A stretch of 64,000 bases of DNA from IMG/VR virus record IMGVR_UViG_3300043015_000560, positions 1-64,000 of that record. One strand, written 5' to 3'. Numbering within the stretch: the first letter of the stretch is position 1; the number at the start of each line of letters is the position of its first letter. This DNA is from a virus. Shown one piece after another: positions 1 through 64,000 of this stretch. The notes beneath the pieces are model-generated. The model saw nothing but the letters and a program-made list of their open reading frames with translations. It did not search any database and was not told where the DNA came from. Both the position numbers and the translations under genes were made by a program.

Positions 1-609
1 AACAAAATTACTTCTCTTGTTAGAAAAGAATCTACTTCAATTGAAGAAGCCGCGGTAAGAGAAGCAATTGTACAATACCACGTTTATGATTGCGTGTTTA
101 CAACTAGCTTAGATGCTGATTTCTCAGATAGAATTTCTTTTGTGTCCGATGTATTTAATATTATATATTTAGAAGACGGGCAAATGGCTCCCGTTCAATC
201 GGTACCAACTGTTTATTGTGGCGACCAGGATGCTTTAGATGAAAGATACTCTTTTTATCAAGCCGAGGGTTACGAAGGACAAATGGTTAGAAACAATGCG
301 CCATACGAAAACAAAAGAAGTAAGAACTTGCTAAAAAGAAAAGAGTTTATCACTGAAGAATATGATGTTGTTGCTGTTTTAGAAGGCTCAGGAAACTGGG
401 AAGGTTATGCTAAACACTTTACACTAGACTTAGGTGACGGAAGAACTTTCAATAGTGGAGTTCGAGGCAATCAACAAGTATTGAAAGAACTATTAGAGCA
501 AGAAGTAAAACCAACTTGGGTTACTTGCAGATATTTTGAAAAGACACCAGACGGAATCCCAAGGTTCCCGGTTGTTATTGATTGGGGAGTTAATGCACGA
601 GATGACTGA
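1..609 (+). CDS. gp30: ATP-dependent DNA ligase, C-terminal part (5' truncated by window)
   Basis: Frame open from base 1 (NKITSLVRKE...YHVYD); ligase motifs EGYEGQMVR, KRSKNLLKRK and OB-fold end YFEKTPDGIPRFP. Confidence 0.9.
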   Translation, partial: NKITSLVRKESTSIEEAAVREAIVQYHVYDCVFTTSLDADFSDRISFVSDVFNIIYLEDGQMAPVQSVPTVYCGDQDALDERYSFYQAEGYEGQMVRNNAPYENKRSKNLLKRKEFITEEYDVVAVLEGSGNWEGYAKHFTLDLGDGRTFNSGVRGNQQVLKELLEQEVKPTWVTCRYFEKTPDGIPRFPVVIDWGVNARDD

Positions 610-907
610 TAAGGAGTTTTCACCTGAGGAACTCGCAAATAGTAATAGAATTTTTAAAAGTGCTACACCCAAGTATGATTGGTCCTGGTGGATTAAATGG
701 TTTGGCAGTATAGCAGTTTTAATTGCAGTATCCATTAGATCAGCAGGACTTGCTGAATTTATTTTATATGATTTAGTTCTTTCCCTTGTCGGTGCATCTT
801 GTTGGCTTGTTGTTGGCTTGATGTGGAAAGATAGAGCTTTGATTATGCTCAATGGCGTTATTACCTTTATGTTATTGAGCGGTCTAATAAAAGTATTGGT
901 TGCATGA
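602..907 (+). CDS. small membrane protein, about 3 TM helices
   Basis: Hydrophobic segments after WWIKW; likely ATG at 602 overlapping the ligase stop (track start 536 lies deep inside ligase). Confidence 0.6.
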   Translation: MTDKEFSPEELANSNRIFKSATPKYDWSWWIKWFGSIAVLIAVSIRSAGLAEFILYDLVLSLVGASCWLVVGLMWKDRALIMLNGVITFMLLSGLIKVLVA

Positions 908-1497
908 TTATAACCAAAGAACGTTTAGCCATATGGATGGATTATGTTAGATATCAAAATCACCTGAGCTCTAGATTCAGTGATTGTTTCTTTACAAGTC
1001 AACTTGATAGTAAGGCTTGGTTGATTGAATCAATTGAAGACATGAAAATATCCGATGTTGTTATATTCGGAGGGTGGTACGGTGTTTTAGCAGGGCTACT
1101 TTCTGATAACTTACTTTTCAAGTCTGTAAATATTACAACTGTAGATATAGATCCAGAGTGTAAAGACATTGTTAAAAGAATAACATTGCCTGACGATAAC
1201 ATATATCCTGTAACCTGTTCTATGGAAGACTTTGAATACAAGTTAACTCCGGACATGGTTATTAATACTTCTTGCGAACACATTACACAAGAGCAATACG
1301 AAAAATGGTGGAATAATATTCCTATAAATACTTGGTACGTTTTACAAAGCAATAACTTTGATATAGACGAACATATTAGAACAGCTAGTTCTTTGGAAGA
1401 CTTTGAAAGACAATGTACCGACATAACAGGCATTATGTTTAAGGATGAATTTGAGACAGGTGGGTTCACCCGGTATATGATTATAGGAAGAAAATAA
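904..1497 (+). CDS. class I SAM-dependent methyltransferase-like protein
   Basis: VVIFGGWYG (motif I), VDIDP (acidic motif II), DMVINTSCEH. Confidence 0.7.
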   Translation: MIITKERLAIWMDYVRYQNHLSSRFSDCFFTSQLDSKAWLIESIEDMKISDVVIFGGWYGVLAGLLSDNLLFKSVNITTVDIDPECKDIVKRITLPDDNIYPVTCSMEDFEYKLTPDMVINTSCEHITQEQYEKWWNNIPINTWYVLQSNNFDIDEHIRTASSLEDFERQCTDITGIMFKDEFETGGFTRYMIIGRK

Positions 1498-2249
1498 TGA
1501 ATCTCACAATGCCGTCCGCTTTTAAACAGGCGCAGTTTGTTATAAGAATGAATGCTATTATTGCATTCGTTCTGCTATTTAAATACGCATCAATCTTTTT
1601 AATACCTCTCATTTGGTTTGGCTTCTTGTTATATGGAACCTTATTTGAGATTTCACTTCATCGCTACTTTACGCATCGCTCATTTAAAACAAGCAAATAC
1701 AAAGAGTACCTATTAAGGTTCATTGCCTTTTTAATGGGACAAGGTTCTATATTAGGTTGGATCACTGTACATAGAACACACCACAGATATGCAGACACAG
1801 AAAAAGATCCTCATAGTCCAAAGTATATGCCGTTATGGCGAGTCCTTACTGCAAGTTATGGTGACATGACTTCCCCTAGAATGATAATGAAAGAACTTAA
1901 AGGCCCTGACGCTGAGTATTTAAAATGGGAAGCAAGATATTATGCGTTCCTTTGGGCCGCCCTATGGATTTTAACTTTATCTATTAGTCCGGTATTGTTG
2001 TTTGTTGTTTCAGGTGGTGCTACAATACAAATCATATCAGTCGGATTATTAAATATTATATGCCACCAGTATGGCGACAAACCATATGAAAATGCTTCCG
2101 CTTATAATAACAAATGGTTGAATCTTCTTATAGGTTACGCCAACCACAATTCACATCATCACAAGCCATCGTCGTCCTACCACAAGCACGATCATGTTGG
2201 TTTTATTATTAATAAATTTTTTGAGGACGTAAAAGAGAATGGCAAATAA
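1497..2249 (+). CDS. membrane fatty acid (delta-9-like) desaturase
   Basis: His boxes HRYFTH, HRTHH and HNSHH, DPHSP motif, TM segments. Confidence 0.9.
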   Translation: MNLTMPSAFKQAQFVIRMNAIIAFVLLFKYASIFLIPLIWFGFLLYGTLFEISLHRYFTHRSFKTSKYKEYLLRFIAFLMGQGSILGWITVHRTHHRYADTEKDPHSPKYMPLWRVLTASYGDMTSPRMIMKELKGPDAEYLKWEARYYAFLWAALWILTLSISPVLLFVVSGGATIQIISVGLLNIICHQYGDKPYENASAYNNKWLNLLIGYANHNSHHHKPSSSYHKHDHVGFIINKFFEDVKENGK

Positions 2250-3726
2250 CGAATCAGATGTAGATGGTATTCGATCTAGAACTAAAGAACTAGAAGCACA
2301 AGTAAGTCCGACATTTTGTTTAGCGAAGTGGCATCACACTTCCATCTATATGTATAGCGGACAAACCCACTCTTGTTACCACCCTCGCCCACACGATATT
2401 CCTTTACAAGGGTTGGCAGAAAATCCAGCGCAGTTACACAATACTCCTCAGAAAAAACAAGAGCGTGCTGAAATGCTTGTTGGTGAAAAGCCCGATGGCT
2501 GTAAGTATTGTTGGAATGTTGAAGGACTTGATTCAGAGAATCCTGATATGCCTAATACCCATATCAGTGATAGAATGATTCGTAATCAGTCAATTCATAC
2601 ACCAGAACGTATGGAAGAAATTTTAGCTAAGCCATGGGACTTTGATGTTAACCCAGAATATATTGAAGTAGCATTTTCAAACGAATGTAATTTTAAATGT
2701 GGTTATTGTCACCCTGCTGTTAGTTCTAGTTTTTATAATGAGATGAAAAAACACGGACCATTTAATATGGTTGAGAATCACGCATTAGATATTGACTACA
2801 TTGAGGCAAGTGGACATCTAACGTCTTTAAAAGATGAAGACACCAATCCTTATGTTGCTGCTTGGTGGAAATGGTGGCCCGAGATGTCTAAGACATTAAA
2901 CATTCTTAGAATTACAGGTGGCGAGCCGTTACTACACAAATCGACTTGGCGTTTGTTAGAAGAATTAAAACAAAACCCTAAACCTCATTTGGAGTTAAAT
3001 TGTAACTCTAATTTAGGAATGGTAAATCGTCATGTTGTTAAGTTAACCAAATACATCAATGAACTTATGGAACTTGGAGCAATTAAGAAGTTTAAATTGT
3101 TTTCTAGTATGGACACCTGGGGCCCTAGAGCAGAGTATTTGCGAACAGGACTAGACTTAGAGAAATGGGAAAAGAATCACGACACTTATATTAGAGGTTG
3201 TAAGTCTCACATCACGCACATGGTAACATTTAATATTTTATCCGTGTCGTCATTTAAAGACTTCTTACAAAAAATATTAGACTGGCGTGCTGAGTATAAT
3301 GATGTAATTCCAATCATTGATCCTAGAAACCCAAACGACAGAAAGATTCGTTTTGACACTCCTTACTTAAAGGAGCCACTACAATATGATATGCACTTGT
3401 TGCCTAAAGAAGAATACCTTCCTTACTTCGACGAATGTTTAGATTTCATTCAAGAGAATATGAACGAAGAGGATTGTAGGACATTTAGCAAATTAGAGTA
3501 TGAAAGATTTAGACGTGTTCGAGATTATTTTGCAGAAGTTAATTATGATGAGAATAAAGTTAAAGAAGGACGAATAGATTTTTACAATTGGTTTACAGAA
3601 CTTGATAGAAGAAGAAACACAAACTTTGTTGAAACTTTCCCAGATATGATTCCTTTTTGGGAACTTTGTAAGGGTTTGGCAGAGGAGAAAAAGGCAAACA
3701 GAATAGGAGTCACCCAGATTATATGA
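2239..3726 (+). CDS. radical SAM protein with N-terminal Cys-rich (twitch/SPASM-like) domain
   Basis: CNFKCGYC (CxxxCxxC), ITGGEP; N-terminal FCLAKW..SCYHP..CKYCW. Confidence 0.85.
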   Translation: MANNESDVDGIRSRTKELEAQVSPTFCLAKWHHTSIYMYSGQTHSCYHPRPHDIPLQGLAENPAQLHNTPQKKQERAEMLVGEKPDGCKYCWNVEGLDSENPDMPNTHISDRMIRNQSIHTPERMEEILAKPWDFDVNPEYIEVAFSNECNFKCGYCHPAVSSSFYNEMKKHGPFNMVENHALDIDYIEASGHLTSLKDEDTNPYVAAWWKWWPEMSKTLNILRITGGEPLLHKSTWRLLEELKQNPKPHLELNCNSNLGMVNRHVVKLTKYINELMELGAIKKFKLFSSMDTWGPRAEYLRTGLDLEKWEKNHDTYIRGCKSHITHMVTFNILSVSSFKDFLQKILDWRAEYNDVIPIIDPRNPNDRKIRFDTPYLKEPLQYDMHLLPKEEYLPYFDECLDFIQENMNEEDCRTFSKLEYERFRRVRDYFAEVNYDENKVKEGRIDFYNWFTELDRRRNTNFVETFPDMIPFWELCKGLAEEKKANRIGVTQII

Positions 3727-3733
3727 GGCTCCA

Positions 3734-4477
3734 ATGGCAAATTTAATATTAGGTTTAGGCGATTCTCTTATCGGAGGCTGTGAGTGCGAGTCCCCTCCCA
3801 AACATTCTTTTATTGCTACTGTAGCTAAGGAGTTTGGCTGGGATCACCTTGTGATTGCAGAATCAGGCATATCAAATCTTGCAACTATAACAAATGCCTT
3901 TACTAGTGATTTTGATTGGAGTAAATACGACAAAAAAATTATTATTATTAATATTGCACATTATCAAAAACTAAGTTTACTAGCAGATAGAAGAGAAGAC
4001 AGGAATTGGGAAACATTTCTACCCAAAGGAAAGAAATGGGCTAGTTGGTCAGAAAATAAAATAATAGTTAATAATGGTTTAAAAGAATTCATCACACCCG
4101 AACTCGGACAAAGACAATTTTATTCTGATTATAAATTATTAGAAGCATTTAAAACATTACACGGGTTCAGCGATATTTTTATGATACCTTCTATAGAGAA
4201 TCTTACAAAGGAATTTTTTTCGCCAGACATCGAGGGTTACAATGAGTTTCCTTGGGAAAATATTTTAGAGATTGATGGCATACGATCATCCTGGCATTGG
4301 TGTTATTGGAAAGCCCATGGTGTAATAGATTACAACGCAAGAATAGATCAGGATTGGTGGTTGTTTTCAAAGGGCGAAAAAAGAACAAGATATTTTCATG
4401 AAAGAGGACACCCTAAAGAAGAGATGCAAGAATTATATGGCAAAGCAGTTGCCAACCACCTAAGAGAAAAGATATGA
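3734..4477 (+). CDS. SGNH/GDSL hydrolase-like protein
   Basis: GLGDSL block I, SGISN block II, C-terminal GHP. Confidence 0.6.
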   Translation: MANLILGLGDSLIGGCECESPPKHSFIATVAKEFGWDHLVIAESGISNLATITNAFTSDFDWSKYDKKIIIINIAHYQKLSLLADRREDRNWETFLPKGKKWASWSENKIIVNNGLKEFITPELGQRQFYSDYKLLEAFKTLHGFSDIFMIPSIENLTKEFFSPDIEGYNEFPWENILEIDGIRSSWHWCYWKAHGVIDYNARIDQDWWLFSKGEKRTRYFHERGHPKEEMQELYGKAVANHLREKI

Positions 4478-5475
4478 AAATTTTTATAACAGGCATTGCA
4501 GGATTTTTAGGCAGTCATTTAGCTGAAGAACTTTCTGCGTTGGGACATGAGGTATCGGGCAACGACAATCTTGTAGGTGGTGAAGTTTATAACGTACCTA
4601 AAAATGTAGACTTCTCTTTTGCTGATTGTACTGACTTTTGTGCAATGGAAAAACTGTTAGAAGGTGTAGACATTGTAATACACGCAGCAGCCACAGCACA
4701 TGAGGGGTTGTCTGTATTTAGTCCATCCTTTATTACTAAGAATATTTTTGAAGCATCAGTTACAACTATCTCAGCAGCCATATCAAACAATGTTAAGAGG
4801 TTTGTATTCTGTTCTTCCATGGCAAGATACGGTAATCAAGTAGCACCCTTTACTGAAGACATGGATCCAAAGCCGGTTGATCCTTATGCGATTGCCAAGG
4901 TAGCCGCAGAACAAGTATTACAAAATCTTTCTGAAACACACGGCATGGAATGGAACGTCGCTGTGCCTCATAATATTATTGGGCCGAGACAAAGGTATGA
5001 CGACCCGTTTAGAAATGTCTTGAGTATAATGTTAAATAGAAACTTACAAGACAAACCTGTTTACATATACGGAGACGGTGAGCAAGTTAGATGTTTTTCT
5101 TATGTGTCTGAATGTACGGACTCATTAATTAAAATGGCACTAGATCCTAACATTACAAGTGAAGTTATTAACATTGGCCCTGATGAAGGTGAGATTACTA
5201 TTAATCGTTTAGCAGAATTGGTTGCGAGCGAGACTGGTTGTAACTTAGAACCTATTCATGTTGCAGATAGGCCGAGAGAAGTTAAAATATCCCACTGCTC
5301 AAGCGATAAGGCAAGAAGATTGTTAGACTATAAACCTACTATTACACTTCAAGAGGCAATAAGAAATACAGCAGATGAAATTCGTATACGTGGGACAAAA
5401 GAGTTTGATTATACTTTCCCTTTAGAAATTAATTCAGACATTACACCGGACACCTGGAAAAAGAGACTCATTTAA
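4474..5475 (+). CDS. NAD-dependent nucleotide-sugar epimerase/dehydratase
   Basis: ITGIAGFLG Rossmann motif, SS, catalytic YAIAK (YxxxK), GDGEQVRCFSYV. Confidence 0.92.
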   Translation: MKIFITGIAGFLGSHLAEELSALGHEVSGNDNLVGGEVYNVPKNVDFSFADCTDFCAMEKLLEGVDIVIHAAATAHEGLSVFSPSFITKNIFEASVTTISAAISNNVKRFVFCSSMARYGNQVAPFTEDMDPKPVDPYAIAKVAAEQVLQNLSETHGMEWNVAVPHNIIGPRQRYDDPFRNVLSIMLNRNLQDKPVYIYGDGEQVRCFSYVSECTDSLIKMALDPNITSEVINIGPDEGEITINRLAELVASETGCNLEPIHVADRPREVKISHCSSDKARRLLDYKPTITLQEAIRNTADEIRIRGTKEFDYTFPLEINSDITPDTWKKRLI

Positions 5476-6464
5476 TGAATGATTGGGTCAATCCTTATCA
5501 ACAAAGGATCAGGAATAGCCCGTGGATTCCAGAACAAGATAATATTTACAGTATAGGTGTAGCTGGTTCATTGTATGAGTGGACACAGGCGAATGGCAAA
5601 TCCCTATTCCATTTTCTAGATCTAGAAAAACTAAAAAACAAAAAAGCAATCCTTGTTATTGATTATACTATTGAAGGTTATGATGAGCCTTGGATTTATG
5701 ATTGGCTTTACAAGGAATCAAAACGCTACGGGATATCACCCGAACAAATTGTTTATTGTCCAGGTGACTTGAGCGCTAAATCTGATATAATAAAAACTAT
5801 ACCCTTTTGTTGGTTTGAGAAAAAAGCGTTTCTCAATACTTTAGAACAACCCGTCCCAACATTCGAAGATCATTTAAATTATAAAAAAGATAATCCGACT
5901 TTGTTGTTTAATTGTCCTCAAAAAAGAATACGTGGGCACCGAAAACTTTTTGATACTAAAATAGAATCAATTAAAGACAAAGGGATATACAGTTTTATCG
6001 GCACCGATCAATTTATAGAAGGCGATAAACACGAAGAAGAACTAAGTTATTACATAGATAGATTCCATCAGCAATACTGCCTCGATACGTTTGTTACCAT
6101 TGTTAGCGAGCCACAATATTTTGGTGATAGCAAATTTTTAAGTGAGAAAATATTTAAACCAATTGCCTGCTCACACCCATTTATAGTTCTTGGAACACAA
6201 GGGTATCTCAAGGAGTTAAAAAAGAAAGGTTATAAAACTTTTGATAATTGGTTTGACGAATCGTATGATGAGATGCCAGATAATCTTAGAATGGGAAGTA
6301 TAATAAATACGTTGAAAGAAATTGATTTGATACAGGACAAAACATCTTGGTTTGAATCTATGAGAGAAACATTGGAGCATAATTATAAGGTAATGCAGAC
6401 TAATTATATTAATCACAATGTAGCAACTACTATACGGAATTACGCTAATGAAATTTGCTTTTGA
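5475..6464 (+). CDS. putative GT-B-like glycosyltransferase (paralog of 6448-7785)
   Basis: C-terminal IVSE..FLSEKIFKPI..HPFIVLG..GYKTF..DESYD resembles the GT10-type donor-binding tail. Confidence 0.5.
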   Translation: MNDWVNPYQQRIRNSPWIPEQDNIYSIGVAGSLYEWTQANGKSLFHFLDLEKLKNKKAILVIDYTIEGYDEPWIYDWLYKESKRYGISPEQIVYCPGDLSAKSDIIKTIPFCWFEKKAFLNTLEQPVPTFEDHLNYKKDNPTLLFNCPQKRIRGHRKLFDTKIESIKDKGIYSFIGTDQFIEGDKHEEELSYYIDRFHQQYCLDTFVTIVSEPQYFGDSKFLSEKIFKPIACSHPFIVLGTQGYLKELKKKGYKTFDNWFDESYDEMPDNLRMGSIINTLKEIDLIQDKTSWFESMRETLEHNYKVMQTNYINHNVATTIRNYANEICF

Positions 6465-7785
6465 GGATAAGACATATTTAAATAATTTTAAATTGTGTGG
6501 TGATAAGAATAACTCAGGCTTGTTACGATTCACCCCCTGTCCTATGACCTCTACACTTGTTAGGTATTGGCAAACTAAAGATAGGTATAACAATTTAAGT
6601 TTTGCTAATTATTCTATTTACCACCACGGTATCGATTCAGACACTACAATAAAATATCTAATATCGACAGGTGTTAATCACAGTCCAGGAGAATGGTGTG
6701 GCCCTGATAGAATGGGACAAGGATACAATCCCAGCCACCCAGATAGAAAAAGTGTTTTTGCTCTTTTGAACGACAAATATTTAAAGGACTTACAAGACAA
6801 CAATGCCATGTTAATGTTGGACCAAAGTCATGAGGGGTATCAAGTACCTTGGCTTTGGAGTTGGTTTCATAACGAATGTGATGACAATAACATTTCACCT
6901 AGAAATATAATCTATGTAACCGGCAATTGTTTAGCAGAAGAACAATATACTTCATGGGCAAATACACATGGCATTGTAACAAGAATTAAAGTTGTTCCGT
7001 ATACACACTTTGAAAATATGATTAATGTAACTGCTGAGAATAGAGTTAGAATTGACGGTGGAGATCCGTTGCCAACATTTGAAAGCCACATTGAACATAA
7101 AACTAATAACCCTGAGGAACTAAAAACTTTTAACGCATTACAAAAAAGAATTAGACCTCACAGAGTTTGGTTATACAAGATGTTGCACGACCATAACCTA
7201 TTGCAAGATGGACTCTGTTCTATGAACGAGTTTACACAATACAACACCTATTTAGAAGGCAAGTCTTTACCTGAAGATGTTATAGATAAATATAATGAGG
7301 GTTTGCCGTTAAAGGTTTATAACAAAGCAAACAATGAAAAAGATGACGGGTATTATATAACAAGATTTAATGATGAAACAATACTCAACACCTTTGTAAG
7401 CGTTGTAAGCGAGGCATCGTTTGCTGATATGGATCAGACTTGTTTTTTAAGTGAAAAAACTTTTAAGTCGATTGCTGAATATAGTCCTTTTATTGTTTAT
7501 GGCAATAGGCGTTCTTTAGAGTTTTTGAAAGACTTTGGTTACAAGACATTTCATCCTCATATAGATGAGACTTATGATACGCTACCAACATTTGAAAGAT
7601 TGGAAGCAATTATTAAAGAAATAACTAGAATTAAAAATATTGAAGATAAGGTTGAATGGTTTAAAGGTATGGAAGATATATTACAACACAATAGAGAAGT
7701 GTTGAGAAAAAACTCTAATGATTATGTTCCTAAAGCAATGATAGACGTCCACAGATATTATGAGGAAACTTTAAATGTACGCTAA
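6448..7785 (+). CDS. putative GT-B-like glycosyltransferase
   Basis: VVSE..FLSEKTFKSI..PFIVYG..GYKTF..DETYD, same family as upstream gene. Confidence 0.5.
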   Translation: MKFAFEDKTYLNNFKLCGDKNNSGLLRFTPCPMTSTLVRYWQTKDRYNNLSFANYSIYHHGIDSDTTIKYLISTGVNHSPGEWCGPDRMGQGYNPSHPDRKSVFALLNDKYLKDLQDNNAMLMLDQSHEGYQVPWLWSWFHNECDDNNISPRNIIYVTGNCLAEEQYTSWANTHGIVTRIKVVPYTHFENMINVTAENRVRIDGGDPLPTFESHIEHKTNNPEELKTFNALQKRIRPHRVWLYKMLHDHNLLQDGLCSMNEFTQYNTYLEGKSLPEDVIDKYNEGLPLKVYNKANNEKDDGYYITRFNDETILNTFVSVVSEASFADMDQTCFLSEKTFKSIAEYSPFIVYGNRRSLEFLKDFGYKTFHPHIDETYDTLPTFERLEAIIKEITRIKNIEDKVEWFKGMEDILQHNREVLRKNSNDYVPKAMIDVHRYYEETLNVR

Positions 7786-8812
7786 CGAATATGACGCAAT
7801 TAATAAAGACTTAGAGCGTACTAGAAAAGCGGTTATTGTATTCGGTGATTCTTTTGTGGAAGGTCAAGGCTCTATTGATGAAAAGATTTTAAACAAATAC
7901 CCACATCACATAGACGACGGTAATGTAATAAAATTCGATATAGACGTAGAAGAAAAAAAACAAATTGTTAAGGATTTTCCAGATATACAATTAGAGTTAC
8001 TTGGCGCAGAAGGTGATATGCGTTGGGAGTTAAATGTTGTACACCATGAAAGAAACAGAAACTTTGGTGCTCATCTTTGCAATGAGCATTTAAATAAAGA
8101 ATGGACTCATATCAATTTTGGCATGAGGGGTAATGGTAACAGAGCTAGTATAATGAATCTTTTTCTGCACCCGTTTTTGAATTTAGACGTAGCTAAAGAG
8201 TTTATTATAATATATGTACCAAGCGGCCCAGAAAGATTTGATTTCTCTCATAGAGAAAATCCAACGGGAGGTTCACCGGGTCATTTCTATTTTGAAACTA
8301 TGTGGCCTACTGCTAATACTGCGCGGGCCGGTTTACAAGATCAATTTGAAAGACAAACTAAAGGTAAACCGACTGATATAGAGGACAGGGCATACTACCG
8401 GGCTTCTTTGTGGGAGGCTTATGGGCATTACGTTTACTCAGAGAGAATGATAGCACAAGAACAAGTCTTACATTGGCAAGTATTAAACCAATGGATGCGT
8501 AGTAGAAAAATAAGAAAGTTTTTATGGACTCCTGCATTTGATAACCGTTGGTCAAGAAAACATTTTTTACGATCGGGGTTGGCTCCATCCTTAGTAGATA
8601 GTTTTCCGTGGGATAAAAAATTCAGCCCAGGAGGATACAACTCATTTGTAAATCTTGTAGAAGCTCAAGAAGGGCTAAAGTACAATAGCTTTTATAACTA
8701 CATGGGCACAGGATCTCCTGAGGGCTGGATTACAGCGTGCGCACACCCATCATACAAAGGGCACAAAAGATTCGCAAAAACAATTTATGAGGAATTAAAA
8801 GATGTCCTATGA
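7775..8812 (+). CDS. SGNH/GDSL hydrolase-like protein
   Basis: VFGDSFVEG, NFGMRGNGN, AHPSYKGH. Confidence 0.6.
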   Translation: MYANEYDAINKDLERTRKAVIVFGDSFVEGQGSIDEKILNKYPHHIDDGNVIKFDIDVEEKKQIVKDFPDIQLELLGAEGDMRWELNVVHHERNRNFGAHLCNEHLNKEWTHINFGMRGNGNRASIMNLFLHPFLNLDVAKEFIIIYVPSGPERFDFSHRENPTGGSPGHFYFETMWPTANTARAGLQDQFERQTKGKPTDIEDRAYYRASLWEAYGHYVYSERMIAQEQVLHWQVLNQWMRSRKIRKFLWTPAFDNRWSRKHFLRSGLAPSLVDSFPWDKKFSPGGYNSFVNLVEAQEGLKYNSFYNYMGTGSPEGWITACAHPSYKGHKRFAKTIYEELKDVL

Positions 8813-9758
8813 TCCAATGGCGTTTGACCAACTTATAGACGATACGCCAATTAAAAAATTTAAGAACCTAGGAGATGGTTTCAGATCCGAGCACGACGAA
8901 GATGGAGTTTTGTTTCCTGCTCCTATTGCTCTTTGGGAGAAATATCCTTTCCTCCCTTTAATGTCTAGTTCCAGCCCTGGCAACGTCCAAGACTTTGTTA
9001 TAGGTGACACCGAGAATGACTATGAACAACACAAAATAGAAATGGGCCCTGATTGGAAATACTACAACACACCTATAAAATATATTATTAATGATAATGG
9101 TTACCGAGCGCCTGAATGGAACACCATTGACTGGGAGAATAGTTATGTCCTATTAGGTTGCTCTTGTTCATTTGGTGTTGGATTAGATGAGGAAGAAACT
9201 TTGTCTAGGCATTTATCAATTGGACTTAAGGCTCCTGTTATAAATCTGGGCTACCCGGGTGGTTCCAATGAAACCATCATTTTCAACTTGTTGAGACTTC
9301 TTAAACACTACCCTAAACCTAAAGGGGTTATTATACAGTGGACAACTTTAGATAGGGCTATAATGTGGCACAAGCTTCAGCATTATAACTTAGGTCCTTG
9401 GGATATTGCTAATTATCCGCCCACAAGAACAAAGACATTTGATGGAACAGATTGTACCGAGCAATACCTAACTATGTTTTTAGATCAATACAATGAAGTA
9501 GGCAAGAACTATATGTGGGGACAGATGGCTAAGGAATTATTAAAGTCTGCAAACATACCTTCTTCTTACTTTTCTTTTTTCGGTAACACATCAACTGTTA
9601 TGAGATGTAATTGGAACGCTATGGATCCTGATCAAAAGAACGTACCCGTTTCAGAGTTGACTCGCCTTGAATGGGCAAGAGACTTGGTACACCCAGGAAA
9701 TTTATGTATGAAAAGAACAGCAGAGAGAATTATTAAAGACAAATTGTTGGTAAGATAG
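8802..9758 (+). CDS. SGNH-like protein (GCS variant)
   Basis: LLGCSCSFGVG, NLGYPGGSN, RDLVHPG. Confidence 0.6.
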   Translation: MSYDPMAFDQLIDDTPIKKFKNLGDGFRSEHDEDGVLFPAPIALWEKYPFLPLMSSSSPGNVQDFVIGDTENDYEQHKIEMGPDWKYYNTPIKYIINDNGYRAPEWNTIDWENSYVLLGCSCSFGVGLDEEETLSRHLSIGLKAPVINLGYPGGSNETIIFNLLRLLKHYPKPKGVIIQWTTLDRAIMWHKLQHYNLGPWDIANYPPTRTKTFDGTDCTEQYLTMFLDQYNEVGKNYMWGQMAKELLKSANIPSSYFSFFGNTSTVMRCNWNAMDPDQKNVPVSELTRLEWARDLVHPGNLCMKRTAERIIKDKLLVR

Positions 9759-9771
9759 GTATAATAAATAC

Positions 9772-9800
9772 TTGACAGTAGACTTATTATAATATATAAT
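9772..9800 (+). promoter_or_regulatory. sigma70-type early promoter
   Basis: TTGACA-17 bp-TATAAT, perfect consensus, intergenic. Confidence 0.85.
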
Positions 9801-9822
9801 ACACTTATAACTAGGATTATTT

Positions 9823-9981
9823 ATGAAAGATTTTAAAGCAAAACAGAAAGAACTCACAGAACTTAATGCAGACGGTAATGAAGATCGTAACAGAGAAGGT
9901 GAGTCTTCATCTAAAGAACAAGAAGAGTTGAAGAAACGACTTGAAGAATTGAGGAAGAACGACCCCTTTATTTACGAATAA
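9823..9981 (+). CDS. 52-aa charged small protein (MKDFKAKQKE...KKRLEELRKNDPFIYE), not in ORF track
   Basis: AGGA RBS, ATG 9823, TAA 9979-9981; fills the gap between promoter and radical SAM gene. Confidence 0.75.
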   Translation: MKDFKAKQKELTELNADGNEDRNREGESSSKEQEELKKRLEELRKNDPFIYE

Positions 9982-9996
9982 AAGAAAGGTTATATT

Positions 9997-11517
9997 ATGT
10001 CTGATTATGATACCGCTGCTGATGTAGCAGAGAAGCAACTTAGAAATATTTCTAATACTATGTGCTACGCCAAGTGGAGTCAAGTGTCTTTACATTTGCC
10101 CAATGGTAGAACGCACTCTTGTTATCACCCTCCCACGCACGCAATAGATGTTGAAGAGATTAAAGAAAACCCTTCAGCACTACATAACACCAAACAGAAA
10201 AAAGAAGAAAGACAAATGATGCTTGACGGCAAGCGTCCTTCTGGTTGTGAGTATTGTTGGAAGATTGAAGACACCGGGAATAGAAGTGATCGTGTCTACA
10301 GGAGCGGAGAATATTGGGCACAAAATTCTAGAAAAGATATTATAGCGAGTACAGGAAATAATCTAGAAATTAATCCGAGATACGTTGAGGTTAATTTTAA
10401 TCAGGCTTGTAACTTTAAATGCTCTTACTGTTCGCCACACTTATCTAATACATGGGAAAGAGAAATATCTAGACACGGTGCCTATGAGATTATTGGTACT
10501 GACGGCAAACGTTCAAGACATAATGACGTAGGGCACTTAGATAAAATTGGCATGATGCCGAAAAAATTATCACAAAAAGAAAACCCGTATGTTGAGGCGT
10601 TTTGGAAATGGTGGCCCGACCTTTATCAGACACTAGAAGTTTTTAGAATGACTGGTGGCGAACCATTAATGGACTCTAATACATTTAAAGTTTTAGAATA
10701 CATTTACGAGAATCCTAATGCTTGGTTGGAAGTAAGTGTTACAAGCAATATGTGTCCTCCCAAGCCAGCGCTTATGGATAAGTTTATTTCTTTATTACAA
10801 AAATTAGAAGAGATACAAATTTGGCATAGCGAAAGATGGAATCCAGGCTCAGGAAATAATTGGTATGTTAATATGGCAGTTAAAAACTTTGCTGTCTTTG
10901 TTAGCTTGGACGGAATGGGAAAACAAGGAGAATATATACGGGACGGACTTAAAATGAAAACATTGAAAAAGAATGTTGACAGAGTCCTAAGCGAGACTTG
11001 TAATACAACTGTTAGCTTTATTAATACTTTTAACTCTTTAAGTTTACCTACTTTTAAGGAGTATTTGCAGTATATTTTAGAACTTAGAGGAGAGTATTCG
11101 AGGGAAAAACAGGGCGTAAAGAAGATTCCTATATATGACGAATATAACACACACCCAGACTTTGAAGTACACCCTAGACAGCGTATTTGGTTTGATGTTC
11201 CTTTGTTACGAAATCCTCAGTGGCAATGTATCAATACACTTCCACCACAGTTTGAAAAATACTTGATTGACGCTATTCAGTTTATGGAAGAGAATACAGA
11301 CACAGATAACTTTGTTGGTTTTTATGATTTTGAAATTGACAAAGTAAAAAGAAATTTAGAATGGATGCGAGCTAGAAACAATTCCAAGGAAGTTACAACA
11401 ATAGCAAGAAAGAATTTTGTTAAGTTCTTTAAGCAACATGATGAAAGACGTGGTACAGATTTAGTAGAGACGTTCCCAGAATTTAAGGACTTATGGAGAA
11501 AATATGGCGAAGAGTGA
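9997..11517 (+). CDS. radical SAM protein, paralog of 2239-3726
   Basis: CNFKCSYC, MTGGEP, N-terminal MCYAKW..SCYHP..CEYCW. Confidence 0.85.
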   Translation: MSDYDTAADVAEKQLRNISNTMCYAKWSQVSLHLPNGRTHSCYHPPTHAIDVEEIKENPSALHNTKQKKEERQMMLDGKRPSGCEYCWKIEDTGNRSDRVYRSGEYWAQNSRKDIIASTGNNLEINPRYVEVNFNQACNFKCSYCSPHLSNTWEREISRHGAYEIIGTDGKRSRHNDVGHLDKIGMMPKKLSQKENPYVEAFWKWWPDLYQTLEVFRMTGGEPLMDSNTFKVLEYIYENPNAWLEVSVTSNMCPPKPALMDKFISLLQKLEEIQIWHSERWNPGSGNNWYVNMAVKNFAVFVSLDGMGKQGEYIRDGLKMKTLKKNVDRVLSETCNTTVSFINTFNSLSLPTFKEYLQYILELRGEYSREKQGVKKIPIYDEYNTHPDFEVHPRQRIWFDVPLLRNPQWQCINTLPPQFEKYLIDAIQFMEENTDTDNFVGFYDFEIDKVKRNLEWMRARNNSKEVTTIARKNFVKFFKQHDERRGTDLVETFPEFKDLWRKYGEE

Positions 11518-12955
11518 TAAGATAGTTTGGGGTGTTGCCGCGGGTACACACGATGCCTCTCTAACTGTTATGCAAGGTGATGAAATATTATTCGCATCTC
11601 ATTCAGAAAGATTTAGTAGAATTAAAAATGACAAGGACCTACATCCAAAACTTGTAGAGTATGCTTTAACATTTGGCAAACCCACAAAAGTATATTGGTA
11701 TGAGAATCCTCTACTCAAGGCATATAGAAAATGGGGTGCCGGTCAGAAGAACCTCTGGTTGAGCCCTAAAAAATATATGAAATCGTACGGCATTACTGCA
11801 CCAATTAAATGGGGACTACACCACAAGTCTCACGCGGCCGCAGGACTATATACGTCTCCCTTTGACGATGCCGCGGTAGTAGTTATTGATGCTATTGGTG
11901 AAATGCAAACCACATCAATATGGGAAACAACAAAAGATAGAAAACTTAAAAAACTTATTTCTTGGAACTACCCATTTTCAATAGGTCTCTTTTATTCTGC
12001 GTTTACTGCTAGAGTAGGGCTGAAGCCAAATGAAGATGAATACATTCTAATGGGAATGTCTGCATACGGAAACCCAGATAGATTCTATGATGAAATTTGT
12101 GGCTTGATTGATGCAGAATATAATTTTCACCAGGGTGTTAGGCACTGGAGACCAGAACTAAAGCCTGAAGATTATTTTGACGTTGCCGCCGCAGTGCAAA
12201 AACTATATGAAAAGAATTTAGAAATTATGTTAGTTAAAGCCAAAGTCAGATCACAAAAGAATAATCTTGTACTGATGGGCGGGTGTGCATTAAATTGTCT
12301 GGCAAATAGACTTATTCCTTACCACTTCGAAAACAGTTGGATAATGCCCAACCCAGGTGACGCTGGTTCTTCATTGGGAGCAATATTAGCAGCAAGAGAA
12401 ACTCAGGCTAGATGGAGAAGCCCTTACACGGGTTATGACATTAAAGGCGAATACCCCACGCAAGCTATACTAGATGAATTGTTTAAAACTGGCATGGCAG
12501 GAGTCGCAAACGGCAAAGCAGAGTTTGGACCTAGGGCATTAGGCAATCGAAGTTTGTTAGCAGATCCTAGGGGCAGTCGAATGAAGGATAAAGTTAATAA
12601 TATTAAACAGCGACAAGAATATAGGCCGTTTGCTCCTGTTATTAGACTGGAAGATGTAAAGGAATGTTTTAATGTGCCTGATGATTTCGCCTCTCCATAT
12701 ATGCAGTACGTTGTTACTTGTAAACAACCAAAGAAATATCCAGCAATTGTTCATGAGGATGGGACGTCAAGAGTACAAACTGTTACAAAAGAACAGCATC
12801 CTGGATTGTATGAATTGTTAACAATCTGGAAGGAGCGCACAGGCTGCCCAATGTTACTAAATACAAGTTTAAACATCAAAGGACAGCCTATTGTGAACAC
12901 CGAAAAAGAAGGTAGAAAGTTTGAAAAAGTTTACAATGTAAAGGTGTTTTCTTAG
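11504..12955 (+). CDS. O-carbamoyltransferase (NodU/CmcH/TobZ family)
   Basis: HDAS, ERFSRIKND, HHKSHAA, GGCALNC, PGDAGSSLG, EFGPRALGNRS, RPFAP, DGTSRVQTV, LLNTSLN. Confidence 0.95.
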   Translation: MAKSDKIVWGVAAGTHDASLTVMQGDEILFASHSERFSRIKNDKDLHPKLVEYALTFGKPTKVYWYENPLLKAYRKWGAGQKNLWLSPKKYMKSYGITAPIKWGLHHKSHAAAGLYTSPFDDAAVVVIDAIGEMQTTSIWETTKDRKLKKLISWNYPFSIGLFYSAFTARVGLKPNEDEYILMGMSAYGNPDRFYDEICGLIDAEYNFHQGVRHWRPELKPEDYFDVAAAVQKLYEKNLEIMLVKAKVRSQKNNLVLMGGCALNCLANRLIPYHFENSWIMPNPGDAGSSLGAILAARETQARWRSPYTGYDIKGEYPTQAILDELFKTGMAGVANGKAEFGPRALGNRSLLADPRGSRMKDKVNNIKQRQEYRPFAPVIRLEDVKECFNVPDDFASPYMQYVVTCKQPKKYPAIVHEDGTSRVQTVTKEQHPGLYELLTIWKERTGCPMLLNTSLNIKGQPIVNTEKEGRKFEKVYNVKVFS

Positions 12956-12974
12956 GTTCAGAGCCGAAGAAAGA

Positions 12975-12982
12975 TATAAATA
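12975..12982 (+). promoter_or_regulatory. T4-type late promoter
   Basis: TATAAATA, 5 nt before ATG 12988. Confidence 0.75.
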
Positions 12983-12987
12983 AAAAC

Positions 12988-13284
12988 ATGGGACAGGTAG
13001 TAAACTTTATAAGACGTAAAGAGCCCGAAGCGAAGGCTATCATCGGGTACAGGATGTCCTTCTATTCTGAAGAAGAGCTAGAGATAGCATTGGTTGCCCT
13101 CAATATGTTTGGGTGGGATCAAATCAGATACACAAAAAACAATCTAAAAGGAATTGATCCTTTGTTTATCAAAAGATGTTTGTTACGATTAAAACATTTA
13201 GACTGGATATCTAGAGATGGAAGAAGGTTAATTGATAATATCATATCTAATGTAGAAGAAATATACCAAGAGAAAGTAGGATAA
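12988..13284 (+). CDS. hypothetical protein
   Basis: ORF directly behind a late promoter. Confidence 0.65.
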   Translation: MGQVVNFIRRKEPEAKAIIGYRMSFYSEEELEIALVALNMFGWDQIRYTKNNLKGIDPLFIKRCLLRLKHLDWISRDGRRLIDNIISNVEEIYQEKVG

Positions 13285-13286
13285 CT

Positions 13287-13601
13287 ATGCCGATATATTC
13301 GTTTGAAAATAAGGAGACAGGTGAAGTCAACGATCACCTAATGAAATATTCCGAAGTTGAACAATTTCTAGAAGACAACAAAAATTTAAAACAAGTCATT
13401 ACTGGCTGTTTCTCTATTGTTGGAGGAACAGGAGATAGAACTAAAGCTCCAACAGGCTTTAAGGAAGTCTTATCCAAAATTAGCGACGCAAATCCAAATT
13501 CAAATCTCGCAAGTGATTATGGGAAAAAGGATGCCAAGTCTGTTAAAGTCAGAGAGGCAGTACAACAGGTGAAAAAGAGATTAGGAAAGATCCACGATTA
13601 A
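13287..13601 (+). CDS. FmdB-like protein typical of T4-like phages (Cys-less ribbon)
   Basis: MPIYSFENKETGE start; GFKEVLSKI motif; precedes phoH. Confidence 0.55.
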   Translation: MPIYSFENKETGEVNDHLMKYSEVEQFLEDNKNLKQVITGCFSIVGGTGDRTKAPTGFKEVLSKISDANPNSNLASDYGKKDAKSVKVREAVQQVKKRLGKIHD

Positions 13602-13644
13602 TACTAAGAATTCAATAAACTGTCATTATGTTTTATTGATTACC

Positions 13645-13678
13645 GAGGCGGCATAGAGTTTCTGTGCCGTCTTTTTTT
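13645..13678 (+). terminator. intrinsic terminator-like hairpin upstream of phoH
   Basis: GAGGCGGCATAGA-gtt-TCTGTGCCGTCTT stem (with G-U pairs) followed by a T run. Confidence 0.65.
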
Positions 13679-13711
13679 CAACCTAAAAACCGTAAACACC
13701 GGAGAACTAAG

Positions 13712-14464
13712 ATGGCTAAACGACAAAAACTGCAAGTAGTACATAACACTTGCGATCGTAATCCTCCCAATAACAATAGTCTAAAATTGCGTATAGATGA
13801 TATGGCAACTTTCTCGGCTATGACTGAAACACAAGGACAATTCTTTTCGTTATACAAATCCAACAAAGCGTTTCTATTACACGGATGCGCAGGAACCGGG
13901 AAAACTTTTATTGCTTTATATCGAGCATTAGAAGAAGTTTTAATGAAAGGCAATTCTTATGATAAAGTAGTTATTGTTAGATCTGCGGTACCGTCTAGGG
14001 ACATTGGGCACTTACCGGGCGACGAAAAAGAAAAGACTGAGGTATATAGTTTACCCTATCAGTCTATGTGTCAAGACTTTTTTCCAAAAAAACCTACACC
14101 ATACAAGCGCTTGCTTGAACAAAAGCATTTAGATTTTATGTGTACATCTTTTGTACGGGGTATAACCTTAGATCATGCTATTGTAATTGTAGACGAATGT
14201 CAAAATATGAATGACATGGAAATCAACAGCATTATGACTCGACTAGGCAATACGTCTAAGATTATATTTTGCGGCGACTTTAGACAGACTGATCTTTACA
14301 AGAGAGGCGATATGTCTGGACTCAAGAAGTTTATGGTAATCGCTGAGAATATGCAATCATTCAGAACAGTCGAATTTGTACCTGAGGACATTGTTAGATC
14401 TAGCATTGTTAGAGAGTACATCGAAGCTCGAATGGACTTCGAGGACAAGTTCGAAAATAGTTAA
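13712..14464 (+). CDS. phoH: PhoH family ATPase
   Basis: GCAGTGKT Walker A, IGHLPGD, FVRGITL, IVDECQN, GDFRQTDL, DIVRS; GGAG RBS before ATG 13712. Confidence 0.95.
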   Translation: MAKRQKLQVVHNTCDRNPPNNNSLKLRIDDMATFSAMTETQGQFFSLYKSNKAFLLHGCAGTGKTFIALYRALEEVLMKGNSYDKVVIVRSAVPSRDIGHLPGDEKEKTEVYSLPYQSMCQDFFPKKPTPYKRLLEQKHLDFMCTSFVRGITLDHAIVIVDECQNMNDMEINSIMTRLGNTSKIIFCGDFRQTDLYKRGDMSGLKKFMVIAENMQSFRTVEFVPEDIVRSSIVREYIEARMDFEDKFENS

Positions 14465-14472
14465 AATAATGC

Positions 14473-14501
14473 TTGACATTTAGAATATCCTGTAGTATAA
14501 T
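14473..14501 (+). promoter_or_regulatory. sigma70-type early promoter
   Basis: TTGACA-17 bp-TATAAT. Confidence 0.85.
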
Positions 14502-14530
14502 TGTTTATATAATTGAGAAAGAGGTGTGTT

Positions 14531-14731
14531 ATGCTACAGGATAGTGTTGTTGAGGTGTTACAAGAGGTCACCGATTGGGGAGATTCCCCTGTAACCAATG
14601 GTGAATATCACCTAAATGCGGCTGGGCAACTAGTCGGATATCGTCCAAATACGGATTCTCCCGTCAAATTCTTCTCTAAACCGATGAAGTTATTCTCTAA
14701 AACTCGAAGAAAATTCCAAAAGATTTCATAA
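14531..14731 (+). CDS. hypothetical early protein
   Basis: GAGGTG RBS before ATG 14531; FSKTRRKF tail. Confidence 0.65.
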   Translation: MLQDSVVEVLQEVTDWGDSPVTNGEYHLNAAGQLVGYRPNTDSPVKFFSKPMKLFSKTRRKFQKIS

Positions 14732-14789
14732 ATGCTGTTGTTTCAGTATGTTACAAGGGAAAATAATTCAAAAAAAGTGCGTTTTTTGC

Positions 14790-14818
14790 TTGACTTTTGG
14801 CAAAAAAGGTTGTATAAT
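14790..14818 (+). promoter_or_regulatory. sigma70-type early promoter with A/T-tract UP element
   Basis: TTGACT-17 bp-TATAAT preceded by A and T tracts. Confidence 0.8.
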
Positions 14819-14862
14819 ACTTGTATAAAATGAAAAAACAACTTAAAAAACGTGAGGTTTAT

Positions 14863-15234
14863 ATGGAAAAGTTACTACAGAAAACACAAGAAGTCGCAGA
14901 TTTGATGCTCAAAGACTACGACAATTGGACTAAAAGATGTGCCGAGGCTAACGGCTGGGACTATAAAAGTTCCGAAGAAAAGGGTGTTACAATAACACTA
15001 GAAGAAGGCAGAAACTTTATTAAGTTCGTTAAGACTGATGGTCAGTCTTGTGTGAACGGGTTTGTTGTTAAGAATCCACCAAAAGGAATTGACAACAAAA
15101 CAGGCAAACCTTTCCAAGTTGGTGACTTGTTAATGGCAGCGTCCTGGTCGGCTCCTGCGAAAAACTTTGCAAGAGGAAATGTGTTTCAACCCGAGACACT
15201 TGGTAAATGTATTAGATGGACAGGAGTTCTTTAA
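14863..15234 (+). CDS. conserved hypothetical early phage protein
   Basis: GAGG RBS; GDLLMAASWSAPAKNFARGNV...WTG motif typical of large-phage early genes. Confidence 0.7.
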   Translation: MEKLLQKTQEVADLMLKDYDNWTKRCAEANGWDYKSSEEKGVTITLEEGRNFIKFVKTDGQSCVNGFVVKNPPKGIDNKTGKPFQVGDLLMAASWSAPAKNFARGNVFQPETLGKCIRWTGVL

Positions 15235-15893
15235 AATTGTTTGAACATAATATTGTTGAGATACCTCAACTAAAACAAATTAACACAGACGCCGGAAGGA
15301 GATATGAAACTCCTTCTGGTACGCTGTACCCGTCAATTACGACAATCTTATCTCATAAGTCTAAGCCCTTTATTGATGCTTGGCGTAAACGAGTAGGAGC
15401 AGATGTTGCTAACAAGATTAGCAATAAAGCCTCAACTCGAGGGACAAAGATTCACCAATTGTGCGAAGACATTCTTAATAATAAATTGACAGACGATTCA
15501 AGTCTCAATTATATTGATAAAGAAATGTTCCAAAAGTTTCGTCCTTTGTTAGACGACATAGGTGTGATTAATAGTATTGAATCCAAGCTATATTCAGATC
15601 ACCTACGTCTTGCAGGACAGGTTGACTGCATTGCCGAGTATAAAGGCAAAGTGTCAATTATTGATTTCAAAACTTCTATGAAACGTAAAACTAGAAGTAT
15701 GTGTGAAAACTATTTTATACAATGCTGTGCTTATGCTATTATGTTTGAGGAGCGTACAGGTATTCCTGTATCTCAGCTAGTAATACTTATGGCAGTCGAG
15801 GGTGAAGAGCCCATCGTATTTTGTGAGAAGAGAGACGACTATGTTGCCAAACTTCTAGAAGCAAGAGACGACTACGAAGCGGCGTATAAATAA
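15216..15893 (+). CDS. PD-(D/E)XK exonuclease
   Basis: YPSITTIL, RGTKIH, AGQVDCIAE, IIDFKTS, QCCAY. Confidence 0.85.
   Translation: MDRSSLKLFEHNIVEIPQLKQINTDAGRRYETPSGTLYPSITTILSHKSKPFIDAWRKRVGADVANKISNKASTRGTKIHQLCEDILNNKLTDDSSLNYIDKEMFQKFRPLLDDIGVINSIESKLYSDHLRLAGQVDCIAEYKGKVSIIDFKTSMKRKTRSMCENYFIQCCAYAIMFEERTGIPVSQLVILMAVEGEEPIVFCEKRDDYVAKLLEARDDYEAAYK
15885..15892 (+). promoter_or_regulatory. T4-type late promoter driving the tmRNA
   Basis: TATAAATA overlapping the exonuclease stop, just before the tmRNA acceptor piece. Confidence 0.75.
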
Positions 15894-15896
15894 AAT

Positions 15897-16180
15897 GCCT
15901 GTTGAGGGTTGTAGTAAAACGAGGCTGGACTCGGGTTCGAATCCCGACAGCTCCACCAAAAGCATACTAGTGTCCAGTTAAGTTTGGAACACATCTGATA
16001 AAGTGGCTAGTGTGCTTTTGATGGGGCTGACAAGGTATCGACAGTCAAGAAAATAAGCAACAAGAGGGTCGTCAGAGTAGACGTAAAAACTATTTTAATC
16101 TAAATGCAAACGCAAACGATTACGCATTAGCAGCATAAGCTAATTGGGGTATGGGCTCCACCTTATAATCAAACGGGCCC
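15897..16180 (+). ncRNA. ssrA: circularly permuted (two-piece) tmRNA, tag ANANDYALAA
   Basis: 3' acceptor piece GGACTCGGGTTCGAATCCCGACAGCTCCACCA ends at 15958; intervening hairpin; 5' piece GGGGCTG starts at 16023 and pairs with CAGCTCC including G3-U70; tag frame 16106-16138. Outer ends approximate. Confidence 0.92.
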
Positions 16181-16200
16181 AACATTAAAGGAGGACTTCC

Positions 16201-16695
16201 ATGAGAACAATTCTAGGAATAATCTTGGGACTTTCAACTTTTCCAAGTACAGGTACAGGATTAGATGAACCCACAGATGTTGATTTAAGACAAGTACATT
16301 GTTTAGCACACAACATTTATTTCGAAGCATCCAACCAAGGAACTGCTGGAATGGTTGGAGTAGGACAAGTAACACTCAATAGAGTAAAGTCTAAAAAATA
16401 TCCTAATACAATTTGCGAGGTTGTATACCAAGCAGAGTATAGGATAAACTGGAAAGGTAATAGAGTTCCTGTCCTAAATCGGTGCCAGTTCAGTTGGTAT
16501 TGTGATGGGAAAGCAGAAACAATACGTTACCCAAAGGATTATGATGAAGCTTATATTATGGCAGAACTTCTAATAGAAGACCGCCTAGTTGATATAACAG
16601 ATGGTGCCTTATTTTATCATGCGGATTATGTTAGCCCAAAGTGGGCAAAGAGCATGGCACAAAAAATAAAAATAGGCGACCATATCTTTTATTAA
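16201..16695 (+). CDS. cell wall hydrolase (SleB/Hydrolase_2 family) with N-terminal signal
   Basis: CLAHNIYFEA, VTLNRV, YPNTICEVVYQ, CQFSWYCDG, GALFYHADYVSP, IGDHIFY; AAGGAGG RBS. Confidence 0.9.
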   Translation: MRTILGIILGLSTFPSTGTGLDEPTDVDLRQVHCLAHNIYFEASNQGTAGMVGVGQVTLNRVKSKKYPNTICEVVYQAEYRINWKGNRVPVLNRCQFSWYCDGKAETIRYPKDYDEAYIMAELLIEDRLVDITDGALFYHADYVSPKWAKSMAQKIKIGDHIFY

Positions 16696-16699
16696 AAGT

Positions 16700-16728
16700 T
16701 TGACAAATTACAAAAAAGATTATATAAT
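16700..16728 (+). promoter_or_regulatory. sigma70-type promoter
   Basis: TTGACA-17 bp-TATAAT. Confidence 0.8.
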
Positions 16729-16734
16729 ACACAC

Positions 16735-17610
16735 ATGAATAAAACAATTCCAAATATTATAGTAACCGGCGGGTGTGGATTTATTGGGTCACATCTTGTT
16801 GAAAGACTTCTAGCAGAGGGGTTCTTTGTTACTGTAGTAGATGACAGACGGGCGGGTAACAATGTAGTTACGCATCCTAATGTGTTATACATTTTCCAAG
16901 ACGTGGGAGTATTCAATCCTTTTGTTTCAGAGATAGACCCGCCCGTCGCAATATTTCACTTAGCAAACAGTCCGAGAGTTAGACGCTCTTTAGATTACCC
17001 TACAGAGACCATTGTCAATAATGTTGTTACTACTGCCACTGTCTGTGACTGGGCACGAGTAATGAACTGTAGGCTGTTCTTCGCTACATCTTCAAGTACC
17101 AAGTATATTAAGGAATCGAGAAACCCTTACACTTGGAGCAAGTATACCTGCGAAGATATGTTAACCCTTTATAAGGATCTATACGGACTAGAGTACACAA
17201 AGATGTTCTTTTATAATGTGTACGGTCCTCGAGAAGCAGACTATGGCGAGTATAGCACAGTTATTAGAAAATTTAAACAGGATTACTTACAAGGAAAAAG
17301 TTTGACGGTATTTGGCACAGGTGCTAAAGAAAGAGACTTCACCCATGTTTATGATGTTGTCCAAGGATTGTTAGATTTATTGATAGACGAACAATGGTAT
17401 GAGAATGTACACCTAGGCAAAGGTTCACCTCAGACTATTCAGTCTATTGCAGAAGAATTTAATACTTCAATTGTCTACTCTTTTGATAAAGAAGGAGAGG
17501 CACAAAGAACCATGTGTGAACGACCGTATACAGAGTGCCCAACGAATGTTCATACTTATATTAGAAACTGGGTACGGGAGAACAGCGGTGACCGCCAAAT
17601 TAGTCGTTGA
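16735..17610 (+). CDS. NAD-dependent nucleotide-sugar epimerase/dehydratase
   Basis: VTGGCGFIGSH, YTWSK, YNVYGP, RDFTHVYDVV. Confidence 0.9.
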   Translation: MNKTIPNIIVTGGCGFIGSHLVERLLAEGFFVTVVDDRRAGNNVVTHPNVLYIFQDVGVFNPFVSEIDPPVAIFHLANSPRVRRSLDYPTETIVNNVVTTATVCDWARVMNCRLFFATSSSTKYIKESRNPYTWSKYTCEDMLTLYKDLYGLEYTKMFFYNVYGPREADYGEYSTVIRKFKQDYLQGKSLTVFGTGAKERDFTHVYDVVQGLLDLLIDEQWYENVHLGKGSPQTIQSIAEEFNTSIVYSFDKEGEAQRTMCERPYTECPTNVHTYIRNWVRENSGDRQISR

Positions 17611-17617
17611 CAATACT

Positions 17618-17878
17618 ATGACAGAAGAAAAAATAAGTGATGTGCTTTTAATCACTAAAAAATTTAAAACATCTATAGAATTTTCACAATTTATTGAGAG
17701 ACGTTCCTTTGACGAGAGATCGTCAATCATGGACGTTATAATTGATTATTGTGAGAAGGAACAAATAGAACTTGAGTCCGTTAACAAATTACTTAGCCCT
17801 AGTCTTAAAGAAAAAATTAAGGTAGAGGCGATGTCATTAAATATGCTCAAGGAGAAAGAAAATCAATTACCAATATAG
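17618..17878 (+). CDS. gp33: late promoter transcription co-activator
   Basis: FSQFIE..MDVIIDYCE..LKEKIKVEA..LNMLK..LPI; position before gp59 and gp32; start uncertain (17588 GTG or 17618 ATG). Confidence 0.85.
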   Translation: MTEEKISDVLLITKKFKTSIEFSQFIERRSFDERSSIMDVIIDYCEKEQIELESVNKLLSPSLKEKIKVEAMSLNMLKEKENQLPI

Positions 17879-17885
17879 GTACAAT

Positions 17886-18494
17886 GTGGATCCCTTTGAT
17901 GTTTACAAATTATATCTAGCTTTAAAGTTACACTTTACAACAGAAAGCTATGATATAACTAAAACTAAGGGTGCCGTGAGAGGTAAGAAAGAAACTTTTT
18001 TAAAGAGAAAAGATCTTACTTCAATTCGTAAACTAGCTAGAGATTATAGCAAGAAGGAAGTAATAGAATTGCTTGTTGCTAACTTTGTTAGTGGAGATAA
18101 ATGGGGAGGAGTGTTTGACACTGATTCCGCAGAACGGTACAAGAAGTGGTTGACAACTAGGGATCGTTTGTTGTATACTTTTGGAGTAGATTTAGATAAA
18201 GTTATTTTCCGTATGGAGATAGAAGAGTCTAAGTCTGCAATTGAAGAAGAAGGGCATCCACTTATTTTTAAGATGTTGATGAGTGGTGAAATAAATTTAG
18301 AAACAGTTGTTATAATGGAAAAATTGATTCCATTTGTTGACAAGTATAAAGACGATTTTGTATTAGATGAATTGTGTTTATTGGTTTCTAAATATAAACC
18401 TTTTGTGAGGATTGATAAACAATCCGTTATGGAAAAACATCTGAACGCAATACAGAAGGTGTACGGCAATGTCCAAGTCGAGACGAAATCTTGA
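17886..18494 (+). CDS. gp59: helicase loader
   Basis: FDVYKLYLALKLHFT..YD, LVANF, INLETVVI, KYKPFV; synteny. Confidence 0.88.
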   Translation: MDPFDVYKLYLALKLHFTTESYDITKTKGAVRGKKETFLKRKDLTSIRKLARDYSKKEVIELLVANFVSGDKWGGVFDTDSAERYKKWLTTRDRLLYTFGVDLDKVIFRMEIEESKSAIEEEGHPLIFKMLMSGEINLETVVIMEKLIPFVDKYKDDFVLDELCLLVSKYKPFVRIDKQSVMEKHLNAIQKVYGNVQVETKS

Positions 18495-18675
18495 TGAAGA
18501 TAAAAAAATAAAAAGAGTCGGCAAAACGGTAAAGCAGAAGCTTGACAAATACCCAGCTCTTATATATAATATGTACTCATCTGATAACACGGATGAGATA
18601 CAAGGTGTTATGGACGAACTTTACAATGAAGAACGAAATAACAAATATATAACGCAATACAACGCATACAAATAA
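18469..18675 (+). CDS. hypothetical small protein overlapping the gp32 promoter
   Basis: ORF between gp59 and gp32. Confidence 0.45.
   Translation: MSKSRRNLDEDKKIKRVGKTVKQKLDKYPALIYNMYSSDNTDEIQGVMDELYNEERNNKYITQYNAYK
18542..18570 (+). promoter_or_regulatory. sigma70-type promoter for gp32
   Basis: TTGACA-17 bp-TATAAT inside the small ORF. Confidence 0.75.
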
Positions 18676-18689
18676 TACAGGAGAAATAT

Positions 18690-19601
18690 ATGTCGTTTAA
18701 TTCACTATCGGATCTACGCAAAGCGCGTGGTGGCTTCGACAACTTAATGAAAGAAGTCGAAAAAATTGGTAACCCTAGTCAAGGAAATAATTCCGCTGAC
18801 GAACGGGAATGGAAACCCACAGTAGATAAAGCAGGCAACGGTTATGCCGTTATTCGCTTTCTTGCACCAACAAAAGGAGAGGAATTTCCTTGGGTGCGTT
18901 TATGGAATCATGGATTCCAAGGACCTACTGGCAAATGGTATATCGAAAACTCTCTCACTACCCTAAATCAGAATGACCCTGTTTCAGAATTGAACAGTGA
19001 ACTCTGGAATAGTGGCGTAGAGGCAAATAAGGAAATCGCTCGTAAACAAAAGCGAAGACTTGCATACTATGCTAATATTCTTGTAGTACAAGATTCTGGC
19101 AACCCTTCGAATGAAGGTAAAGTGATGCTTTACAAATTTGGTAAAAAGATCTTTGACAAAATTAAAGATGTTATGCAGCCACAATTTGAAGATGAAGCTC
19201 CACTTAACCCATTCGACTTCTGGGACGGTGCTAACTTTAAACTAAAAATTCGTCAAGTGGAAGGATACAGAAACTATGACAAATCTGAGTTTGATTCAGC
19301 ATCACCAGTAGCAGCAACCGATGAAGAAATCGAAGCAATCTGGAGTAAACAGCATTCTCTACAAGAGATCGTTGCTCCAAGCAACTTTAAAGATTACGCA
19401 ACTCTGAAAACGAAACTGACACAAGTTTTAGGATCAGGTGCTTCAGTCGGAACTGCAGAACAGGTTTCAATGCAAACTAACGATGCCGAAGATGATAACT
19501 TTGCACAAAAAGTTGTTGCTCAGCAAGCTACAGTAAGTAGCGCATCCGAAGATGAAGATGAAACTTTATCCTACTTCGCAAGTCTAGCACAAGACGACTA
19601 A
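18690..19601 (+). CDS. gp32: single-stranded DNA-binding protein
   Basis: DKAGNGYAVIRFL, GKWYIENSLTT, YKFGKKIFDKI, NPFDFWDGANFKLK, acidic tail ending SYFASLAQDD. Confidence 0.97.
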   Translation: MSFNSLSDLRKARGGFDNLMKEVEKIGNPSQGNNSADEREWKPTVDKAGNGYAVIRFLAPTKGEEFPWVRLWNHGFQGPTGKWYIENSLTTLNQNDPVSELNSELWNSGVEANKEIARKQKRRLAYYANILVVQDSGNPSNEGKVMLYKFGKKIFDKIKDVMQPQFEDEAPLNPFDFWDGANFKLKIRQVEGYRNYDKSEFDSASPVAATDEEIEAIWSKQHSLQEIVAPSNFKDYATLKTKLTQVLGSGASVGTAEQVSMQTNDAEDDNFAQKVVAQQATVSSASEDEDETLSYFASLAQDD

Positions 19602-19610
19602 GGAGTTTGT

Positions 19611-19639
19611 AAGGGGTCGGCAACGGCCCCTTCTTTTTT
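19611..19639 (+). terminator. intrinsic terminator after gp32
   Basis: AAGGGGTCG-GCAA-CGGCCCCTT stem with GNRA loop, then T run. Confidence 0.85.
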
Positions 19640-19642
19640 ATT

Positions 19643-20221
19643 ATGATAGTAATCTCAATGCCACGATGTGGTGGAACTAAATACTGCCAAGACTTGTCCA
19701 ATACAACAGGACTTCCTTATAAGGGAGACATGGACATTTACAACCTTCCCGAATTAGGATCGGTTTGGCACCATATTAAAACTACACACCACGAAACTAA
19801 TACTGGCGGATTGATTACAATCGACGATACTGTAGACACGGTATCTAACTATAAGGACAACATCGTTCTAATTAACAAAAACTTTACACCCATGTTACCA
19901 TTCGGCGATGTGTATTTAATTAGAAAGAACCTTAGAAACATCTTTACAAGTTTAACCGAGTATTGGCTACGAATAGGTGGGGGAGAGTTTCCTACCATAT
20001 TTAATGAAAAGAACTTGAAAGAGATGGCAGTTCAGTGTAAAATATACATTGAATATTTAAACAACAATAATATTGAACCGGTTTATTACGAAGATTATTT
20101 TAACGATCATCCTCACAATACACCAATACTAGATAACCACAAAGCTAAGGAAGCATACTTACACTTTATAGATGAGACTATGTCTCAATTAGGATTAAGC
20201 GCTCTTAGCTCAACTGGATAG
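19643..20221 (+). CDS. putative sulfotransferase-fold (P-loop) protein
   Basis: ISMPRCGGT resembles 5'-PSB loop, IRKNLRNIFTS resembles 3'-PB, VYYED. Confidence 0.45.
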   Translation: MIVISMPRCGGTKYCQDLSNTTGLPYKGDMDIYNLPELGSVWHHIKTTHHETNTGGLITIDDTVDTVSNYKDNIVLINKNFTPMLPFGDVYLIRKNLRNIFTSLTEYWLRIGGGEFPTIFNEKNLKEMAVQCKIYIEYLNNNNIEPVYYEDYFNDHPHNTPILDNHKAKEAYLHFIDETMSQLGLSALSSTG

Positions 20222-20275
20222 AGCAACGGCCTTCTAAGCCGTAGGTTGCAGGTTCGAGTCCTGCAGGGCGCGCCA
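20199..20275 (+). tRNA. tRNA-Arg(UCU)
   Basis: Acceptor GCGCTCT/AGGGCGC, anticodon arm ACGGC-CTTCTAA-GCCGT, T arm with GGTTCGAGTCC, encoded CCA. Confidence 0.96.
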
Positions 20276-20316
20276 ATTAACAGAGGTCATTATGACAAGT
20301 AAAAGAGTATATCGCA

Positions 20317-20526
20317 ATGACAATGCCGAATGAAAGACGTTGGGCAGTTAACAACACTAGACAGTTCCTTCTAGACTTAATGGATCCTAAGAAAACTCCT
20401 AGGGTACCAAGTGCTGTACGCAAAGAAGCATATCGTTGCTTAAAGCATTATCCAGGCGACTACCATATGGAAAAAGCGTCTGAACAGGCACCTAACATAT
20501 TTGGAGAGTGGGACAGTGGATTATAA
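20317..20526 (+). CDS. conserved hypothetical protein (BPSL0761-like)
   Basis: MTMPNERRWAV..FLLDL..VRKEAYRCLKHYP pattern. Confidence 0.6.
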   Translation: MTMPNERRWAVNNTRQFLLDLMDPKKTPRVPSAVRKEAYRCLKHYPGDYHMEKASEQAPNIFGEWDSGL

Positions 20527-20854
20527 TCCAGACAGTTGGGTAGTATTAAAGATTAAAGAAGGCAAAGGTACATTCCCTTTTTACAAAGTTCTAGCAGGTT
20601 GGAGTGGTGGTTACTTGGATGGTGACTCTTGGCGTATGAACAGCGGTATCACTGGTGTAGAGAAACAGGCATATCTGTATGGATTCTACGGTAGTTCTGG
20701 TTCTGTGTATTGGTGTCATAAAGGAGGTTATCGCTTGTCAATGTCGCTCGCTGGAGTGTATAATCAACTCAAAGAGAAAGAGAAATTCAAAGGTCAGATT
20801 CAACTGATGCCCGAAGATACTGATTGGCTTAGTATTGATTGGGTGATAGAATGA
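20516..20854 (+). CDS. conserved hypothetical phage protein
   Basis: YNPDSWVV..YKVLAGWSGGYLDGDSWRMNSGI..GSSGSVY; GTG start 20516 assumed. Confidence 0.65.
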   Translation: MDYNPDSWVVLKIKEGKGTFPFYKVLAGWSGGYLDGDSWRMNSGITGVEKQAYLYGFYGSSGSVYWCHKGGYRLSMSLAGVYNQLKEKEKFKGQIQLMPEDTDWLSIDWVIE

Positions 20855-20870
20855 CATTATATATAAGAAC

Positions 20871-21164
20871 ATGAAAAAAGTACAACCAAAACAAATGGAC
20901 TCTGTAAGGGAAACAATCGACAAACTCGACAGACTTCTTGTAGAATTAATTGGCCAACGTATAACTCAAATAGAACAAGCAGCCTTTATTAAAGGGGATA
21001 GGAATCTTATTATTGATGAATGGCGTATCGAAGACGTTATTACAAAGGTAAGAGCCGCTGCTGAAACCCACTATGTTAATCCAAATTTAGTAGAAAAAGT
21101 TTGGAGAGTATTAATTGACGAATCTATCAAACATGAATTTGATGTTTACGATTCTAGCAATTAA
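20871..21164 (+). CDS. AroQ-type (type II) chorismate mutase / PchB-like protein
   Basis: VRETIDKLDRLLVELIGQR..AAFIK..DEWRIEDVI..VWRVLIDESIKHE. Confidence 0.8.
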   Translation: MKKVQPKQMDSVRETIDKLDRLLVELIGQRITQIEQAAFIKGDRNLIIDEWRIEDVITKVRAAAETHYVNPNLVEKVWRVLIDESIKHEFDVYDSSN

Positions 21165-24010
21165 CCTCGATATCTACGATCCTGATAACGTTCAATTGTA
21201 TTAGTATTTGGCCTAGGAGTAGGTGCATTGGCTACGACAACTTTAGGTTCTTTACTAGCGCCACCACCACTATTATTTGTAACATTGTTAATCACAGGAG
21301 CCGGTGCGTTTTGTGACGCTGGCATATTCTCTAGAGCAGTGCCTGTAGGTACAGGTTGTCCCGGAGCAGCAGTAGCTATCATTGTTCCTTGTTCTAATTG
21401 ATCGGCTGACTCAAACTTGTCTTCGGGCTTGCCGAATATCCGATCGTTTTCTGATCGGAGAGTCTTCTCTAGTCCTGTTTCAGCGCTATCATCTGACAGG
21501 AAAGGGTGATCGGTGTGAGCACCTGAGTCCGGATACAGCATCTGCATAGATTTTTCCTGTAACTCTTCAGGTACATCCTGTCCGTTGATTTTAGTTACCT
21601 TGCCCATCTTTACTGTAGCTTCCACTTTACCTTTACTTGTATCAATACCCATCTCTTGAGCGATCTGTTCAACTACAGCGGTCTTATGATCACCTTCTTT
21701 TTTTCTTCGCTCAATTTGATTTTGTCTTCTGTTAGAGGCACCACCGGCAAGTCCTTCTGCTTGTTCAGGGTTAGAGGTATCAGTGGTTTCTAGTTTGGAT
21801 AAGTCTACATTAGCACCTTCTGCTTGTAGTTTTTGTATTGCCGCATCTTTGTTTTGTATGGCCTTTACAAGTCCCGCATTCTTCATTGCTGCCTTATCAT
21901 TATCAGAGTATTCATCTTCTGATTTGTCACCTAACAGTGCTTGATAATTATCTTCAGCTTGTTTCTCAATCTCTGCTCTTAACTCTGGGTTTACTTCTTC
22001 AATTTTATCTAAAGCTACTTGGGCTGCCTCATTTGATTCTGCAATCTCGCCCGGATCGACGGGTATTGCATCTGCTAAAGCCTCGCCTGCTTTACCACCT
22101 AACCAACTACCACCAAAGTATCCTAAAGCACCACCTATAATACCACCAATAGCTGTACCAACAATAGGAACAACAGAGCCAATAGCTGCACCTGCGGCCG
22201 CCCCTGCTATAGCTCCACCAGCACCACCGGCACCTGAACCAATGGCCTCACCTTTTTGTGATTGTGCTTCTTCCGCGGAGATTTCTAAATTCTCCATTTT
22301 ATTTTCGGCGGACATGACACCTGTTACTGCTTCATAGGCACCCATGCCCACACCCGCAATGGCACCGCCGAAGCGGCCAATACTGCCCATGGCGCCCTTC
22401 ATTACACCACCGCCGAGTAATCCTTTACTTGTTCCTTTTAAGGCCTTGCCGATTTTACCCATTCTGCTTTTAGGTTTCCGGCCGCTTTTGTTTTTACCTT
22501 TGTTTTTACCACCGAAGCCGCCAAAGAATCCACCGCCGCCATCGCTGCCACCCATACCACCGTTGGCAGCAACATCTTCTAAAATGTCTTTGATGTCTTC
22601 TAGAAGTTCTACTTGTTTTTGACCTGTAGTCTCTTTATCTATTCCACTTTTAAATGTTCCATCACCTGGCTTAGTGCTTGTTGCTCTAGCTTGGGCTACC
22701 TTACTAGTGTTGTTATTAGTAGTATTCTCAGTAGTCTTTGTATTTGTAATCTTATTATTGTTTTCTTCTGTAGCAGAATCTAGTGCTTGACTAGTGTTAT
22801 TAGATGTTTTTATAGAGTCTGTTTTTATTTTTACAGTCTCAGCTTTAATTTCTTTTGTTCCACCTTCTATAGTGTTGGTTTGAATCTCTTTACTAGACTC
22901 TTTTTCTATAGTAGACTCTTTTTCTATAGTAGACTCTTTTTCCTTAGAAGCGCCTTTAGTTTTCTTAGACTCAGCGGGAGATTTAACATCAACTTCATCT
23001 CCGCCAATTAACTGTAGACCCTCTGCACCAACGGCAGCTGCCATACCTTTGGCTTGGTCTTCTTTGGCAATTTCCATACGAGCATTTTTAGCTTGCTGTG
23101 CGTCGGCGGCTTTATCGCCTGTTCCCAATACCTTAGATGCTAGGCCGCTCATTATACCACCACCGCCAGATAAGCCGCCGGTATTGGCATCACCGAATAA
23201 ACGTGTTGGACTGAATGCTTGTTTTACTGCTGTTAATCCTGTAGCACCTTGATCTATATTAAGAGCTTCTTTTATTCTACTACCGGATCTTAAATCTTTT
23301 TTAACATTGTCTAAACCCAATGCCTGGTTTATCTTGTCTTTATTGTCGCCTGCTTTTGTTTCTAGTCTAGCAACTTGTTTAGATATTTCATTTTTGGCTT
23401 TCTCTGCATCCTTACCTTTGAGGTCTTGTGCATTAGCCATAAGTTCGACAAGTTTCTTTAGCTCTGCTTGTGTTTCATCGCCTTCTTTTTCAAATATTTC
23501 TTGTAGGGTACCTGCATTGTCGCCAATATTTTTAGATAAACCTGCAGATGCTTTAGCTGCTCCAAACCCTAAGGTACTTGTATTCTCTTCCATTGCGCCA
23601 ATAGTTTTACCTTTTCTAATACTATTAGCTAGTGACGCTATTCTAGATTCACTATCATCGAACCTTTCTTCAGTAGCATATTGTCCAGATGTTTCGTCTC
23701 TGAATTTTTCTCTGCCTTGCTTGTCGGTTTCCTTTCTTACTAATGTTTCACCGCCAATTTTAAGTCTACGCATTTGGTTGTTGGCATCGCCGCGAACGGA
23801 TCTAGCTCGGACATCTTTTAAGTCTTCGTTCGTCGTATCTGATAACACTTCAGTAGAGAGATTTCTTGTTTTATCATAAGACTGTATACCCTCTGATCTA
23901 GAATCTTCTAGCGCAGATGCCGAGCCACTTTGTTTGAGCTCGTTATCCTTCATGGACTCTTCTCGCAAGTCCTTTTTACGGGTGTCTTTTAAATCGTCTC
24001 TTTCAGCCAT
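21161..24010 (-). CDS. tail tape measure / baseplate hub protein (gp29-like)
   Basis: 949 aa, coiled-coil N-terminus, glycine-zipper GAAAGAAIGSVVPIVGTAIGGIIGG, PVINNVTNN near C-terminus; downstream of gp26. Confidence 0.7.
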   Translation of the reverse strand: MAERDDLKDTRKKDLREESMKDNELKQSGSASALEDSRSEGIQSYDKTRNLSTEVLSDTTNEDLKDVRARSVRGDANNQMRRLKIGGETLVRKETDKQGREKFRDETSGQYATEERFDDSESRIASLANSIRKGKTIGAMEENTSTLGFGAAKASAGLSKNIGDNAGTLQEIFEKEGDETQAELKKLVELMANAQDLKGKDAEKAKNEISKQVARLETKAGDNKDKINQALGLDNVKKDLRSGSRIKEALNIDQGATGLTAVKQAFSPTRLFGDANTGGLSGGGGIMSGLASKVLGTGDKAADAQQAKNARMEIAKEDQAKGMAAAVGAEGLQLIGGDEVDVKSPAESKKTKGASKEKESTIEKESTIEKESSKEIQTNTIEGGTKEIKAETVKIKTDSIKTSNNTSQALDSATEENNNKITNTKTTENTTNNNTSKVAQARATSTKPGDGTFKSGIDKETTGQKQVELLEDIKDILEDVAANGGMGGSDGGGGFFGGFGGKNKGKNKSGRKPKSRMGKIGKALKGTSKGLLGGGVMKGAMGSIGRFGGAIAGVGMGAYEAVTGVMSAENKMENLEISAEEAQSQKGEAIGSGAGGAGGAIAGAAAGAAIGSVVPIVGTAIGGIIGGALGYFGGSWLGGKAGEALADAIPVDPGEIAESNEAAQVALDKIEEVNPELRAEIEKQAEDNYQALLGDKSEDEYSDNDKAAMKNAGLVKAIQNKDAAIQKLQAEGANVDLSKLETTDTSNPEQAEGLAGGASNRRQNQIERRKKEGDHKTAVVEQIAQEMGIDTSKGKVEATVKMGKVTKINGQDVPEELQEKSMQMLYPDSGAHTDHPFLSDDSAETGLEKTLRSENDRIFGKPEDKFESADQLEQGTMIATAAPGQPVPTGTALENMPASQNAPAPVINNVTNNSGGGASKEPKVVVANAPTPRPNTNTIERYQDRRYRG

Positions 24011-24015
24011 CGCTT

Positions 24016-24204
24016 TTAACCTTGTTGTTTAGACCTCTCAGCCTTTTTCTTTAAATGTGTTATTAACATAGCAACGTAAACTTCTCTTTCCCATGGCATC
24101 ATATTTTCTAGTTCCGTCAAACTGTAATGATGTTCTTGCATTAACAAAAAATTAGTCTTGTAATAATTCTCAAGACTATCCTGAGAAAGAGTTAGGCGAA
24201 AAAA
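24016..24204 (-). CDS. small ORF of the type often annotated gp51 in marine T4-like phages; probably the -1 frameshift extension of gp26 (not in ORF track)
   Basis: Open -1 frame from T TTT TTC (24204-24198): FFRLTLSQDSLENYYKTNFLLMQEHHYSLTELENMMPWEREVYVAMLITHLKKKAERSKQQG*; internal ATG at 24141. Confidence 0.75.
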   Translation of the reverse strand, partial: FFRLTLSQDSLENYYKTNFLLMQEHHYSLTELENMMPWEREVYVAMLITHLKKKAERSKQQG

Positions 24205-24884
24205 TGTTCGTATCCATTGATATTAACACTGTTCTGCCCTTCACATTTAGGACACTTGAAATCAATCGTGTGCCCGAGTAAAGGAACATTCTCAAAAAAT
24301 TCTTTAACTTTTGAAAGTGTATTTACTGGCATATTGTCTATATATTCAATTAACTCTTTATAATCTATATCCTTTGCTTCCCAAACTTCATCTTCACTAT
24401 AGATGCATTCAACGCATTCTAAGATGAGTTCGTCGTCTTGTAGATTTTCCGCTTTGCCCATTGTTTTGGCGGACGGGTATTTTAAAACAATACCGTTCTT
24501 ATCGTCAATTTCAATCTTTCTATTAGCCTTTTCTTCTAGTCCAACAAGTTTGAAATCGTTCAAGTTTACCTGCCATGGCAAATTAGCAGAACAATGTCCA
24601 CAAATAAGAGTGAACTCTTGTAACTCACTTACTGACTTAGATCTAAGTTGTAAGAAGATCCACTGTAAATCAAACATAGGAATCTCTTCCACATCCAATT
24701 CGCCAAAGGAACAGTTACTTACAACCTGTTGACAAGCTGCCACCATTTCAGAGGCATCTTCAGCCTCGCTAGCAAGTGTTAATATTTTTTCTTCTTTTAC
24801 AAGAAAAGGCCTAAATTTCATCTCTTTTTTAGATGAAGGTATTTCCAACTTAAATGTTGGCGTTTCAATTGTGGGTAATCCCAT
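24192..24884 (-). CDS. gp26: baseplate hub assembly chaperone
   Basis: LPTIETP, FRPFLVKEEKIL, FLQLRSKSV, two CxxC pairs, C-terminal HFF. Confidence 0.9.
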   Translation of the reverse strand: MGLPTIETPTFKLEIPSSKKEMKFRPFLVKEEKILTLASEAEDASEMVAACQQVVSNCSFGELDVEEIPMFDLQWIFLQLRSKSVSELQEFTLICGHCSANLPWQVNLNDFKLVGLEEKANRKIEIDDKNGIVLKYPSAKTMGKAENLQDDELILECVECIYSEDEVWEAKDIDYKELIEYIDNMPVNTLSKVKEFFENVPLLGHTIDFKCPKCEGQNSVNINGYEHFFA

Positions 24885-24906
24885 TATATTCTCCTAATAA
24901 ATAAAA

Positions 24907-25437
24907 TCAAATTCGCTCCCAATACGTGGAAGCCATTGTTATTGAACACCTAATTGCTGATGTGTTTGCCGATGATACGGGAATCAAACTCAAAAGTTTA
25001 GGCATTGTTTCATAAAATTTCCATCCAGCTAATACTGAATCGTCCACAGCCAAAGAGTATATAGATATTGATCCGTATATATCTTCTGGATATGAAGTTT
25101 CTTTAGACACAGGATCAGAGCAAAGAAAAGCCCAGTTTTCAAACGCTGTTCTAATGCCCCAGTTTTGGTCTGCTAAGAAAGTGAACACCGCTTCTGCACC
25201 TAAGAACTCTAAGTTTTGTGTTCTATACTCTGTCCAAGCACCAATTCTAAAAGGCAGGTTTGTTGCAACCAATCCAGGTATTTGTGCTTCTTCACATAAT
25301 ATTGAAGTTGTTCTAGCGACGTCAGGTGGTAAGGCAAGACTGCCAGGAAAGTTGACAACCACCTCAAACCTATCGGAACGAGGAGTATGTGAACTTCTAA
25401 CTGTAGCTAGAAAATTACCAAAATTATTTTGTGCCAT
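24907..25437 (-). CDS. tail tube-fold protein (gp54/gp19-like tube initiator)
   Basis: RSDRFEV, CEEAQIPG, IRTAFENW pattern; synteny. Confidence 0.7.
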   Translation of the reverse strand: MAQNNFGNFLATVRSSHTPRSDRFEVVVNFPGSLALPPDVARTTSILCEEAQIPGLVATNLPFRIGAWTEYRTQNLEFLGAEAVFTFLADQNWGIRTAFENWAFLCSDPVSKETSYPEDIYGSISIYSLAVDDSVLAGWKFYETMPKLLSLIPVSSANTSAIRCSITMASTYWERI

Positions 25438-25988
25438 TATAGTAGCTCCCTACTGTCTCTCCAAACCTCGGCATTGTCTGCACCTTGGAAGTCTGCCAGC
25501 GGAAGGAAGATTGCCGGTTTCCAATGATCTGGATTGATTTTTAAAAATTGTGACTTGACCCCATCTATACGATATCGCTTAATACACGCTTTAATTCCTG
25601 GAAATTTTTGTATTATGCCCCAACTAGTTGATGTGAACTTTCCGTCTTTAGAAATGTTTAATAGCTTTGCGAATAAATCGGCTCTAAGCATAGGGGGTAG
25701 GTAATGTAAGTTGATGCCGTAGAAACCACCTTTAGTATTTTCTACGGGTATACACAAAGGGAATCTATCCCAATACGGGAGTCGGTCTTTGTGTTTAGCA
25801 TCATATAAGAACATATAGAGGCCACTATTAACTTCAAGAGAGTTTTTTAGTTCTCCCAAGTCAGAGCGTCTAGCATCTACAGGTGAATTAATGCCGCTAG
25901 CTAGCTTACGAACAGCTGTCATATACCATTGATATGATCTGTCTTTGTTTCCTGCTTGTCCAGATAACTGGTGAAATACGTCTTTCAT
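25437..25988 (-). CDS. gp2: DNA end protector protein
   Basis: YDAKHKDRLPYWDRFPL, GINLHYLPP, CIKRY, AIFLP, VWRDS. Confidence 0.92.
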   Translation of the reverse strand: MKDVFHQLSGQAGNKDRSYQWYMTAVRKLASGINSPVDARRSDLGELKNSLEVNSGLYMFLYDAKHKDRLPYWDRFPLCIPVENTKGGFYGINLHYLPPMLRADLFAKLLNISKDGKFTSTSWGIIQKFPGIKACIKRYRIDGVKSQFLKINPDHWKPAIFLPLADFQGADNAEVWRDSRELL

Positions 25989-25993
25989 AAACG

Positions 25994-26001
25994 TATTTAT
26001 A
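25994..26001 (-). promoter_or_regulatory. T4-type late promoter for gp2
   Basis: TATTTATA on plus (TATAAATA on minus), 5 nt before ATG 25988. Confidence 0.75.
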
Positions 26002-26440
26002 AGGGTAAGCCTAGTTCCTTTTCAGTTATTATCATAAATTCCCACCCTCTGTCTAAACAAAACTCTGTAGCAGTTTCCCATTTAGCTAGATTAACACCGT
26101 ATGTCATAACCTCATTAATAAATCTTTTGGTTTTACGTTTAGGTATTACGGGTTCCTTTGTGAATCTATAAGGCTTAACTTCGATTAAATATTTTTTAGA
26201 TTCAGTCTTTACAAAGAAGTCTGGAAAATATCTGTGTATCTTTTTATCCAGAGGCGATCTATAAGGTATTACAATTTCTTCAGATCCCCAAGCAAGCACA
26301 TCTGTATTAGTATCACACCAATTCATAAACTTTAACTCATAACTAGATCTGTATATAATCTCCATAGAGTTGCCAACGTATTTCTCAGGATTGTTACAAA
26401 CAAACCTGCCCTTATAAACATTCTTAGAATACATTACCAT
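25997..26440 (-). CDS. gp4: head completion nuclease (TnsA-like)
   Basis: YKGRF..NPEKYVG..YRSSYE..WCD..WGSEE..HRYFPDF..EVKP..NLAKW..ITEKEL. Confidence 0.93.
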   Translation of the reverse strand: MVMYSKNVYKGRFVCNNPEKYVGNSMEIIYRSSYELKFMNWCDTNTDVLAWGSEEIVIPYRSPLDKKIHRYFPDFFVKTESKKYLIEVKPYRFTKEPVIPKRKTKRFINEVMTYGVNLAKWETATEFCLDRGWEFMIITEKELGLPL

Positions 26441-26697
26441 TCCTCTATCATAGGTTTTAGTTTTTTGGTGTGTAAATCTTCTAACATTTTAACAATGGGT
26501 TGCCCGTCGGTTAGTAGAAATAAATCCATATCTTCTTTTGTCTGTGTTACAAATGTCATTCTGATTCTCACAGGATCTGTTTGATCCGGGAAAAATTCTA
26601 TATCATCAGTAAACTGTGCCGTCTTTAAGACATCTTCTATGACATTAAAATCAAGAGCAAGGTTGTCTCTGATAAAGCTTAATCGCCAAGTGTACAC
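26434..26697 (-). CDS. hypothetical protein
   Basis: ORF overlapping both neighbours in an operon. Confidence 0.55.
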   Translation of the reverse strand: MYTWRLSFIRDNLALDFNVIEDVLKTAQFTDDIEFFPDQTDPVRIRMTFVTQTKEDMDLFLLTDGQPIVKMLEDLHTKKLKPMIEEW

Positions 26698-27992
26698 AAA
26701 TATCCTCTCAATTGATCCATATTAACTTTGGTTTCTGTAGTAAAATCTTTCTTGTTTAATGTCGTAATAGTTTTAAATATATTTGTATTTATCCTATCTG
26801 TATTGTAGCTAACAGTAGGCTCCCATAGAACTAAGTGTAAGTCTTCTCCTACAATGTCAAACTCTCCAGCATAATGTTTACTTACAAAATTATCTAAAAC
26901 GTGTTTTTTATCTCTACCCATATGTATCCAGGTGTTTCCTTTTTTATTTAATTGATCGCCTAACAATCTTTTATTAGGCCATAGTTCGCAGTTAACAACT
27001 ACTCTGTCATCTACAAGTTCCATGGTATAAAAGTCATCTGGTTGACAACCTAAACTGCTCTTTGTCCAATCACTATCTTTTGTAACATGATTGACTAGAA
27101 GTGGAATACCGGTGTCGATAGAACCGAAGTGAGACATAAATTCAATATTATTTTCCTCACACAATCCTACAAAATAATCTGGCACTGTAAATCCACTCAT
27201 GTTAATTAATAAGGTTGTATCTAATTTGGGTATTGCTTTTAAGAATATATCCATACACCGCATATTGATCATCATCATTTTAGTTGGTTGCCATTTAACT
27301 ATTTCATCTGCAAACCAACCTGAAATATGTTCAACTGTCATTGGATTCATTACAATGTTTCTGTGATTGTCAGATGCCATTAGGCTAGGAAACAAATGAG
27401 TTAATATGCTACTAGCGTGGTGCATATTTTTACTGTGAACAACTTTATCATCTTTTACAAACTTGAACACATCTATATTTCTTTTGGATATTGTATAAAC
27501 CTCATTCTGCGTAAACAGCACTGGCTTAGAATCACTTGTTGTGCCTGAGGTCGAGCCTAATAGATAAGGAGTATGTAATTCGTTAAATTTATCTTCACAT
27601 TCTTCATAATAATTTAAAATATCGTCTTCGTGTAAAACATTCTCACTATAACGCTCTACCATAATGTGGTGAATAGGATGAGATTTTAACCAATCACATT
27701 CTACTGTAAACTTAACGGGTCCAAACAAACCTAACTTTGTTTTGTGTATTGTTTGTGGGTTTACAGGGAAATCTAATATGAAAAGGATCAATCCTAATTC
27801 AGCGGCTGCAAAAGACAACGCAACTTGATTAACGTTAACTTCCATAATTGATATAGCAAGTTTATCGCCTTTCTCAGCGTTATACTTATGTTTTAAGAGG
27901 TGTTTCCAGCGATTTGTTAGACTAATAATATCAGATTTAGTGTATCCATCATAATCAAGCGAATCATTAATAATATTTGTTGTGAGCATCAA
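26679..27992 (-). CDS. adenylate-forming (ANL / acyl-CoA ligase-like) enzyme
   Basis: STSGTTSDSK (A3 P-loop), HFGSIDTG (A5-like), LGD (A7), GRD (A8), TKVNMDQLR (A10 Lys). Confidence 0.65.
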   Translation of the reverse strand: MMLTTNIINDSLDYDGYTKSDIISLTNRWKHLLKHKYNAEKGDKLAISIMEVNVNQVALSFAAAELGLILFILDFPVNPQTIHKTKLGLFGPVKFTVECDWLKSHPIHHIMVERYSENVLHEDDILNYYEECEDKFNELHTPYLLGSTSGTTSDSKPVLFTQNEVYTISKRNIDVFKFVKDDKVVHSKNMHHASSILTHLFPSLMASDNHRNIVMNPMTVEHISGWFADEIVKWQPTKMMMINMRCMDIFLKAIPKLDTTLLINMSGFTVPDYFVGLCEENNIEFMSHFGSIDTGIPLLVNHVTKDSDWTKSSLGCQPDDFYTMELVDDRVVVNCELWPNKRLLGDQLNKKGNTWIHMGRDKKHVLDNFVSKHYAGEFDIVGEDLHLVLWEPTVSYNTDRINTNIFKTITTLNKKDFTTETKVNMDQLRGYLCTLGD

Positions 27993-27999
27993 TAGGCCT

Positions 28000-28007
28000 T
28001 ATAAATA
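28000..28007 (+). promoter_or_regulatory. T4-type late promoter for baseplate operon
   Basis: TATAAATA upstream of ATG 28039. Confidence 0.8.
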
Positions 28008-28031
28008 AAGTAAAGTTTAACATACAAAGGA

Positions 28032-28039
28032 TATTTATA
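28032..28039 (-). promoter_or_regulatory. T4-type late promoter for leftward operon (ANL enzyme to gp4)
   Basis: TATTTATA on plus strand, facing the rightward promoter. Confidence 0.7.
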
Positions 28040-29187
28040 TGAGTTTTTTCTCATTCTTTGAAAGCGACGACGATGGGGTCGTTACCGAAGATAGCCGTCA
28101 GGATGCTAGGACCGCAGCTCGTAACGAACAAAGAGCTAGAACCTCTGCGGTTGTTAGCTCACCGACAACAGCGTCATATCCTTCTGATGCTAGTGCAGGT
28201 AGACAACCACATAGTGTTGTATTCCATATTAATGCCAGATCTAATTCAGCTGCAGGAGCAGCAGCCCAATCTGCTAATGCAGGCACGGCGGCTTGGAATA
28301 ATGCACAAGGGGCTTTACAAAGTCAACAGGCAAGTGAAAACAGAGCATCCGCAGATGCTAGCGATACAGTAATGGCAGGAGCCTCGGCTGTAGCGGCCGG
28401 CGCTTTAACGGCAGCCATAGGGCCAAAGATGACAGGGGACAACGCATCTAAACTAGCAGTGCCACTTCTTGCTACAGGAGCGGCAGTTGTTGCTGGAGCA
28501 CTTGGTGGATCTTTAACAGGTTCGAATAATACAGTTAGACTATTAGGATCAATTCAACTACATATCTCACAAGCACCGGTTACAGCATATAGTGCTAACT
28601 GGGACGAAGAAACATTAGGCACAGCAGCAGGCTTGTTAGCAAGTGGTAGAGCTGGGTTGTCAGATATTCTTGGCGGGGCTGAGTATCTTTCTCGTGGTGT
28701 TATTGGCGCGGCAGCTAATATTCCAAAAGAGCTAGGTATCGGCGATCAAAACATTGCAGGAGCAATTGAGGCAACATCTAAGAAAGTAGCAAACCCATAC
28801 AAAGAACAATTGTTTAAATCAATGGGATTCAGAAAGTTCTCTTTTGAATATAAGTTTATGCCAAAGAATGCAAGCGAATACAATACAGTTCAAGGCATAC
28901 TTAAACAGTTTAGATTACATATGCACCCAGACAAAGGACAAGACGGCTTTTTCCTAATTTATCCTTCAGAGTTTAATATTGAATATCGCTATAAGGGCGG
29001 AGTAAACGGACACATTGCTAAAATTGCATCCTGTGTTTTAACCGATATGAAAATTACATACGGTTCTTCTGATGGAACATTTAATACTATTAAAGGCACG
29101 GGTGGCGCGCCAAACGAAATTAATATGTTGTTGTCCTTCACAGAACTAGAAACATTAACAACAGATAGAATCGAGGACGGGCTATAA
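28039..29187 (+). CDS. gp48: baseplate tail tube cap
   Basis: NPYKEQLFKSMGFRKFSFEYKFMPKN, YPSEFNI, CVLTDM, LSFTELE. Confidence 0.9.
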   Translation: MSFFSFFESDDDGVVTEDSRQDARTAARNEQRARTSAVVSSPTTASYPSDASAGRQPHSVVFHINARSNSAAGAAAQSANAGTAAWNNAQGALQSQQASENRASADASDTVMAGASAVAAGALTAAIGPKMTGDNASKLAVPLLATGAAVVAGALGGSLTGSNNTVRLLGSIQLHISQAPVTAYSANWDEETLGTAAGLLASGRAGLSDILGGAEYLSRGVIGAAANIPKELGIGDQNIAGAIEATSKKVANPYKEQLFKSMGFRKFSFEYKFMPKNASEYNTVQGILKQFRLHMHPDKGQDGFFLIYPSEFNIEYRYKGGVNGHIAKIASCVLTDMKITYGSSDGTFNTIKGTGGAPNEINMLLSFTELETLTTDRIEDGL

Positions 29188-29693
29188 TGTATTTTAAAAA
29201 TATGCCAAATATTGTTTATAAGTTTAATGACAAACAAATCCTTGTTAAAGATATATTCAGAAGAATTCAACTATCTACAGAAGCAAAAGATAGACGCCAA
29301 CTAATCAATTACATTATTGAAGACGGCGAAACCCCAGATGCAGTTGCTTATAATTTTTATGGGTCTTCTGAAATGCACTGGCTTATACTTTTAGTTAATG
29401 AAATATTCAGTGTAAAAGAAGAATGGCCTATTCACCAACAAGACATTTTTAGATATACAGAAAGCAAGTACGGTGTGGGTAACGCTTCAGATATCCATCA
29501 CTATGCACTCTCAGAAGATACAAATATTATCGTAGACTACAATGCCGCTGATTTGGCTAATGGTGTAATTGAGGAAGTTACTAACTATGCCTACGAAGAA
29601 TCTTTGAACGACGACAAGCGTCAGATTTTTCTATTGAGGAACGAATATGTTCAACAATTTACTATGCAGTATAAAAAACTAATACAGGCTTAA
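29187..29693 (+). CDS. gp53: baseplate wedge subunit (LysM-like)
   Basis: YFKNMP, DGETPDAVAYNFYG..HWLILLVN, YEESLNDDKRQI. Confidence 0.92.
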   Translation: MYFKNMPNIVYKFNDKQILVKDIFRRIQLSTEAKDRRQLINYIIEDGETPDAVAYNFYGSSEMHWLILLVNEIFSVKEEWPIHQQDIFRYTESKYGVGNASDIHHYALSEDTNIIVDYNAADLANGVIEEVTNYAYEESLNDDKRQIFLLRNEYVQQFTMQYKKLIQA

Positions 29694-29694
29694 C

Positions 29695-30999
29695 ATGGCA
29701 GAACTTATATACAAGCCCGGTGAGGTGAGAATTGAGAATCTTGCTATTACAAATGCCAAAACCGGCGACACATTAGATTTAACAAACTTCGCAGCTGAGA
29801 TTAATATTTACGAAGATATCTTTTCTCCTGTTATATTTGGTAACATTATTATATCTGATGCTGTTAATGCTATTAATACTTTTCCTATCCTAGGAACAGA
29901 AGTTATTAACATAAAACTTAGAACCCCTCAATTAGGAACAGCGATTGAAGGTAATTTTCAGCTATACGCTATTGAAGACAGGCAGCTGTTAACAGACAGA
30001 GAACAGTCCTATAGACTAGCTTTTATTTCTAGAGAAGGATATAGGGACCAAGTTACAAACATCTCTAAAACTTTTAGAGGTAAAACCCATGAGATTGCGG
30101 CAGATATCTTTGGTGAATATGTACAATTAGACAAAGATTTAATTATAGGCGACACCCCACATCAAAGTAAAATAACTTATACTTCTAACTTTTGGACAGC
30201 CTTTAGAAATTTTAATTTTTTATCTAAGAGATCAAAGGGTTCAGACTTAGGGGCAAATGATTTTTTATTCTTTGAAACTAATTCTTCTTTTTGGTGGGCA
30301 TCAACTGAATGGTTAATTGACGAACAATTAAAGAATGGTTTATTCGAAGAGTACATATACGAACCACCTGGAGTAAAGCTACCTAGAAGGGTTAGTGGTT
30401 ATAATTTTGTTGGGGCAGTTTTGCCGCCCGAATTTACACAGGTAGAAGATATAAAAATACCTAAAACTATGGACTTGTTAGAACAACAAGACTCAGGGTT
30501 TTATTCTAATGGTGTTAGAGCTTTTAATTTTACAACAGGCGAACATTTTGAAAAGAACTTCAACGCTATAGAGGAATGGGAAAAGTATGTTAGGACAGAC
30601 AAAGGTTCTATTATTCCCGCACTTGTTGAGAAGATGCCCTATAGTAATGTGCAATTTATTCCTCTAAATAGTTGGGTACATAATGATTACGAATTTGATG
30701 ATGAATATTTAGATAATCCATCACAGAGACAGACATATTCTAACTCATTTAAACAATTTAAGTTTCAAATGGAAGTGCCGGGAAGAACAGACATAGAAGT
30801 GGGTAAACTTATTGTTGTCATGTTTCCTAATGTAAAAAGTAAAACAATAGACGACCCACAAACTATGGATATGGCTTTTGACGAATTGTTAACGGGCCCT
30901 TATCTAGTAACAGCAATTAACCACAAAATAGATAATGCTAAACATTATATGATTTTAGAAATAGTAAAAAATGGACTAACCAAGTCTATAGGAGATTGA
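29695..30999 (+). CDS. baseplate hub protein (gp27-like)
   Basis: INIYEDIFSP, FLFFET, VPGRTDIEVG, GPYLVTAINH; lies between gp53 and gp5. Confidence 0.7.
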   Translation: MAELIYKPGEVRIENLAITNAKTGDTLDLTNFAAEINIYEDIFSPVIFGNIIISDAVNAINTFPILGTEVINIKLRTPQLGTAIEGNFQLYAIEDRQLLTDREQSYRLAFISREGYRDQVTNISKTFRGKTHEIAADIFGEYVQLDKDLIIGDTPHQSKITYTSNFWTAFRNFNFLSKRSKGSDLGANDFLFFETNSSFWWASTEWLIDEQLKNGLFEEYIYEPPGVKLPRRVSGYNFVGAVLPPEFTQVEDIKIPKTMDLLEQQDSGFYSNGVRAFNFTTGEHFEKNFNAIEEWEKYVRTDKGSIIPALVEKMPYSNVQFIPLNSWVHNDYEFDDEYLDNPSQRQTYSNSFKQFKFQMEVPGRTDIEVGKLIVVMFPNVKSKTIDDPQTMDMAFDELLTGPYLVTAINHKIDNAKHYMILEIVKNGLTKSIGD

Positions 31000-31000
31000 G

Positions 31001-32842
31001 ATGAGTGATATTAGAATGCCTAAGTTCTTTTGGTGGATTGGAGTCGTAGAAGATAGACTCGATCCAGAATTCTTAGGTAGATATAGAGTTAGAATTTTAG
31101 GTTATCATACGGGTAACAAAGAAACTCTACCAACTGAAGATTTGCCTTGGGCGGTACCAGTACTCCCAGCAAATTCGGGCAGTATGTCTGGCGTAGGCGT
31201 GAGCGGTGGCGGGCTTGTTGAGGGCTCTACTGTTATTGGATTTTTTGCTGACGGCGAAGATGGACAATCTCCTCTTATATTTGGAACATTCCAAACAAAT
31301 CCTCAAGTCGATTATAATGGCAACGATCCTGAATCTGCAGCTGTGGATTCAGCAAAAACCTCAGAGATGATTGCTGAACTTACTAAACAGGTACAAGGAT
31401 TAGAAGAGATAATCCGACAACAGGCAAGAGAAAACAAACCTACAGAAAGTTACGAAGCAGAAAGAGATTTACTCAAACAACAAATCGACGCCTTAAATGG
31501 TGTTGGTGATACTTTGGGATTTACTGATCCTAGAAAAATATTTCCTAGAACTCCAACAGGCACGGGTTATAACACATTAAAAGAACCAAACTCTAGTAGA
31601 CTTTCTAGGGGCCCAGATGCAGAACTTCACGCTTCACTTGTTAATAAAAGAACTACAAGACTGGGAGAAGAAGGCACAGAGATTCCTATGGCAACCGCTG
31701 CTAGTGTTGTATCGGTATTAGACGATAAAGACGGTGTACCATACGAAAGACCTTTCTGGGAAGAACCACATCCTAGATTTGGGTGGGACAAGAAAAGTTA
31801 TTGCCCACATGGCACTAAGCCAACTTCAGAACACATGAAGTTTAGCGAGTCTTCACTTTACCCTTATAACAGAGTTCTTGAAACAGAAACAGGACACATA
31901 TTTGAAGTTGATGATACACCAGACAATGGAAGAATACACGAGTATCACAACTCCGGCACATTTTACGAAATACAAGCAGACGGTAAAAAGATAACCAAAG
32001 TAGTTGGTGACGATTACGACATTACAATTAGAGATAAAAAAGTTTTTATTGGTGGTAGCTGTACTGTTACTATTGAAGGCGACGCTAGTGTTTATGTTAA
32101 AGGTAATAGCTACGAGGAAGTAGATGGAGACAAATTTGTAAGCGTAAAAGGAGATCATGTTACAAAGGTTGGCGGTAACCAAGTATTAGAAGTGTTAACT
32201 GATTCCAATTCACAGATCAATGGATCAAAGGGTTACAGAGTATCAGGCGACGATAGTGAAACTATTGTTGGTAATCAAACACACTCAGTTGCCGGAACAA
32301 AGATGACCACAGTCAATGGCAATGTAACAGAAAAATATTTGAGTGAGGTTAAGGTTACTGTAGGAAAGAGTTATGCTCAACTAGTTGCTGAGAAATGGAA
32401 TGTAGGTTCAGGCAAAAACATGGGACTTGGTTCGGCCGAGAAAGTAAATATTAAATCTAAATTAGAAATGGAAATTGAATCTGAGTCAACACAGCTAGTC
32501 AAGTCTAAAGAAGAACAAACCTTTACGGCGCTTGCCACACAAGTATTTAATGTTGGCACAGTACAGACAATGACAATGGGAGCTGATGAAGTACCAGCAG
32601 ATGGAGACACACCTGCAGAACCAGCAGTACCTGGAGAGCAGATCATCGGAGTGAAAGGTGGCACCCAAACGTTTACAGCAGATCAAACTATTATTGAGAA
32701 TGATGTAAGGATTGAAGGAGCTACACATTCAGTCGAAGATGTTTCAACAGATGCGGGCAATGGACCTACATTGGCTACACATAAACATAAAGAGATACCG
32801 GGTAGCGGCGATCCAACAGATACAACGGTAGCAGACGCGTAA
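31001..32842 (+). CDS. gp5: baseplate central spike without lysozyme domain
   Basis: WWIGVVEDRLDP..GRYRVRILGYH OB-fold, YPYNRVLETETGH..DDTP, VxGx beta-helix repeats, C-terminal HKH. Confidence 0.9.
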   Translation: MSDIRMPKFFWWIGVVEDRLDPEFLGRYRVRILGYHTGNKETLPTEDLPWAVPVLPANSGSMSGVGVSGGGLVEGSTVIGFFADGEDGQSPLIFGTFQTNPQVDYNGNDPESAAVDSAKTSEMIAELTKQVQGLEEIIRQQARENKPTESYEAERDLLKQQIDALNGVGDTLGFTDPRKIFPRTPTGTGYNTLKEPNSSRLSRGPDAELHASLVNKRTTRLGEEGTEIPMATAASVVSVLDDKDGVPYERPFWEEPHPRFGWDKKSYCPHGTKPTSEHMKFSESSLYPYNRVLETETGHIFEVDDTPDNGRIHEYHNSGTFYEIQADGKKITKVVGDDYDITIRDKKVFIGGSCTVTIEGDASVYVKGNSYEEVDGDKFVSVKGDHVTKVGGNQVLEVLTDSNSQINGSKGYRVSGDDSETIVGNQTHSVAGTKMTTVNGNVTEKYLSEVKVTVGKSYAQLVAEKWNVGSGKNMGLGSAEKVNIKSKLEMEIESESTQLVKSKEEQTFTALATQVFNVGTVQTMTMGADEVPADGDTPAEPAVPGEQIIGVKGGTQTFTADQTIIENDVRIEGATHSVEDVSTDAGNGPTLATHKHKEIPGSGDPTDTTVADA

Positions 32843-32852
32843 GGAGGAGAAA

Positions 32853-33494
32853 ATGAGTTGTGGACCAGCGGCAGGATTAAAAGGACTAGCAGATAAGATA
32901 GAGGCTGCTAATGATGAATTAGATAGTTTATTGGAGAGTGCCACAGGTGGTATTACCGATTTACTTGACAGCTTAGAAAGCATAGTCCAAGAGGAAGTTA
33001 ATGGCATTGAGGATAAACTTACTAGTATGATCCCTTCATTGTTAGATCCTCCGCCCGATAGTATTTTAGGACAAGTACAGGATATTGGTAAACTCTTAGC
33101 TTTGGGTGTTGTTGCAGGACCTCAGGTACTTGCAGCAGCAAAAAACTTTGAAACAAAATGGGGCGGCATTCTTAAATCTAATCCAGTCTTTGATGGGGAC
33201 TTAGAAATAAGTGACATCGGTGGAATGGTGGATTTGTTAAGACAGGGAGCAGCAGATATAGACGGTCTATGTAAACTTCTCCCCAACGTAAAAGATGACG
33301 GAATTGTTATTAGCATTTTAGCGTCTCCTGTAAGTTTCCCTGAAGTAGATGCAGTCGCTATGATAAAAGGACACAAATTACCAGAATTGCCAAAACCCAA
33401 ATTTGAACTTGAAGTTGGTAGACAGAAGAAGGAAGCAGAAGCATCCTTTGTAAACTATGAAGTTCCTAAGATTTATTTTGGCCCAAGAGGTTAA
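32853..33494 (+). CDS. hypothetical (probably virion) protein
   Basis: AGGAG RBS; located between gp5 and gp25. Confidence 0.6.
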   Translation: MSCGPAAGLKGLADKIEAANDELDSLLESATGGITDLLDSLESIVQEEVNGIEDKLTSMIPSLLDPPPDSILGQVQDIGKLLALGVVAGPQVLAAAKNFETKWGGILKSNPVFDGDLEISDIGGMVDLLRQGAADIDGLCKLLPNVKDDGIVISILASPVSFPEVDAVAMIKGHKLPELPKPKFELEVGRQKKEAEASFVNYEVPKIYFGPRG

Positions 33495-33500
33495 AGGAAG

Positions 33501-33508
33501 TATAAATA
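33501..33508 (+). promoter_or_regulatory. T4-type late promoter
   Basis: TATAAATA, 5 nt before ATG 33514. Confidence 0.8.
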
Positions 33509-33513
33509 CAGTT

Positions 33514-33918
33514 ATGGCCATAACAAATCTATCATTAAGTAAGATATATAAAGACATAGACTTCGGGTTTAAGGCAAACCCGGCATCTGGCGACCTTTCT
33601 AAGAAAATAGATGTTAAAGCTGTGTTGCAGTCTGTTAAAACACTGATCATGCTTAACTATTACGAAAAGCCGTTTCGCCCAGAGATTGGGACAGGAATTC
33701 GGGGGCTATTGTTTGAACCGCTGTCTCCTGTAGTCGGTGCTACATTAGAAAAAATAATTGAGCAAGTAATAGAATCATATGAGCCTAGAGCAAAAAAGAT
33801 TAGAGTTATTTCAGAGCCAGATTATGATAGTAATACATACCGCATGACCTTAGAGTTTTACGTGGTTGGTATTGAAAGTCAACAAAAACTACAGGTAGAA
33901 TTAAAGAGGTTAAGATAA
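33514..33918 (+). CDS. gp25: baseplate wedge subunit
   Basis: YKDIDFGF..AVLQSV..YEKPFRPEIG..LLFEP..YEPR..LKRLR. Confidence 0.92.
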   Translation: MAITNLSLSKIYKDIDFGFKANPASGDLSKKIDVKAVLQSVKTLIMLNYYEKPFRPEIGTGIRGLLFEPLSPVVGATLEKIIEQVIESYEPRAKKIRVISEPDYDSNTYRMTLEFYVVGIESQQKLQVELKRLR

Positions 33919-33921
33919 GCA

Positions 33922-35832
33922 ATGGCACAATTAAACGTAACAGAACTAGACTTTAACAATATAAAACAGAATTTAAAGGCTTATCTATCTTCCCAAGAAG
34001 AATTCTCAGACTTTAATTTTGAAGGTTCTGCTTTGAACGTCCTGATGGATACCTTAGCATATAACACGCATTACAACGGTATGTTGGCTCATATGCTTGC
34101 AAATGAAAACTTTTTAGACAGTGCCATTAAAAGATCCTCGGTTGTTTCTTTAGCCAAAGCGCTAGGCTATACTCCTGTTTCTAAAAGAGCGGCAAGTGCT
34201 AGAGTCAATATTTTACTCTACCCAGATCCTTCGTATACACCAACAGTTTACACACTAAGCAGAGACACACAATTTAGAGCAACACTTGATGGAAAATCTT
34301 ATGTATTTTATCCACAAGAAGATCGCTTAATTCCTCTAGTCAACTCAAACGGAGTAGACTTATTTTACTTTGCGGATGTTGAGATTAAAGAGGGTAGACG
34401 ACTTAGCAATAGTTTTTTAATTGATTCTAATAGTAGATCAGGACCTTTAGTGGTACCGAATGCCGACATTGATACAACAACATTGAGAGTAAGAGTACAA
34501 AACTCAGCAACAGATGTTGGCGTTAGAACGTTTGTTAAAAAGTCTGGCTTTATAGATGTTAAAGGAACTGACAATGTTTATTTCTTGGAAGAAGGCCCTA
34601 CAGGGCTTTATCAATTAAGGTTCGGAGACGGTGTTATAGGACAAAAGTTATCCGAAGGCAACATTGTAATTATAGATTATCTAAACACTTCAGGTATTAA
34701 TTCTAATACCGCAAAACAATTTACTATTACAGACGTTTTGACAGGTTCTGGAGAAACACTATCAGTTCAAACAGTATCACCTGCATCGGGCGGCGCTACA
34801 AGGGAAAGTGTTGATAGCATTAAAATTAATGCTCCACGATACAATGCTACAAAAGAAAGAGCAGTTACATCTAACGATTATGAATCACTAATTAAGATTG
34901 AAAATCCATCAGTACAATCTGTATCTGTTTGGGGAGGAGAAGAAAACGATCCTCCTATGTACGGAAAAGTATTTGTCTCGTTGAATCCGTTTCCTGGCAG
35001 TGTTATTACAGAAAATACCAAACAAAAAATTCTAACAGAAATTATAACTCCTAGAGCACCTATTGCTATTGAGCCAGAATTTATAGATCCAGAGTATACT
35101 TATGTTGGAGTTAAAACAGTCGCTACATATTCTGTCAAAGAAACAGCACTAACATCTGGACAGATTTCAGCTGCCGTTAATGCCGCAATACAGGGCTACT
35201 TCACAACTGAATTAAATATTCTAAATAAGAGTTTATATTATTCTAGATTGCATGAAGTAATCAAAACAGTTTCGCCATCTATTATTTCAGTGGCTCTCAA
35301 CCTAACTATACAAAAAAGAATCTCTTTAGTAGATTTAAATGCAGTTGGAACATTGTTCTCAAACTTCAATGAAAAAATTCAACCCAGAACTTTACACACT
35401 ACTTGGTTTAATGCTGTTGTTAATACACAAACATACAAGTGCAAAATTATTGACTTGCCAGAAGCAACCGTAGTATCACCTAACCACAATGGCTTTGGTA
35501 AACTTTGGTTACAATCTGATACAGGTAAAAATATTGCAGAGATTGGAACTATTAATTACGACACTGGTAAACTTACTATTTTAAAACTTCAAGTGTCCTC
35601 TTTATATGGCACTGAGACACATTTACGTCTCACAGTAGACCCACATAATACGACTAAGGATATTACAACAGATATCTTAACTAGAACATCAGAAATAAAA
35701 GAGTCTGCTGTTGTAGCGAAGCCATCGAAAAATACAATTATAACTCTCAATCAAACAGTGGGAGATATCATAACTGGAGCAAGATCTTCATTCATAATTG
35801 AAGCAAAACCAAGAGTAAAAGAGACACTGTAA
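33922..35832 (+). CDS. gp6: baseplate wedge subunit
   Basis: ELDFNNIK..DFNFEGS..LAYNTHYN, FGDGVIG, RAVTSNDY, WGGEENDPPMYGKV. Confidence 0.95.
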   Translation: MAQLNVTELDFNNIKQNLKAYLSSQEEFSDFNFEGSALNVLMDTLAYNTHYNGMLAHMLANENFLDSAIKRSSVVSLAKALGYTPVSKRAASARVNILLYPDPSYTPTVYTLSRDTQFRATLDGKSYVFYPQEDRLIPLVNSNGVDLFYFADVEIKEGRRLSNSFLIDSNSRSGPLVVPNADIDTTTLRVRVQNSATDVGVRTFVKKSGFIDVKGTDNVYFLEEGPTGLYQLRFGDGVIGQKLSEGNIVIIDYLNTSGINSNTAKQFTITDVLTGSGETLSVQTVSPASGGATRESVDSIKINAPRYNATKERAVTSNDYESLIKIENPSVQSVSVWGGEENDPPMYGKVFVSLNPFPGSVITENTKQKILTEIITPRAPIAIEPEFIDPEYTYVGVKTVATYSVKETALTSGQISAAVNAAIQGYFTTELNILNKSLYYSRLHEVIKTVSPSIISVALNLTIQKRISLVDLNAVGTLFSNFNEKIQPRTLHTTWFNAVVNTQTYKCKIIDLPEATVVSPNHNGFGKLWLQSDTGKNIAEIGTINYDTGKLTILKLQVSSLYGTETHLRLTVDPHNTTKDITTDILTRTSEIKESAVVAKPSKNTIITLNQTVGDIITGARSSFIIEAKPRVKETL

Positions 35833-38382
35833 ATGTCAAATATAATACCAAGTTATTATAGATATATTTCAGGATTAGTAATTACTAATGCGGGATCTGG
35901 GTTTACCTCGGTTCCTGATATCGTAATTTCTGGTGGCGGTGGTACTGGCGGTGCCGCGGTTGCCGAAATCTTTAATGGTAGAATTATAGGCGTAACACTT
36001 ACCAATATTGGTACTGGTTATACTACATCTCCTAATGTTGCCGTAGTGGGCGGCGGTGGAAGTGGTGCAGTTATTACTGCTAACGTATCCTTTGCCTCAG
36101 GTGTGGGTGAGATAGCTAATGTAAAAGCTAGTTCTCTTATAGACAAAGATCTTCCAGAGTTTGTTAGACAAGACCACCCAGAATTCACAAATTTTATTAA
36201 GAAATATGTTGCTTGGATGGACCAAGAAGGCAATCCAAATAATATACTTCTAAACAAAAAGTATAATGATATAGATTCTGCTACAGAAGCAGAGCTGCTA
36301 AAGTGGCAAAATCAATTAGGCAGGGACTTGCCTAACAGTTTAGCAGTAGATAAAAAGACCCTACTAAAAAGATTAAAAGATCTTTATGAGACAAAAGGAT
36401 CTAGAAGATCCATAGAACTATTCTTCAGATTATTGTTTGACGAAGAAGTTACTGTTTACTACCCACAGGAAGAACTATTAAGAGCATCTGACGGCAGATG
36501 GGTTGAAGATAAGGCGATTCGTGTATCTGGTATTGCAGGACAGGCTGACTTACTAACATACCAAGGCAAGTTAATTGACATTCATGTCTTTAAGACTGTT
36601 GGTACACTTACAACATCAAAGATCATTGAAGCCACTGTAACACAGGTTGAAAAAATTGCCTACTCTAAACCCACAACTTATGAGTTCATAGTTCAATTAC
36701 CAGCCGGCACAACGAATATAGACGGACCGGGTGCAGACGCCTCATTAAATATAAATGTAACTGCTGGAGTAATTACATCTGTAGACGTATTGATAGCAGG
36801 ATCTGGATATAATGCAGCGCCAGTACTGGAAATATATGACAGCGCAGGCACAGGAGCAGATTTAAGAGTAATTGTTGAAGACGGAAAAATTGCTAGCGTA
36901 ACTGTTGCCGACGGTGGTTCTGGTTATGTTGCCCCCGAATATATTTTAAATTATGATAGCATTCAAACTTATGTCACTTTAAGAGGCGAAACAGTACCTG
37001 AAGGATATTTAATTAGAACACTGAACAGTGTTACTACTGTCACTCCTTACACTGGAGACAATCTTAATTTACGAGTTGGTAATATTTTTGAGATTAATGA
37101 ATCAGGAGACGACGGCAGAGGATATGCCCTAGATTATTTTGCAGAAGAATACACATATATCGGCGGCGACAACGGCGCTTATATTAGAGTAGAACGAGTA
37201 GACACAACCGGAATGCCAACATTGTGGTCAATCGTACAATCTGGTTCTGGCTTCTTAGGAGCAGATACAACTTTGCCCATTACAACACCAAGTGGGTTAA
37301 ATTTTAATATCAAATTAATTACAGGGTACTTATATTCTTATCCTGGTAAATACTTAAATGATAGAGGCAAACTATCGGACGTAAACAGACTACAAGATAA
37401 TAGAAAATATCAAAAGTATTCTTACGTTGTTAAAACCGGAATTCCACAAAGCCGATGGAACAAGTCTATAAGAGAATTGGTACACCCCGCGGGTATGGAA
37501 GTTTTCGGCGATCTAATTATTAAACACAATATAGATTTTGGCGCAAACTTATCTATAGTAACAGACGGTGTTATCTTCAGTAAGTTCTTTGCAACTGATG
37601 ATGTTAATGCTTCTGTTATTGTAGTTAGGCTACATATTTACAAAAACTTCTCAGAGGCATTAAATGTTTCTGAAAGTGTAAGTAAGACTTTCGGAATTAA
37701 TAAACAAGACACCACCACACAAGGTGAGTCGGTACTTCAACTATTTGAAACAAGTAAATCTGATACAGCAAATGTGTCTCAGATATTTGATAGAGTGGTG
37801 GATTATAATAGAGAATTTCAGGAGGCACAAAATGCCACTGATATATTCGAATCATTAATTTCGTACAATAGGACGTTTACTGAAAATCAGTCAACTTCCG
37901 AATTAATTGCTAAGGTACTAGGCAAAGCAGAATCAGAAACAGTAGCACTTTCAGAAGATACTGTTTATGATATGCAGAAAGGTATACAAGAGAGTCTCAC
38001 AGCAGTGGGCTCATTTGGTTTAGAATTTAATCAAGGCACTATTACAGACTCTGTAACGGCTACATCATTGCCCGCAATTACGGCAGGTATTGTACCACAC
38101 GAAGAGGAGGCTCAGACGTTTGAAGAATTGCATATTCTAACAAACAGTTATGCTGCCCAAGATTATTTCCTGGAAGATTACGTAGGGAGTATTATTTCCT
38201 ATATAAATAAACACAAGAAACTAGTGTTAACGGCGTCTGCTATAGATAGCGTTGCACTTAATACAACAACAACTTTAACCCCAGATTCCACTAGTAGCTC
38301 AGACTCTGGAATATTAAACTTACAGGATTACGCAGGAGATGTATTCGGCGGAGATTATGTAGGTAGTGGATATGGAATTTAA
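35833..38382 (+). CDS. gp7: baseplate wedge initiator-like protein
   Basis: LPEFVRQDHP, YETKGSRRSIELFFRLLF, LQDNRKYQKYSYV, LVHPAGM; follows gp6. Confidence 0.75.
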   Translation: MSNIIPSYYRYISGLVITNAGSGFTSVPDIVISGGGGTGGAAVAEIFNGRIIGVTLTNIGTGYTTSPNVAVVGGGGSGAVITANVSFASGVGEIANVKASSLIDKDLPEFVRQDHPEFTNFIKKYVAWMDQEGNPNNILLNKKYNDIDSATEAELLKWQNQLGRDLPNSLAVDKKTLLKRLKDLYETKGSRRSIELFFRLLFDEEVTVYYPQEELLRASDGRWVEDKAIRVSGIAGQADLLTYQGKLIDIHVFKTVGTLTTSKIIEATVTQVEKIAYSKPTTYEFIVQLPAGTTNIDGPGADASLNINVTAGVITSVDVLIAGSGYNAAPVLEIYDSAGTGADLRVIVEDGKIASVTVADGGSGYVAPEYILNYDSIQTYVTLRGETVPEGYLIRTLNSVTTVTPYTGDNLNLRVGNIFEINESGDDGRGYALDYFAEEYTYIGGDNGAYIRVERVDTTGMPTLWSIVQSGSGFLGADTTLPITTPSGLNFNIKLITGYLYSYPGKYLNDRGKLSDVNRLQDNRKYQKYSYVVKTGIPQSRWNKSIRELVHPAGMEVFGDLIIKHNIDFGANLSIVTDGVIFSKFFATDDVNASVIVVRLHIYKNFSEALNVSESVSKTFGINKQDTTTQGESVLQLFETSKSDTANVSQIFDRVVDYNREFQEAQNATDIFESLISYNRTFTENQSTSELIAKVLGKAESETVALSEDTVYDMQKGIQESLTAVGSFGLEFNQGTITDSVTATSLPAITAGIVPHEEEAQTFEELHILTNSYAAQDYFLEDYVGSIISYINKHKKLVLTASAIDSVALNTTTTLTPDSTSSSDSGILNLQDYAGDVFGGDYVGSGYGI
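38202..38209 (+). promoter_or_regulatory. possible internal late promoter
   Basis: TATAAATA near the 3' end of gp7, upstream of 38400. Confidence 0.5.
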
Positions 38383-38399
38383 ACAAATGGAGAATAACA

Positions 38400-38840
38400 A
38401 TGTTTAATAAAGATAGCCTTAAGGCTAAAGGTAAAGTCCATGTAGTCGTTAAAGACGCTCAAGGTTTAGTAAAAGAAGAATTTACTACTAACAACCTAGT
38501 CGTTGACGCAGGTTTAGATTTTATTGCATCAAGAATGAATTCTACACCTGGAGCGATGTCACACATGGCAATTGGTTCAGACGATACAGCAGCAACTTCA
38601 GTCGATACCCAGCTGGGTAACGAACTGGCAAGAGTAGCTCTAACTTCTGATACTGTTACAAATAACTCTATTGAGTTTGTAGCATCATTTGCTGCAGGTA
38701 CAGGTACAGGAGCAATTACAGAAGCAGGCGTTCTTAACGGCGCATCTGGCGGCACTATGCTTTGCCGTACAGTGTTTTCTGTAGTTAACAAAGGCGCTCA
38801 AGATACTATGACAGTAACTTGGACCGTAACTATTTCTTAA
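38400..38840 (+). CDS. virion structural protein (tail/baseplate-associated)
   Basis: NLVVDAG..MAIGS..ITEAGV..VNKG..VTWT pattern of phage tail-associated proteins. Confidence 0.6.
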   Translation: MFNKDSLKAKGKVHVVVKDAQGLVKEEFTTNNLVVDAGLDFIASRMNSTPGAMSHMAIGSDDTAATSVDTQLGNELARVALTSDTVTNNSIEFVASFAAGTGTGAITEAGVLNGASGGTMLCRTVFSVVNKGAQDTMTVTWTVTIS

Positions 38841-38857
38841 TAGAATAGGAAAATATA

Positions 38858-40468
38858 GTGGCAGTATTACTACGACAAATTGGAAGAGCAGAGTTAGCAA
38901 GATCCTATTATAGAGATATAATTAATGGATATGATATCTTTAACTTTGCGGTAGGTAAAACTACACCTTGGGCTGATGAAGAATCGCCTGAGCTTCCAAT
39001 TGACTCAGATTTATATGTGAACAATTTCAAAAATGAAACATTGTTTCTACAAAAAATAAATCCAGCAGATATCTGTCTACTAGCAAGAAGAATTGACTGG
39101 ACTAGTGGGACTGTTTATGACACTTACGACATAAACTACTCCCCTAGTTCATTGTCATATTCAGGTGCGTCTACGTTACATGAAGCGAACTTTTATGTAA
39201 TGACAGACGAATATAAAGTGTACAAGTGTCTTGGCAACAATTATAATGCTCCAAGCACAATAAAGCCTAATAGTATTAGTTCTTCAGTACACGAAACTTC
39301 CGACGGGTATGTATGGAAATTTTTATTCCAAATTGCATCCTCGGACAGGACAAGATTTTTAGACTCCGAACATATACCAGTTAGAAAACTAACAGGAGCC
39401 CCAGAGTTCGACGTCAACGGTGAATTAGATTTAATCACCGTAACAGCGCCAGGTAGCGGGTATACCTCAGCACCGGCAGCTGTTATAACAGGAGATGGTA
39501 TTGGGGCAACCGCAGAAGTTACCGTAGTAGCAGGAGAAGTTACGGCTATTAATATTACAAATGCCGGCTCAGGTTACACCTTTGCATTCATCTCATTAGT
39601 GGGCGGCGGTGGAACTGGCGCAACAGCATCGGTATCACTCGGTGACGTTGATGCTCTCCCTTCACTCCAAACAAACGTAGAAGGTTCTGCAGTTTCTGGA
39701 ACGTTGGACAGAATTGATATTGTTACAACAGGACAGGATTATATTGCCGGCGATGCTAAATGTGTGGTTGAAGGCGACGGATCTGGAGCAGAATGTACAA
39801 TATTTGTAGCCCCAGGAACAGGAGCTATATTAGGAGTAGAGATTACAAATCCAGGATCTGGATATACATGGGTTAACGTTACAATTGTTAATACCGACCC
39901 TGCAGCCACTGGCTCGGGAGCAACGGCTCGTGGTGTTATATCTCCTCAGGGCGGACACGGATCACACCCACCCAAAGAATTGTTTGCTACTACTCTCGGT
40001 ATTACTATATCCCTTGCTGATAATAGTAACGAAGATTTGATAAAAGGAAACGATTTTAGACAAGTTGGACTAATTAAGAATGTCCAAAATTATTCAGACA
40101 GTAACATATATAATAACCTCACAGGAACAGCAAGTTTTATAGTTAATGTAGATCTAGCTGATGCTTCAAAATATGTTGAAGACGATATCATTCAAAGTAA
40201 TGATAAAGGTAGATTTAGAGTAATTACCTCAGTCGCAAATAGCGATGGATTAACTCAAGACGTATACTTACAAGGAATTGTTCCGTATATTACGGTAGCT
40301 AGTATATTAGAAAATACCACTCAAGGGGAGACTGGAATGACTATAAATAGTATTACAGCTCCCGAGGTTAATATGAAAACCGGAACTCTAGTGTATATAG
40401 AAAACAGGCCTGCTATTACAAGATCTACAGATCAGGTTGAAACTATTAAAGCTATAATTAATTTTTAG
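38858..40468 (+). CDS. gp8: baseplate wedge subunit
   Basis: RRIDWTSGTVYD, FYVMTDEYKVYKCL, DGYVWKFL, DFRQVGL, YIENRPAITRS..QVETIK. Confidence 0.88.
   Translation: MAVLLRQIGRAELARSYYRDIINGYDIFNFAVGKTTPWADEESPELPIDSDLYVNNFKNETLFLQKINPADICLLARRIDWTSGTVYDTYDINYSPSSLSYSGASTLHEANFYVMTDEYKVYKCLGNNYNAPSTIKPNSISSSVHETSDGYVWKFLFQIASSDRTRFLDSEHIPVRKLTGAPEFDVNGELDLITVTAPGSGYTSAPAAVITGDGIGATAEVTVVAGEVTAINITNAGSGYTFAFISLVGGGGTGATASVSLGDVDALPSLQTNVEGSAVSGTLDRIDIVTTGQDYIAGDAKCVVEGDGSGAECTIFVAPGTGAILGVEITNPGSGYTWVNVTIVNTDPAATGSGATARGVISPQGGHGSHPPKELFATTLGITISLADNSNEDLIKGNDFRQVGLIKNVQNYSDSNIYNNLTGTASFIVNVDLADASKYVEDDIIQSNDKGRFRVITSVANSDGLTQDVYLQGIVPYITVASILENTTQGETGMTINSITAPEVNMKTGTLVYIENRPAITRSTDQVETIKAIINF
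40342..40349 (+). promoter_or_regulatory. possible internal late promoter
   Basis: TATAAATA near the 3' end of gp8, upstream of 40478. Confidence 0.55.
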
Positions 40469-40477
40469 GAAAAATAA

Positions 40478-46681
<6,204 letters not shown>

Positions 46682-46685
46682 AATT

Positions 46686-46928
46686 ATGAAGACTATAAAT
46701 ACTACATTAATAAGCCTAGACGATTCCGCAGAGTTAAAGAGAGACCCTCACTCTAAGGCATTGTTAAGCACTAGTATTAACAAGCTCGAAGCGTATCGAG
46801 AGAAAAAGAGAGTTAATTTACAACAGAAAATGCGTATAGATCAATGCGTAGATGATATAAATACTCTTAAACAAGAGATGACAGATATTAAAGTAATGTT
46901 AACTCAAATTATTAATAAAATTAATTAG
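46686..46928 (+). CDS. small coiled-coil virion-associated protein
   Basis: LKRDPHSKALL..DINTLKQEMTDIK..L; ATG 46686. Confidence 0.7.
   Translation: MKTINTTLISLDDSAELKRDPHSKALLSTSINKLEAYREKKRVNLQQKMRIDQCVDDINTLKQEMTDIKVMLTQIINKIN
46856..46863 (+). promoter_or_regulatory. possible late promoter for fibre genes
   Basis: TATAAATA upstream of 46940; a second copy at 46694-46701. Confidence 0.55.
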
Positions 46929-46939
46929 AAGGTAAAGAC

Positions 46940-47440
46940 ATGGCAACAATTACATTAAGATCAGTTAAGGGTAGTCCTTTAACTAATAATGAAGTCGATA
47001 CAAACTTTACCAACCTAAATACTGACAAATACCAATCCGGGGACTCAATCGTAGCCGCTGATTTAACAGCATCCGGAGATTTTTCAGTAACCGGTGAGAC
47101 TAAGCTTGGTACTACTTCGGGTGTTACAGCAGCAGGAACAACACAAGGTGACGCAACAGCGTTAACAAAAACCTTCCACGTTGTAACTAATGCGACGGCA
47201 GCACAAGGTGTCAAACTACCAGCAGCAGAAACCGGTAAGGTTGTTACAGTATTAAACGACACTTTGGTAAGTATTAAACTATGGCCTGAATCGGGCGATC
47301 AAATAGACGGTGGTAGCGTAGACGCAGCTAGAGATCTAGGTCCTGGCATGACTCTGAGGCTTGTAGCGATCTCAGGCGTTAAATGGAATTCGCTTTCAGA
47401 TACACTAATTTTTAACAGCTCAGGCACGAGGATTAATTAA
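46940..47440 (+). CDS. short fibre/adaptor protein
   Basis: N-terminal LRSVKGSPLTNNEVDTNFTNLN fibre-anchor motif; C-terminal IFNSSGTRIN. Confidence 0.65.
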   Translation: MATITLRSVKGSPLTNNEVDTNFTNLNTDKYQSGDSIVAADLTASGDFSVTGETKLGTTSGVTAAGTTQGDATALTKTFHVVTNATAAQGVKLPAAETGKVVTVLNDTLVSIKLWPESGDQIDGGSVDAARDLGPGMTLRLVAISGVKWNSLSDTLIFNSSGTRIN

Positions 47441-47442
47441 GA

Positions 47443-48834
47443 ATGAGACCTTTACGAATCAAAGCATCAGGCACTCCTATAACAGGTGCAAATTACCAGG
47501 GCTTACAAGAGATGAGCGATGGTGAAATTAATCAATATCTCTCAAATGTTATTACACAAAAGTTTGCCGATGACTCTGATGGTACAGGCACAGCTGAGTT
47601 AAACATTAACGGATCGGGTACTGGCATTGGTACATTCGTTGATACACAAAGAAACGATGCAATTGGCGCTCACCCTTCAGGTGGAGCTACCACAACTACT
47701 AATTACGCATTTAACCAAGTAACAACAGCAGCAACCGAAAGTATTACTGATAGAGTAGTTGGTTGGGATAACGCAATCAAACAAATGACTGACGGCGACT
47801 TAGATACTGACGTTTTAGATAAAGCGATTGATAGTATGGTTACCGAATCAGATTACACCGTTGGACAGTATTCACTTAGACCTACTGCTCCTACAGGCGG
47901 CACGTGGACATCTAGATATACAATTACAGACACCGCACAAGGCGGCAACTCCACAACTTACTTGTGGCAAAAGACTGCACCTACATCTAGCCCCAACTCA
48001 GATTTAGCAGCACTTAAAACTGACGGATCTTCTGTTAGAATGATGAGCGATGCAGAAATGGAACAGATGGTTCCTAGTTTTAGAAATAGAATCATAGATA
48101 CAAATATCGGAACATACAAGGTACAACAATCTGCTCCTTCATCTGGTGGTACTTGGGTACAGATGGGAGATTCCTTTAGTAACACTCAACAGGAAATAGA
48201 ATCTGAAAACTATGTAGGGAACTACACAGGATCTTACACCGGGGCTTATAACCAGGCGTTCTCAGGAACATATGCAGGTAACTACACGGGCGCCAAAACA
48301 TACACCGGTAACTATTCTGGAACATATGCAGGTAACTACGTGGGTGGTTATGTGGGCGCCAAAACATACAGTGGAAGCTACTCAGGTAACTACGCAGGAT
48401 CGTATCAAGGTAACTATGCAGGAACTTCAGCATATGCTGGAAACTATTCTGGATCGTATCAAGGTAACTATGTTCTATATTACGCAGGTTATGCACACGC
48501 TACATATACAGGATACTATTCTGGAACGTATACGGGTTACTACACAGGACCTAAGACATACACCGGGTACTACACTGGAACGTATACTGGTTACTACACA
48601 GGTAACTATGTAGGAACTTCAGCATATTCCGGAACCTATACAGGTTACTATGATGGAACCTATACAGGTAACTATGTAGGAACTTCAGCATATACAGGTT
48701 ACTACACCGGCTCATATACTGGGTATTTCTCAGGATCGTATTCAGGCACATATGCCGGAACATACGCAGGCGACACTATTCAAGCGAGTAAAGAAACACT
48801 TTCAACCATTGCACTTTGGTTGAGAACTGCTTAA
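47443..48834 (+). CDS. fibre-tip protein with YxGx repeat insertion
   Basis: GGTWVQMG and terminal LWLRTA resemble a collar/gp10-C-like domain flanking 188 aa of YxGx repeats. Confidence 0.65.
   Translation: MRPLRIKASGTPITGANYQGLQEMSDGEINQYLSNVITQKFADDSDGTGTAELNINGSGTGIGTFVDTQRNDAIGAHPSGGATTTTNYAFNQVTTAATESITDRVVGWDNAIKQMTDGDLDTDVLDKAIDSMVTESDYTVGQYSLRPTAPTGGTWTSRYTITDTAQGGNSTTYLWQKTAPTSSPNSDLAALKTDGSSVRMMSDAEMEQMVPSFRNRIIDTNIGTYKVQQSAPSSGGTWVQMGDSFSNTQQEIESENYVGNYTGSYTGAYNQAFSGTYAGNYTGAKTYTGNYSGTYAGNYVGGYVGAKTYSGSYSGNYAGSYQGNYAGTSAYAGNYSGSYQGNYVLYYAGYAHATYTGYYSGTYTGYYTGPKTYTGYYTGTYTGYYTGNYVGTSAYSGTYTGYYDGTYTGNYVGTSAYTGYYTGSYTGYFSGSYSGTYAGTYAGDTIQASKETLSTIALWLRTA
48211..48774 (+). repeat. 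mirror-symmetric YxGx tetrapeptide array
   Basis: 44 tetrads in blocks 7-5-5-10-5-5-7 separated by six KT/SA dipeptides. Confidence 0.9.
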
Positions 48835-48841
48835 ATAGGAC

Positions 48842-48870
48842 TTGACAAGGCATTATATATAAGTTATAAT
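48842..48870 (+). promoter_or_regulatory. sigma70-type promoter for rightward modification operon
   Basis: TTGACA-17 bp-TATAAT perfect consensus. Confidence 0.85.
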
Positions 48871-48901
48871 GCCGTTATACATTTTAATTATGGAGTAAAT
48901 T

Positions 48902-49396
48902 ATGGCGAGAAGTAAAAAGAAGTTTGATGTCAAAGATGTCAAAGTTGAACTAATCGATCCTAAAAAAGCAAAAAAAGAACCTACCAAATTTGAATTTCCG
49001 TATTGGTCCAATAAGGAAGCAAAGCATCTTATTGCTACTATTGTTATGCCAGATGGCAGACGTAGCCTCGCTTCTATTATGGATAAGGATGGAACGAATC
49101 CCGACTATCTAGCAATACTAGAACAATTCACCGAAGAACAAATTGACGAAAATACCGCAGAGGGTCTAAAGCGCAGAAACGAAAATGTGCGTAGACAAAT
49201 GGAAAGGCGAGAAGCCGAAGCAGCAAGAGCACAACAAGAATCACTGTTTGCATCAAAGTTGGAAGCATTTGAAATACCTCTTATTAAAAACTCTACCAAC
49301 GTCGAGTTTAAAAAACTAATTCGAAAGTCCAAATCTCCTATGGAGGTAGCAGCATACGCTACGATATTGTTACAAAAAGAATTAGAATCCGAATAG
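48902..49396 (+). CDS. hypothetical protein (possible fibre chaperone)
   Basis: GGAG RBS; charged helical C-terminus; follows fibre-tip gene. Confidence 0.55.
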   Translation: MARSKKKFDVKDVKVELIDPKKAKKEPTKFEFPYWSNKEAKHLIATIVMPDGRRSLASIMDKDGTNPDYLAILEQFTEEQIDENTAEGLKRRNENVRRQMERREAEAARAQQESLFASKLEAFEIPLIKNSTNVEFKKLIRKSKSPMEVAAYATILLQKELESE

Positions 49397-49405
49397 GAAT
49401 ATATT

Positions 49406-50134
49406 ATGTCTAAGCGAGAAGGCGACGGTTTTGTAATTGTCGCAACTAAAATGCCAGGCTACTTTAGAGCCGCAATCAAACTAGCAGAGTCTATTATAGA
49501 CTTTTGGCCCGAAGCTAAAATTACTTTCTACACAGAAGAAAAATGGGTAGACACCGCACACCCAGAGTGCGAACTAAAACCTGGACAATATCAATTATTT
49601 GATAATGTAATTACATGGGAAGTCCCTAGTCATATTAGAGCTAAACTCTGGGCACTAGAACATACTCCATACGAAAGAACTTGTTATTTAGATTGTGATA
49701 TGGAATGTTGGCATGAAGATATCCAAGATGTTTTTGATCTACTCGGCGATAAAGATTTAGTCTTTACAAAGATAAGACCTTACAATGCCAAACTAACAAA
49801 ACTTTCAAACACAGAAGAAATGACTATGCACTGTGGTTGGTTTGTTTACAACGACAAACCTGATACACTGGCTCTAATGAGTGCGTGGTATGGTGAATAC
49901 TTACACCAACAAACAAAAGAATATGATATCGCACATTATCCTATAGACGCAATTAAATGGGATACTTTTACAATGTGGCGACTATTAACTTACAGCGATC
50001 ATAAAGTAAATTGGGGATTTATTAATGAGCCTGACGCAAGGTGGAACTTTGTAAACGGATACAAGGATGAAGAACTTCAAGGGACTGACATCGTTTTATA
50101 CCACTACACAATTCCTAATTGGCAGCTTAAGTAA
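49406..50134 (+). CDS. GT-A fold glycosyltransferase (GT8-like)
   Basis: KLWALEHTPYERTCYLDCD (DxD), HCGWFVY, DARWNF, LYHY. Confidence 0.75.
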   Translation: MSKREGDGFVIVATKMPGYFRAAIKLAESIIDFWPEAKITFYTEEKWVDTAHPECELKPGQYQLFDNVITWEVPSHIRAKLWALEHTPYERTCYLDCDMECWHEDIQDVFDLLGDKDLVFTKIRPYNAKLTKLSNTEEMTMHCGWFVYNDKPDTLALMSAWYGEYLHQQTKEYDIAHYPIDAIKWDTFTMWRLLTYSDHKVNWGFINEPDARWNFVNGYKDEELQGTDIVLYHYTIPNWQLK

Positions 50135-50757
50135 TGAGTGAAGTCGAGCAGTGGAAACTTTACAATGAGTGGACATACGACAACTTCTTTTCAGAAATTA
50201 AAGAGACAGATTCAGTTTTAGAATTGGGACCTTTAATCGGATTCCACACAGAACTTATCCAAAGAAGAAAACCAAAAATTCTTAAGGTTGTAGAACCTAA
50301 CACAGGTGACGCACTAGAGGCTTTAAAGGTTAAGACATCATTAAGTGATAATCAAATATACAATGGCACTGCAAATGATTATTACAAAGAACATAATGAG
50401 ACATTTGATACGGTAGTTTGTTGCGGACTACTTTATCACTTGCTAGCACCAGAACACTTGTTAGAGCAGATAGTAAACCGATCTAAACCTAAAAGAATTA
50501 TTATATCTAATTTAGAAGCAAAAGATTCTATTGTCAAGTATAATACTAGGGAAGATGGTAGAGAGGCGTTTGCTAGATCTGATGATAAAGGAATAACTAA
50601 ACCTATTAGATATGGAGTTTCTTTATCTGCAGATACAACACGAGGTATGTTAGAAAGTGTTGGTTATAAATGTTTGAGAAACTTAAATACAGTAGGTATC
50701 TGGGATAAGTATATATATTATTGGCAACTATATGAGGTAGACAATGAAATGGGTTAA
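50134..50757 (+). CDS. class I SAM-dependent methyltransferase
   Basis: VLELGPLIG, VVEPN, FDTVVCCGLLYHL. Confidence 0.8.
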   Translation: MSEVEQWKLYNEWTYDNFFSEIKETDSVLELGPLIGFHTELIQRRKPKILKVVEPNTGDALEALKVKTSLSDNQIYNGTANDYYKEHNETFDTVVCCGLLYHLLAPEHLLEQIVNRSKPKRIIISNLEAKDSIVKYNTREDGREAFARSDDKGITKPIRYGVSLSADTTRGMLESVGYKCLRNLNTVGIWDKYIYYWQLYEVDNEMG

Positions 50758-51394
50758 CATAAGCGACGAGCTATTAGATATTCTTCAACCGTACACCGAC
50801 TGGTTTTTTAGTCAAGACTTAACTGAACTTGAAAAACATATTGACGGGAAAAGAGCAGGCGACGAAACTATAGATACTGCCTGTGAAAAAGAATACTTAG
50901 ATATGATTGTTGCAAAGGATGGCGCCCATGTTGGATACCCAGAACATACAAAATCTATAGATATATTAATGGACGAAAGAACTCCTCGTGAACACAGAGA
51001 AAAGTGTCAAGAGTTAAATAGAGAATTGTGTGCTTACTTAGGTGCTAGAAATCAAGCAGTTCAAGTTTACTATCCTAAAGACGGATTTATGGCCTGGCAC
51101 AATAACTGGAATGCATCTGGCTATAATATTCTTTTATCTTATAGTCCAACGGGTAATGGATTCTTTAAGTATTTAGATCCTAAAACTAAAGAACTTGTTA
51201 CAATGAAAGATAAAGCAGGTTGGGCTTGTAAAGTAGGATACTACGGAAGGGGTAGAGAACCTGACAAAGTTTATTACCATTGTGCAGGTTCATATGAAGA
51301 TCGCCTTACTTTAGGGTTTGTTATTCCACATTTAGAATTGTGGCGTAACATGATTGAAGATATCTCAGGAGAAGATGCTACTTCTTACCAATAG
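50744..51394 (+). CDS. putative 2OG-Fe(II) oxygenase / cupin-fold protein
   Basis: YYPKDGFMAWHNN...YHCA...RLTLGF jelly-roll pattern; HxN in place of HxD. Confidence 0.5.
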   Translation: MKWVNISDELLDILQPYTDWFFSQDLTELEKHIDGKRAGDETIDTACEKEYLDMIVAKDGAHVGYPEHTKSIDILMDERTPREHREKCQELNRELCAYLGARNQAVQVYYPKDGFMAWHNNWNASGYNILLSYSPTGNGFFKYLDPKTKELVTMKDKAGWACKVGYYGRGREPDKVYYHCAGSYEDRLTLGFVIPHLELWRNMIEDISGEDATSYQ

Positions 51395-52055
51395 CCATAA
51401 ATCTATCGTAAAACTTTTTACCGTCCCACGAATAATAATATTGAATTGTCTTGCCACTATAATAAGTGTCCTTTAATCCTATATTTTCTATTAGCGCAAG
51501 TTCGCTATCAACACAATTAATGCCGTACATTTCTTCCATTACGTTAGAAGACTGACAAGCAAATATTGCATGCTTGTTAGCAGTATAAAGATCTTGTAAC
51601 GGATACATCTGTTCGCACCCTAAAGATATAACAACATCTACATTCATCTGATTAAGTTCGTCAAACGCAAAAGGAACATCTAAGTTCCAGTGATTAATCT
51701 TAATGAACTCTTCTTTAATATAATGCCCATTAAAAACTTTAGATAACTCTAAAGCCTCAGGATCAATATCGACCAAGTGTAGTTGCCCTACAGATAAGTT
51801 TTCACAAAGCAGAGGCACTAAAGGAATACCTAACCAAGAATTTAGAACAAGAATATTCAATCCTTCTTCTTTCATATAGTGTTCTTCTAGAACTTTCTTT
51901 AGTTCTTCCACCATCCAAATACCTGCTTCCATAGTATTCGGATTGAGAGCCTGTCTAAAGTCCTCATGTTTATGCTTCATTTCATGTTCGACTTTAGCTA
52001 GTCCATCGCCCCAGTGTTGGAGACTGTTTAAAAAATTATAGTTCAAATTTGACAT
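51378..52055 (-). CDS. methyltransferase-like protein, paralog of 904-1497 with degenerate motif I
   Basis: LNSWLG, VDIDP, DVVISLGCEQM, CQSSN, RFMAIGKK; ATG 52055. Confidence 0.6.
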   Translation of the reverse strand: MSNLNYNFLNSLQHWGDGLAKVEHEMKHKHEDFRQALNPNTMEAGIWMVEELKKVLEEHYMKEEGLNILVLNSWLGIPLVPLLCENLSVGQLHLVDIDPEALELSKVFNGHYIKEEFIKINHWNLDVPFAFDELNQMNVDVVISLGCEQMYPLQDLYTANKHAIFACQSSNVMEEMYGINCVDSELALIENIGLKDTYYSGKTIQYYYSWDGKKFYDRFMAIGKK

Positions 52056-52725
52056 CTTCTTTCCTTCCCATTGAATCAAATAAACAAACGTAAGGCATTT
52101 GTCTATAGACTTGTTTTTCTGTATCATGGGGCCAAATATAACCTTGGTTATAACTGTACGCCCACCCAATTGGAAAATATTTAATCCTAGCAACACCGCG
52201 GTGTCCGAAGAAATTATCTATTCCCCTGTAATACCAAAGTATCTGTTTTAGATGCTTGTTAAGATATAAAGTAATATCTTCGGTATTTAAATTATCATTC
52301 CATCTTAAAACTGACGAGTTCAAGTCAGTATACTTATGTGGAATGTGTCTTGTATCTTTATATTGAGTTTCCATATCATGCCAGTGTGTCTTAATGAAAC
52401 ACAAACAATCCTCAGGATCAAACTCAACCCATTCGTCTAAGTTTCTTTGAATGATAACATCTAAGTCGAAAAACATTTTCTCGCCCTTTTGACGAACTAC
52501 ATTATCATCAAACAAGTACATTTTATTCCACCACTTTTCTAAGTTATTATTTTTAGGTAGTGGAATAACATTTATATCTTCAGACAATCCTCTAGGGTCT
52601 TCTGTTAAACAAAAGAACTTAAACTCTGAGCTAATGTTCTTAACACAGGATTCGTAAATTGCTTGAACGTGCTTGTGGGAATACTTGTTTCCCCACTTCA
52701 CGGTATAAATGTTTATCATTGCCAA
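52036..52725 (-). CDS. GT-A fold glycosyltransferase
   Basis: KWGNKY, WWNKMYLF, FFDLDV (DxD), NSSVLRW, GIDNF, YSY. Confidence 0.7.
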   Translation of the reverse strand: MAMINIYTVKWGNKYSHKHVQAIYESCVKNISSEFKFFCLTEDPRGLSEDINVIPLPKNNNLEKWWNKMYLFDDNVVRQKGEKMFFDLDVIIQRNLDEWVEFDPEDCLCFIKTHWHDMETQYKDTRHIPHKYTDLNSSVLRWNDNLNTEDITLYLNKHLKQILWYYRGIDNFFGHRGVARIKYFPIGWAYSYNQGYIWPHDTEKQVYRQMPYVCLFDSMGRKEDVKFEL

Positions 52726-53528
52726 TGCTTTAATAGTTTAGGATCTACCAACTCATCTTGTTTGGTGTGTCCTCTACTCTTATCCTCAAATGGTAGTAAG
52801 TCTACATTAAACACGCAAACAATACAACCTTCTCTATAAACTCCGACATCCATATCACCACTGTCCCAATCTCTACCTCTGTTATACGAATAGGCGTATT
52901 CAGATGGGAAGTAGTCCCACAGGTTTTCACCATAGATGCCCCATTTCCAACTGTGATAGTTATCTGTTCCGTCGGTATAAGTGAACCATATCTTTTCTTG
53001 ATTCTCTAATACATCGTTCCAAATAATCTCACATTGATCATCGCTCCAAACTTGACAGGACCCGTTTGTGTATGCGCCGTGTGAAAGTTTGAATCTTCGT
53101 GTTTTCATTGGGCGGGGATCTTGCCACCATGAACGCATCTTTGTAGGACGCTCCATGTTGTAAGTAATGATAGGTTCTAAATCACGTTGAATGATGACAT
53201 CCAAGTCAAAGAAAATAAAGCGGCCAGTAGGTTTATCGTCTGCAAAATTATGAGTATTGAATACAAACGTCTTGGGTCTATCCCAACATCTTGCCATGCC
53301 GTACTTGAAGTTGTCGCCACCAAACCAATACTTAGGATGGATATTGGGAATATCAGGAAAATCAATAACTTTAATATCATCTAAAAGTCCTTCTGCATCG
53401 TCGGTATAACAATAAAAATGAAAGTCGTGTTTTTTGTCGACATGCCGTTTCGTCATGTTATACAAACGATTAACAAAATGAGGCCCATACTTTGAGCCCC
53501 ATTTAGAGCAGACTATATTTACCCTCAT
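52716..53528 (-). CDS. GT-A fold glycosyltransferase
   Basis: KWGSKY, CYTDD, FFDLDV, NGSCQVW, GTDNY, YSYNRG. Confidence 0.7.
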   Translation of the reverse strand: MRVNIVCSKWGSKYGPHFVNRLYNMTKRHVDKKHDFHFYCYTDDAEGLLDDIKVIDFPDIPNIHPKYWFGGDNFKYGMARCWDRPKTFVFNTHNFADDKPTGRFIFFDLDVIIQRDLEPIITYNMERPTKMRSWWQDPRPMKTRRFKLSHGAYTNGSCQVWSDDQCEIIWNDVLENQEKIWFTYTDGTDNYHSWKWGIYGENLWDYFPSEYAYSYNRGRDWDSGDMDVGVYREGCIVCVFNVDLLPFEDKSRGHTKQDELVDPKLLKHWQ

Positions 53529-53776
53529 AGTTCTTCCACGACGTGTTGAATGACAAAATCTCTACCATACATCAAGCTATAGTTAACTAGCTCAGAAACA
53601 ATATCCTTTGTCTTTTCCTCAAATTGATTTTTATTACAATGAACGACAATAGAAACAAACTTGCCGTTTCTAACAGAGTCGATTACATCGTCCGTATCTT
53701 TTTTATCCCAAGTATCAAAGGATCCAAAATACGCATCCGCTTTCCTTGTTGATTTATACATTTTTGCACGCTCCAC
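53525..53776 (-). CDS. hypothetical protein
   Basis: Short ORF overlapping neighbours in the operon. Confidence 0.5.
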   Translation of the reverse strand: MERAKMYKSTRKADAYFGSFDTWDKKDTDDVIDSVRNGKFVSIVVHCNKNQFEEKTKDIVSELVNYSLMYGRDFVIQHVVEEL

Positions 53777-55259
53777 ATTTTAGTTTACAAATGTTGCTAG
53801 GGTCTAGTTTTAATTTATTATTGAAGTATGCTGTGTAAAAAGCATTCGTCAAAATAGACTCTAGCGGTTCTAACTTACAATTGTTGGCCTTCCAATTATA
53901 TATGATGTCTGTATCTTCATAAGGATTAATGTCTGCTTCTAGTATTTCTCTAGCAGTGTAAACACACGGGAAAACATTTCCTCGCTTGTCTATGTAACAT
54001 TTATTCTCAATTTTAGATTTACATCTAACCTTCTTCTCAAATTTAACTTTTACATCTACATAGTCTGCCTCTTTAGGTTTTGTTTGTAGAGTATCAAGTT
54101 CTATTAACTTATAGTCTGGAAGTTCTTTAACAATTATTCTTTCTTCTTTAACTGGTAGTTCAGGTGGCTTGTTTTCAATAAAAGTAAAGCCACTGAATTT
54201 ATGTTTTTTGGATAACGCTCTTGCCTCTTCAATGTCATTATCAGATTGTGTGGTTCTAGTGTATTGCCAAAAAACACGAGCTCCACTCTTTAACAAGGCC
54301 TTTGCATTTGTAATTTGTTTATCAAAGTCTTTGTTATTAATGTCATCAATTGTAGCAGTGATGTTACCCATTTTTCTATATAGTATCCCGGTGCTACCCC
54401 ACCAAAATTCATCATGTGATGTTAAGTCTGTTAATACATCTACACTCACACCTTCAAACTCTAGAAAGTATTCAGAGATGTCGTAAAAGTCCTCACATAA
54501 ACTTGGCTCTTCTACGTCATTGGATAAAATTAACTTGGTCATTCTAGACTTTCCTAGAAAGTCCTTATTAAAGATCCTAACAACCTCATCATAGCTAAAT
54601 CCATTTACTTCCATTTCTATTTCAGAAGGCAAGTAAGGATACAAATCTATAGACCTATTATAACAGTTTTCTACGTAGCTGTCAAGAGTATGAGTGTACC
54701 AATAAGGAAAGGTAACGATATCATCTGTAAGACTAATTGGATAGTCTTTGTTTTGTGTATTTAAAAACGGAAGTGATGGTAGTTCGTTAACTTGAAACTC
54801 TTGTTTGAATTCGTAGTTATAAAATGTTATGTCTTGTTCGTCTCTATCCCATTTTTGTATCAGATTCTGTACATATTTGTTCTTATGTATATAATATGTA
54901 ACATTTTCGTCTTGCATTAAAACTTTATCAATACCACTGCCTTTGTACGATAAAAGGGCCATAGGATCATTTAATAAGACGTTTGGAGTAGTAAAAAGAC
55001 TAACTCCATTATCCTTGGTATGTTGTATTAAGTCTATTTCTAACCACTGCTTTCCATACTTTGGAACATGGAATTGAATGCCGTCTACAAAGCCGTCTCG
55101 CTTTTTAGTGCTATTGATATTGTCGAGTTCTTCCTGTGTAGTGAAAACAAAGAAGTCAAAAGGCTGCTCAATCAGGTTCTTTGCCTGAGTATAGAAATTG
55201 TTTATATGGATTTGACTGTACTTACTATCCAGTAAGTTTGCTATTAAAGTTAGCTCCAT
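53754..55259 (-). CDS. fusion of degenerate glycosyltransferase domain, degenerate radical SAM barrel and SPASM/twitch domain
   Basis: N-terminus aligns by eye with neighbouring GTs but lacks DLD; no CxxxCxxC; C-terminal C..CYIDKRGNVFPC...CKLKCG. Confidence 0.55.
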   Translation of the reverse strand: MELTLIANLLDSKYSQIHINNFYTQAKNLIEQPFDFFVFTTQEELDNINSTKKRDGFVDGIQFHVPKYGKQWLEIDLIQHTKDNGVSLFTTPNVLLNDPMALLSYKGSGIDKVLMQDENVTYYIHKNKYVQNLIQKWDRDEQDITFYNYEFKQEFQVNELPSLPFLNTQNKDYPISLTDDIVTFPYWYTHTLDSYVENCYNRSIDLYPYLPSEIEMEVNGFSYDEVVRIFNKDFLGKSRMTKLILSNDVEEPSLCEDFYDISEYFLEFEGVSVDVLTDLTSHDEFWWGSTGILYRKMGNITATIDDINNKDFDKQITNAKALLKSGARVFWQYTRTTQSDNDIEEARALSKKHKFSGFTFIENKPPELPVKEERIIVKELPDYKLIELDTLQTKPKEADYVDVKVKFEKKVRCKSKIENKCYIDKRGNVFPCVYTAREILEADINPYEDTDIIYNWKANNCKLEPLESILTNAFYTAYFNNKLKLDPSNICKLKCGACKNV

Positions 55260-56007
55260 GCCAATGCCTCAAAAGTTTCTCATCTTGTAATTCACTCATT
55301 TTAATCTGCGCCTTAGCTGCAGGGTCTGGAGTTAAGTCTGTATTAAACAAACAAACTTTATACTCCTCTCTATATTTATACTTCTCTTTATCCTCTTTAT
55401 GATGAGCTCCTCTATTATAAGAGTAAACCCAATCCCAAGGAATGTTGCCCCAGAACTTTTTTTGTCTCCAGTAATGGTAGTTATCTGATCCTTTAAAGAA
55501 TGTTTTAAATACTACATCTTGGTGTTCTAGAACATCGTAGTAAATTTTCTCACATTGACTCCCATTCCAACACATCATACTAGAATTAAAATAAGTTCCT
55601 CTAATATCAATAAAGAATCTCTCATGTTGTTGTCCGGGTGGTTGCCATTTAGATTCGATTATTCTAGGTTTGTTTGCTAGATTGTATAGATCGTTTATAT
55701 TGTTTTGAACAATAACATCTAAATCAAAGTAACACCATTTACCCTCATAGCCTAGCCACTTATGAGAGTTGAATACAAGGAACTTAGCACGATCCCAACA
55801 AAAGTTTTCCTTTCCAAACCAATAGTCTGGATGCAGTGGCTCAATATTGGGGATAGGCGCGGTGGCGCAATCGAGTCCTTCTGCGTCATCTGTAAAACAG
55901 GTAAAGGTGCAGGGTCGAGTATAGTGTCTCTCAACCATTGCCTTTAAATTGTTTACATATTCAGGAGAATATTTACTTCCCCATTTGATACATACGAAGT
56001 TCATCAT
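55225..56007 (-). CDS. GT-A fold glycosyltransferase
   Basis: KWGSKY, CFTDD, YFDLDV, FNSSMMCW, GSDNY, YSYNRG. Confidence 0.7.
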   Translation of the reverse strand: MMNFVCIKWGSKYSPEYVNNLKAMVERHYTRPCTFTCFTDDAEGLDCATAPIPNIEPLHPDYWFGKENFCWDRAKFLVFNSHKWLGYEGKWCYFDLDVIVQNNINDLYNLANKPRIIESKWQPPGQQHERFFIDIRGTYFNSSMMCWNGSQCEKIYYDVLEHQDVVFKTFFKGSDNYHYWRQKKFWGNIPWDWVYSYNRGAHHKEDKEKYKYREEYKVCLFNTDLTPDPAAKAQIKMSELQDEKLLRHWHGANFNSKLTG

Positions 56008-56623
56008 ATCTTTTTGCTATGTCCTCTTGAACTGATTCTTGTCCATTCAATAATGCTATTGTTGCGTCTTTTATTTTACCACCATCAAACCAAAATGAAT
56101 AAACCTCATTTTCGGGAAAGTGTTCAAATGTAAAACTCTCATGGTATAAAAACCTATCATCACCTGCATACTTTACCATATAGTAATCTTTATTCTTTTC
56201 CCAGTAATCATATATATGTCTGTTATCTTCCCACATCATCACACTAGAATTAAAATTGCTTAAATAATTATATGACCACCTACTGTCTTTGTGATAAGGG
56301 AATTCTTGAGGTTTCCAGTAAGTGTAACATATGATGGGGTTCTTGTCAAGCATTTTCCACAAATGTTCTATACCTTTTTGTATTCTAATATCTAAGTCTA
56401 AATAAAGAACTTTGCCTAAGTTTTCAAGTTTGAACAGTTTAACCTTTTCCCAATGCCCTTCAATTTCATGATCTATAGGTATTGTTGTTATATTTTTATT
56501 GAGTCCAATAGGATTATCAGTTACACAGACGCGGTTGTAGTCACCTGGAATAGAATTATAAATACGATTAACGTCCTCAGACGTATATTTGTCCCCGTAT
56601 TTTAATGTCAAAATTGTTTTCAT
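55973..56623 (-). CDS. GT-A fold glycosyltransferase
   Basis: KYGDKY, WEKVKLF, YLDLDI, FNSSVMMW, GDDRFL, YSF. Confidence 0.7.
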   Translation of the reverse strand: MKTILTLKYGDKYTSEDVNRIYNSIPGDYNRVCVTDNPIGLNKNITTIPIDHEIEGHWEKVKLFKLENLGKVLYLDLDIRIQKGIEHLWKMLDKNPIICYTYWKPQEFPYHKDSRWSYNYLSNFNSSVMMWEDNRHIYDYWEKNKDYYMVKYAGDDRFLYHESFTFEHFPENEVYSFWFDGGKIKDATIALLNGQESVQEDIAKRYDELRMYQMGK

Positions 56624-56640
56624 ATCAAGTTATATTTTCT

Positions 56641-56648
56641 TATAAATA
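56641..56648 (+). promoter_or_regulatory. T4-type late promoter for fibre/neck operon
   Basis: TATAAATA upstream of 56675. Confidence 0.8.
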
Positions 56649-56652
56649 AACG

Positions 56653-56681
56653 AGTATAAAAGGATAACCCGTAAATGGCAA
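56653..56681 (-). promoter_or_regulatory. possible sigma70-type promoter for leftward GT operon
   Basis: TTGCCA-17 bp-TATACT on minus strand. Confidence 0.45.
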
Positions 56682-57001
56682 CTGTTTCAAATTTAGTAAT
56701 AGATCAAGGTACAACTTTTTCTCTTACTATGCAATTAGATAACGAAGACGGTTCAGATAAGGACCTGACTAGTTATACTGTGAATTCGCAAATACGAAAA
56801 TCGTATTACAGTAATACTTATACAAGTTTTACAACCGCGAAAACAAATTTGACGGGCGAATTAACCATATCTTTAACAGCAGAACAGACTTCAAGTCTTA
56901 AAGCAGGAAGATATGTATATGATATTGAGATTTCCTCAAGTGCAGAAACATTAAGAGTGCTTGAAGGAATCGTAACAGTAACTCCAGAGGTAACCCGATA
57001 A
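56675..57001 (+). CDS. BppU-like virion adaptor protein
   Basis: IDQGTTF..DLTSYT..QIRK..ISLTAEQT..GRYVYDIEI..VLEGIVTVTPEVT. Confidence 0.7.
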   Translation: MATVSNLVIDQGTTFSLTMQLDNEDGSDKDLTSYTVNSQIRKSYYSNTYTSFTTAKTNLTGELTISLTAEQTSSLKAGRYVYDIEISSSAETLRVLEGIVTVTPEVTR

Positions 57002-57234
57002 TGGCTATCAAGATAACTATACCAAGTAGTGGATCTTCAAACCGAGTAATTACTAACACCACCAAAAACTCTAAACAGGTGACCAGTGCTAAAGTAGAAC
57101 AGCTCGCGAATATCGACATATCGAATGGTTTACAGGATGGTTATACACTGGTATATGATGAGCCTACGGGCAAGTGGGTAGCACAAAATATCGAAGCAGG
57201 ACAATTGGAAAGCTTAGATGGTGGTACTTATTAA
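57001..57234 (+). CDS. small fibre adaptor ending in LDGGTY
   Basis: DGYTLVYDEPTGKW and terminal DGG motif. Confidence 0.6.
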   Translation: MAIKITIPSSGSSNRVITNTTKNSKQVTSAKVEQLANIDISNGLQDGYTLVYDEPTGKWVAQNIEAGQLESLDGGTY

Positions 57235-57286
57235 GAGTTTTAATTTATATTATAAAATTACAAACAAACATTCTAGGAGATAATAA

Positions 57287-58819
57287 ATGGCAACAGTAAT
57301 TCAAATTAAAAGAAGTACCGCAGCTACAGCCCCTACAACATCGGATCTAAACGAAGGCGAACTGGCGTATAGCCAGGATAAAGCCAACTCAGGTGATTCC
57401 GCGATTCTTTATATTGAATCGGTTGATTCCTCAAATCAACAGGTTGTACATAAAATCGGTGGTAAATTTTACACCGATATCGTAGACGGTGCCTCTTCTT
57501 CTAACACAGCTTCACAGCTTGTTAAGAGAGACGCAAGTGGAGATTTCTCTGCAGGAACAATTACAGCTGATCTTACAGGTAACGTAACAGGAGATTTAAC
57601 CGGAGATGTCACAGGTGACGTAACAGGCGACCTTACTGGTAACGTAACGGGTAATGTCACAGGTGACGTAACAGGCGATGTAACCGGCGATATCACTGGT
57701 GCAGTAACAGGTAACGTAACAGGTGATGTAACTGGTGACCTTACAGGTAATGTAACAGGTAACGTAACAGGTGATGTAACTGGTGACCTTACAGGTAACG
57801 CAGATACAGCAACAACAGCAGCGGCACTAACAACAGCTAGAGCAATTGCTCTTACAGGTGACGTAACAGGTACAGTAAATTTTGACGGTTCAGGCGATGT
57901 AAGTATTGCAACTACAATGGCAGCAGACGCTATTGCACTTGGTACAGACACTACAGGTAACTATGTTGCCACAGTAGCAGACGCAGGAAGCGGCAACCTT
58001 ACAGTAACTGGCTCAGGTTCTGAAACAGCAGGTGTAACACTTGATCTTTCTAACTCAGGCGTATCCGCAGGTTCATACGGTTCTACAACAGCAGTTCCTG
58101 TTTTAACAGTAGACGCTAAAGGTAGGGTCACTGCTGCAACTACAGCAGCAATTGCAACATCATTTGATATTGCAGCGGACAGTGGAACAAATGATACAGT
58201 AGCTGGTGGCGAAACACTTACTTTTGCTGGTACAGCTAACGAAGTAACAACAACCGTATCAGACAATCAAATTCAAGTTGGACTAGCAACAAACCCAACA
58301 ATTGGCGGTAACCTAACTGTATCTGGTAACTTAACAGTTTCTGGAACTACAACACAGGTTAACTCTCAGACATTGACAGTTAATGATCCATTATTTAAAG
58401 TAGCAACTGGCAACTCTAGTGACGCTTTAGACATTGGTTTTTATGGTATCTTTAACGACGGCGCTGACAAATACTCTGGTTTATTCAGAGATGCTAATGA
58501 CGGTAAATACAAAATGTTTACTGGCTCTAGCGTTGAGCCTACAACAACTGTTGACACTACAGCAAGTGGCTATTCCGTAGCAACATTGGTTGCCAACATT
58601 GAAGGCAACGTAACAGGCGGAACTATTTCTGGACTATCAGCAGCGATTGGTGTTGCAGACGGTGGTACTGGCGCAAGCACTTTTACTTCAAACGGTATCG
58701 TTTATGGTAACGGAACTAGCGCTCTACAAGTAACAGCAGCAGGCACAGAAGGGCAACTGTTAATGGCAGATGCTAGCGGCACGCCTGTTTGGGCAACACT
58801 AGACGGCGGTACGTTCTAG
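57287..58819 (+). CDS. tail/neck fibre protein
   Basis: N-terminal IQIKRS..P..L..GELAY (Mtd_N-like), VTGD/VTGN repeats, terminal LDGGTF. Confidence 0.8.
   Translation: MATVIQIKRSTAATAPTTSDLNEGELAYSQDKANSGDSAILYIESVDSSNQQVVHKIGGKFYTDIVDGASSSNTASQLVKRDASGDFSAGTITADLTGNVTGDLTGDVTGDVTGDLTGNVTGNVTGDVTGDVTGDITGAVTGNVTGDVTGDLTGNVTGNVTGDVTGDLTGNADTATTAAALTTARAIALTGDVTGTVNFDGSGDVSIATTMAADAIALGTDTTGNYVATVADAGSGNLTVTGSGSETAGVTLDLSNSGVSAGSYGSTTAVPVLTVDAKGRVTAATTAAIATSFDIAADSGTNDTVAGGETLTFAGTANEVTTTVSDNQIQVGLATNPTIGGNLTVSGNLTVSGTTTQVNSQTLTVNDPLFKVATGNSSDALDIGFYGIFNDGADKYSGLFRDANDGKYKMFTGSSVEPTTTVDTTASGYSVATLVANIEGNVTGGTISGLSAAIGVADGGTGASTFTSNGIVYGNGTSALQVTAAGTEGQLLMADASGTPVWATLDGGTF
57571..57800 (+). repeat. 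(V/L)TG(D/N) tetrapeptide coding repeat
   Basis: 12-nt period acaggtgacgta/acaggtaacgta; bounds approximate. Confidence 0.85.
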
Positions 58820-58842
58820 AATAATTAATTAAAGGAAATATT

Positions 58843-59085
58843 ATGAGTGAACAAAATCCAAATAATGTAGTTGACGAATATATTGCATTACTAAGTGCAA
58901 AACTTAACGAAACAACGCAAGAAAATCTCGTTCTAAAAGCTAGAATGAATATCTTACAAAAAGAACGAGATGCTCTTACGGCTCAGTTAGAAGAGTTAAA
59001 CATACAGGAGAAAGAGGAAGATGGTAGACACAGTAATCAAACTGAAGAGGTCGGAAACAGCTTCGGCGGTGCCCACGCAGGCTAA
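58843..59085 (+). CDS. small coiled-coil protein (possible fibre chaperone)
   Basis: Heptad-rich LSAKLNE..ENLVLKAR..LQKE. Confidence 0.6.
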   Translation: MSEQNPNNVVDEYIALLSAKLNETTQENLVLKARMNILQKERDALTAQLEELNIQEKEEDGRHSNQTEEVGNSFGGAHAG

Positions 59086-59332
59086 CTTAGAAGTTGGTGA
59101 GGTTGCTCTAAATTTAGCAGACAAGATACTTTATACAAAGAATACCGACGGTGCGGTTGTAGCAGTATCTAACTATGTTGTAGGAGATGCCAACTTGGTG
59201 TTCCCAACAGGTGATTACGGCGACATGACTGCATCAAGTGTAGATGCTTTTGGTGTTGCAACTGAAAGATCTTATGATTGCCGAACTGCTCCTCCTGGAA
59301 TACTTATAACTGAAGATTTCGGAACACTTTAA
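59021..59332 (+). CDS. Mtd_N-like adaptor protein
   Basis: IKLKRS..VP..LEVGEVALNLADKILY; terminal EDFGTL. Confidence 0.65.
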   Translation: MVDTVIKLKRSETASAVPTQANLEVGEVALNLADKILYTKNTDGAVVAVSNYVVGDANLVFPTGDYGDMTASSVDAFGVATERSYDCRTAPPGILITEDFGTL

Positions 59333-59355
59333 TTCAAAATCTAGGAGTATAACCA

Positions 59356-59610
59356 ATGACAACTCAAGTACAATTTAGAAGAGGTACTACAGCAGAAAAC
59401 AATAATTTCACTGGCTTAGCCGGAGAGGTTACAGTTAATACTGGTAACTATGCTATGAGAGTTCACGATGGTGCTACTCAAGGCGGTCACGAATTGATGC
59501 TAGCTTCGGCTTCTAATATTTCAGGTAACATACCCTTTACAAATATTAGTGGTACGGTAGAAGCAGATACCCTCGCTGACGGCTCTACATTAGACGGCGG
59601 AACATATTAA
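59356..59610 (+). CDS. stand-alone Mtd_N/hyaluronidase-N-like adaptor
   Basis: QVQFRRGTT..FTGLAGEVT..RVHDGATQGG; terminal LDGGTY. Confidence 0.65.
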   Translation: MTTQVQFRRGTTAENNNFTGLAGEVTVNTGNYAMRVHDGATQGGHELMLASASNISGNIPFTNISGTVEADTLADGSTLDGGTY

Positions 59611-59629
59611 ATAATTTAGGAGATTAGAA

Positions 59630-61594
59630 ATGCCAACACAGGTACAATTTAGACGTGGAACTGAAGCACAAAACAATGCTTTTACTGGTGCCGCCGGTGA
59701 ACTTTCCTTCGATACAGAGAACTCAGAACTCCGTGTCCATGATGGAAGCACACAAGGTGGATATGTAATAGCAAAAGACTCAGCAGTTCCCACAACATCA
59801 GATGACCTTACAGAAGGGTCAACAAATCTATTTTCAACGAACGAACGTATTGACGATAGAGTAGCTGCTCTTTTAGCAGCAGGCACCGGCATCACATTGT
59901 CTTATGACGATGATGCTGGAACATTAACAATTAACGGACAATCTGGAGACATTACAGGCGTTACAGCAGGTAATGGTTTGACAGGTGGCGGTGAGTCTGG
60001 ACTAGTAGAAGTTAATGTTGTCGGAGGAACAGGTATCAGTGTAAATGCAGATAGCATTACTGTTGATATGACGGACTTCAGCACTGACGACTTAGCAGAA
60101 GGTTCAACCAAGCTTTACTATACAGATGCTAGAGCACAAGCAGCCATTAGTGGCGGCACAGGTGTTACAGTAACATCTGGTTCAGTAGCAATTGGACAAG
60201 CAGTAGATACTACATCTAACCCAACTTTTGCAGGTGCTACATTTACAACAGACGTTGAAATGCAAGGCGATATTATCCCAGATACAGATAATACACATAG
60301 TCTTGGTAGCACAACAAAACAATGGAGGGACGTATACGTAGGTCCTGGTTCATTATATGTAAACGGACAACAGGTTGTTTCTGATAACTCAGGTACAATC
60401 ACTGTTTCTGCAGATGCAAACCAAAACCTATCACTTCAAACAAGTGGTTCAGGCGATGTAGAGTTAGATGCAACTGGATCAGGTGTTATTGCAATTAAAG
60501 GACCTCTTCAACTAGAAGACGGTATTAATATTACAAACAGCGCCGGCAACGCAATTGCATTCACAAACCCAATCAACGTTGATTCGCTTGAATCTAAAAC
60601 AGCAGATACAGACTTAACACTTACTGGTAAAGGTACAGGTAAAGTTTATGTCAATGATAATTTAGAAGCAACAGGCAACGTGGTGATTGGTGGAGACTTA
60701 ACAGTTTCTGGAACTACAACAACTGTCAACTCTGAAACAATTAGTTTGGCTGATAACATTATCGACTTAAACAGCAACTTTACTTCTGGAACTCCTAGTG
60801 AGAATGCAGGAATTAGAGTTCTTCGAGGAGATTCGACAGCAGTACAACTTAAATGGGTTGAAGCAGTTGATCAGTGGCAGTTTACAAACAACGGCTCTGA
60901 CTATTCAGAAATGGTTGGCGCAGACACAACACAAACATTAACAAACAAAACAATTAGCGGTTCGGATAACACATTATCTAATATTGCCAACGGCTCTTTG
61001 TCTAACTCAGAAATTACAATTAACGGTGTAGCTACAGCGTTAGGCGGAACTAGAACTTTAGACACAGATGACTTAGCTGAAGGCTCCAACTTGTTCTACA
61101 CAGATGCAAGAGCAAATGCTCGAGTAGCTGCGGCAACAGGTGCCAACTTAGATCTAAGTAGCAAAGACACTGCAGACTTGGCTGAAGGTACAAGTTTATA
61201 CTTTACTGACGCAAGAGCAAGAGCAGCAATTAGCGCTACAGGCGATGTAAGTTATAATAGTGGAACAGGTGTTATTAGCTTTAATGAGTCGTATTCTACT
61301 CCTTCAGAACTACTGACAGCTATTAAAACAGTTGACGGTGCAGGTTCAGGATTAGATTCCGCTTTACTAGAAGGAAATGCAGCATCGTTCTTTACTAATG
61401 CTTCTAACATGGTTAGCGGTACTCTTCCAAGTGCTAGACTTCCAGAATTAACAGTAGCTGACTTTGCTGGAGCGGCGATTCTAAATAGCTCAGAAACATT
61501 TGCTAGTAACGATACTTCATTGTTAACAGCATCTGCTATTGAGAACAGATATAGAATCGACATATATAATACTAGTGGAACACTGCTTAACTAA
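59630..61594 (+). CDS. tail/neck fibre protein
   Basis: QVQFRRGT..RVHDG N-terminus, repeated TDDLxEGSxxLY(F)TxxR modules, terminal IYNTSGTLLN. Confidence 0.8.
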   Translation: MPTQVQFRRGTEAQNNAFTGAAGELSFDTENSELRVHDGSTQGGYVIAKDSAVPTTSDDLTEGSTNLFSTNERIDDRVAALLAAGTGITLSYDDDAGTLTINGQSGDITGVTAGNGLTGGGESGLVEVNVVGGTGISVNADSITVDMTDFSTDDLAEGSTKLYYTDARAQAAISGGTGVTVTSGSVAIGQAVDTTSNPTFAGATFTTDVEMQGDIIPDTDNTHSLGSTTKQWRDVYVGPGSLYVNGQQVVSDNSGTITVSADANQNLSLQTSGSGDVELDATGSGVIAIKGPLQLEDGINITNSAGNAIAFTNPINVDSLESKTADTDLTLTGKGTGKVYVNDNLEATGNVVIGGDLTVSGTTTTVNSETISLADNIIDLNSNFTSGTPSENAGIRVLRGDSTAVQLKWVEAVDQWQFTNNGSDYSEMVGADTTQTLTNKTISGSDNTLSNIANGSLSNSEITINGVATALGGTRTLDTDDLAEGSNLFYTDARANARVAAATGANLDLSSKDTADLAEGTSLYFTDARARAAISATGDVSYNSGTGVISFNESYSTPSELLTAIKTVDGAGSGLDSALLEGNAASFFTNASNMVSGTLPSARLPELTVADFAGAAILNSSETFASNDTSLLTASAIENRYRIDIYNTSGTLLN

Positions 61595-61608
61595 ATTAGG
61601 GTAAATGT

Positions 61609-62577
61609 ATGGCTTTATCAACACGACAGGAACTTATAGATTATTGTCTTAGACGATTAGGGTTTCCAGTCATAGAGATTAACGTTGACGAAGACCAAGT
61701 CAACGATCGCATCGACGATGCCATACAACTCTGGCAGGAATATCATTTCGATGGTGTTGAAAGAACTTATGTTCAACACCAAGTCACAGGTAGCAGTTTA
61801 AGGATTGCTACATCTATTGCAGGTAGTTTTCAAAAGGGCGAGAAATTAACTGGCGGAACTTCTGGGGCTACAACTGTAGTCTCTTCCGGAGCGCTTAATA
61901 CTATTACAGTAGAAAAGATTTCTGGAACTTTTGTGGGCGGAGAACAAATTACCGGCTCACAATCAGGACTAGTTGCAACTCTTCAGAGCACAGACTTCTA
62001 CTCCGCAGGTGATATAGAAAACGGTTGGGTTCCTATCAGTAACGGAATTACTGGTATTATTAGAATGTTCAACTTTGGTGGTGCAGCACAGTCTAACACT
62101 AAAGATGGAACATTGTTTGATTTAATGTATCAATTTAGGCAAAATGATCTTTATAACCTAATGGGTGCAGACATGACATACTATTCAATGGTACAGTCTC
62201 ACCTAACGACTCTAGAACAACTACTTGTAACTCAAAGACAAATACGTTGGAATAGAAAAACAAATAGATTATATATTGATACGGATTGGGATAGAACCTT
62301 CAATCCAGGTGATTACATTGTGGCAGAGGCATATGCTATTGTTGACCCCGCAACGTATTCAGAGGTTTATGATGATATGTTTTTGAAAAAATATGCTACT
62401 GCTCTTATCAAAAGACAGTGGGGAGAAAACATGAAGAAGTTTGGAGGCATAGCACTACCTGGAGGAGTTACTTTAAACGGTGACCAAATCTTTCAAGAAG
62501 CAATCACTGATATCAATAATATTGAAGATGAGATGCAGAGAAGATATGAGTTACCCCCTAGCTTCTACGTGGGGTAA
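61609..62577 (+). CDS. gp13: neck protein
   Basis: RQELIDYCLRRLGFPVIEINVDEDQ, EYHFDG, ALIKRQWGENMKKFGGIALPGGVTLNG. Confidence 0.95.
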   Translation: MALSTRQELIDYCLRRLGFPVIEINVDEDQVNDRIDDAIQLWQEYHFDGVERTYVQHQVTGSSLRIATSIAGSFQKGEKLTGGTSGATTVVSSGALNTITVEKISGTFVGGEQITGSQSGLVATLQSTDFYSAGDIENGWVPISNGITGIIRMFNFGGAAQSNTKDGTLFDLMYQFRQNDLYNLMGADMTYYSMVQSHLTTLEQLLVTQRQIRWNRKTNRLYIDTDWDRTFNPGDYIVAEAYAIVDPATYSEVYDDMFLKKYATALIKRQWGENMKKFGGIALPGGVTLNGDQIFQEAITDINNIEDEMQRRYELPPSFYVG

Positions 62578-62579
62578 GC

Positions 62580-63329
62580 ATGGCAACGAATTTTTACTTT
62601 CAGAATGGTGATACAAGCGGAACCACTAATGAACAAAGATTAGTAGAAGACCTTGTAATTGAATCATTAAAAATCTATGGGCACGATATTTACTATATGC
62701 CCAGAACACTTGTAAACAGAGACACTATCTTTGATGAGGATACCTTATCTCAGTTTACTCAATCATATCCATTAGAAATGTATTTGGAAAATGTAAACGG
62801 CTTTGACGGCGAAGGCGATCTGTTTACAAAGTTTGGTATTGAAATAAGAGACCAAGCTACATTTATAGTTTCTCAGAGACGCTGGGAAGAAACCACTTTA
62901 ACTAGTGGAGGAACATTTACTCTTAATGAGCGTCCTGCAGAAGGAGATCTTTTATATTTTCCAAAGACAGGTTCTATATTTGAAATTAAACTTGTAGAAT
63001 TTACTAACCCATTCTATCAAGTCGGTAAACTTTTTGTATATAGATTACAATGCGAATTGTTCCAGTACAGCTCAGAGGTATTGGATACAGGCACAGATGC
63101 CGATGAAATAGAAGACACTAATAGCTTGGATATGTTACAATATCAAATGTTGTTAGAAGACGGTGGACTTCTTAAGCAAGAAGTGGGTGGAGGATTAGTT
63201 CTAGAAGAATATCAAGCACAAAAAACAAATGTTAATACTGACAATACAGACTTTATTACTCAGAATGAAATTGAGTCTATCCTAGACTTCTCAGAAATTA
63301 ATCCATTCGGTGAGCTAGGAGGAAGTTAA
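62580..63329 (+). CDS. gp14: neck protein
   Basis: EQRLVEDLVIESLKIYG..YMPR, KFGIEIRD, RPAEGDLLYFP, PFYQVGK, DFSEINPFG. Confidence 0.95.
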   Translation: MATNFYFQNGDTSGTTNEQRLVEDLVIESLKIYGHDIYYMPRTLVNRDTIFDEDTLSQFTQSYPLEMYLENVNGFDGEGDLFTKFGIEIRDQATFIVSQRRWEETTLTSGGTFTLNERPAEGDLLYFPKTGSIFEIKLVEFTNPFYQVGKLFVYRLQCELFQYSSEVLDTGTDADEIEDTNSLDMLQYQMLLEDGGLLKQEVGGGLVLEEYQAQKTNVNTDNTDFITQNEIESILDFSEINPFGELGGS

Positions 63330-63332
63330 ATT

Positions 63333-64000
63333 ATGTTTAAAAATAAAACCTTTTATCACTCTCATATAAAGAAGGCTATTGTAGCTTTTGGTATGATATT
63401 TAATAATATTAATATTGAGAGGAAAGACAAAGACGGAACTGTATCGCAAGTTATTAGGGTTCCTTTGTCATATTCAACAAAACAAAAGTTCTTAGCTAGG
63501 ATCGCCGCTGTACCCGACATTACCGAATATCGAGATGTACAAATAACATTGCCTAGGATCGGGTTTGAAATTACTGGTTTACAGTATGACTCAGCTAGAA
63601 AAATTTCTCCTATACAAAGAAACCGAGCAGTGGGCGCAGGAGATGATACTAATACAGTAAGAACTACATTTATATCTACGCCATATAATATGGGCATTGC
63701 ATTATATGTCTTTGCTAAAAACCAAGAAGATGCTTTACAGGTTGTGGAACAGGTATTCCCGTTCTTCAATCCAGACTTTAATGTTACAATCAACGAGCTA
63801 CCAGAACTAGGAATCAAAAGAGATATTAAGATCACTTTAGACGGGGTAGATTATGATGACCAATATGAGGGAGACTTTACATCTAGACAAAGTATCATAT
63901 GGACATTAAACTTTACGATGCGTCTAAACTTCTATGGTTACGTTGCTAACGTGGGAGTTATTAAAGAATCAATTGCTAAACTATACACTGATATAGATTT
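63333..64000 (+). CDS. gp15: tail terminator / sheath stabiliser (3' truncated by window)
   Basis: Translated by hand from ATG 63333: FYHSHIKKAIVAFG..RVPLSY..KQKFLARI..TLPRIGFE..YDSARK..PYNM..QVVEQVFPFFNP. Confidence 0.92.
   Translation, partial: MFKNKTFYHSHIKKAIVAFGMIFNNINIERKDKDGTVSQVIRVPLSYSTKQKFLARIAAVPDITEYRDVQITLPRIGFEITGLQYDSARKISPIQRNRAVGAGDDTNTVRTTFISTPYNMGIALYVFAKNQEDALQVVEQVFPFFNPDFNVTINELPELGIKRDIKITLDGVDYDDQYEGDFTSRQSIIWTLNFTMRLNFYGYVANVGVIKESIAKLYTDID

Follow-up and report, generated by a model that had tools for sequence, protein, structure and literature searches.

Glycine-rich repetitive modules and cross-strand aromatic ladders are known from several proteins. The gp38 of Salmonella phage S16 contains a polyglycine-II (PGII) sandwich, and PGII helices need a Gly at every third residue. 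Cross-strand aromatic ladders occur in the single-layer β-sheet of OspA and in the peptide self-assembly mimics derived from it, and aromatic rescue of glycine is known in β-sheets. A β-solenoid with Tyr ladders has reportedly been modelled for ice-nucleation proteins, and the structure of the distal tip (needle) of T4 gp37 is said to have been described by Bartual et al. in 2010. The T4 gp37 needle is an intertwined trimer with seven His-coordinated iron atoms (PMC6957217). The MABP domain of MPEG1/perforin-2 carries a long twisted β-hairpin, and the hydrophobic and basic tip of this hairpin binds membranes (PMC7593815; PDB 6sb1, 6u23).

The window analysed in this study is a stretch of 64,000 nucleotides, positions 1 to 64,000 of the IMG/VR virus record IMGVR_UViG_3300043015_000560, which is 80 kb long and estimated to be 48% complete. 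One gene of the window, named YxGx here, probably encodes a virion fibre or adhesin-type protein of an uncultured marine T4-like myovirus, and its insertion would form one very long two-stranded antiparallel β-hairpin on an anchor domain, with the two arms kept equal. For this protein we report the topology and register of the chain, the paired length changes of its arms, the order of its domains and its setting within a fibre module. It may function as a host-surface probe whose tip contacts a host receptor or surface. Like T4 gp37, the chain would run out to a distal tip and back, and its N- and C-flanks would meet in one proximal domain. The long homologs P0027, P0046 and P0119 have a roughly 100-aa non-repeat central insert, placed like the head of gp37. 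The coordinates of the features are listed in Table 1.

Table 1. Features of the YxGx gene and its neighbours (window coordinates; residue numbers refer to the 463-aa product)
Feature	Coordinates	Strand	Basis
2067-aa DUF4815 / phrog_358 virion protein, start of the conserved fibre module after gp6-gp7-gp8	40478..46681	+	Pfam, PHROG
166-aa fibre-like ORF upstream; stop 2 nt before the YxGx start	46940..47440	+	ORF listing
YxGx gene, unnamed virion-fibre family, 463 aa (P0001)	47443..48834	+	ORF listing
N-terminal anchor domain, residues 1–244	47443..48174	+	Family-wide conservation; AF2 pLDDT about 85–96 (query), >95 (P0139)
Outgoing base strand, residues 245–256, after GGTWVQMG	48175..48210	+	AF2 strand 245–276; P0139 equivalent 237–257, high pLDDT
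Outgoing arm, residues 257–346, blocks 7-KT-5-KT-5-SA-4	48211..48480	+	Parse; mirror pairing with 356–445, register i+j=702
Interruption K285-T286; K285 faces Y417, T286 faces A416	48295..48300	+	Register pair table
Interruption K307-T308; K307 faces Y395	48361..48366	+	Register i+j=702
Interruption S329-A330; S329 faces Y373, A330 faces T372	48427..48432	+	Register pair table
Tip YAGYAHATY, residues 347–355; Y347:Y355, G349:A353, apex Y350-A351-H352	48481..48507	+	Covariation register; family tip motif
Returning arm, residues 356–444, blocks 4-KT-5-SA-5-SA-7	48508..48774	+	Parse
Interruption K371-T372; K371 faces Y331	48553..48558	+	Register pair table
Interruption S393-A394; mirror of K307-T308	48619..48624	+	Register pair table
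Interruption S415-A416; mirror of K285-T286	48685..48690	+	Register pair table
C-terminal return strand, residues 445–463 (TIQASKETLSTIALWLRTA), re-entering the anchor domain	48775..48831	+	Family conservation; AF2 pLDDT 87–98
164-aa charged helical ORF downstream, no Pfam/PHROG family	48902..49396	+	Directly downstream in 80/80 related loci

The genes in this region are arranged in the order tube cap, gp5-like hub, gp6, gp7-like, gp8-like, DUF4815/phrog_358, an 87-aa ORF, the 166-aa ORF and the YxGx gene. The order DUF4815, orf87, orf166, YxGx gene, orf164, orf242, orf216 and convergent paralogous genes was conserved in 80/80 related viral loci. The 166-aa ORF was present upstream in 69/80 of the loci, and the remaining loci are cut by contig ends. 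The 164-aa ORF may be considered a candidate assembly helper. The gp6 was 34–36% identical to that of Pelagibacter phage HTVC008M and Synechococcus myoviruses, which places the phage in a T4-like marine lineage of its own. A neighbouring putative modification cassette has weak Pfam matches, with Methyltransf_23 at the threshold and GT8 below it.

The repeat array is located at 48211–48774, corresponding to residues 257–444 of the 463-aa ORF 47443..48834. It is flanked by GGTWVQMG (residues 234–241) and the terminal LWLRTA, as stated in the preliminary description, and the exact parse given there was reproduced by an independent parser as 7-KT-5-KT-5-SA-5(4+YAGY)-AHAT-4-KT-5-SA-5-SA-7. The period of the array is 4, with [YF]-x-G-x in 47 tetrads. 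The 188 residues comprise 50 Y, 42 G, 31 T, 18 S, 17 A and 11 N (Tyr 27%, Gly 22%, Ser+Thr 26%); they include three Lys, two Asp and one His (H352), and no HxH motif was found among them. The returning arm has more Tyr at tetrad position 4 than the outgoing arm. Like the module at the distal end of the S16 fibre (gp38), the array is a Gly-rich repetitive module, probably of a T4-like phage fibre. A collagen or polyglycine-II repeat was ruled out because Gly recurs at every fourth residue and not at every third; unlike the PGII of S16 gp38, an aromatic residue lies two positions away from each Gly, which is a β-strand pattern.

The blocks and interruptions of the protein are mirror images around the centre, and the claim that this symmetry exists without an inverted DNA repeat was confirmed. 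No inverted repeat was found in the array DNA, which ruled out such a repeat as the origin of the mirror symmetry. The arms form a direct 198-nt DNA repeat instead (48262–48459 versus 48520–48717, 72% identity). The palindromic pattern Y-x-G-x-Y explains the mirror symmetry of the protein beside the direct repeat of the DNA. Since Y-x-G-x is identical in either reading direction, simple tandem (direct) expansion of the DNA would yield arms that are able to pair in antiparallel orientation.

Within one protein, the symmetry of the inner blocks is trivial, since all of them have 5 tetrads, as expected in any periodic array. The test must therefore rest on relatives. Three features are not trivial: outer blocks of the same size, as many interruptions on one side of a unique centre as on the other, and the consistent mirroring of KT by SA. 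All three also hold in relatives of other lengths. In the 121 relatives nearest to the query, the outer N- and C-blocks were without exception the same size (4/4, 5/5, 6/6, 7/7, 8/8, 9/9, 11/11, 13/13), the interruption counts were equal in both arms (2/2, 3/3, 4/4, 5/5), and KT in one arm was always mirrored by SA (or SN/ST) in the other. The outer blocks of the query (7/7), P0003 (6/6, 73% identical) and P0004 (5/5, 66%) differ by one tetrad each. Interruption-free variants have arms of about 27–34 tetrads. A simple tandem duplication U-U was ruled out by members whose outer blocks of 13 accompany a centre of 14 tetrads, not 26.

The turn was defined by the position-independent motif [YFW]-x-[not G]-[YFM]-[YF]-[GAS]-G, and 143 of the 242 complete members contained this motif once. 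The left arm minus the right arm was exactly 1 in 107/143 of these single-motif members, and the arms were equal within 3 residues in 124/143. The symmetric members fall into 35 different arm lengths, between 8 and 136 aa. When the arms were shuffled among the classes, the mean number of matches was 2.9 and the maximum was 10 in 10,000 trials, versus the 35 seen. Judged from these protein sequences, the mirror symmetry of the arms is beyond chance. Distant members with irregular break spacing showed a mirrored, not a direct, order of breaks. For example, the breaks of the distant member P0223 lie at 66, 72, 86 and 108 on the left and at 71, 78, 92 and 114 on the right when counted from the end. 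The preliminary description had proposed indels in matched pairs in both arms as a check, and such pairs were found; the asymmetric block counts that it took as contrary evidence were exceptions, and most homologs were symmetric. The asymmetric cases made up 19 of the 54 distinct arm-length combinations, several of them false motif hits. In P0006 and P0024, the outgoing arm alone is longer by one 22–23-residue block, and P0139 shows an arm-length excess of nine residues.

The residue register was analysed by covariation in 73 distinct sequences that have the outer two blocks of each arm in common. The APC-corrected mutual information between the arms was highest along the mirror diagonal; the three strongest pairs, which are aromatic positions, share the offset −1. 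The phi of the Phe/Tyr state between mirror partners was 1.00 (L8-R7), 0.97 (L12-R11) and 1.00 (L34-R33). Phylogenetic background reached a phi of 0.6–0.9 between some non-partner positions. The phi of the non-partners L8 versus R33 and L34 versus R7 was 0.07, indicating separate events that are each common only to mirror partners. In a phylogeny computed solely from the N-domain, L12 and R11 changed 8 and 7 times, and 6/6 supported independent contrasts were in the same direction (p=0.031). The contrasts were few overall, with 3/3 in the same direction for L34/R33 and 1/1 for L8/R7, and the control pairs mostly showed no co-change. In total, 447 pairs were Tyr:Tyr, 152 were Phe:Phe and 55 were mixed.

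In query numbering, this covariation fixes the predicted antiparallel register at i+j=702. At this register, each Tyr of the outgoing arm is opposite a Tyr of the returning arm and each Gly is opposite a Gly. F273 and F429, the sole Phe residues of the outer blocks of the query, are mirror partners. The interruption rungs are Lys:Tyr followed by Tyr:Ser, as in K285:Y417 with Y287:S415 and in Y331:K371 with S329:Y373. The turn is closed by Y347:Y355, with G349 opposite A353 and Y350-A351-H352 at the apex. The out-and-back antiparallel hairpin of the preliminary description, of about 94+93 residues, is thus supported by both the matched indels and the mirror covariation, and its placement of the apex at YAGYAHA agrees with the covariation register. 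The suggestion that aromatic pairs take the place of metal sites is likewise supported by the missing HxH and by the Phe:Phe/Tyr:Tyr covariation.

The 22-residue super-repeat (5 tetrads + 2) could also be read as the coil of a β-solenoid with stacked Tyr ladders, as in the ice-nucleation models. The 22-aa period, the 72% direct DNA repeat between the halves and the existence of Tyr-ladder solenoid models favour this fold. Such a fold has no need of outer blocks of equal size, of matching interruption numbers or of a unique centre that is conserved. In addition, the same-phase positions of successive blocks were uncoupled (phi of 0.07 for L8 versus R33 and L34), whereas the mirror partners were coupled. 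The break spacing also depends on the lineage (22, 26 or 13, with some lineages showing no break in about 30 tetrads), giving no fixed coil length, and the C-terminal strand returns to the N-domain. Unlike the ice-nucleation models, the YxGx protein lacks a fixed coil length and one-coil coupling and has a conserved central turn. A β-solenoid is therefore extremely unlikely.

The array could instead be a low-complexity Tyr/Gly/Ser/Thr tract with no fixed fold, either a FUS-like tether or an amyloid-prone segment, whose symmetry is a by-product of expansion. The composition (Y 27%, G 22%, S+T 26%) and the AF2 pLDDT of <50 are consistent with such a tract. The array nevertheless keeps a strict period-4 frame with 2-residue frame shifts at mirrored places, and its Phe/Tyr states covary specifically between mirror partners. 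Across the family, the turn motif is conserved and the two arms agree in length in 35 length classes. None of these features is expected of a disordered tract, which makes this explanation very unlikely.

The hairpin interpretation is in line with the domain arrangement of the family. Nearly all complete members, which range from 287 to 2503 aa, retain two elements: the N-domain, marked by its G[TS]W motif, and a C-terminal strand of 19 residues that follows the pattern T[IV]...(E)T.ST..L[WY].R.A. The variable part is a single insertion of 9 to >2000 residues between the N-domain and the C-terminal strand, located between the last two strands of the ~250-aa anchor domain. In the shortest members (P0209, P0204, P0222 and P0168) the insertion consists of the turn motif alone. 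Within the insertion, conservation is highest in the tip motif Y-x-[LRIV]-[YF]-[YF]-[GAS]-G-xxx-G-x-[YF]. The preliminary description raised the possibility of a hypervariable central loop, but this motif is conserved family-wide and only its three apex residues vary.

AlphaFold2 (AF2) monomer models were obtained for the query and for the 339-aa relative P0139. The N-domain and C-terminal strand were predicted with a pLDDT of 85–96 in the query and >95 in P0139, with the strand placed inside the N-domain, and the hairpin base also had high pLDDT in both models. The distal array had a pLDDT of 25–50 in both, so neither gave a confident 3-D model of the hairpin. At this low pLDDT, the query model paired residues 245–276 with 424–462 and 285–307 with 393–415, with boundary sums of about 700.

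Foldseek found no match at E<=0.001 in the PDB or BFVD. An exhaustive structural aligner run with the two models gave 8b6v (Z 6.8/6.2), 2qp2 (6.7/6.0), 6sb1 (5.1/5.1) and 3tow (5.2/4.1), and with one model a further MABP-type match (Z 3.0); the next unrelated match had Z 2.5–2.8. These entries are Mp2Ba1 (8b6v), Plu-MACPF (2qp2), perforin-2 P2 (6sb1) and MVB12B MABP (3tow), and the matched parts are C-terminal β-prism domains. The top four or five matches in both models were all MABP-type domains, at scores below the Z 8 caution line. The C-terminal return strand was included in these alignments, so that anchor and strand together resembled MABP β-prisms at Z 5.1–6.8 over 110–120 residues (rmsd 3.5–5.4). 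The identity was 7–13%, and a Z of <8 may reflect merely a common arrangement. The models thus suggest a weak resemblance of the anchor domain to MABP β-prisms, which we regard as a lead. Like the MABP domain of MPEG1, the anchor would be a domain with an inserted long hairpin; unlike the YxGx rod, the MPEG1 hairpin is short and non-repetitive. The preliminary description had likened the host domain of the array to the collar/gp10-C type. This was not supported, since the best matches were MABP β-prisms and T4 gp11 (1el6) reached only Z 2.4–2.5 over 44 residues in both models.

The same description proposed a needle like that of gp37, in which three out-and-back chains would be intertwined about a threefold axis in a six-stranded rod with a Tyr/Gly core. 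The phage fibre gene context fits such a needle, the out-and-back topology is common to the T4 gp37 needle (PMC6957217), the Tyr/Gly face resembles a packing surface, and a low monomer pLDDT of the array is typical for oligomer-dependent fibres. We found no evidence for a trimer, however, and the anchor was predicted to fold as a compact monomer with pLDDT >90–95. This single-chain β-prism-like fold, with internal pseudo-threefold symmetry, is rare in intertwined trimers and is unlike the intertwined gp37. Unlike T4 gp37, the YxGx protein has no HxH motif and no sequence or fold match, and its rod is a strict repeat of variable length; it also showed no sequence similarity to gp10 or gp12, and only the low Z of gp11 noted above. 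A C3 bundle would moreover put the Tyr:Tyr rungs at equal height, with no knobs-into-holes packing. An intertwined trimer is therefore unlikely. The predicted monomeric fold of the anchor speaks against it and is compatible with lateral bundling.

At least 1000 homologs were found in a 90%-clustered collection, and 575 clusters at 50% identity had E<=1e-3, all of them viral or metagenomic. No Pfam or PHROG family was above the threshold for the query, none was assigned to 8 long relatives in a family profile search, and PDB sequences searched with a profile yielded nothing beyond a chance match (E 0.39). The ESM Atlas contains the query sequence without a model, and the nearest clusters there are viral proteins. 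Megablast of the 40–52 kb region against phage records gave no match. The only tblastn match in phage records was phage C48C1, with 28.7% identity over the N-domain. Among cultured phages in these records, only the sequence-only entry C48C1 has a member of the family. No relatives were found in the bacterial and archaeal genomes scanned, which gave no clue to the host. No description of the YxGx family was found in the literature on Tyr/Gly repeat fibres, C48C1 and DUF4815. As far as the literature and databases were searched, there is no earlier description of a strict four-residue repeat with about 94 rungs of self-pairing, nor of a family whose two arms lengthen or shorten in step.

In the proposed structure, the C-terminal 19 residues would complete a conserved ~250-aa β-prism-like anchor. 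Residues 257–346 would run outward, the conserved aromatic knuckle Y347...Y355 would turn the chain, and residues 356–444 would run back with i+j=702. One face of the hairpin would carry cross-strand Tyr:Tyr (or Phe:Phe) rungs alternating with Gly:Gly rungs, and the opposite face would carry Thr/Ser/Ala/Asn and the additional Tyr of the returning arm. The 2-residue insertion at every 22 residues of both arms would replace one Tyr:Tyr rung by a Lys:Tyr and a Tyr:Ser rung. We speculate that these interruptions are register marks, preventing slippage of an otherwise degenerate repeat. Like the flat, core-less two- or three-stranded sheets of OspA, the hairpin would place cross-strand Tyr pairs beside Gly, and by this analogy the same physics is likely to hold in the YxGx rod. 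Such segments are short and engineered or local in OspA and its mimics, whereas the YxGx rod is predicted to be a naturally occurring ribbon of two strands, with about 94 rungs and with register marks.

At full extension, the hairpin would measure about 30 nm. We know of no solved precedent for a free two-stranded ribbon of 30 nm, so some higher-order packing is likely. Selection would keep the arms equal and make the hairpin length evolvable, from 0 to >136 residues per arm. The anchor may dock to the baseplate or to an adjacent fibre protein, and the rod would hold the aromatic tip off the virion so that it reaches the host envelope, for which the gp37 tip and the MPEG1 hairpin are precedents. 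A bolder and more tentative possibility is that the protein forms a free-standing, non-trimeric two-stranded β-ribbon of tens of nm. This ribbon would be a single-layer tyrosine zipper, with the register set by the Lys:Tyr/Tyr:Ser rungs and the length set by matched tetrad or 22-residue indels. It might scale from the bare turn of the 287-aa members to the 3347-aa protein of C48C1, with arms of roughly 1000 residues, and its hydroxyl-rich outer face might be decorated by the conserved transferase-like cassette nearby.

Out-and-back fibre tips (T4 gp37) and long hairpins (MPEG1) are already known. If confirmed, the YxGx hairpin would provide a clean natural example of co-evolving indels, and its Y:Y/G:G rungs and register marks would provide a design rule for rigid β-ribbon rods of programmable length. 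For uncultured marine T4-like myoviruses, it would be a candidate organelle of host reach or host recognition whose length can be read from the sequence.

The YxGx gene was followed directly on its 3′ side by orf164 in all 80 related contigs (L004-L083). The protein matched no family, and orf164 is considered a candidate fibre assembly helper, judged by its position. Upstream, approximately one third of the related contigs carried about 2 kb of extra sequence, comprising at least one additional gene, between the homolog of the fibre-like orf166 and the YxGx gene (L039-L047, L051, L053-L056, L064-L069, L074-L076, and L079-L082). The extra sequence of L079 and L082 cross-matched the 510-aa fibre protein of the window. 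This protein contains about 20 copies of the repeat [DN]-[VLI]-T-G, roughly at residues 88-170, and tblastn comparison with the arrays of the YxGx homologs gave cross-matches in 30 of the 80 loci.

Gene order downstream of the fibre gene (window 49406-56623) was conserved, with orf242, orf216, and the convergent paralogs kept in 52-78 of the 80 loci. The family evidence for a putative glycosylation cassette in this part of the window is weak, because Pfam scores there were limited to Methyltransf_23, at threshold, and GT8, below it.

Features in the window and in the phage C48C1 record
Feature	Position	Strand	Description
orf164	window 48902-49396	+	164-aa ORF; highly charged, helical
Methyltransf_23	window 50134-50757		Pfam score at threshold
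GT8	window 55976-56623		Pfam score below threshold
510-aa fibre-like protein	window 57287-58819	+	four-residue repeat unlike YxGx
3347-aa protein, phage C48C1 (L003)	OQ984149.1 141011-151054		Kyanoviridae record

Two homologs had arms of unequal length. In P0006 (484 aa) and P0024 (441 aa) the outgoing arm alone was longer, by one additional block of 22-23 residues. These proteins may represent intermediate steps in the evolution of a matched expansion; alternatively, the extra block may be a bulge that is tolerated, or an error of assembly. In the long homologs P0027, P0046, and P0119 (655-724 aa) the array was interrupted at its centre, where a distal head domain would be expected, by an insert of about 100 non-repeat residues rich in aromatic residues and proline. 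No Pfam family was assigned to this insert.

A 3347-aa relative was found in phage C48C1. Its N-domain is the same as that of the query YxGx protein (28.7% identity), its C-terminal tail (...TYTLYVRVA) is similar, and huge Yx[GR]x tetrad arrays lie between the two. Inspection by eye showed about 1035 repeat residues, a small domain near residues 1300-1370, and then about 1005 further repeat residues, with approximately six globular domains interrupting the repeats in the second half only. This layout would be compatible with a giant fibre that runs out and back and bears knobs on its returning arm.
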